Source of the DNA: Pseudoalteromonas tetraodonis
GTDB lineage: Bacteria; Pseudomonadota; Gammaproteobacteria; Enterobacterales; Alteromonadaceae
Assembly (NCBI RefSeq): GCF_002310835.1
Contig: NZ_CP011041.1
Span: 2,970,001 to 3,002,000 of the forward strand
Direction of reading: 5' to 3'
Length of the DNA stretch: 32,000 nucleotides
The notes under the pieces were generated by a model. That model worked only from the letters and a program-made list of their open reading frames with translations, was not told where the DNA came from and ran no database searches. How positions within the stretch are numbered: position 1 is the first letter of the stretch; every line of letters begins with the position of its first letter. Below are positions 1 to 32,000 of this stretch, piece after piece. A program made the position numbers and the translations under genes.

Positions 1-451
1 GAAAGTCATTAATCGCTTTGGCTTTTTGCTTTAATTCATCTTTAGCTAATGCAATCTGATCAAAGCTCTGTTTTACTTTTGCAAAATCGTTACTTGTTCC
101 GCGAAGTGCTGCGTAATAAGCCGCAATTCCCTCTAGCGCATGACGAAATTCTAATAAATCAAATTGCGATTCGGGGTGTTTACTGATCAAATCAAACAAC
201 GGATCAGTCAGTCCCTCCTCCAATTGATTTTTTACATACGTTCCACCACCTTGGCGACGGGTTACGAGCCCTTTTGCCTCAAGCTTTTGAATGGCTTCAC
301 GCAACGACGGACGCGACACTTCAAATTGCTTGGCGAGTTCACGCTCCGGTGGTAACTTTTCTCCTGGTGCTAACGACCCCTCAAGAATCATGTTCTCAAG
401 TTGTTGTAAAATAACATCAGATAATTTTGCCGCTTTAATTTTTAAAGACAT
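1..451 (-). CDS. pdhR: Pyruvate dehydrogenase complex repressor PdhR (GntR/FadR family). This is the N-terminal ~150 aa; the C-terminus runs off the window.
   Basis: Hand translation of the minus strand from the ATG (complement of 449-451) gives [73 protein letters not shown]...[27 protein letters not shown]. This closely matches E. coli PdhR through the winged-HTH and beyond. It is absent from the ORF track because it is open at the window edge. Confidence 0.9.
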
Positions 452-528
452 CAATCAACGTCCGCGTTGTATAAATGCTAGCAGCCCATTAAATAAGGCT
501 TTTAACTGAATGACCTGACCAAAAGGTA

Positions 529-546
529 AATTGGTCATACCAAATT
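529..546. promoter_or_regulatory. Putative PdhR operator (PdhR box) upstream of pdhR
   Basis: AATTGGT-CAT-ACCAAAT is a near-perfect palindrome. It matches the E. coli PdhR box core ATTGGTnnnACCAAT with one mismatch and lies ~80 bp upstream of the pdhR ATG. Confidence 0.6.
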
Positions 547-715
547 TTGCCATACGTTATCAAAAACCGTAATTACTGTCAATTTACAGCAGTTTTAAAG
601 CCCTAAGGCCAGCGTAACGTAATTTAAACAAAGTTCAAATAATACACAGATCACAGAGGGTAAAGAAAGGTTAATAAGATGAAAAACAAATGGTCAGACC
701 AGCTAATTTTTAATT

Positions 716-756
716 TTCGGGGTTCGGGGTTCGGGGTTCGGGGTTCGGGGTTCGGG
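716..756 (+). repeat. Perfect heptanucleotide tandem array (TTCGGGG) x5 plus TTCGGG. Six G-tracts are separated by TTC.
   Basis: Read directly from the sequence. G-tracts lie at 719-722, 726-729, 733-736, 740-743, 747-750 and 754-756. Confidence 0.97.
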
Positions 757-926
757 AAGAGATTATTGGATGCTCCCTTTATATCAATAAGTAAAATCAA
801 GATAAGTGTTTAATATTTACGAGGTAGACGCCGAGCTTGAAAAGCATAGCTTTAAATTATTTAAGCTCTACATTTGCTTCTAAAATATAAATTTTATTGT
901 AATCGAGAGTTTACCTCCCGCATATT

Positions 927-1056
927 TAGGGTCTAGGTTAAAGATCAAAGGTTTTAAGCCCGTTCCCCGTTGCTCATTGCTCGTAGCCCGCCAACACCAA
1001 GCAAATCACAGTGCTTGGCTTAATTTCTACCTAATACCTAGAACCTAACCCCTGCT
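927..1056. repeat. Composite intergenic mosaic element: a MITE-end-like fragment, a CCCGNNN heptad array, a hairpin with a conserved core, and an ACCTNNN heptad array
   Basis: TAGGGTCT/AGGTTAAA (927-942) resembles the end of the 1929-2196 element. In-phase heptads CCCGTTC CCCGTTG CTCATTG CTCGTAG CCCGCCA occupy 959-993. A hairpin CCAAGCA/TGCTTGG lies at 997-1018. The core GTGCTTGGCTTAATTTCT (1011-1028) is shared with 2865-2882. Heptads ACCTAAT ACCTAGA ACCTAAC CCCTGCT occupy 1029-1056, ending 2 nt from the ampE stop. Confidence 0.8.
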
Positions 1057-1058
1057 CT

Positions 1059-1910
1059 TTAACTTAAACCACCAAATAAAGTCATTAAAGCAATCAATAC
1101 TAAGTAGAAAAGTACATTTCGCTTAACCAGTTTGATCATACAGGTGGCCTCAAAGGTGCAACCATAGTAGCGCTCTTCAACTTGTTCAGCCGCTAGCGCC
1201 GTATAAGTAACCACCTTGCGATTAGGGCTTGAAAAGTCAAACACGTAATGTAGCCAACAGCTAGTCCCTTTATTAAAGTTACCAATCACTAAATAGCCAA
1301 AACTGGTAATACGCGCGGGGAGCCAATCAAGCCAAAACAATAAACGGTGGAGGAGTTTAAAATGCTTAGCAATGACTTCATCACGGTTGTCACTCACTAA
1401 GTCGGCAAAGGTACGTACTAATGCATAAAAAACAGCACCAGCAACGCCCAATACCACAAACCAAAATATAACCGCACAATAAAATCGAAAGTTAACCCAA
1501 GCCAGCGTTTGCCCTAAGGTTTCGCCGCCTTGTTGCTCCTCTGTGCGTTTTTGCCCTAATTGCAAAGCGTATAAGGTAGCTGCAGTTTGATCCCCTCGGG
1601 TCAGTGCATTTAAATACGACTTATACAAAGCGCGTTGCTTAGCACAACCAAAACAAACGAGTAACACCGCCACATTAAAAACAAGCTGCCAAAGTACAAA
1701 GTCAGATAAAAAATACACACACCCAATAGCAATCACAGGCAGGAATAGCCAAATTAAAAACCCCGTAGCTGTGCCAAATAAACCTTTATTGGTCAATAAA
1801 TTAACAGAGCGAGTTAAGTAGCCATTAGCGTAATAACTCATTTGCCAATGCGCAGAGCGAGCACCTAAACGCTCAAGTATCAGTGCTATTATTATTGAAA
1901 CCAAAATCAT
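1059..1910 (-). CDS. ampE: AmpE, inner-membrane protein of the ampDE beta-lactamase-induction/muropeptide recycling locus
   Basis: 283-aa multi-TM ORF. The N-terminus MILVSIIIALILERL...HWQ and the overall layout resemble E. coli AmpE, and it lies downstream of ampD as in enterics. Confidence 0.85.
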   Translation of the reverse strand: MILVSIIIALILERLGARSAHWQMSYYANGYLTRSVNLLTNKGLFGTATGFLIWLFLPVIAIGCVYFLSDFVLWQLVFNVAVLLVCFGCAKQRALYKSYLNALTRGDQTAATLYALQLGQKRTEEQQGGETLGQTLAWVNFRFYCAVIFWFVVLGVAGAVFYALVRTFADLVSDNRDEVIAKHFKLLHRLLFWLDWLPARITSFGYLVIGNFNKGTSCWLHYVFDFSSPNRKVVTYTALAAEQVEERYYGCTFEATCMIKLVKRNVLFYLVLIALMTLFGGLS

Positions 1911-1928
1911 GTTGTTACTCGCTTAATT

Positions 1929-2196
1929 TAGGGTCTGTTGACCTTTGCGGATTATAATTTGTTCAAACTAGGGGCGATTTAATCGCGGCGCGAGGTTTGT
2001 AACCTAGTGGGCTAAGTCAAAACCGAGCAACAAAGAGTAAATCGTCCCTAGGCAGAACCCGAAGGGCAGCGCCTGTTTGGCATTGATACTACGTTATCGC
2101 CTATTTATGGGGAATAACCACACCACATAGGCGCTGCCTTGCCTAAATACCAAACAGACTGCTGCAAATTTAACCTTGAAAGGTCAACAGACCCTA
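1929..2196. mobile_element. MITE-like non-autonomous element, 268 bp, with perfect 18-bp terminal inverted repeats
   Basis: TAGGGTCTGTTGACCTTT at 1929-1946 is the exact reverse complement of AAAGGTCAACAGACCCTA at 2179-2196, and imperfect complementarity continues to ~33 bp. Internal inverted repeats are CTAGGGGCGATTTA (1968-1981) with TAAATCGTCCCTAG (2038-2051), and GGGCAGCGCCT (2064-2074) with AGGCGCTGCC (2129-2138). There is no ORF. The terminal TA on each side could be a TA target duplication. Confidence 0.6.
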
Positions 2197-2197
2197 G

Positions 2198-2743
2198 TTA
2201 TTCAATTAGGTTGAAAAACTTACGCCAGTTAAAACTCGCTCCAGGGTCGGTTTTTCGCCCAGGGGCTATATCGCAATGCCCAACTATATTACTGGCTGTT
2301 ATTTTTGGATAGCGCTGCATAATAGCCTGCGCCAATGCAGCTAAACTTTGATATTGCGCATCGGTATAGTTAATTGTATCTGTGCCTTCAAGCTCTATAC
2401 CTATACTAAAATCATTACAATTTTGTTGCCCAGCAAAGCAGGAGTGCCCCGCATGCCATGCGCGTTTTTCAAAAGGCACATACTGTATAACTTCGCCGCA
2501 GCGCTTAATAAAACAATGCGCTGACACCTTAAGCCCCTCTAGGTCACTAAAGCTAGGGTGCGCATTACAATCAATACACCCCATAAATAAGTCATCAACG
2601 TAAGAAGTGTTAAATTGCCCAGCGGGTAATGAAATATTATGAATAACCAACAGCGAAATATCGTAGTGAGCAGGTCGCTCATCAAAGTGGCTACACGCCC
2701 GCTGGCTAATATTATTTATAACGCCTAAAGAATCTATTTTCAT
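2198..2743 (-). CDS. ampD: 1,6-anhydro-N-acetylmuramyl-L-alanine amidase AmpD
   Basis: 181-aa ORF with amidase_2 features (LLVIHNISLP..., HAGHS..., GHCDIAPGRKTDPG). It is divergent from nadC, as in E. coli. Confidence 0.93.
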   Translation of the reverse strand: MKIDSLGVINNISQRACSHFDERPAHYDISLLVIHNISLPAGQFNTSYVDDLFMGCIDCNAHPSFSDLEGLKVSAHCFIKRCGEVIQYVPFEKRAWHAGHSCFAGQQNCNDFSIGIELEGTDTINYTDAQYQSLAALAQAIMQRYPKITASNIVGHCDIAPGRKTDPGASFNWRKFFNLIE

Positions 2744-2767
2744 ACTATTTATTTAAAACTTATGTAG

Positions 2768-2953
2768 CCTAGAACCTAATACCTAATACCTAATACCGAC
2801 GCGGAATAAATCCGCTGCTACATGTGCGCGGCGTAAAGCCCCGCCTACACTCAACACAAACACCGTGCTTGGCTTAATCTCTGCCTAAACCTAGAACCTT
2901 TATTTTATAAACCCGCTGCCCGCATCCCGCTGCCCGTAGCTCGCAGCGCTCAG
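2768..2953. repeat. Composite intergenic mosaic element: heptad arrays, two direct REP-like hairpins and a conserved core
   Basis: CCTAGAA CCTAATA x3 occupy 2768-2795. GACGCGGAATAAATCCGCTGCTACA lies at 2798-2822 and GTGCGCGGCGTAAAGCCCCGCCTACA at 2824-2849. GTGCTTGGCTTAATCTCT lies at 2865-2882. CCCGCTG CCCGCAT CCCGCTG CCCGTAG CTCGCAG CGCTCAG occupy 2912-2953. Confidence 0.85.
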
Positions 2954-3135
2954 GTTAATCAACCAAAATTGATGTATATCAAGATGCTAATAGATTTAAT
3001 CCCATAAAGATAGCGTAATACTAAACGATAAAATATGATTAACGCGTTATTTAAGCGCTGGCTTTTTAGTTTAGTTGTTAGCCGCTTCTAATTAGTAATT
3101 AAACAGAGTAAAATTTAGTTAATTTATTATCTACT

Positions 3136-3993
3136 ATGAGCTTTTTCATGTCTATTTCGCACACCCTAATTAGCCAACTTGTTACTTTAGCACTGGATGA
3201 AGACCTAAATTATCAAAGCGCAGAACAAGGCGATATTACCGCGCAGCTCATTCCTCAAGCAGAGCAAGCCAATGCGAAAGTGATCACCCGTGAAGACTGC
3301 ATTTTTTGTGGTAAAGATCTAATCATTGAGGTGTTCAAACAAGTCGACCCAAGCGTGGTTGTAAACATATGCGTTAACGATGGCGACTTTGTTAGTGCCA
3401 ATAGCACTCTGTTCACCGCATCAGGCTCTGCTCGCGCTATTTTAACGGCTGAACGAACTGCACTTAATTTTGTACAAACGCTTTCTGGCACAGCCACCAC
3501 CACTGCGCACTATGTAAAAGAGTTAAGTGGCACTAGCACGCAACTGCTCGATACCCGTAAAACTATTCCAGGACTTAGAGCGCTACAAAAGTATGCAGTT
3601 AAGTGTGGTGGCGGTGCAAACCACCGAATTGGTTTGTTTGATGCGTTTTTAATTAAAGAAAACCACATAGCAGCCTGTGGAGGAATTAATAACGCAGTTA
3701 CTCAAGCTAAGCTAAATCATGCCGATAAACCGATAGAGGTTGAAGTTGAATCGTTTGATGAGCTAGAGCAAGCCATTAACGCAGGCGCCGACATTATTAT
3801 GTTAGATAATTTTAATCCAGAGCAAATACGCCAAGCAGTTAGCATTACAAATAAGCGCGCTAAGTTAGAAGTATCAGGCAATATGACCTTGGAAATACTA
3901 AAAGCCTACTCGCAAGCTGGTGTGGACTTTATCTCAAGTGGTGCGCTTACAAAAAATTTACAATCAATCGATTTATCGATGCGATTTGAGTAA
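3136..3993 (+). CDS. nadC: Nicotinate-nucleotide diphosphorylase (quinolinate phosphoribosyltransferase)
   Basis: 285-aa ORF with typical NadC motifs (ERTALNF, LDTRKT.PG.R, KYAV..GGG.NHR.GL.D..LIKENH, MLDNF). The start could be the downstream Met at aa 5. Confidence 0.95.
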   Translation: MSFFMSISHTLISQLVTLALDEDLNYQSAEQGDITAQLIPQAEQANAKVITREDCIFCGKDLIIEVFKQVDPSVVVNICVNDGDFVSANSTLFTASGSARAILTAERTALNFVQTLSGTATTTAHYVKELSGTSTQLLDTRKTIPGLRALQKYAVKCGGGANHRIGLFDAFLIKENHIAACGGINNAVTQAKLNHADKPIEVEVESFDELEQAINAGADIIMLDNFNPEQIRQAVSITNKRAKLEVSGNMTLEILKAYSQAGVDFISSGALTKNLQSIDLSMRFE

Positions 3994-4504
3994 ACAATGT
4001 AGAATTTATTTATATATTCTTAAGCTAATTGATTGACAGCTTTTAAAAAAGGGCATTAAATAATTCAAAAGGATTATTTGTAACAAGTTATTAAATTAAT
4101 GCGTTTTTTATAGTGTTTTTACATACAAAAGCGCAATAAACAGTGTTAGACTCATTCATATTGACTAGTTTTAAATTTTTAATTAGTTAAAAAGAGTGGA
4201 AAAGCATTTATAAGCGACAGAGTAAAAATAAGCGACAGGGTTTATTTTTATAATTAGCTTGTAACTTACGCGGGTTATAACTAACTTTTAATAGTTAGGT
4301 TTATACTCAAATAAGGGACGAGTAACGAATAACCGCCATGCAGTGCGTGTCTTTGCGACGAATATTTTACCGCTTATACACAGCACTAAATTTGGTAAAA
4401 TGATCTTATTTTTTTGTAGTAACAGGTTAAGTGAACACATAAGTTATATTTAAAAACTTATACCCGTTTGGCTTACCACAACATTATCCTTTAGGAGAGG
4501 AAAC

Positions 4505-4951
4505 ATGCAAACAATGACACAACAAAACCAAAAGGGTTTCACCCTAATTGAATTAATGATCGTAGTAGCAATAATCGGTATTCTTGCAGCGGTAGCGCTG
4601 CCTGCATATCAAGATTACACACTGAAAGCACGTTTTGCAGAAGTAAAAACATCAGCTGCTTCTGTTAAAACAACTATGGCACAGTGCTTACAGGAAAATA
4701 ACAATATTATAGCTGCTTGTAATACTTTCACAGAATTAGGCATAGCAGCTCCTGCAGCAAATGATAATTTAGCATCTGTAGCCATTGCAGCCACTGGTGT
4801 AATAACTGCTACAGGCACAGCAAGTGCTGGTGGTTATACATACACACTGACTCCACCTGTAATTGCGGCTGGTGATCCACCTCCATCAACTTTTGTATTT
4901 GCTGTAGGTGGCACATGCTCATCTCAAACAAGAATACCTAACCTTTGTTAA
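4505..4951 (+). CDS. pilA: Type IVa major pilin
   Basis: Class III signal peptide [11 protein letters not shown]|[27 protein letters not shown] with Glu+5. The C-terminal Cys pair (C138...C148) forms a disulfide loop. A strong RBS, GGAGAGG, lies upstream. Confidence 0.95.
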
Positions 4952-4963
4952 TAATAAGTTTAT

Positions 4964-4989
4964 AAAGGGCTATTTAGCCCTTTTTATTT
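4964..4989 (+). terminator. Intrinsic terminator after pilA
   Basis: 8-bp stem AAAGGGCT/AGCCCTTT, 4-nt loop, followed by a T-run. Confidence 0.8.
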
Positions 4990-4997
4990 GATGAACT

Positions 4998-6218
4998 ATG
5001 AAAAAAACAAATAAGCTAGATACATTTCAATGGATAGGTGTAAGCGCAAGAGGTAAACGTCTTGAAGGAGAGCTAGCGGGTTCTAGCATAGCCTTGGTGA
5101 AAGCCCAATTACGTAAACAAGGTATTACTCCCTCAAAAGTCAAACGAAAAGCAAAACCTTTGTTTGGCCTACAAAGCGTGCAAAAAATCACCCCAAAAGA
5201 TATTGCTATAGTTACTCGACAAATAGCTACTATGCTTATGGCGGGTGTGCCGTTGATACAATCCATAGAAATGATAGGTTCTGGTTCCACCAACAAAAGT
5301 GTGAGTAAATTAATGGCCGTTATTGGTGATGAAGTGAAAGCTGGTCAACCATTATCAATGGCACTCAGAAAACATCCCCGTTATTTTGATGATTTATATT
5401 GCGATTTAGTAGCATCAGGCGAGCAGTCGGGCTCGCTTGATAAAATATTTGATCGCGTTGCGCTTTATAAAGAAAAGTCAGAAGCGCTAAAATCAAAAAT
5501 TAAAAAAGCCATGTTTTATCCAGCAGCAGTTTTAGTTGTGGCATTCATTGTTACCTCTATTTTGTTAATTTTTGTAGTACCGCAATTTCAGGATATTTTT
5601 GCAGGTTTTGGTGCAGAACTGCCTGCTTTTACTTTATTTGTGATTGGTATTTCAGAATTTATGCAAGCCAACTGGTGGATAGCCCTAATTGGCGTTGTGG
5701 CATTCGGTTATATATTTAAAGAAGTACATTTAAGAAGTTTAAAACTGCGTGATGCCACTGACCGCGCCATACTTAAACTCCCGGTTATTGGCATGATACT
5801 TAATAAAGCAGCGGTGGCGCGTTATGCACGTACTTTATCGACCACCTTTGCTGCGGGTGTACCATTGGTGGATGCTTTGGATTCTGCAGCAGGTGCCTCT
5901 GGTAACGCAATTTACCGGTATGCTATTTTAGAAATAAAAGCCGAGGTAAGCTCAGGCAATCAAATGAACTGGGCGATGCGTAATTCAAAAATATTCCCAG
6001 ATATGGTAATACAAATGGTTGCCATTGGTGAAGAGTCAGGTTCGCTTGATGGCATGCTCGCAAAAGTAGCAACTATCTACGAGCAAGAAGTAGATGACGC
6101 GGTAGATGGCTTATCAAGCCTATTAGAGCCGTTAATAATGGCAGTACTCGGCGTACTAGTCGGTGGCTTAATTGTGGCCATGTACTTACCTATTTTCCAA
6201 CTAGGTTCTGTTATTTAG
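4998..6218 (+). CDS. pilC: Type IV pilus platform protein PilC (GspF family)
   Basis: 406-aa ORF with two GspF-type repeats and 3 TM segments. It is strongly similar to Pseudomonas PilC (e.g. GELAG...LVKAQLRKQGI, GEESG.LD). Confidence 0.95.
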   Translation: MKKTNKLDTFQWIGVSARGKRLEGELAGSSIALVKAQLRKQGITPSKVKRKAKPLFGLQSVQKITPKDIAIVTRQIATMLMAGVPLIQSIEMIGSGSTNKSVSKLMAVIGDEVKAGQPLSMALRKHPRYFDDLYCDLVASGEQSGSLDKIFDRVALYKEKSEALKSKIKKAMFYPAAVLVVAFIVTSILLIFVVPQFQDIFAGFGAELPAFTLFVIGISEFMQANWWIALIGVVAFGYIFKEVHLRSLKLRDATDRAILKLPVIGMILNKAAVARYARTLSTTFAAGVPLVDALDSAAGASGNAIYRYAILEIKAEVSSGNQMNWAMRNSKIFPDMVIQMVAIGEESGSLDGMLAKVATIYEQEVDDAVDGLSSLLEPLIMAVLGVLVGGLIVAMYLPIFQLGSVI

Positions 6219-6385
6219 CTTCGAGCTTCGAGTTTCTAGGCCCGTTACCCGAAGCCCGTTGCCCGCAACTAAAGTGCGCGGCATAAAGCCCCGCCTACAA
6301 AACAATTAAAACGCGGTGGTTCCCCACAACTCGTCGCCCGTTGCCCGAACCTCAAACCTAACACCTTGAACCTCGAACCTAATTT
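6219..6385. repeat. Composite intergenic mosaic element between pilC and pilD
   Basis: It starts 1 nt after the pilC TAG. In-phase heptads CTTCGAG CTTCGAG TTTCTAG GCCCGTT ACCCGAA GCCCGTT GCCCGCA occupy 6219-6267. The REP-like unit GTGCGCGGCATAAAGCCCCGCCTACA lies at 6274-6299. In-phase heptads CTCGTCG CCCGTTG CCCGAAC CTCAAAC CTAACAC CTTGAAC CTCGAAC CTAATTT occupy 6330-6385. Confidence 0.85.
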
Positions 6386-6442
6386 TGCACTTATGTAAAA
6401 CCACTGTATTATCAACACAGAATTTAGTTTTAGGTAAGATAA

Positions 6443-7354
6443 ATGCATACTTTTTTTATTGATATCACCGCCGCAATGCAAAGCCATTTATGGTTTTACT
6501 TAACCACGATTGGCCTAGTGAGTTTATGTATTGGTAGCTTTTTAAATGTGGTGATTTATCGCTTGCCACTAATGATGCAAAAAGAATGGCAAACTGAATG
6601 CCGCTTATTATTAGCCGATGAACTAACCAGCCCAAAGGCTAAACAGACCACCTCACAAACTACTGACACGTTTAACTTAGTTAAACCCAACTCATGTTGC
6701 CCAAAGTGCAAAGCGGCGATTAAACCGTGGCAAAATATTCCCATTATTAGTTGGTTATTTTTAAAAGGTAAATGCGCAACCTGTAACAACCCAATATCAG
6801 TACGTTACCCAATCGTTGAAGCCATTACTGCTATTTTAAGTTTAGTGGTTGCCTACACCTTTGGCGCTACAGAGCAGGCTTTATTATACATAGTAGTTAC
6901 TTGGGCGTTGGTAGCACTGACTTTTATTGATATTGATCACATGCTACTGCCGGACCAGCTTACTTTGCCACTTTTATGGTTAGCGTTAATCGCCTCAGTT
7001 ATGGGTTATACCATTGCCCCTAGCGATGCCATTATTGGCGCAGCATGTGGCTATTTAAGCTTATGGAGTGTGTTTTGGTTGTTTAAATTAATAACCGGCA
7101 AAGAAGGCATGGGCTATGGCGACTTTAAATTACTGGCGGTGTTTGGAGCCATACTGGGTTGGCAATCGTTATTGACCATTATTTTGCTCTCAAGCGTAGT
7201 TGGCGCTGTAATTGGCATTGCTCTACTGAGTATTCAAGGTAAAGACAAAGCAACCCCCATTCCTTTTGGTCCTTACTTAGCAATAGCCGGTTGGTTCACT
7301 ATGCTATGGGGCACGCAACTGCAAAACAGCTATTTTAATTTTATTGGCTACTAA
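6443..7354 (+). CDS. pilD: Prepilin peptidase / N-methyltransferase PilD (A24 family)
   Basis: 303-aa ORF with a Cys-rich motif (CPKC...CATC) and multiple TM segments with the GYGDFKL catalytic region. The true start may be Met12 (6476), which aligns better with PilD N-termini. Confidence 0.93.
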   Translation: MHTFFIDITAAMQSHLWFYLTTIGLVSLCIGSFLNVVIYRLPLMMQKEWQTECRLLLADELTSPKAKQTTSQTTDTFNLVKPNSCCPKCKAAIKPWQNIPIISWLFLKGKCATCNNPISVRYPIVEAITAILSLVVAYTFGATEQALLYIVVTWALVALTFIDIDHMLLPDQLTLPLLWLALIASVMGYTIAPSDAIIGAACGYLSLWSVFWLFKLITGKEGMGYGDFKLLAVFGAILGWQSLLTIILLSSVVGAVIGIALLSIQGKDKATPIPFGPYLAIAGWFTMLWGTQLQNSYFNFIGY

Positions 7355-7356
7355 CT

Positions 7357-7986
7357 ATGAGCAATACACAACATCATAAAAATAACTGGGTATTGGGACT
7401 AACTGGCGGGATTGGCTGTGGTAAAACCGCCGTAAGCAATATGTTGGCAGAACTAGGTATTACTATTGTGGATGCTGATATAGTGGCTCGCCAAGTGGTT
7501 GAACCCGGCACTGATGGCCTAAAAGCGATTATTGCGCATTTTGGCAATGATATACTCGATGAACATGGCGCTTTAAATCGCAGCACGCTAAGAGCGCGCA
7601 TTTTTAGTAACCCTGAGCAAAAAACATGGCTCAATGCCCTGCTGCACCCATTAATACGCACTCAGCTTATTATTGATTTAAAAAACGCGCAAAGCGACTA
7701 CGTGGTGTTAGTTGCCCCACTATTATTTGAAAATGGGCTTGATGGCTACTGTCATCGTACTTTGCTAATAGATGTTCCCAAAGAGGTGCAAATTGCACGT
7801 ACTACACAGCGCGACAAAATAAGCATTGAACAAGCAGAGCAAATTATTGACGCGCAAATGTCTCGAGAGCATAAACAACAAAAAGCGGATGATATTTTAA
7901 ATAATAACCGCGACCTAAGCGATGTAAAACAAGACTTACTTAAACTGCATAATTATTATTTACAGCAAGCTAAGTCTACAATATAA
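7357..7986 (+). CDS. coaE: Dephospho-CoA kinase
   Basis: 209-aa ORF with the P-loop GLTGGIGCGKT. It lies immediately downstream of pilD, as in many gammaproteobacteria. Confidence 0.93.
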   Translation: MSNTQHHKNNWVLGLTGGIGCGKTAVSNMLAELGITIVDADIVARQVVEPGTDGLKAIIAHFGNDILDEHGALNRSTLRARIFSNPEQKTWLNALLHPLIRTQLIIDLKNAQSDYVVLVAPLLFENGLDGYCHRTLLIDVPKEVQIARTTQRDKISIEQAEQIIDAQMSREHKQQKADDILNNNRDLSDVKQDLLKLHNYYLQQAKSTI

Positions 7987-8119
7987 ATAAATTAACCCAA
8001 TCACAGCGCAATAAACTGATATTTTTATCAGTAAAAATCGCTTGGATTGGTACGATTAATGTATTCCTTTCTTTTTTCTGATAAATTGCTGACTAAAGAA
8101 GGATTAAATCAGGTGCGCA

Positions 8120-9796
8120 ATGAATATTAACTCACCGTTATTAAGAAAATTTATTACCCTCGGCCGGGTTGATACTGATACCGTAAAAACACGGCAGCAA
8201 GATTTTGCGTCAACTGCAGAGCTTATCTCTAAATGTGGAAAAATAGACAGTAAAGATTTAGCTGAGCAATGCATTGATTTATTTAGAGTGCCTTTTTTTG
8301 ATTTAAAAGATTTTAATGTTGCACAAATATCAGCTGAGCTGGTTAAAGAAAAACTGATCCGCAAACACCATATTTTGCCTTTGGTACAAAAAGGCAGAAA
8401 AGTGTATATTGCCGCCTCAGATCCTACCGATTATGGTGCCTTCGAAAACTTTGAATTTAGCACGGGTTTATCGTGCGAAGTAGTTGTGGTTGACTACGTC
8501 CAGCTCGATAACAAAATTGAGCAATTACTCGATGCCACTGGCAGTTTAAATTTAAGTGAAGACGAATTTAAAGAGTTCGCTGAACTCGATTCTGAGCAGC
8601 ACAAAGAACACACTCCTAAAGACGATGACAAAGACGACGCCCCGATTATTGTCTACATTAATAAAATTTTAATGGATGCAATAAAAAAAGGCGCCTCAGA
8701 TTTACACTTTGAACCTTATGAACACAAATACCGTATTCGCTTTCGTATTGATGGTATTTTGCACGAAGTAGCCAGTCCGCCAAATACTTTAGCCAGTAAA
8801 TTATCAGCGCGAATAAAAGTAATGTCGCGACTGGATATTGCAGAAAAGCGTAAACCACAAGATGGCCGTATTAAGCTTAAGGTAACAGAGCGTAAAAGCA
8901 TTGATTTTCGTGTTAGTACCATGCCAACTTTGTGGGGCGAAAAAATTGTAATGCGTATTCTTGATTCATCCAGTGCCATGCTAGGTATTGATGTATTAGG
9001 CTATGAACCCGAGCAGAAAAAACTATACCTCGATGCACTTGAGCAACCGCAAGGAATGATTTTGGTTACAGGCCCAACCGGTTCAGGTAAAACGGTTTCT
9101 TTGTATACGGGCTTAAATATACTAAATCAGCCGGAGCGGAATATTAGTACCGCCGAAGATCCGGTAGAAATTAACCTCGAAGGGGTTAACCAAGTACAAA
9201 TAAATACTAAAGCAGATATGACTTTTGCTAATGCACTGCGGGCGTTTTTACGTCAAGATCCCGATGTGGTGATGGTGGGTGAAATACGTGATTTAGAAAC
9301 TGCAGAAATATCAATTAAAGCGGCGCAAACAGGTCACTTGGTGCTCTCAACACTGCATACCAATTCAGCGCCAGAAACGATTACTCGTTTGTTAAATATG
9401 GGTGTACCCGCGTATAATGTGGCCAGTTCTATTAGTTTAATTATAGCTCAGCGTTTAGCCCGAAGGTTATGCTCTAAATGTAAAACACCAGAGCAGTTAC
9501 CTCGCGAAGAGCTTATACGCCAAGGCTTTAGTGAACAACAAATTCAAGACATGGTTTTATACGCACCTAAAGGCTGTGAAAACTGTACCGATGGCTACAA
9601 AGGCCGTGTTGGTATTTACGAAGTAATGAAAATTACGCCTGAAATTGCCCAAATTATAATGCGCGGCGGTAACTCATTAGAAATTGCTGAGGTATCACTT
9701 AAAGCAGGGTTTAATAACATACGCTTATCAGGTCTTCGAAAAGCCGCAGAGGGTGTGACCTCACTTGCTGAGATAAACCGTGTCACTAGTTTTTAA
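8120..9796 (+). CDS. pilB: Type IV pilus assembly ATPase PilB (GspE family)
   Basis: 558-aa ORF with Walker A GPTGSGKT, Asp/His boxes and the tetracysteine motif CSKC...CENC. It shows long stretches of identity to P. aeruginosa PilB (e.g. [49 protein letters not shown]). Confidence 0.95.
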
Positions 9797-9861
9797 ATAA
9801 AGTGCTTAGTTGCTTAACAATAAATTGAGCGGCTAAGCCTATGTTAATTTGAGAGTAAATT

Positions 9862-10092
9862 ATGCCAACTATGGTTAACTGCCCAAACTGCAAAGCACAA
9901 GTAGAATGGTCAGCACAAAGTCCGCACCGCCCTTTTTGTTCAAAGCGTTGCCAACTTATTGATTTAGGTGAATGGTCGTTTGAAAATAATAAAATTTCCG
10001 CGCCGATTACAGCTGCAGATGAGTTCAATCAAGACATGATTGAAGACATTGAAGCAATGATGGCAAAAAACGAAGATGACTTTTTTAAGTGA
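9862..10092 (+). CDS. yacG: DNA gyrase inhibitor YacG (zinc-finger protein)
   Basis: 76-aa ORF with CPNC...[15 protein letters not shown], the YacG Zn-ribbon signature. Confidence 0.9.
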
Positions 10093-10100
10093 TTTTTAAA

Positions 10101-10143
10101 GGTTCGAGGTTCGAGGTTCGAGGTTCGAGGTTCGAGGTTCGAG
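10101..10143 (+). repeat. Perfect heptanucleotide tandem array (GGTTCGA) x6
   Basis: Read directly from the sequence. It starts 8 nt after the yacG stop and ends 7 nt before the terminator stem. Confidence 0.97.
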
Positions 10144-10150
10144 AAATTTA

Positions 10151-10182
10151 AAAACCTTGCAGTTAACATAGCAAGGTTTTTT
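10151..10182. terminator. Bidirectional intrinsic terminator (yacG on +, probably cpxP on -)
   Basis: Perfect 10-bp stem AAAACCTTGC/GCAAGGTTTT and a 10-nt loop. An A-run lies upstream and a T-run downstream, so it can work on both strands. Confidence 0.8.
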
Positions 10183-10187
10183 ATACC

Positions 10188-10229
10188 TGTAGCAGCGGGT
10201 TTACCCCGCGTCAGTATTAGGTTTTAGGT
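10188..10229 (-). repeat. REP-like hairpin unit plus ACCTAAN heptads, in reverse orientation
   Basis: TGTAGCAGCGGGTTTACCCCGCGTC (10188-10212) is the reverse complement of a unit homologous to 2798-2822. AGTATTAGGTTTTAGGT that follows is the reverse complement of ACCTAAA ACCTAAT ACT. Confidence 0.8.
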
Positions 10230-10238
10230 CATTTATCT

Positions 10239-10325
10239 ACCACAGAGGTGCAGAGCACACAGAGAAAGTGACAATAAATGATCTTCTCTCTGTGGAGCGC
10301 AAAGCGCCTCTGCTCCCTCTGTGGT
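10239..10325. other. 87-nt multi-stem palindromic element (candidate structured RNA or palindromic repeat)
   Basis: P1 is ACCACAGAGG (10239-10248) with CCTCTGTGGT (10316-10325), a perfect 10 bp. P2 is GCAGAG (10250-10255) with CTCTGC (10308-10313). P3 is CACAGAGA (10258-10265) with TCTCTGTG (10287-10294), plus 3 further bp. P4 is the mini-hairpin GCGC-AAA-GCGC (10297-10307). The CACAGAG motif occurs four times, twice in each orientation. Confidence 0.55.
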
Positions 10326-10336
10326 TCAAAATATTC

Positions 10337-10435
10337 TGTAGATACAAGGCGGGGCTTCGGGCGACGAGTTTCGATCAGCGGGCTTCGGGTTGCGGACCTC
10401 GCCCCTCGCACCTCGCCCCTCGCACCTCGCCCTAT
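10337..10435. repeat. Partial REP-like unit plus 12 in-phase heptads abutting the cpxP stop codon
   Basis: TGTAGATACAAGGCGGGGCTT lies at 10337-10357. Then come GGGCTTC GGGCGAC GAGTTTC GATCAGC GGGCTTC GGGTTGC GGACCTC GCCCCTC GCACCTC GCCCCTC GCACCTC GCCCTAT (10352-10435). Confidence 0.85.
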
Positions 10436-10908
10436 TACCTGCGGCGCTGCTGTATTTTAGCTAACTTTTCTTTTTGCTCAGCGTTAAGCAGTTGCATTAC
10501 TTGATGCTGGGTTTTCAATTTAATTAATCCCAATTGCTGCTTCTTATCTTGGCGTGCGGTTAATAACTCTTTCGCTGCATTTTCGTCAAAGTTTGGCGCT
10601 GACAATAACGCATCCATCTGCGCTTTATAAGCTTGGCGCTGTGCCTTACGCGCGTCTTTATTTTGGCTTCTTAGTGCTTTAATTTGCGTTTTTTGCGCTG
10701 TAAAAATCGCTTTTAGTTGTGTTTGTTGATCTTCAGTAAGCGCCAGTTTATCTGCAGCTCGCTCAGAGAGTAAAAAGCGTGCTTGAGAGTGCCCTTGTTT
10801 ATGGCCATCACCTTTTGCAAGTGCGCTGCCCGCACTGAGCGTTGCTGCTGTTAAGCCACATATAAGTACTAATTTTGATAGCGTGTTTATCTTAGTCATA
10901 ATCATCAC
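10435..10908 (-). CDS. cpxP: Periplasmic stress adaptor CpxP/Spy family protein
   Basis: 157-aa ORF with a signal peptide (…SAGSALA) and two LTXXQ-type motifs (LTEDQ, LNAEQ). It is divergent from cpxRA, as in E. coli. Confidence 0.85.
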   Translation of the reverse strand: MMIMTKINTLSKLVLICGLTAATLSAGSALAKGDGHKQGHSQARFLLSERAADKLALTEDQQTQLKAIFTAQKTQIKALRSQNKDARKAQRQAYKAQMDALLSAPNFDENAAKELLTARQDKKQQLGLIKLKTQHQVMQLLNAEQKEKLAKIQQRRR

Positions 10909-10986
10909 CTTAATATTGAGTTGGTTGTTGGCTGCTAGCCAGTGTGTTCACTATAACCGGCTCAATGCAAAGTAACGCAAAGCAGT

Positions 10987-11002
10987 GTAAAGGTTATGTA
11001 AA
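10987..11002. promoter_or_regulatory. Putative CpxR-P binding site in the cpxP/cpxR divergent promoter region
   Basis: GTAAA-GGTTAT-GTAAA. The E. coli consensus is GTAAA-N5-GTAAA, whereas the spacer here is 6 nt. Additional GTAA(A/C) pentamers occur nearby (about 10970 and 11028). Confidence 0.4.
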
Positions 11003-11066
11003 GACTAACTTTTAGTACATTAAACGCGTAAAATAAAACCATAAAACAGCGCGTAAGGCTTAATGT

Positions 11067-11756
11067 ATGAAACTATTAATGATTGATGATGACACCGGTT
11101 TATGTGAGCTATTAAGCGAGTATCTGAGCGCACAAGGCTTTAGCATACAAACCGCACATGATGGCCAACAAGGCTTAGAGCTTGCTTTACAAAACAATTA
11201 CGCGCTTATATTACTTGATGTTATGTTGCCCTCTATAGATGGCTTTGAAGTACTCAAACAACTCAGGCAAAGTAAATTAACGCCGGTGATTATGTTGACC
11301 GCTAAAGGTGAAGACTTTGACCGTATTTTTGGTTTAGAGCTCGGCGCTGATGACTATATTCCAAAACCGTTTAACCACCGCGAACTCCTTGCCCGCGTTA
11401 AAGCTATTACTCGCCGTATTGAACACATTAATAGTGTAAGCAATAACAATAATAAAAAGCTCTCTTTAAACGGTATTACTATTAACTTTGCCACGCGTGA
11501 AGCCAGTGTAAATAACACCACACTCACGCTTACGGGTACCGAATACGAAATATTGGCTTTATTAGTAAAACACGCCCCTGATGTTATAAGCAAAGAGCAA
11601 ATAAGCGAAGAGGTACTAGGACGGCGTTTAGCGTCATTTGATCGCTCTATTGATATGCATGTGAGTAATATTCGTAAAAAAATAGCCGAGCATATCGCGG
11701 GGGAAAAAATTAAAACTATTCGAGGGACGGGTTATGTCTTTATCCAAGGAGAGTAA
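11067..11756 (+). CDS. cpxR: OmpR-family envelope-stress response regulator CpxR
   Basis: 229-aa ORF with a receiver domain (DDD...D51...K) and a winged-helix output domain. It is followed by cpxA and is divergent from cpxP. Confidence 0.93.
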   Translation: MKLLMIDDDTGLCELLSEYLSAQGFSIQTAHDGQQGLELALQNNYALILLDVMLPSIDGFEVLKQLRQSKLTPVIMLTAKGEDFDRIFGLELGADDYIPKPFNHRELLARVKAITRRIEHINSVSNNNNKKLSLNGITINFATREASVNNTTLTLTGTEYEILALLVKHAPDVISKEQISEEVLGRRLASFDRSIDMHVSNIRKKIAEHIAGEKIKTIRGTGYVFIQGE

Positions 11757-13161
11757 ATTAACGCGTTTTAGCTGGTTAAGACACCCTCGACATTATTTGT
11801 TTTTTAAAGTCTTTGCTTGGTTTTGGCTAACGATCATTGGCACTTTTACTGCGCTATTTTTCTTAAGTAATATTTCGCTGATCAATGCTATTAGCCATGA
11901 CCCCCTAAAAGGGCCCATGCAAAAAAATCTAGAACACTTGGCTCGAGGTATCGAACGTAGTGCACATAAACACAAGCGATCTATTCATGACATTATTACT
12001 CACCCGCGTTTGAGTAAGCGCAAGTTACTTTATTTAAATTCACTAAGTAGTGATGAGTTTTTGATCAGTAAAAAAGTTGAGAATAATATTGATTTTAGCT
12101 TACTGAACTTTAGTGAAGGCATGCCACCTCAAATTATTTTTACTGAATATTACCAAGCTTTTGGCCCTGTGCGCATTCGAGTACCTGAAGGCGAATTTGA
12201 GTTATATGAAATCGATATAAATCAACAGCGACCGCTCTTTATTCGCTTAAGATTGTTGCCAGTTTGGTTAAAAATTTCTATCGCCATTATCGCCTCACTT
12301 ACATTAAGCTTTTTATTTAGTCGTAACTTAATTGCCCCTATAAATAGCTTAAAACAAGCCGCAACTAGGCTCTCAAATGGCGATTTAAGTGCGCGCGCGG
12401 CAATAAATAGTCAACGAAAAGATGAGCTTGGAGTTTTAGGACGCGATTTTAACCGTATGGCTGTTCAATTAGAGCAACTACTTAGCGCTCAAAAGCGTTT
12501 ACTTGCCGATATATCCCATGAATTGCGCTCCCCACTAACACGCTTAAAAATGGCCACAGGGCTGGCGCAAATGCAAGCGAGTGAGGCCAGCCAATCGTAT
12601 TTATTGCGTATTGAAAAAGAAGCAAATCAACTTGATAAAATGATAGCCGATGTATTGCAGGTATCGCGCTTAGAAGCCAATAGCCAACCTTTATCACTGC
12701 AAGCGCAGTCGTTACAAGTTATTGTTGACCATGTGATTAACGATGCTCAGTTTGAAGCAAAACAGCACAATAAAACGCTGCATATTCAAGGTGATGCTGA
12801 GGTAAATATAGAGTGCGACGAAATGCTGATTGCCAGTGCTCTAGAAAATATTTTACGTAATGCAATTAAATACGCACAACATACTATTAGCATCACCTTA
12901 AAACACAGTGATATCATCACTATACAAATATGTGATGACGGCCCTGGCGTTCCCACAGCGCAACTTGATAAACTATGTGAGCCATTTTTTAGGCAATCAG
13001 ACGCCCGCGACCGAGTCAGCGGCGGCACTGGGCTGGGTTTAGCCATTGCAAAAAATGCGGTGATTGCCCACGGCGGAAATTTAGCTTTATCAAATAAGGA
13101 CGCTGGCGGGTTATGCGTTGAGATAAGCTTACCAATACAAAAGAGAGACCATGTTCTATAG
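11734..13161 (+). CDS. cpxA: Envelope-stress sensor histidine kinase CpxA
   Basis: 475-aa ORF with 2 TM segments, a HAMP domain, the H-box SHELRSPLTRL, and N/G boxes (NAIKYA, DDGPGV, GGTGLGLAI). It overlaps the end of cpxR. Confidence 0.93.
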   Translation: MSLSKESKLTRFSWLRHPRHYLFFKVFAWFWLTIIGTFTALFFLSNISLINAISHDPLKGPMQKNLEHLARGIERSAHKHKRSIHDIITHPRLSKRKLLYLNSLSSDEFLISKKVENNIDFSLLNFSEGMPPQIIFTEYYQAFGPVRIRVPEGEFELYEIDINQQRPLFIRLRLLPVWLKISIAIIASLTLSFLFSRNLIAPINSLKQAATRLSNGDLSARAAINSQRKDELGVLGRDFNRMAVQLEQLLSAQKRLLADISHELRSPLTRLKMATGLAQMQASEASQSYLLRIEKEANQLDKMIADVLQVSRLEANSQPLSLQAQSLQVIVDHVINDAQFEAKQHNKTLHIQGDAEVNIECDEMLIASALENILRNAIKYAQHTISITLKHSDIITIQICDDGPGVPTAQLDKLCEPFFRQSDARDRVSGGTGLGLAIAKNAVIAHGGNLALSNKDAGGLCVEISLPIQKRDHVL

Positions 13162-14095
13162 CAATGAAAGCGAGCTTAAAAGTAACCTGCCTGCCATTAA
13201 TGAGTTTTATACTAATACACTCAAAAAAGCCTATTTAAGCACGGCTGCCGGTAAATTATTTTATGCTTACGCTAAGCCTAAACAGGCTCACACTGCCATT
13301 GTTATTAGTTCTGGGCGCATTGAAGGACTCGATAAATACAAAGAGCTGCTTTGGGAGCTTTATTGTAATAATTTTGCTGTTTTTATTGTTGATCACCAAG
13401 GCCAAGGGCGCTCTTATCGGTTATTAAAAAACCCCCATAAAGGCTATGTCAAACAATTTGAAGATTACAGTCACGATCTCAATCAATTTAATCTTGAGGT
13501 GGTAAAGCAGCATTGGCAAGGTAAAAAACTACTGCTTAGCCATTCAATGGGCGGCGCTATTGCGTTTGATTACTTAGCACGTTACTCACATGACTTTAGT
13601 GGGGCGTTTTTATCTGCGCCCATGTTTGATATTCATACCAAAGGAATACCAAAACCCGTAGCACAGTTTATCGCCGCCAGTGCGTCATTATTAGGGTTCT
13701 CAGGGTGTTATGCGTTAGGACAAAGCGATTATACACCTGAAGAGTTTGCGCTTAACACTTTAACCAGTAGTCAAATACGCTATGATCAATTTAGGGCAAC
13801 TTATCAGCAAACGCCACTATTACAATTAGGCGGTGTTACCTATGGCTGGCTGCATACTGTTTTTTCATTTATTAAAGCGCTCGATAAACTATCCATAACA
13901 ACCCCGTTATTTATAGCCAGCGCAGAAAATGACGAAGTGGTTGATAACCAAGCTCAGCATAAGCTTGCAAGCCGACATAAAAACACCCTAATAAAGCAGT
14001 TTAAAGGGGCTAAGCACGAGCTGTTTTTTGAGCGGGACGAAATTCGCCAACCATTGCTAACAAGCCTTTATAAATTTTGTGATTCAATAGGTTAA
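13151..14095 (+). CDS. pldB: Lysophospholipase L2 (alpha/beta hydrolase)
   Basis: 314-aa ORF alignable with E. coli PldB (SGRIE...KY.EL, DH.GQGRS.RLL.....G.V..F.DY, the nucleophile elbow SHSMGG, GG.TY.W). Its start overlaps the end of cpxA by 11 nt. Confidence 0.85.
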   Translation: MFYSNESELKSNLPAINEFYTNTLKKAYLSTAAGKLFYAYAKPKQAHTAIVISSGRIEGLDKYKELLWELYCNNFAVFIVDHQGQGRSYRLLKNPHKGYVKQFEDYSHDLNQFNLEVVKQHWQGKKLLLSHSMGGAIAFDYLARYSHDFSGAFLSAPMFDIHTKGIPKPVAQFIAASASLLGFSGCYALGQSDYTPEEFALNTLTSSQIRYDQFRATYQQTPLLQLGGVTYGWLHTVFSFIKALDKLSITTPLFIASAENDEVVDNQAQHKLASRHKNTLIKQFKGAKHELFFERDEIRQPLLTSLYKFCDSIG

Positions 14096-14973
14096 CTACT
14101 AAGCGACAGCGGATCTAGGTGAATCAAAATATCAACTTCAGATTCAAATTGCTGAGTGATCATCAGCTCCACTTCATCTGCCACTTTATGGGCACGAATA
14201 AGCGGTAAATTGTCATCAAGCTCTAAATGCAGTTGAATAAACTTAACTTTACCGCCCTGTCGAGTGCGAATACCGTGCACCCCATAAACATCATTATGGT
14301 TACGCGCTATTTCAAAAATACTTTGCTTTTCTTCATCGGGTAGCTCTTTGTCCATTAAATGCGAGGCACTTTCGGTTGCTATATCCCAACTGTTATACAA
14401 TAAATAACCTGCCACACCGATAGCAAACAATGGGTCGGCATACAGTACGCCATAATAGGCGAGTAAAATAGCAAGCAATACCGCCGCATTTAAAATTAAA
14501 TCGCCCTTGTAGTGAACGGAGTCGGCTTTTATAGCGATTGATTCTGTGTGCTTCACGACTTTATTTTGCACAAATACAATTACCAAAGTACAAGCAATGG
14601 CAAAAATACTCACCCATACACCTAATAATGAGTGCGAAAGCTCTACTGGGTTTATTAATCGCTCGATACCGTGAAACATTAATAAACAGCCCGAGCCCGC
14701 AATAAATGCGGCTTGGCCTAACCCTGCAAGCGCCTCCGCTTTACCGTGACCAAACCGGTGGTCATCATCCGCAGGACGCAGTGCATACGATAAAACTAAA
14801 AAGCTCATTAGCGTCGCGGTAATATCCATTAATGAATCAGTGAGTGAGCCAAGCATCGACGCCGAACCCGACGCAAGCCACGCCCATGCTTTGGTCGCAA
14901 TCATTAGGCTGACCATAATCATGGTCACTATACTGGAGGCCTTGACCCAAAATTCATAACTGCGATTATGCAC
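14092..14973 (-). CDS. fieF: Cation diffusion facilitator family Fe/Zn efflux transporter
   Basis: 293-aa ORF with a 6-TM CDF layout, metal-site motifs (DSLMD, HYKGD) and a C-terminal cytoplasmic domain. Confidence 0.88.
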   Translation of the reverse strand: MHNRSYEFWVKASSIVTMIMVSLMIATKAWAWLASGSASMLGSLTDSLMDITATLMSFLVLSYALRPADDDHRFGHGKAEALAGLGQAAFIAGSGCLLMFHGIERLINPVELSHSLLGVWVSIFAIACTLVIVFVQNKVVKHTESIAIKADSVHYKGDLILNAAVLLAILLAYYGVLYADPLFAIGVAGYLLYNSWDIATESASHLMDKELPDEEKQSIFEIARNHNDVYGVHGIRTRQGGKVKFIQLHLELDDNLPLIRAHKVADEVELMITQQFESEVDILIHLDPLSLSS

Positions 14974-15078
14974 GTATCTTTCCGTTGTAAGCTGTATTTA
15001 ATGTTTTCAGTATATCATTTTTTATTCATTGTTCGTGTATACTGACCCCGTCAAATTAAAGATTTTATAGGGCTTATT

Positions 15079-15543
15079 GTGCTGGATATTGTTTTATACC
15101 AACCTGAAATTCCGCCTAACACCGGGAATATCATTCGTTTATGTGCCAATACTGGCTATTCATTGCATTTAATTGAACCGTTAGGGTTTGAGTGGGATGA
15201 CAAACGTGTAAAACGCGCTGGACTTGACTATCACGAATTTAGCCATGTACAACGCCATGCCTCATTTGATGCTTACTTAGAAAAGTGCCAACCTAAAAAA
15301 GTGTATGCTTGCACCACTAAAGGTAGCCAATTTCATCACCAAGCACAGTATGAAGCGGGTGATTGCTTAGTATTCGGACCAGAAACCCGAGGCTTACCTG
15401 ATGACATGATTCAAGCACTGCCAAACGAGCAACGCGTGCGTATACCTATGCAAGCCGATAGTCGCAGTATGAATCTGTCTAATGCAGTAGCTGTGTTTGT
15501 GTATGAATCTTGGCGCCAGCTTGGCTTTGTAAACGCGCAGTAA
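15079..15543 (+). CDS. trmL: tRNA (cytidine34/5-carboxymethylaminomethyluridine34-2'-O)-methyltransferase TrmL (SpoU/TrmH)
   Basis: 154-aa ORF with a GTG start. It is very similar to E. coli TrmL ([26 protein letters not shown]..., [12 protein letters not shown]). Confidence 0.93.
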
Positions 15544-15558
15544 TTATTTACCAATAAT

Positions 15559-15586
15559 AAAAAACCGACATTATGTCGGTTTTTTA
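15559..15586. terminator. Bidirectional intrinsic terminator between convergent trmL and gpsA
   Basis: 9-bp stem AAACCGACA/TGTCGGTTT and a 3-nt loop, flanked by an A-run and a T-run. Confidence 0.85.
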
Positions 15587-15609
15587 ATTTTTAAAGAATA
15601 GTGAAGTAT

Positions 15610-16617
15610 TTATTCTGACTTTTGTTCACGACCTAATAACGCCATAGCAGCTGCTTTCATGTCTTTATTTTCATAGAGTACTTTGTATATTTGCTCGGTA
15701 ATTGGCATTTCCACACCAGCGCGTTGAGCTAGTAAGTACACTTCTTTGGTATTTCTAAAGCCTTCAACTACTTGGCCGATTGATGCAATGGCATCATCAA
15801 CACTCTCACCTTTGCCTAAGGCTAAACCAAAACGGCGATTGCGCGATTGGTTATCGGTACAGGTCAGAATTAAATCACCTAACCCGGCCATACCCATAAA
15901 GGTTTCAGGTTTTGCACCTAGTGCACACCCTAAACGCGACAACTCTGCTAAACCACGAGTAATAAGCGCGGTACGAGCATTTGCACCAAACCCCACTCCA
16001 TCAGAAATTCCCGCACCAATGGCAATCACGTTTTTAACCGCACCACCTAGCTGTATACCAATAAAATCATCATTGTTATACACCCTAAACGAGCGCCCGC
16101 AATGCAATAAATCGGCTATTTGTTTAGCAAATGCCGATGATGTTGATGACACCGAAATTGCAGTTGGTGATCCCATCGCCATTTCTTTGGCAAAGGTTGG
16201 CCCTGAAAGCACCGCTAATGGCACCTCTTCACCTAGCTCTTGCACTGCTACTTCTTGTAACAAACGCCCAGTATTTGGCTCTAGTCCTTTGGTGGCCCAT
16301 GCTATTTTTGCATTTGGGCGCAAAGCAGGTTTGATTTGCTTTAATGTGTCAGCAAATGCGTGGCTTGGCACAACAACCAAAACAATATCGCTACTTTGCG
16401 TTGCACGCTGTAAATCTGCTTCAAGGATTAAGGTGTCAGGAAAAGGAATATCAGGTAAGTAACGTTGATTTTTTCGCTCAGCTGCAAGCGTCGCAACGTC
16501 TTGGCTATTGCGTCCCCATAAAGTCACTTTGTGACCATTTCGGGCTAAACAAATAGCAAGGGCGGTGCCATACGACCCCGCCCCTAAAACAGTAACAGCT
16601 GATGTGGCTGTATTCAT
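15610..16617 (-). CDS. gpsA: NAD(P)H-dependent glycerol-3-phosphate dehydrogenase
   Basis: 335-aa ORF with an N-terminal Rossmann fold ([12 protein letters not shown]) and conserved GpsA core motifs (KG.E, GLGDL..TC....SRNRR.G). Confidence 0.95.
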
Positions 16618-16620
16618 AAA

Positions 16621-17109
16621 TTAAGCGTCTGCTGTAGCCTGCTCAGCTTGCGCTGTGCGTTGCTGCATGTACTGTGCAAATAATGCGTCAAAGTTAACTG
16701 GCGCAAGATTAAGTTGTGGGAACGTACCACGATTTACTAAGTTAGATACCGCTTCACGTGCATACGGGAATAACACGTTAGGGCAAAATGCACCTAGCAT
16801 GTGCGCTAATTGCATTTCTTCAACGTCAGCAATCGTAAAGATACCTGCTTGTTGAATTTCACATAAAAACGCAGTTTCTTCACCGATAGATGCCGTTACA
16901 GTTAGTGCAAGCACTACTTCGTAAACACCTTCATCAAGTTTGTTAGAGCGTGTATCTAAATCTAATTTTACTTCTGGAGCCCACTCTTTTTGAAAAATAG
17001 CTGGCGAATTTGGCGTTTCAAACGATACATCTTTAGTGTAAATACGTTGGATAGTAAACTGTGCACCTGCATCAGCTTCTGCTGCTGCGTTTTGATTTTG
17101 TTCGTTCAT
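16621..17109 (-). CDS. secB: Protein-export chaperone SecB
   Basis: 162-aa ORF with [17 protein letters not shown]... and an acidic C-terminus. It sits in the conserved grxC-secB-gpsA order. Confidence 0.95.
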
Positions 17110-17147
17110 TGTTATTCCTAACCTGTTATTTATTATAATTAATTAAA

Positions 17148-17405
17148 TTAAGCACTGAGCTTAGCATCAAGGTGACCTTGCGCTTCTAGTGCCATCATGT
17201 CGTCACAGCCACCGATGTGTTCATCGTTGATAAAAATTTGTGGAACCGTGCTTGCGCCACCGGCTTTGGCGATCATTTCATCGCGAAGCTCTGGCTGAAC
17301 GCCAATATCAATATTTGTGTATTTTACACCTTTACTGTCTAACAGCGCTAATGCGCGATGACAAAAAGGACAATATCCTTTGGTGTATAAAACAACGTTA
17401 CTCAT
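17148..17405 (-). CDS. grxC: Glutaredoxin 3
   Basis: 85-aa ORF with the active site CPFC and TVPQIFI...IGGCDD. Confidence 0.93.
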   Translation of the reverse strand: MSNVVLYTKGYCPFCHRALALLDSKGVKYTNIDIGVQPELRDEMIAKAGGASTVPQIFINDEHIGGCDDMMALEAQGHLDAKLSA

Positions 17406-17437
17406 AATTAATCCTTAATCGGTTTAGCTAAGAGATA

Positions 17438-17869
17438 TTAGCGACCGCTTGTTGTTGGCAGACTTGCTGATTGCCACGCACCCATACCGCCAGATAAAAC
17501 ATAAACTTGTTCATAGCCTGCTTTATGCATTGCGGTTGCAACACCTGAGGCAGTCATGCCTGCAGCACATACCACTATAATGGGTTTGCTCTTATACTTT
17601 TCAAGGGTTGAGAAATCAGATTCTTTAGCTTTTTCTGGGTTTAAGTGCACAGCACCGGCAATATGGCCGGTTTTAAACTCTTTTTGCCCACGCATATCAA
17701 CAACCTGGCCGTCTTCGCGGTTAATAAGTAACGTTAACTGCTGAGGATTGATTTGACGAATTGCTGAAAATTTACTTTTTATTGCGCCACTAATAATAAG
17801 AAACGCAATCGCAACCCAAGCTAGGCTTAGAATTGGATGGTTTGAGACAAATTCAATATATTGATCCAT
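17438..17869 (-). CDS. yibN: Rhodanese-domain inner-membrane protein (YibN-like)
   Basis: 143-aa ORF with an N-terminal TM segment and a rhodanese domain with active-site loop CAAGMTAS. It lies upstream of grxC-secB-gpsA, as in E. coli. Confidence 0.8.
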   Translation of the reverse strand: MDQYIEFVSNHPILSLAWVAIAFLIISGAIKSKFSAIRQINPQQLTLLINREDGQVVDMRGQKEFKTGHIAGAVHLNPEKAKESDFSTLEKYKSKPIIVVCAAGMTASGVATAMHKAGYEQVYVLSGGMGAWQSASLPTTSGR

Positions 17870-18316
17870 TCGACTTCCACTATAAAGTTACATACTAAAA
17901 CGGATGTTTTAGATATTTTAAATTCTTACCAATTGCACTTGCACAATGAGCAGTTACTCATCAGCAAATCAATAGAGCGCTGTTAGGCTACTCTGAATTT
18001 TCACCTACAAGATAGGCTTAACTTACCCCACAACCCTATTCAATACTTGAATAAAATAGAGATTAGCCGCGCAAGTATACCCAAATCAGCTAAAAATGCG
18101 AGTTTAAGCACGCTTGAAAGCCACAATGCCCTGCTCTTTTTAACTGAAAAATAACCTAGCCCTTTAAAGTTTTCAATTTAGCCAATCCTAATTGAAAATT
18201 TTTAATATCTTCTTTTCATTGCTGATCCTAGCTATAAAACGCGGTATGCTAAGACTTGGCATGTTGGCATTAATGTTAGCGTGTATTTTAGCAACGCTAA
18301 TTTTTCAGGAGTGACT

Positions 18317-19861
18317 ATGACAGAGCATAAAAAACCACTGGTATTAATGATTTTAGATGGCTGGGGATACAGAGAAGATGAGCAAAGCAATGCTATTTTA
18401 GCTGCTAACACTCCTGTATTAGATGAGCTTTGGGCCACACGTCCTCATACATTAATTTCAGCATCGGGTTTAGATGTCGGCCTTCCTGATGGCCAAATGG
18501 GTAATTCTGAGGTGGGCCATGTTAATTTAGGCGCAGGCCGTATTGTGTATCAAGATTTTACCCGTATCACCAAAGCCATTGATGATGGCGAATTTGATAC
18601 AACCCCTGCACTTGTTGAAAACATTGATAAAGCCGTTCATGCCAACAAAGCTGTACACATTATGGGACTGTTAAGTCCAGGTGGCGTGCATAGCCACGAA
18701 GATCATATTGTTGCCAGTATACAACTGGCTGCAAAACGCGGCGCTAAAGAGGTGTACTTTCATGCCTTTTTAGATGGACGCGATACACCACCGCGTAGTG
18801 CTAAAGCGTCTATTGAGCGTATTGAAGCCTTATTTAGCGAACTTAAATGTGGCCGTTTAGCCTCACTAATTGGCCGTTATTATGCCATGGACAGAGACAA
18901 CCGCTGGAATCGTGTTGAAAAAGCCTATAATTTAATCACCTTAGGTGAAGGCGATTTTGATTATGAAGAAGGCGTAAGTGCACTAAATGCCGCTTATGAG
19001 CGCGATGAAAATGACGAATTTGTAGCAGCCAGCACGATCACTCCTAAAGGCAGCGAATCTGTAAAAGTAAATGATGGCGACACCATTATATTTGCAAACT
19101 TTAGAGCAGACCGCGCACGCGAAATAACCCGCGCCTTTGTAGAACCGGGCTTTGACGGCTTTAATAAGAAAAAATCGCCTGAGCTTAGCGGCTTTGTGAT
19201 GATGACTGAATACGCAGCCGATATAGATGCGCCTGTTGCTTTTGGCCCCACGCCGCTTAATAACGTGCTTGGCGAATGGTTTGAAAAACAAGGTAAAACT
19301 CAACTGCGTATTTCTGAAACTGAAAAATATGCTCATGTTACCTTTTTCTTCAGTGGTGGACGAGAAGATGAGTTTGACGGCGAAACCCGTGAACTTATTC
19401 CATCACCTCAGGTTGCAACATATGATTTGCAGCCAGAAATGAACTCAAAAATGCTTACCGATAAGCTAGTAGAAGCAATAAAAAGTGGAAAATACGATGC
19501 CATTATTTGTAACTACCCTAATGGCGACATGGTCGGTCATTCAGGTGTATTTGAGGCTGCAGTTAAAGCCTGTGAGGCAGTAGATAACTGTATTGGCCGT
19601 GTAGTGGATGCATTGAAAGAATATGGCGGCGAAGCACTTATTACCGCCGATCATGGCAATGCAGAGCAAATGGCAAACCTTAAAACAGGCCAAGCGCACA
19701 CAGCACATACCAGTGAGCCCGTGCCGTTTATTTATGTAGGTCGCGATGCACAAGCTTATTCAGGCAAAGCCTTGAGCGATGTTGCCCCAACCATGCTGCA
19801 TTTAATGGGATTAGAGCAACCTGCAGAAATGACAGGGTCGCCAATTATGGTGTTGAAATAA
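18317..19861 (+). CDS. gpmI: 2,3-bisphosphoglycerate-independent phosphoglycerate mutase
   Basis: The ORF track opens at 18281. However, Met13 (18317) is preceded by AGGAG, and [19 protein letters not shown] aligns with the E. coli GpmM N-terminus. Similarity is high throughout ([38 protein letters not shown]). Confidence 0.95.
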
Positions 19862-19864
19862 CCT

Positions 19865-21004
19865 ATGAAAAAAAGCGCATACCGCGTCATTGCGTGTATC
19901 TGTGTACTGCATTCATTAGTCACTGGCGTTGCCGTGGCTAATGAAGATCGTACTAAAAAAGACCTATCCCAAGTTCAAGTGGCTTTAGAGCAAAGCCAAG
20001 CTGAATATCAACAACAGCAAAAAGAAATAGCTAAACAGCAGCAAAAGCTAAAAGCACATGAACTCGCTATAGCGAAAAACGCTAAAGCACTCAATATGGC
20101 TGAGCAATCCGTTAAAAAAACACAACAACAGCAAGCAGAGCAACAACAACGCGCGGTAAAGCTTGAAAAACAACAAGCCCAATTTAAGCGTGTGTTAGCA
20201 GCACAGTTAAAAAGTGCTTATATGGCAGGTAGTGATGACTATTCAAAAATGCTGCTTAACCAAGAAGATACCGCTAAATTTGAACGTACGCTTAGCTATT
20301 ACAACTACTTAAATAAAGCCCGCATAAAGCAGCTTGATGAACTTAAAGCGCTGCAAATAGAAATTGCGAAAAACCAAGCTGAGCTTGAAAAAACAAAAGA
20401 AAAGTTAGTTGCTTTATTTGATGAACAAAAAAGGCGACAAGCAGCGCTTCTTGACGCTAAAAATGAGCGCCAAGCCAGCCTAAAAAATCTAAAAAAGCAG
20501 TTAAATAAAACAAAAAATTCAATTAGTTACTTAGAAGAGAACGAACAAACGCTGATCGCAACTATTAAAGAACTTGAAGAAGAAAAAACCACAAAAATTG
20601 AGCTATTGGGCCTAAATAAAAATAAAGGAAGATTAAGCTGGCCGAGTAAAGGCAAACTAACGCACAAGTTTGGCCAACGTAAGCACGGCGGAATTAACTG
20701 GAAAGGCGTGTTAATTTCTGCTGCAGAGGGCACTTCAGTAAATAGCATTCATAACGGTCAGGTGGTATTTGCAGATTGGTTAAAAGGTTACGGCTGGGTG
20801 ATTGTTGTGGACCACGGAGAAGGCTTTATGAGCTTATACGGGCATGCACAAACCTTACTCAAAGATGTGGGTGATATGGTCAGAGAGGGTGAAAGTGTTG
20901 CTTTAGTTGGGCAAAGCGGTGGACAAGCCGATTCTGGTCTATACTTTGAAATACGCCACAAAGGGCGTGCTGTTAATCCCATAAAATGGTGCAGACGTAT
21001 TTAA
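19865..21004 (+). CDS. envC: Murein hydrolase activator EnvC (coiled-coil plus LytM/M23 domain)
   Basis: 379-aa ORF with a signal peptide, a long Q/K/E-rich coiled coil and a C-terminal M23-like domain (GW.IVVDHGEGF.SLYGH...LYFEIR..G..VNP). Confidence 0.9.
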   Translation: MKKSAYRVIACICVLHSLVTGVAVANEDRTKKDLSQVQVALEQSQAEYQQQQKEIAKQQQKLKAHELAIAKNAKALNMAEQSVKKTQQQQAEQQQRAVKLEKQQAQFKRVLAAQLKSAYMAGSDDYSKMLLNQEDTAKFERTLSYYNYLNKARIKQLDELKALQIEIAKNQAELEKTKEKLVALFDEQKRRQAALLDAKNERQASLKNLKKQLNKTKNSISYLEENEQTLIATIKELEEEKTTKIELLGLNKNKGRLSWPSKGKLTHKFGQRKHGGINWKGVLISAAEGTSVNSIHNGQVVFADWLKGYGWVIVVDHGEGFMSLYGHAQTLLKDVGDMVREGESVALVGQSGGQADSGLYFEIRHKGRAVNPIKWCRRI

Positions 21005-21037
21005 TCTTAAAATAACTGCATCCTAGTAGAGGCAGTT

Positions 21038-22303
21038 ATGATAAACACACACATTTGCCAAAAAAAAGTATCGCAAACAAAACCAATGTTTTGGTTTTGT
21101 TTGCAGGTATTTTTTTTATTGGCACTTTTTGGCTTTATAAATAATGCTCATGCCAGTTCGGTCAAAGATTTAGAAAGCCAAAAAATAAATGAAATACTGT
21201 TTAATATTCATACCTACTACGTTGATGATTTAGCACTGCATAACAGTGAATACATTGAATACAACACCTCTCAATTTGAACGCTTATACTCTAAACTCGA
21301 TCCCTACTCTAAATATTTAGATAAAAATGAGCTAAATGCGTTATTTGATAATACCAATGGTCGCTATACTGGCTTAGGCATTGAGGTCAAAAATATTGAG
21401 CAGCGCACCACGATTGTTAAAGTAATTAATAATTCGCCTGCTAAACAAGTCGGCCTGCGAGCTGGCGATATTATTACAGCAGTTAATAATCAGCAGATTA
21501 AAAATAGCCCTATTGATATAGTCGCGCAGCAAATTAAAGACAGCCCCAACAATAAAGTACAACTAAGTATTATCCGAAATAATAATCTAAAACCGCTCAT
21601 ATTTAACCTCAGCAGAAAACAAATAAAACTGGCCAGTGTAACTAAGCAACTACTTGATGCGGGTAGCGGTTATATTGCTATAAATACCTTTTCAAACCAC
21701 ACCTTGCATGAAGTTGCCTTACAAATAGCCGCTATGCAAAACCATTACGGCCACGCATTAAAAGGCTTAATTATTGATTTACGAGACAACCCTGGCGGGA
21801 CTTTAAAAAGCGCGGTTGCTGTGGCAGATCTCTTTTTACAAGATGGTCTAATAGTAACAACCAAAGGACGTTTTTATGATTCTAATCAGTCGTTTTACGC
21901 TAAACGCGGCGATATTTTAAAAGGCGCACCTATTGTCGTACTGATTAACGAAAACTCAGCCTCTGCAGCAGAAATACTGGCTGCAGCACTAAAAGAAAAT
22001 ATGCGTGCAAAAATAGTGGGGAGTCAGTCATTTGGCAAAGGGTCGGTACAATCACTCATTCCATTAGGCGATGGTGATACCGCCTTAAAACTAACTACCG
22101 CACGCTACTTTACGCCATCAGGTGAATCGATTGAAGGTATTGGCGTGACCCCGAATGTGGCGATTAATCAAACAACGCTTCCACAAACAAATAAAGCCGT
22201 TATAATAAAAAATGAACAATTAGAACAAAACACCGTTTTTAGCACTGAAGATTTAGCCGATATCCAGTTAACTAAGGCAAAACAGCTACTCAACATGCAC
22301 TAA
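21038..22303 (+). CDS. S41-family carboxy-terminal processing peptidase with a PDZ domain
   Basis: 421-aa ORF with a PDZ domain (GLGIEV..., PAKQVGLRAGDIITAVN) and S41 catalytic motifs (DLRDNPGG, NENSASAAEILAAALKE, GKGSVQ). The start may be Met17 (21086). Confidence 0.88.
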   Translation: MINTHICQKKVSQTKPMFWFCLQVFFLLALFGFINNAHASSVKDLESQKINEILFNIHTYYVDDLALHNSEYIEYNTSQFERLYSKLDPYSKYLDKNELNALFDNTNGRYTGLGIEVKNIEQRTTIVKVINNSPAKQVGLRAGDIITAVNNQQIKNSPIDIVAQQIKDSPNNKVQLSIIRNNNLKPLIFNLSRKQIKLASVTKQLLDAGSGYIAINTFSNHTLHEVALQIAAMQNHYGHALKGLIIDLRDNPGGTLKSAVAVADLFLQDGLIVTTKGRFYDSNQSFYAKRGDILKGAPIVVLINENSASAAEILAAALKENMRAKIVGSQSFGKGSVQSLIPLGDGDTALKLTTARYFTPSGESIEGIGVTPNVAINQTTLPQTNKAVIIKNEQLEQNTVFSTEDLADIQLTKAKQLLNMH

Positions 22304-22352
22304 ATTCGGTAAATTATTTTAAACACGACAAAGATAATAAAAATTATAAAAC

Positions 22353-23123
22353 GTGAAAACTATAAATTTAATGGTGTTAGCTGGGCTGTTTTTAGCCTTA
22401 TTTGCAACATCGAGTGCTGTTAAAGCCAAGCAAATAGCCATAGTGATCGATGACATAGGTTATCATCAACGTGATTTAGAATTCCTGAGTTTACCTGGGC
22501 AGTTGTCCTATTCAATATTGCCCCACACCCCCTATTCTCAAATATTTGCAACCCTTGCTAGTCAGTCAAATAAAGAGCTCCTGTTGCATGTTCCTATGCA
22601 GGCTTTAAATGGTAAAAAACTCGGGCCTGGTGCGCTCACTTTAAATATGGATAAAGCACAACTTCAACAAACGCTCGGGAATGCGCTGGCCAGTTTACCG
22701 CAAGTTAAAGGAGTTAATAACCATATGGGCTCTGCGCTGACTCAACAAAGCCAAGCAATGAAATGGACCATGGAAGTACTCAAAAAACGCCAGCTGTATT
22801 TTCTTGATAGCCGTACAACTGAATTAAGCCAAGCTCAGAATGCAGCCAACTTTTTGGGAGTGGAAAACATTAGCCGACATGTATTTTTAGACAATATAAC
22901 GACCACAGAGCAACTACAATTAAGGTTAGAAGAGCTAAAATCAAAAGCAACTAAGTATCAGTTTGCCATTGCAATAGCGCATCCCTATCCCGAAACCATC
23001 GATTTTTTACGCCACGCTTTGCCGCAATTAAGTGAGCAAGGATTTGAACTGGTGCCAGTATCGCAACTGGTCGAACGTAAATATGTACAAATAGCTCAGC
23101 AAGAAGCTATTTCATTAAACTGA
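22353..23123 (+). CDS. yibQ: Divergent polysaccharide deacetylase family protein (YibQ-like)
   Basis: 256-aa ORF with a GTG start and a signal peptide. It shows IAIVIDD.GY, NHMGS and a conserved position after envC, as in enterics. Confidence 0.85.
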   Translation: MKTINLMVLAGLFLALFATSSAVKAKQIAIVIDDIGYHQRDLEFLSLPGQLSYSILPHTPYSQIFATLASQSNKELLLHVPMQALNGKKLGPGALTLNMDKAQLQQTLGNALASLPQVKGVNNHMGSALTQQSQAMKWTMEVLKKRQLYFLDSRTTELSQAQNAANFLGVENISRHVFLDNITTTEQLQLRLEELKSKATKYQFAIAIAHPYPETIDFLRHALPQLSEQGFELVPVSQLVERKYVQIAQQEAISLN

Positions 23124-23154
23124 TGGGGTAAGTAAACCCCCTAACCCATCAGTT
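23118..23154. terminator. Hairpin between convergent yibQ and the MCP gene (possible factor-independent terminator with a weak U-tract)
   Basis: 10-bp stem AACTGATGGG/CCCATCAGTT and a 17-nt loop that contains an alternative GGGG/CCCC pairing. It overlaps the yibQ stop codon. Confidence 0.4.
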
Positions 23155-23181
23155 AATTTAACTCACTTATGCGCATTATAT

Positions 23182-25053
23182 TTATAAAATAAATGTTGCT
23201 ACTTTGGCATTTAAATCTGTAGCTCTGTCTTTTAATACTTCAGCTTGGCTTAAATGCGCAGTGGCTGAGGTAGTAATTTCATCGGTTACATCTTTAATGG
23301 CGACCGTATTTCTAGTAATTTCATTAGTCACTTGCGTTTGCTCTTCTGCTGCAACCGCTATTTGACCCGCCATATCAGAAATTTCATTCACTGCTAAGGT
23401 GATTTCCTCTAGTGCATGAGCTGCTGCATTAACATCATCCACACTATTGTTAGCATACCCCTTACTGCTGTCCATCAAGCTCACTGCTTTTTTGGTCGTA
23501 TTTTGTAAGGTTTCTATGGTGGTGTAAATTTCTGCTGTGGAGTTTTGCGTTCTTCTTGATAGTACACGCACCTCATCGGCAACCACTGCAAAGCCACGCC
23601 CTTGTTCACCAGCACGGGCAGCCTCTATTGCGGCATTGAGTGCTAAGAGATTTGTTTGCTCAGCAATTTCTTGAATGGTAGTCAAAATACTCGATATAGC
23701 CTGAGCATGTAAGCTTAGTTCGCCAATGACGGTGGTTGTTTGGTCTATTTCACCCGCAAGTGAATTAATCGTATTTCTGGTTTTATCAACTAACAGCTTA
23801 CCTTCACGGCTACTTTGCGCTGACTGCTGTGATGCCGTCGCGGTATTTTCGGCATTAGCAGCAATCTCATGGGTTGCACTCGCCATTTCTGTGACCGCAG
23901 TGGCAACCATCGCCACTTCTTGCTGCTGACGCTGCAACTCACTGACACTGTTTTGATTGGTGATTAAGCTTTTCTCTGCATCAAAATCTAAATCAGTAGC
24001 TAACTGGCGAATATGGCTTATAAGCTCATGCTGGCTGCTTACAAAGCGATTAAAACTATCAGCCAGTACCCCAACTTCATCTTGTGTATCAACACTAATA
24101 CGCTGGGTCAAATCACCGTTACCATCAGCAATTGTTGATAACGCTTGTGATACTCGGCTTAACGGCGCAAGTAACACACTTAATAACCATGAAATAGCCA
24201 ACACGCTCAACAAAAGTGCCACACTGACTAATACGAGTTGAGTTACTAATAAACTAATTAGCGGTGCCTCTAAGGTTTCTTTATCCAGTACAAATAGCAA
24301 CTGCCAATCGGTATTATTTATATTTTCACCCCAAACAAGCTTCTCTCGGCCTTCATCTTTAAAATAAAGGGGAGTAAATTCACCGTTTTGACTATTAGAT
24401 AAAATGAATTGGTGATTTATTTTCGAGTCAATATGCGTAATATCTGCCATTACTTTTTTAGTGTCTTTATAGGCAATCACAGTGCCATCTTGATGCATCA
24501 TGATGGCATAGCCATTTGCCGGTAAAGACATAGTATTAACATCATTAACCAAAGACTCAATCGATAAATCACCCGCTACCACGCCACTTTGTGTGGTTTT
24601 AGCAATAGAAACAACCAACTGATTAAACGCAGTATCTAAATAAGGTTTGGTAATTACGGTGCCATTTTTCAGCTGTGCTTGTTTGTACCATGGACGAGTG
24701 CGCGGGTCGTAGCCGGTTCGATCAATACTTGGATCAGAGTCAGTCATTTTCCCGATACTATCTCCAAAGTAAGTTAATTGAAAACCACCAGACACTTGAG
24801 CTTGCTGTAATGCGCTGAGCGTATTGCCCTCAACCTTACTCGCAACTGACTCTACGATCTGCTGACGACTAGCTAGCCAATCTTCAATACTCGCAGCTTG
24901 TTGCTTACCAGACTGACTTACATTATCAATACTGCTTTTTAACAGTAACGCTTTTTGAGAGGTGTAGCTATTCCACGATAGCAATACAATAATAACGGCT
25001 AGGGCAAGAACCACCGATAGCAAGATCTTTTTCTTTAGTGAATATGAGTTCAT
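23182..25053 (-). CDS. Methyl-accepting chemotaxis protein with a periplasmic double-Cache-like sensor, HAMP and signalling domains
   Basis: The highly conserved MCP hairpin LLALNAAIEAARAGEQGRGFAVVADEVR is present. Two TM segments flank a ~250-aa periplasmic domain. I prefer the start at Met17 (25053, MNSYSLKKK...); the ORF itself extends to 25101. Confidence 0.92.
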   Translation of the reverse strand: MNSYSLKKKILLSVVLALAVIIVLLSWNSYTSQKALLLKSSIDNVSQSGKQQAASIEDWLASRQQIVESVASKVEGNTLSALQQAQVSGGFQLTYFGDSIGKMTDSDPSIDRTGYDPRTRPWYKQAQLKNGTVITKPYLDTAFNQLVVSIAKTTQSGVVAGDLSIESLVNDVNTMSLPANGYAIMMHQDGTVIAYKDTKKVMADITHIDSKINHQFILSNSQNGEFTPLYFKDEGREKLVWGENINNTDWQLLFVLDKETLEAPLISLLVTQLVLVSVALLLSVLAISWLLSVLLAPLSRVSQALSTIADGNGDLTQRISVDTQDEVGVLADSFNRFVSSQHELISHIRQLATDLDFDAEKSLITNQNSVSELQRQQQEVAMVATAVTEMASATHEIAANAENTATASQQSAQSSREGKLLVDKTRNTINSLAGEIDQTTTVIGELSLHAQAISSILTTIQEIAEQTNLLALNAAIEAARAGEQGRGFAVVADEVRVLSRRTQNSTAEIYTTIETLQNTTKKAVSLMDSSKGYANNSVDDVNAAAHALEEITLAVNEISDMAGQIAVAAEEQTQVTNEITRNTVAIKDVTDEITTSATAHLSQAEVLKDRATDLNAKVATFIL

Positions 25054-25329
25054 ATTGAGTGTAAATACTCGCGTTAAATGAAATTGAAAGGCAATAAGCA
25101 CAGCAATTAATAATTTAATTTAGGCTACGGTTTGAACGACAAGTCGCTCAGGTGCGCGAATATTTTCATATACCCAAATTAAAAACAAACTAAAATCATG
25201 TATTTAAATTAAAACCAAACTTATTCATTAACTTTAACTAGGGTATATTTAATTAAAAGATATACAGATGTGACTAGAGGTAAGCAAAATAAGAAAAACG
25301 ATACTTTTTGTTAACCTCTTTTTTTAACT

Positions 25330-25361
25330 AAAAAAAAGCCCCGCATTTTCATGCAGGGCTT
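25330..25361 (-). terminator. Intrinsic terminator after rpoH
   Basis: On the minus strand: AAGCCCTGCAT-GAAA-ATGCGGGGCTT, an 11-bp stem with one mismatch, followed by a T-run of 6. Confidence 0.85.
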
Positions 25362-25380
25362 TATAACTTTTTAAGTGCGA

Positions 25381-26244
25381 TTAACTCATCGCACTTTGTA
25401 ATTTTTTCATTGCTGTTTTTTCCAGCTGGCGAACACGCTCTGCTGATACGCTGTATTTTTCAGCCAACTCTTGCAGTGTTGCTTTATCATCTGACAACCA
25501 GCGTGCGCTAACGATATCTTGAGAACGCTCATCGAGGGTTTTCAAAGCGCTAAATAATCGCGTATGCGACTGCTCTTGCCATTGTTGCTGCTCAATATCA
25601 TCGGCTAAGTCAGCAGAACCATCGGTTAAGTATTGTACCGGTGAGTAAGTACTGGTTGGCGCATCGTCGTTATCGTCGCCCGTTAAGTCAAAGCCCATGT
25701 CTTGGCCGCTCATACGCGATTCCATTTCACGCACTTCTTTTTCACTCACACCTAGCTCGCTCGCTACTGTGCTAACTTCGGCTTGATTAAACCAGCCTAA
25801 ACGTTTTTTGTTTTTACGAAGATTAAAAAACAGTTTACGTTGCGCTTTGGTTGTCGCAACTTTTACGATACGCCAGTTTTTAAGCACAAACTCATGAATT
25901 TCGGCTTTGATCCAATGAACCGCAAATGAAACCAAACGTACACCCACTGATGGGTCAAAACGTTTTACTGCCTTCATCAGTCCAATGTTACCCTCTTGAA
26001 TTAAATCAGCTTGGGGTAACCCGTAACCCGAGTAGCTTTTAGCTATGTGCGCTACAAAGCGCAAATGCGACATAATGAGTTGCTTTGCAGCACTAAGATC
26101 GCCTTCTTCCTGAAGTTTTTTTGCAAGTTCCTGCTCTTGCTCAACTTTAAGCATAGGAATAGTACTAACAGCCTGAAGATAGCCATCCATACTTGCGCTT
26201 TGTTGCCCAACTGTAAGTGCCATTGCGTATAAATCTTTACTCAT
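25381..26244 (-). CDS. rpoH: RNA polymerase heat-shock sigma factor sigma-32
   Basis: 287-aa ORF with the RpoH box ([13 protein letters not shown]), sigma-70 regions 2-4 and a GAGGTG RBS. It lies downstream of ftsYEX, as in E. coli. Confidence 0.96.
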
Positions 26245-26277
26245 TTTTCACCTCGGTGATAAACATTTGAAACCATC

Positions 26278-26304
26278 TTAGCACTCTTTTAGTAAGAGTG
26301 CTAA
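26278..26304. promoter_or_regulatory. Perfect 11-bp palindrome in the rpoH leader/promoter region
   Basis: TTAGCACTCTT-TTAGT-AAGAGTGCTAA, located 34 nt upstream of the rpoH ATG. Confidence 0.5.
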
Positions 26305-26399
26305 CTTGAATTTAAAACTTTTTTGAATCATAAATCAAGTGGTTTTTTTAGTGTTAAGTCAGTCTACACTAGGCGACTGAATAACCTATGAATTGGTTT

Positions 26400-26439
26400 A
26401 GCCAAAGCAAAGATTAATCTTTTTGCTTTGGCTTTTTTA
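26400..26439 (+). terminator. Intrinsic-terminator-like hairpin whose T-run is on the plus strand, opposite to both flanking genes
   Basis: Perfect 12-bp stem AGCCAAAGCAAA (26400-26411) with TTTGCTTTGGCT (26422-26433), then TTTTT on the plus strand. On the minus strand the stem is followed by AAACC, with no U-tract. Confidence 0.5.
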
Positions 26440-26486
26440 TAATTTTAAACTTAAAACATGACAGTTTTAAGAATTATATTAGGGCC

Positions 26487-27473
26487 CTAAACCTTATCGG
26501 GTTCTATTTCTGAGATGTAACGGTTAACCGATAAGTAAGAACCAATAAAGCCTAAGCTAGTGGCCAATAATACCAACGCGCCAAATTCATTAAGGCTAAG
26601 CCCTATTAGCGTAAAGCTGGTTTGATATACCCCTGCAACACTGCTTACCGCAGCAGATAGCCACCACATCATTAATGCTACGCAAATAAAAGCAAACAAT
26701 CCGCCAATCACGCCATACCAAATGCCAGTCCATAAAAAGGGGGCATGAATAAAGGTATTAGTTGCCCCTACGAGCTTCATTACTTGTATTTCTTCTTTTT
26801 TATCCATAATGGATAAACGAATTGTATTGCCAATTATCAGTGTCACTGAGGTCAGTAATAGTAGCGCTATGGTGATCACACTTTCCTTTAATAAGCTCAG
26901 CAATGCATTTAGACGTTCAAGCCAAGCAATATCAAGCTTACCAAAGTCGACCTCTCGCTCGCTTTCAAGTTTTTTTAGTAATTGCTTAGCCGCATTAGGT
27001 TGGCTATGTCGCTGGGTTGGTGTAACTAAAACCACATTCGGTAATGGGTTACTATCTAGGTATTCTAAAGCCTGACCAAACCCAGACATTTCTTTGAATT
27101 CATCCAAAGCCTCAGTGCGAGAAATAAAAGTCACACTTTGTATTTCAGGATATAGCGCTAAGCGTTTAACTAAAGTTTGCGTTTCTTGCTCACTCATATC
27201 CTCTTTTACAAACAAGGATATTTCGCTGGCTTGCTCAAAACCACTGCTCACTTGCTGCACATTTTTAACCACTAAGTATAACGTTGCGGGCAACGTTAAA
27301 CTCAAACCCAGTACAGCAATGGTCATCATAGAGGCCAATGGCGTGCGCCACATTTCCCCAAGACTGTACACACCTTGGCGAAAAATATTAATAATGAAAA
27401 AGTAACCGCCAGAGAATACGGATTTTTTTTGTTTATCATTACTATTTTGACGGCTTTTGAACAGTAAACTCAT
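26487..27473 (-). CDS. ftsX: Cell-division ABC transporter permease-like protein FtsX
   Basis: 328-aa ORF with 4 TM segments and a periplasmic domain. It overlaps ftsE by 4 nt. Confidence 0.93.
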   Translation of the reverse strand: MSLLFKSRQNSNDKQKKSVFSGGYFFIINIFRQGVYSLGEMWRTPLASMMTIAVLGLSLTLPATLYLVVKNVQQVSSGFEQASEISLFVKEDMSEQETQTLVKRLALYPEIQSVTFISRTEALDEFKEMSGFGQALEYLDSNPLPNVVLVTPTQRHSQPNAAKQLLKKLESEREVDFGKLDIAWLERLNALLSLLKESVITIALLLLTSVTLIIGNTIRLSIMDKKEEIQVMKLVGATNTFIHAPFLWTGIWYGVIGGLFAFICVALMMWWLSAAVSSVAGVYQTSFTLIGLSLNEFGALVLLATSLGFIGSYLSVNRYISEIEPDKV

Positions 27474-28147
27474 AATACACCCTCAGCCAGTGGATCTTGG
27501 CTCATCCGCCCATCATGAAGCGTTAAGCTACGATACTTCATTCGTGATACTAACCCCAAATCATGGGTGGCAATTAAAACCGTGGTGCCATGCTTATTAA
27601 AATCTTCGAACAGGCGTAATATTTCCATCGATAACTCAGGATCAAGATTACCGGTAGGTTCATCAGCTAATAGTATAGGAGGAGAATTAACAATGGCTCG
27701 TGCAATCCCTACACGTTGCTGCTCACCGCCAGAGAGTGTGGAGGGATGACAGCGTACTTTATCTAACAAGCCCACTTTATCGAGCGCACCATGCACACGC
27801 TTGGCAATTTGCTTGTGGTGAGTCCCTTCAATAATTAAGGGCAAAGCAACGTTATCGAACACCGTGTATCGTTCTAATAGACGATGATTTTGAAAAATAA
27901 TACCAATGTCGCGGCGTGCATACGGAATTTGTCGTGAATTTAACTTATTTAAATCCACGCCATTGATAAACACATTGCCCGCAGAAGGGCGTTCCATCAA
28001 GCTAATAAGCTTTAAAAGTGTACTTTTACCGGCACCACTGTGGCCCGTTAAAAAAGCCAGTTCGCCTGGTTTTATATGAAAACTCACTTTTTCAAGCGCG
28101 CGATGCCCACCGGCATAGGTTTTACTTACTTGCTGAAAATTTATCAT
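27470..28147 (-). CDS. ftsE: Cell-division ABC transporter ATP-binding protein FtsE
   Basis: 225-aa ORF with Walker A GHSGAGKST, the ABC signature LSGGEQQR and Walker B ILLADEPT. Confidence 0.96.
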   Translation of the reverse strand: MINFQQVSKTYAGGHRALEKVSFHIKPGELAFLTGHSGAGKSTLLKLISLMERPSAGNVFINGVDLNKLNSRQIPYARRDIGIIFQNHRLLERYTVFDNVALPLIIEGTHHKQIAKRVHGALDKVGLLDKVRCHPSTLSGGEQQRVGIARAIVNSPPILLADEPTGNLDPELSMEILRLFEDFNKHGTTVLIATHDLGLVSRMKYRSLTLHDGRMSQDPLAEGVL

Positions 28148-28233
28148 TTTTTTATTATGCCAACCTCATTAAACGTCCTAACGCAATTGGTATTCCTTGC
28201 AATTAAAAAGGGAGCAGGCTCCCTTTTGGTAAA

Positions 28234-30018
28234 TTAAACGTCGTCCTCATCTTGGCTAAATAGCGCGTCAATAAAGTCATCGCTCTTGAAGGTGCGTAAA
28301 TCATCAATACTTTCACCTACACCAATGTAACGAATAGGAATATTAAACTTATCAGCAACGGCAAAAATAACCCCGCCTTTAGCAGTGCCATCAAGCTTTG
28401 ATAGTGTGATACCTGTTAAACCTACACATTGGTTAAATAAGTTTACTTGGCTAATAGCATTTTGGCCTGTGCCAGCATCAATTGTCAGCATCACTTCATG
28501 CGGTGCATCTGGGTCTACTTTTTTCATCACACGGGCTATTTTTTCAAGCTCTTGCATTAAGTTATCTTTATTTTGCAAGCGCCCTGCTGTATCGGCAATT
28601 AACACATCAACATTACGCGCTTTAGCGGCTTGAAAGGCATCAAATACCACTGAGGCGCTATCAGCACCAGTGTGCTGAGCTATAACAGGAATACTATTAC
28701 GCTCACCCCAAACTTGAAGCTGCTCTACTGCTGCGGCTCTAAATGTATCACCGGCAGCAAGCATTACCGATTTACCTTGGTTTTGAAATTGTTTCGCCAT
28801 TTTACCAATGGTGGTGGTTTTACCTACGCCGTTTACACCTACCATAAGGATAACGAAAGGTTTTTTGTCTGCTGGTATTTCTAAAGGCTGCTCTGCTGTT
28901 TTCAGCATAGTTGCCATTTCTTGCTTCATTAATTCATAAAGCGCATCACCATCTTTAAGCTGCTTGCGATCAGCGGCGTCGGTCAGGCTATCGATTAGCT
29001 TCATGGTGGTATCAACACCAAGATCGGCAGTGAGTAACTGAGTCTCTAATTCTTCAAATAACTCATCGTCAATTTTTTTACCGCTGAAAATTGAGGCAAA
29101 GCCAGAACCAATATTAACGCGTGTTTTCAGTAAGCCTTTTTTGAGGCGAGAGAAAAAACCTTCTTTTTTAGGTTTTTCCGCTTTTATAGCTTCTTCCTTT
29201 GCAAGCTCTGCGGTCAGTCGCTCTTGCTCTAGGCGTTCAGACTCCTCTTCAGCAGCCAGACGCTCTTGTTCTAAACGCTCGTTCTCAGCTTGCTCTGCTG
29301 CAATACGCTGTTGTTCTAAACGCTCGTTCTCAGCTTGTTCTGCTGCAATGCGCTGTTGTTCTAAACGCTCGTTCTCAGCTTGCTCTGCTGCAATACGCTG
29401 TTGTTCTAAACGCTCGTTCTCAGCTTGCTCTGCTGCAATACGCTGTTGTTCTAAACGCTCGTTCTCAGCTTGTTCTGCTGCAATACGCTGTTGTTCTAAA
29501 CGCTCGTTCTCAGCTTTTTCTGCTGCAATGCGCTCTTGCTCTAACTGCATTTGCGCTTCTTGTTCTGCTAAACGTTTGGCTTGCTCTTGTCTTTGCTGCT
29601 CTGCATCTGCCTGCTGTTTAGCTAATAGCTCTGCGTTAGCCTGTTCAATCGCTTGTTTTTCTTCTGCCGCTGCGCGCTGTGCTTGCGCCTGTTTCTCTTG
29701 CTCTAAACGCTCGGCCTCTGCTTCAACTTGTAAACGCTCTACCGCAGCTTGCTCTGCAGCTAAACGTTCTTGCTCGGCTTTTTCTGCTTGCTCTTGTGCT
29801 AAACGATCTTGTTCAGCTGCAATTCGTGCTTGTTCTATACGCTCGGCTTCTGCTTCAGCTTGTAAGCGCTCTGCCTCAGCTTGCTCTGCAGCTAAACGCT
29901 CTTGTTCGGCTTTTTCTGCCTGCTCTTTTGCGAATGCTTGTTGTTTATCAGCTTCTGCTTGTTTTTTATCTGACTTGCCAAAACCGAGCCACGACATGAA
30001 TTTACTTTTTTTTGCCAT
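28234..30018 (-). CDS. ftsY: Signal recognition particle receptor FtsY with an expanded repetitive acidic A-domain
   Basis: 594-aa ORF. The C-terminal NG domain carries GVNGVGKTTTIGK, DTAGR and TKLDGTAKGG. The N-terminal ~290 aa are built from E/Q/A/R-rich repeats. Confidence 0.96.
   Translation of the reverse strand: MAKKSKFMSWLGFGKSDKKQAEADKQQAFAKEQAEKAEQERLAAEQAEAERLQAEAEAERIEQARIAAEQDRLAQEQAEKAEQERLAAEQAAVERLQVEAEAERLEQEKQAQAQRAAAEEKQAIEQANAELLAKQQADAEQQRQEQAKRLAEQEAQMQLEQERIAAEKAENERLEQQRIAAEQAENERLEQQRIAAEQAENERLEQQRIAAEQAENERLEQQRIAAEQAENERLEQQRIAAEQAENERLEQERLAAEEESERLEQERLTAELAKEEAIKAEKPKKEGFFSRLKKGLLKTRVNIGSGFASIFSGKKIDDELFEELETQLLTADLGVDTTMKLIDSLTDAADRKQLKDGDALYELMKQEMATMLKTAEQPLEIPADKKPFVILMVGVNGVGKTTTIGKMAKQFQNQGKSVMLAAGDTFRAAAVEQLQVWGERNSIPVIAQHTGADSASVVFDAFQAAKARNVDVLIADTAGRLQNKDNLMQELEKIARVMKKVDPDAPHEVMLTIDAGTGQNAISQVNLFNQCVGLTGITLSKLDGTAKGGVIFAVADKFNIPIRYIGVGESIDDLRTFKSDDFIDALFSQDEDDV
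29276..29545 (-). repeat. In-frame 45-bp tandem repeat inside ftsY: five near-identical copies plus one degenerate copy
   Basis: Units lie at 29276-29320, 29321-29365, 29366-29410, 29411-29455 and 29456-29500. They differ only at two synonymous positions, and each encodes ERLEQQRIAAEQAEN. A degenerate copy lies at 29501-29545. Confidence 0.95.
29698..29925 (-). repeat. Older in-frame duplication in the ftsY A-domain: two ~96-bp segments offset by 132 bp
   Basis: 29698-29793 and 29830-29925 encode EQAEKAEQERLAAEQAAVERLQVEAEAERLEQ and EQAEKAEQERLAAEQAEAERLQAEAEAERIEQ. Confidence 0.8.
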
Positions 30019-30222
30019 ACTTGCTAATAACCACTTATAAAAATCTGATAAACTAACGATAATGATAGCGTGCTTTTAAGTCTAAATAATTGCTTTTAGC
30101 AACACGTTATCCTCGAGGGTGCATAATAGTAACACTTTTAGCGCAGTTGAAAAATGACACGCCGTGATATGATTGCAATATTATCTGAGCTAGATCATAG
30201 ATACCAATTTTTAGTGAGTTAA

Positions 30223-30828
30223 ATGAGAAAAAAAACCACACAAAATAACACCACTCATAAATCAGCTGATGGGGTTATTAGAATCATTAGCGGCCAATTT
30301 CGCGGTCGAAAACTGCCAGTAAAAGATGTTCAAGGTCTGCGTCCTACAACCGACCGAATTAAAGAAACGGTGTTTAATTGGTTGATGCACGATACCCGCG
30401 ATGCGCACACTCTCGATTGCTTTGCCGGTTCCGGTGGATTGGGATTTGAAGCATTGTCGCGTTTTGCAAAACACACCACATTCATAGAGCTTGATTCACA
30501 AGCAGCAAAACAATTAGAGCAAAACATTGCGACGCTTGATGCACAAAACGCGCAAGTCGTTAATACCAATACACTGACGTTTTTAGAGAGAAAAAACACC
30601 AGTGACACATTTAATTTGGTTTTTATTGACCCGCCATTTCGCAAAAATTTAGCTCAATCATGCTGTGATTTATTGGAAAATAATCAATGGCTCGACCCCG
30701 AAGCATTGATATATGTTGAAGTAGAAACTGAGCTAACCTCGTTTAAAGCACCAAATAACTGGTTGTTAATTAAAGAGAAAAAGGCAGGTCAGGTTTTTTG
30801 TAGGCTGTACCAACGCCATATAAATTAA
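30223..30828 (+). CDS. rsmD: 16S rRNA (guanine966-N2)-methyltransferase RsmD
   Basis: 201-aa ORF with the SAM motif DCFAGSGGLGFEALSR and the catalytic DPPF (IDPPFR). It is divergent from ftsY, as in E. coli. Confidence 0.9.
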   Translation: MRKKTTQNNTTHKSADGVIRIISGQFRGRKLPVKDVQGLRPTTDRIKETVFNWLMHDTRDAHTLDCFAGSGGLGFEALSRFAKHTTFIELDSQAAKQLEQNIATLDAQNAQVVNTNTLTFLERKNTSDTFNLVFIDPPFRKNLAQSCCDLLENNQWLDPEALIYVEVETELTSFKAPNNWLLIKEKKAGQVFCRLYQRHIN

Positions 30829-30866
30829 CACTGTTTTAGCTGCTGTGTTTCTGTTAATATTATCCT

Positions 30867-30896
30867 TTACATGTGGTGTTGCTTCGGATTACAATA
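30867..30896 (+). promoter_or_regulatory. Candidate sigma-70 promoter for rpsU
   Basis: TTTACA, an 18-nt spacer, then TACAAT, ~80 bp upstream of the rpsU ATG. This is a pattern match only. Confidence 0.35.
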
Positions 30897-30973
30897 CCGC
30901 ACCATTTTTGAACCACTTGATCAATGTTTGATCAACTTGAGCAACGCTCATAATTTAGGTAGGTGAATTTTTA

Positions 30974-31189
30974 ATGCCAGTAATTAAAGTAAGAGAGAAC
31001 GAACCGTTTGACGTAGCACTTCGTCGCTTCAAGCGTTCATGTGAAAAAGCAGGTATCCTTTCAGAAGTTCGTCGTCGCGAGCACTATGAAAAACCAACAG
31101 CTGAGCGTAAGCGTAAAAAAGCAGCTGCTGTTAAACGTCACATGAAAAAACTTTCTCGTGATAACGCTCGTCGCGTTAAATTATACTAA
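30974..31189 (+). CDS. rpsU: 30S ribosomal protein S21
   Basis: 71 aa: [52 protein letters not shown], essentially the canonical S21 sequence. Confidence 0.98.
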
Positions 31190-31208
31190 TATATTAGGTC
31201 TTGTATAA

Positions 31209-31655
31209 ATGAGCCTTTTAATAACGCTAAAAGATGCGCAAAAAGATGCGATGAGAGCCAAAGACAAACAACGTCTTAACCCTATTCGTATGGTACTTGC
31301 TGCAATCAAGCAACGTGAAATTGACGAGCAAATAACACTAGACGACGCAGGTATTACCTCCGTTATAGTGAAGCTTGTTAAACAACGTCGCGACTCTTAC
31401 ACTCAGTACAAAGATGCTGGGCGTGATGATTTAGCTGATATTGAAGCCAATGAAATTACAGCACTTGAAGCTTTTTTACCTCAACAATTGAGTGAAGAAG
31501 AAATTATTGCTCTCATTGACGCGGCTATTGCTGATACTAACGCAGCAGGTATGCAAGACATGGGTAAAGTAATGGGTATAATCAAAAGCAAAGCCGAAGG
31601 TCGTGCCGATATGGGCAAAATCTCAGGTTTAATTAAGCAACGATTAACTGCCTAA
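31209..31655 (+). CDS. yqeY: GatB/YqeY domain-containing protein
   Basis: 148-aa ORF with typical YqeY features (...AMRAKDK.RL...R...A.IKQ.EID...). It lies between rpsU and dnaG, as in many non-enteric gammaproteobacteria. Confidence 0.85.
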   Translation: MSLLITLKDAQKDAMRAKDKQRLNPIRMVLAAIKQREIDEQITLDDAGITSVIVKLVKQRRDSYTQYKDAGRDDLADIEANEITALEAFLPQQLSEEEIIALIDAAIADTNAAGMQDMGKVMGIIKSKAEGRADMGKISGLIKQRLTA

Positions 31656-31686
31656 TACCCCCACATACATTTAGTATGATTGAAGT

Positions 31687-31717
31687 AAACCGAGCCTTGA
31701 GCTCGGTTTCTTCGTTT
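31687..31717 (+). terminator. Intrinsic terminator/attenuator after yqeY, upstream of dnaG
   Basis: 9-bp stem AAACCGAGC/GCTCGGTTT and a 5-nt loop, followed by the T-rich CTTCGTTT. Confidence 0.6.
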
Positions 31718-31821
31718 AGATATTTAGTACTTCAAAAAATTATGCATTTGTGTTCAAATCTTTGCGTATTATAATTCGTTTTCATCACTTTTCTATTTAT
31801 CTTAGGGCTGTACTTTAAACA

Positions 31822-32000
31822 ATGGCTGGAAAGATCCCACGCAACTTTATCGATGATTTATTGGCACGAACCGATATTGTCGACCTGATTGACTCAAAGG
31901 TAGGGTTGAAAAAAGCGGGCAAAGACTATCAAGCTTGCTGTCCTTTTCATAATGAGAAGTCGCCTTCATTTACTGTATCGCAAGATAAACAGTTTTATCA
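31822..32000 (+). CDS. dnaG: DNA primase, N-terminal zinc-binding region (partial; runs off the window)
   Basis: Hand translation gives [59 protein letters not shown], the canonical DnaG N-terminus with the CCPFH zinc-finger motif. Confidence 0.93.

Follow-up and report, generated by a model that had tools for sequence, protein, structure and literature searches.

The spacer between ampD and nadC of Pseudoalteromonas tetraodonis carries, at positions 2768-2953 of the window (the whole stretch of 32,000 nucleotides that we analysed), a mosaic of REP hairpins and very unstable 7-nt tandem repeats (Table 1). The hairpins, an 18-nt core and the heptads all lie where an earlier note, made from the sequence alone, had placed them, and the two hairpin units of 2798-2849 are direct, as it had claimed, since both read ...CTACA on the forward strand. 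The note's heptads are likewise present as listed, with one small correction to the phasing: CCTAAA, CCTAGAA and CCTTTAT occupy 2884-2903, and the first of these (2884-2889) is only 6 nt long where relatives carry CCTAAAA. By eye and by promoter scan we found no convincing match to an IHF site or a sigma-70 promoter within the core.

Table 1. Repeat features of the window (TRF, Tandem Repeats Finder).
Position	Strand	Feature	Basis
716-756	+	(TTCGGGG)x5.9 heptad array, pdhR-ampE spacer	TRF, 100% matches
926-990	+	heptads GGTCTAG/GTTAAAG, then GC-rich GCCCGTT CCCCGTT GCTCATT GCTCGTA GCCCGCC	sequence
997-1028	+	hairpin CCAAGCA-N8-TGCTTGG overlapping core GTGCTTGGCTTAATTTCT (1011-1028)	core match; DNA fold
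1029-1049	+	post-core heptads ACCTAAT ACCTAGA ACCTAAC	sequence
2768-2797	+	AT-rich heptads CCTAGAA (2768-2774) and CCTAATA x3 (2775-2795)	sequence, TRF
2798-2822	+	REP1 GACGCGGAATAAATCCGCTGCTACA, CTAC-3' orientation; stem 2801-2805 / 2811-2815, loop ATAAA	pattern match, fold
2824-2849	+	REP2 GTGCGCGGCGTAAAGCCCCGCCTACA, orientation as REP1	pattern match, fold
2850-2882	+	linker ctcaacacaaacacc and 18-nt core GTGCTTGGCTTAATCTCT (core 2865-2882)	exact core match
2883-2911	+	G, CCTAAA, CCTAGAA heptads and conserved terminus CCTTTATTTTATAAA	terminus consensus across loci
2912-2953	+	six GC-rich heptads CCCGCTG CCCGCAT CCCGCTG CCCGTAG CTCGCAG CGCTCAG	sequence, TRF
6219-6265	+	heptads CTTCGAG x2, TTTCTAG, GCCCGTT ACCCGAA GCCCGTT GCCCGCA, abutting pilC stop codon	TRF, sequence
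6274-6331	+	REP2 (6274-6299), 12-nt spacer, degenerate inverted partner (6312-6331); REPIN-like	pattern match, sequence
6335-6385	+	heptads GCCCGTT GCCCGAA, then ACCTCAA ACCTAAC ACCTTGA ACCTCGA ACCTAAT	TRF, sequence
10100-10143	+	(AGGTTCG)x6.3, yacG stop codon to terminator-like hairpin (~10153-10183)	TRF, sequence
10189-10212	-	REP1, + strand reading GTAGCAGCGGGTTTACCCCGCGTC	REP pattern match
10215-10228	+	heptads TATTAGG TTTTAGG abutting REP1	sequence
10338-10432	+	degenerate REP2 (GTAG...GGCGGGGC), six GG-phased heptads (10354-10395), CCTCGCC/CCTCGCA x5 CC-phased (10396-10432)	TRF, sequence

Tandem Repeats Finder places period-7 arrays at 716-756, 2774-2797, 2912-2936, 6217-6265, 6348-6380, 10100-10143 and 10396-10432; beyond the first 10.5 kb it gives only a 2.1-copy trace at 26016, in keeping with the clustering noted earlier. 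The hairpin at 997-1028 folds as DNA at -6.6 kcal/mol (z = -2.6). The long fold of 6274-6331 is not better than that of shuffled sequence (z = -1.0), and 10337-10435, which we had considered as a long hairpin, was rejected on the same grounds (z = 0.23). The REP2 of the 10338-10432 site is intact in one relative (L128).

A composite unit at many loci

Where the modules occur together they form a unit of fixed order: (REP1) REP2, a linker of ~15 nt, the core GTGCTTGGCTTAATYTCT, (ACCTWWW)n and a terminus whose consensus, CCTTTRTYTTTAA, holds across L154, L159, L173, L175 and L185. Two exact matches to the core lie in the window, against 0.13 expected. The core is not unique to this DNA: a core scan of metagenomes returned ~25 true copies at at least 10 independent loci, always with the same module order, and core and linker occur together at at least 10 loci beyond the window, so that the modular mosaic with recurring modules proposed in the earlier note is found well outside the stretch from which it was described. 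Direct orientation of REP1 and REP2 is seen again in L158, L161, L170 and L173. The ampD-nadC spacer holds three units in tandem in L161 and two in L170, and the pilC-pilD spacer of L129 holds four units containing REP2.

Such regularity might suggest that the 186-nt segment is a single discrete mobile element that transposes whole, given that a ~137-nt block (heptads, REP1, REP2, linker and core) is what is repeated in L161 and L170, and that module order is identical at non-orthologous loci. We consider this highly unlikely, because the modules also stand apart, with GC-rich heptads alone in L130 and L131, core and heptads without a REP at 927-1056 and in L159 and L185, and REPs without heptads in L012, L034 and L083; nor does the segment have terminal inverted repeats or target duplications. 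Because the modules occur apart, 2768-2953 is a polymorphic mosaic and not the archetype that it had been called: in two relatives the orthologous spacer is 275 nt long and contains GC-rich heptads only, while others hold 2-3 tandem copies of the unit.

Rfam returned no match at gathering score for the whole window and none at E <= 1 for 400-10600, and a comparison of the whole spacer with plasmids gave one weak match only. In the literature we found neither an account of REPs, BIMEs or heptads in Pseudoalteromonas nor a paper tying heptamers to REPIN or RAYT.

The hairpins are REPs of the RAYT type

The REP pattern matches the window four times, in three spacers, against 0.05 matches expected. 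All four copies have CTAC at the 3' end, and all four fold into a 5-bp stem with a 5-nt loop. Across 35 copies from nine Pseudoalteromonas sources the GTAG (G4, T5, A6, G7) is invariant. Pairing in the stem of these copies amounts to 98.3%, and 24 cells show a double change (GC/AU; GC/CG/UA/AU), a result that 0 of 500 shuffles matched; controls with a slid stem gave at most 62% pairing. One stem pair of REP1 at 2798-2822 is A-T where other copies have G-C, a compensatory change. At 5 bp and -5 to -6 kcal/mol these are short stems, with z just -1.2 to -2.6. Copies of the REP occur in at least six further Pseudoalteromonas species. When a degenerate form of the pattern was run over genome contigs, six Pseudoalteromonas loci were among the matches listed, which were dominated by Opitutales; that order has a GTAG REP family near-identical to the REPs of the window.

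Two RAYT genes of congeners, P0205 (P. arctica, L138) and P0241 (L139-L146), carry REP1 on both sides, in inverted orientation: the upstream flank is GACGCGGGGTAAACCCGCTGCTAC and the downstream flank GTAGCAGCGGGTTTACCCCGCGTC, with the RAYT stop codon lying within the GTAG of the latter. In L138 and L140 the REP at this stop codon is identical to window positions 10189-10212. On the strength of stem covariation and of this identity to RAYT-flanking REPs, the earlier description of the hairpins as GTAG-tagged REPs of the RAYT type stands. Many Pseudoalteromonas proteins are annotated by their sources as REP-associated tyrosine transposase, and the Bsw20308 chromid has a further RAYT inside a REPIN array. 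A tblastn search of PLSDB, with the RayT of E. coli, a RAYT of Opitutales and P0205 as queries, yielded one Pseudoalteromonas chromid RAYT, which goes with a different REP family. No RAYT was found in the window, none of the best 120 homologues was tied to P. tetraodonis and the contigs bearing P0241 come from other samples, so the REPs of the window may be orphans. We identified no RAYT cognate to REP2. Clear REPINs are present at L083 and L134; the pair at 2798-2849 is direct and hence not a REPIN.

A period of seven with a common register

Period 7 is the sole tandem period in excess within the window. Counting 28-nt segments with at least 22 self-matches, lag 7 gives 69 and lag 14 gives 46, and every other lag from 2 to 15 gives none. 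The autocorrelation check proposed in the earlier note points the same way, with intergenic lag-7 identity at 0.306 against 0.271 in dinucleotide shuffles (z = 5.5; 5.3 kb), lag 14 at z = 4.7 and the next best lag at z = 3.4; in coding DNA lag-7 identity is 0.249. In 220 kb of Pseudoalteromonas loci period 7 accounts for 54 arrays and the next most frequent period for 18. The CC or GG dinucleotide recurring in register is also general, being found in 56 of 63 arrays and in 22 of 29 distinct units, compared with 40% of random 7-mers. The unit consensus is CC-Y-N-N-H-R, and R-CC-Y is the common register. Heptad periodicity as such, which the earlier note did not recognise from classical repeat descriptions, is not new: bacteria are known to have heptanucleotide repeats that lack an explanation (cyanobacterial STRRs, Xanthomonas GGGAATC, Beggiatoaceae TAACTGA).

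A register this far from random could mean that the heptads are recognition modules, with one R-CC-Y or R-GG-Y unit read every 7 nt by a protein or RNA and mRNA stability or translation tuned in this way, with OB-fold cold-shock proteins (~7 nt each) or pairing of SD-like AGGT with anti-SD-like ACCT as candidate readers. The same units do turn up at unrelated loci and in unrelated species (AACCTAA x11 in L136; GCCTAGA in L127), arrays adjoin stop codons and one lies 25 nt from the ampD start codon. Proposals that heptamer repeats are cold-shock-protein binding sites, and that TAACTGA repeats have a translational role (PMC4679880), agree with this idea. Yet the arrays lie on either strand relative to transcription, so that the RNA would be of CC type after pilC and upstream of pdhR and of GG type after yacG and cpxP; copy number is unconstrained among close strains, arrays can be missing altogether (L129), Rfam has no match, and descent from element-borne seed sequences can explain the common register. 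We therefore regard both the modules and their candidate readers as improbable.

Copy number among relatives

The strains that we compared have AmpD proteins 90-96% identical and arrays at the same positions, and their orthologous spacers differ in presence or absence and in the copy number of whole units, the polymorphism for which the earlier note had suggested looking. The (TTCGGGG)n array at 716-756 has 6 copies here and ~20-27 in L128 and L129, with at least 10 in L130. The (AGGTTCG)n array at 10100-10143 has 6 copies here, 10 in L128, 8 in L130 and 3 in L131, and is absent in L129, where a 59-nt yacG-cpxP spacer has a plain terminator. In L130 and L131 the heptads of 926-990 come in different unit numbers, and their ampD-nadC spacer has the GC-rich heptads alone, without REPs or core. 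At the place equivalent to 1029-1049, relatives have 5-9 units (L161, L172), and for 6335-6385 both unit types and numbers differ in each relative. A 61-nt segment of 6274-6331 is missing in L131, and L129 has four ~130-nt units there. Spacer lengths vary accordingly: 275, 392 or 510 nt for ampD-nadC, 59 or 342 nt for yacG-cpxP and 197 or 634 nt for pilC-pilD. This spread speaks for the mosaic being dispensable. Variant units tend to stand in homogeneous blocks, e.g. (AACCTTT)7(AACCTAG)4, and such blocks, together with the whole-unit differences, speak for slippage. The sole clean insertion/deletion (L130 versus L131) is bordered by an 8-nt direct repeat, so deletion is equally possible there and transposition is something that we infer.

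Large copy-number polymorphism might also be expected if the arrays were contingency loci, with phase variation switching or grading the expression of the surface and envelope genes beside them (type IV pilus, ampD/ampE, cpxP). They cluster near pilA-pilC-pilD-pilB and envelope-stress genes, and there is a precedent in the documented heptanucleotide SSR control of Haemophilus influenzae hmw1A (PMC8262952). But a contingency locus has its SSR in an ORF or promoter, and none of the window arrays is inside an ORF or between predicted -35/-10 hexamers; several follow stop codons or occupy convergent spacers, and the same arrays stand beside unrelated genes at other loci. Phase variation thus seems a very remote prospect.

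Do REPs make heptads?

Slippage alone leaves unexplained why the period is only ever 7, why R-CC-Y is common and why the same units are found at unrelated loci. The arrays might be made or seeded by the REP/RAYT system, either by duplication of REP arms through slippage at stalled hairpins or by aberrant cleavage and ligation by the Y1 transposase, and REP activity would then have left the heptamer excess as its footprint. REPs have heptads directly beside them in P. tetraodonis, P. shioyasakiensis (L127) and strain XI10 (L097), and heptads abut a near-identical REP in MAGs of Opitutales, Rhodobacteraceae and Acidobacteria. The recurrent unit CCCGCTG is exactly the 3' arm of REP1; all three REP-bearing spacers of the window are among its four heptad-bearing ones; and heptamer-rich genera (Xanthomonas, Nostoc; PMC4692102) overlap with those rich in GTAG repeats (Opitutus terrae; PMC3733652).

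Other counts speak against it. In Opitutales loci an array lies no more than 120 nt from 12 of 144 REPs, against 2.6 at random, and we rejected this as evidence of coupling, as by rough estimate it is about what co-residence of two intergenic features would give. In other Pseudoalteromonas loci, none of 12 REP-pattern matches is near an array. To our knowledge, heptad arrays are lacking in E. coli, which does have REPs, BIMEs and RayT, and this also counts against seeding. A fixed polarity between the heptad C-strand and the CTAC strand of the REP, seen in 5 of 5 cases in the window, is 9 versus 6 overall (p = 0.6) and was likewise rejected. Derivation of the units from REP arms is marginal: 19 of 29 units fall within one mismatch of a REP 7-mer, and 24 of 500 shuffles do as well. 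We think seeding unlikely, by either route. Only slightly less doubtful is the broader proposal that heptad arrays are an integral, transmissible module of REP/RAYT elements, seeded by and carried with them and possibly a substrate for recombination or insertion. If it were true, the unexplained intergenic heptamer excess in groups including cyanobacteria, Xanthomonas, Opitutales and Pseudoalteromonas would be the footprint of one class of elements dependent on a Y1 transposase, and R-CC-Y would reflect what that machinery recognises.

Discussion

Our preferred reading, to which we give a probability of roughly 0.7, is that the ampD-nadC spacer holds non-coding repeats in a mosaic that resembles a BIME, and that this DNA is most likely selfish or neutral and is tolerated because such spacers are permissive. 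It can be divided into three layers. REP1 and REP2, as GTAG-tagged REPs, would provide hairpin substrates on single-stranded DNA, which a RAYT (an IS200-like Y1 transposase) supplied in trans would recognise and disperse. The conserved unit, now at many loci, is probably amplified in tandem through unequal recombination of the heptad arrays that flank it. The arrays themselves behave as hypermutable simple-sequence repeats that probably grow, shrink and homogenise their variant units through replication slippage, both within the unit and in the free-standing GC-rich, (TTCGGGG)n and (AGGTTCG)n arrays; polymerase slippage is also the hypothesis for heptamers cited in PMC4692102. Effects on the ampD, nadC, pil and cpxP transcripts, such as longer UTRs and extra hairpins, would be incidental, and a host function, none being indicated, is probably lacking.

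REPs and heptad SSRs are each already known in kind. With the REP, REPIN and BIME systems of E. coli, Pseudomonas and Stenotrophomonas and their RAYTs (PMC3733652) the mosaic shares the GTAG head and imperfect GC-rich palindrome, an extragenic, multi-copy and presence/absence-polymorphic distribution, clusters in which other conserved motifs accompany the REPs, tandem amplification and, in congeners, a RAYT flanked by the same REP inverted. It differs in the very short Pseudoalteromonas stems, which have 5 bp and a TTTAY loop that is conserved, and in the heptad arrays, which act as linkers and form a variable module integral to it. It resembles a BIME in its fixed-order mosaic (REP2, linker, core, heptads, terminus) and tandem amplification and departs from classical BIMEs and REPINs in that REP1 and REP2 are direct, not alternating or inverted. 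In the text and supplementary material that we searched, the GTAG-REP catalogue of Di Nocera et al. 2013 (PMC3733652) makes no mention of Pseudoalteromonas.

As head-to-tail, intergenic 7-nt units in at least three copies, with unit-number polymorphism, the arrays are heptanucleotide SSRs or STRRs like those of Calothrix and Nostoc, Xanthomonas GGGAATC and Nostoc GGGGAYT (PMC4692102), and like the TAACTGA repeats of Beggiatoaceae, cyanobacteria and Bacteroidetes (PMC4679880). There too unit variants stand side by side, one unit is found at many loci, arrays of close relatives differ in length, and origin and function are unexplained. In contrast to these, the family described here is R-CC-Y-N-N-H (ACCTAAT, ACCTCGA, CCCGCTG, CCCCGAA), and one class of array has the conserved 18-nt core on one side and the conserved terminus on the other and is tied to REPs. 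In PMC4679880 Pseudoalteromonas figures solely for ORFs that match translated TAACTGA repeats. The promoter repeats of H. influenzae hmw1A and hmw2A are likewise a 7-nt SSR of changing copy number, but they have a defined promoter position and a proven effect on expression, whereas the arrays here are found in every kind of spacer. What looks to be novel is the packaging, a conserved unit joining REP and heptads, of which we found no earlier description.

REPs and heptamer repeats are both puzzles of decades' standing, and no mechanism is yet accepted for heptamers. The clade is a natural system that lends itself to study: a heptad array sits between fixed sequences and is tied to REPs, and a RAYT is identifiable in congeners; the wide spread of copy number among close strains makes mutation rates, RAYT dependence and effects on neighbouring genes directly measurable. 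The mosaics also disrupt short-read assembly, with several contigs terminating inside them, and give rise to spurious ORF calls, and they could be of use as high-resolution strain markers in Pseudoalteromonas. Like MITEs they are small, non-autonomous, intergenic and polymorphic in presence, but they have no terminal inverted repeats, and their hairpins are subterminal and would act on a single strand, as with Y1 transposases. A true MITE lies close to the mosaic, at 1929-2196.

Hairpins and heptads in the ampD/nadC spacer

The mosaic between ampD and nadC is a real, well-defined feature. Every repeat unit listed in the earlier note was found where it had been placed, Tandem Repeats Finder returned a period-7 array at each site the note named and, past 10.5 kb, where it had seen no modules, only a 2.1-copy trace at 26016. 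In sliding 28-nt windows only lags 7 and 14 reached at least 22/28 self-matches, and lag-7 identity in intergenic DNA lay 5.5 sd above dinucleotide shuffles, with no signal in coding DNA. The hairpin pattern has 4 matches in the window against 0.05 expected, and the conserved 18-nt core has 2 against 0.13. The window encodes an AmpD identical to the protein of P. tetraodonis, both in strain GFC and in two further records for that species.

Genes, spacers and repeats in the window
Feature	Position	Strand	Basis or remark
pdhR	ends at 473	-	Pfam GntR/FCD annotation
ampE to pdhR spacer	474-1058		repeat-bearing; genes in same direction
ampE	1059-1910	-	NCBIfam match
MITE-like insertion	1929-2196		ampE-ampD spacer; ~268 nt
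ampD	2198-2743	-	NCBIfam match
ampD/nadC spacer	2744-3135		repeat-bearing; genes divergent
REP1, REP2 (hairpin types)	2798-2822, 2824-2849		
core	2865-2882		
nadC	3136-3993	+	NCBIfam match
pilus locus	4505-9796		
pilA, pilC, pilD, coaE, pilB, yacG (in that order)		+	NCBIfam matches, except pilD (Pfam peptidase A24 annotation) and yacG (Pfam PF03884)
pilC to pilD spacer	6219-6442		repeat-bearing; genes in same direction
yacG/cpxP spacer	10093-10434		repeat-bearing; genes convergent
palindromic module	10236-10330		
cpxP	10435-10908	-	NCBIfam match
cpxR		+	NCBIfam match
45-nt tandem repeat	29260-29544		6.3 copies, 95% matches
132-nt tandem repeat	29697-29934		1.8 copies

That the hairpins are REPs, as the note had proposed, is well supported by the covariation of their stem and by the company that REP1 keeps in congeners. 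Across 35 aligned GTAG-starting copies from nine Pseudoalteromonas sources, neither the GTAG head nor the TTT in the loop varies, and 98.3% of cells in the 5-bp stem are paired, while the inner two pairs vary among G-C, A-U, C-G and U-A with 24 double changes (the window copy at 2798-2822 carries the compensatory variant GCGGA/TCCGC). None of 500 shuffles matched this covariation, and slid controls were at most 62% paired. Classical clusters of alternating orientation are built from the same REPs in other species (comparison loci L012, L034 and L083). The link to RAYTs, the Y1-type transposases tied to REPs, is drawn from congeners and concerns REP1, which flanks the genes of two such proteins, P0205 (P. 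arctica) and P0241, as GACGCGGGGTAAACCCGCTGCTAC upstream and GTAGCAGCGGGTTTACCCCGCGTC downstream; the downstream copy is base for base that at window 10189-10212. The RAYT stop codon TAG (L138 4448-4450, L140 879-881) is supplied by the GTAG that heads the downstream REP, so that gene end and REP overlap. With E. coli RayT as query we recovered a Y1_Tnp gene from an Opitutales locus; its protein in turn led to a transposase encoded on the chromid of Pseudoalteromonas sp. Bsw20308. The gene of this transposase sits inside a GTAG REPIN array of another sequence family, and the transposase's homologues include many Pseudoalteromonas proteins named at source as REP-associated tyrosine transposase, P0205 and P0241 among them. 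The P. arctica RAYT is nearer to the Opitutales protein (33% identity, 89 bits) than to E. coli RayT (23%, 53 bits).

The heptads bear the signature of hypermutable simple-sequence repeats. Comparing the region spacer by spacer with four relatives (L128-L131, AmpD 90-96% identical), we found arrays at orthologous positions that differ by whole units: (TTCGGGG)n has 6 units in the window and about 20-27 in L128 and L129, and (AGGTTCG)n has 6 in the window, 10 in L128, 8 in L130 and 3 in L131, and is absent from L129, where the spacer is 59 nt with a plain terminator. The pilC-pilD spacer holds mixed units in the window and blocks in relatives, such as (AACCTTT)7(AACCTAG)4 or (AACCTTG)6(AACCTCG)3; uniform blocks of this kind are the mark that slippage leaves once a unit has been altered by point mutation, and these arrays probably changed in that way. 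In 220 kb of Pseudoalteromonas loci there are 54 period-7 arrays and 18 of the next period. The periodicity, which the earlier note did not recognise, is not in itself new, since heptameric SSRs are over-represented across many bacterial genomes and similar intergenic heptamer arrays, their origin unexplained, are published for Calothrix/Nostoc, Xanthomonas and Beggiatoaceae (PMC4692102, PMC4679880). The choice of units is not arbitrary: 22 of the 29 distinct units share CC-Y-N-N-H-R (CC/GG is expected in 40% of random 7-mers), and identical units recur at unrelated loci and in unrelated species.

A composite REP-core-heptad unit

The apparent novelty lies in the packaging. When metagenomes were scanned with the core, 47 stretches came back, about half of them chance matches in unrelated contexts; the ~25 true copies lie in contigs of ~40% GC, represent at least ten independent loci judged by their flanks, and show that the core is not unique to the window. 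In all of them (A/G)CCTWW heptads, in variable number, come after the core and lead to a conserved terminus, CCTTTRTYTTTAA; before the core there is usually a ~15-nt linker (tyaayccaaacacc) and REP2, often with REP1 ahead. In ampD-nadC orthologues a ~137-nt block of heptads, REP1, REP2, linker and core occurs once in the window, twice in L170 and three times in L161. Block number may have changed by unequal exchange between flanking heptad arrays, which would place the block boundaries inside heptads, where they are found. Like the E. coli BIME, the unit combines REPs with fixed non-REP motifs and is tandemly amplified. It departs from the BIME in that both REPs point the same way instead of alternating, and in that a variable heptad array is an integral part of it. 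Going by the literature searched, this unit, found in the P. tetraodonis clade, is an undescribed BIME-like variant.

The stretch at 2768-2953, put forward in the note as an archetype, is instead one polymorphic state of a mosaic, because each module is also found without the others and presence differs among relatives. In L130 and L131 the ampD-nadC spacer is 275 nt long and holds GC-rich heptads by themselves, core and heptads occur without REP at 927-1056, L159 and L185, and REP clusters lack heptads in L012, L034 and L083. L130 has a 61-nt segment of REP2 and partner that L131 lacks; an 8-nt direct repeat flanks it.

REPs and heptads beyond Pseudoalteromonas

The finding would gain greatly in interest if a general and mechanistic tie between heptad arrays and REP/RAYT systems came to light. 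A REP nearly identical to REP2, ATCGCGGCGTAAAGCCGCTCCTACA, is very abundant in MAGs at loci L008-L126 (for example L038 3850-3872, L060 482-504, L015 3012-3812), often as inverted pairs. These MAGs are Opitutales/Verrucomicrobiota, with a small number from Acidobacteria, Victivallales and Rhodobacteraceae; the matches listed in our genome scan, which had not been expected there, come to more than 100 loci. This abundance fits the richness in GTAG repeats reported for Opitutus terrae (PMC3733652). In L015 a Y1_Tnp gene lies ~1.1 kb from two copies. The genomes also carry dispersed heptad arrays (recurring units AATTCCT, TTCAGCC and CAGTGGT), some adjoining REPs (L020, L038, L060), and the unit CCCGCTG is exactly the REP1 arm. 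Three tests lent a deeper link no support: adjacency, at 12/144 among the matches listed, is about what intergenic co-residence predicts on a rough estimate, the relative polarity of heptads and REPs is inconsistent, and the likeness of heptad units to REP arms is marginal.

Setting and side observations

Nothing points to a host function. Heptad arrays may be on either strand with respect to transcription, their length shows no constraint, and close strains can do without whole modules; in the window no array falls inside an ORF or between the hexamers of a predicted promoter, and an Rfam search gave no match. Side effects on neighbouring genes are likely. If the ampD promoter lay towards nadC, where the spacer is conserved, the mosaic would be transcribed as a long ampD 5' UTR. 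The sole support for that placement, a promoter consensus match at 3154-3126 on the minus strand, is no evidence of function, because the region has fewer promoter-like sites than shuffles.

The MITE-like insertion has terminal inverted repeats of 31 nt (TAGGGTCTGTTGACCTTT..., 81% complementary). The window shares it with L128 and L129, whereas L130 and L131 lack it and have an ampE-ampD spacer of only 14 nt; the repeat pair occurs again at L182 914-1224. The dispersed palindromic module, with inverted repeats CCACAGAG/CTCTGTGG, recurs at L127 25420-26111, L161 5347-5559, L164 3297-3702 and L175 10555-10582; in the yacG-cpxP spacer it is found in the window and L131, partially in L128, and not in L129 or L130. 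The pilus locus (L128 7243-8119; L130 6219-7886) differs between close strains, with two pilin genes in L128 and a Wzy_C/PglL-like gene between pilA and pilC in L130; pilins are 141 to 152 aa long, and pilB lies downstream of coaE, not beside pilC. The 45-nt and 132-nt tandem repeats presumably encode part of a repetitive protein, since both lie inside a 594-aa ORF (28234-30018, minus strand). Public contigs end in or beside repeats in L002, L130, L131 and L003-L007, for example in (TTCGGGG)n or just past ampD at the MITE, and the mosaics appear to break short-read assemblies.
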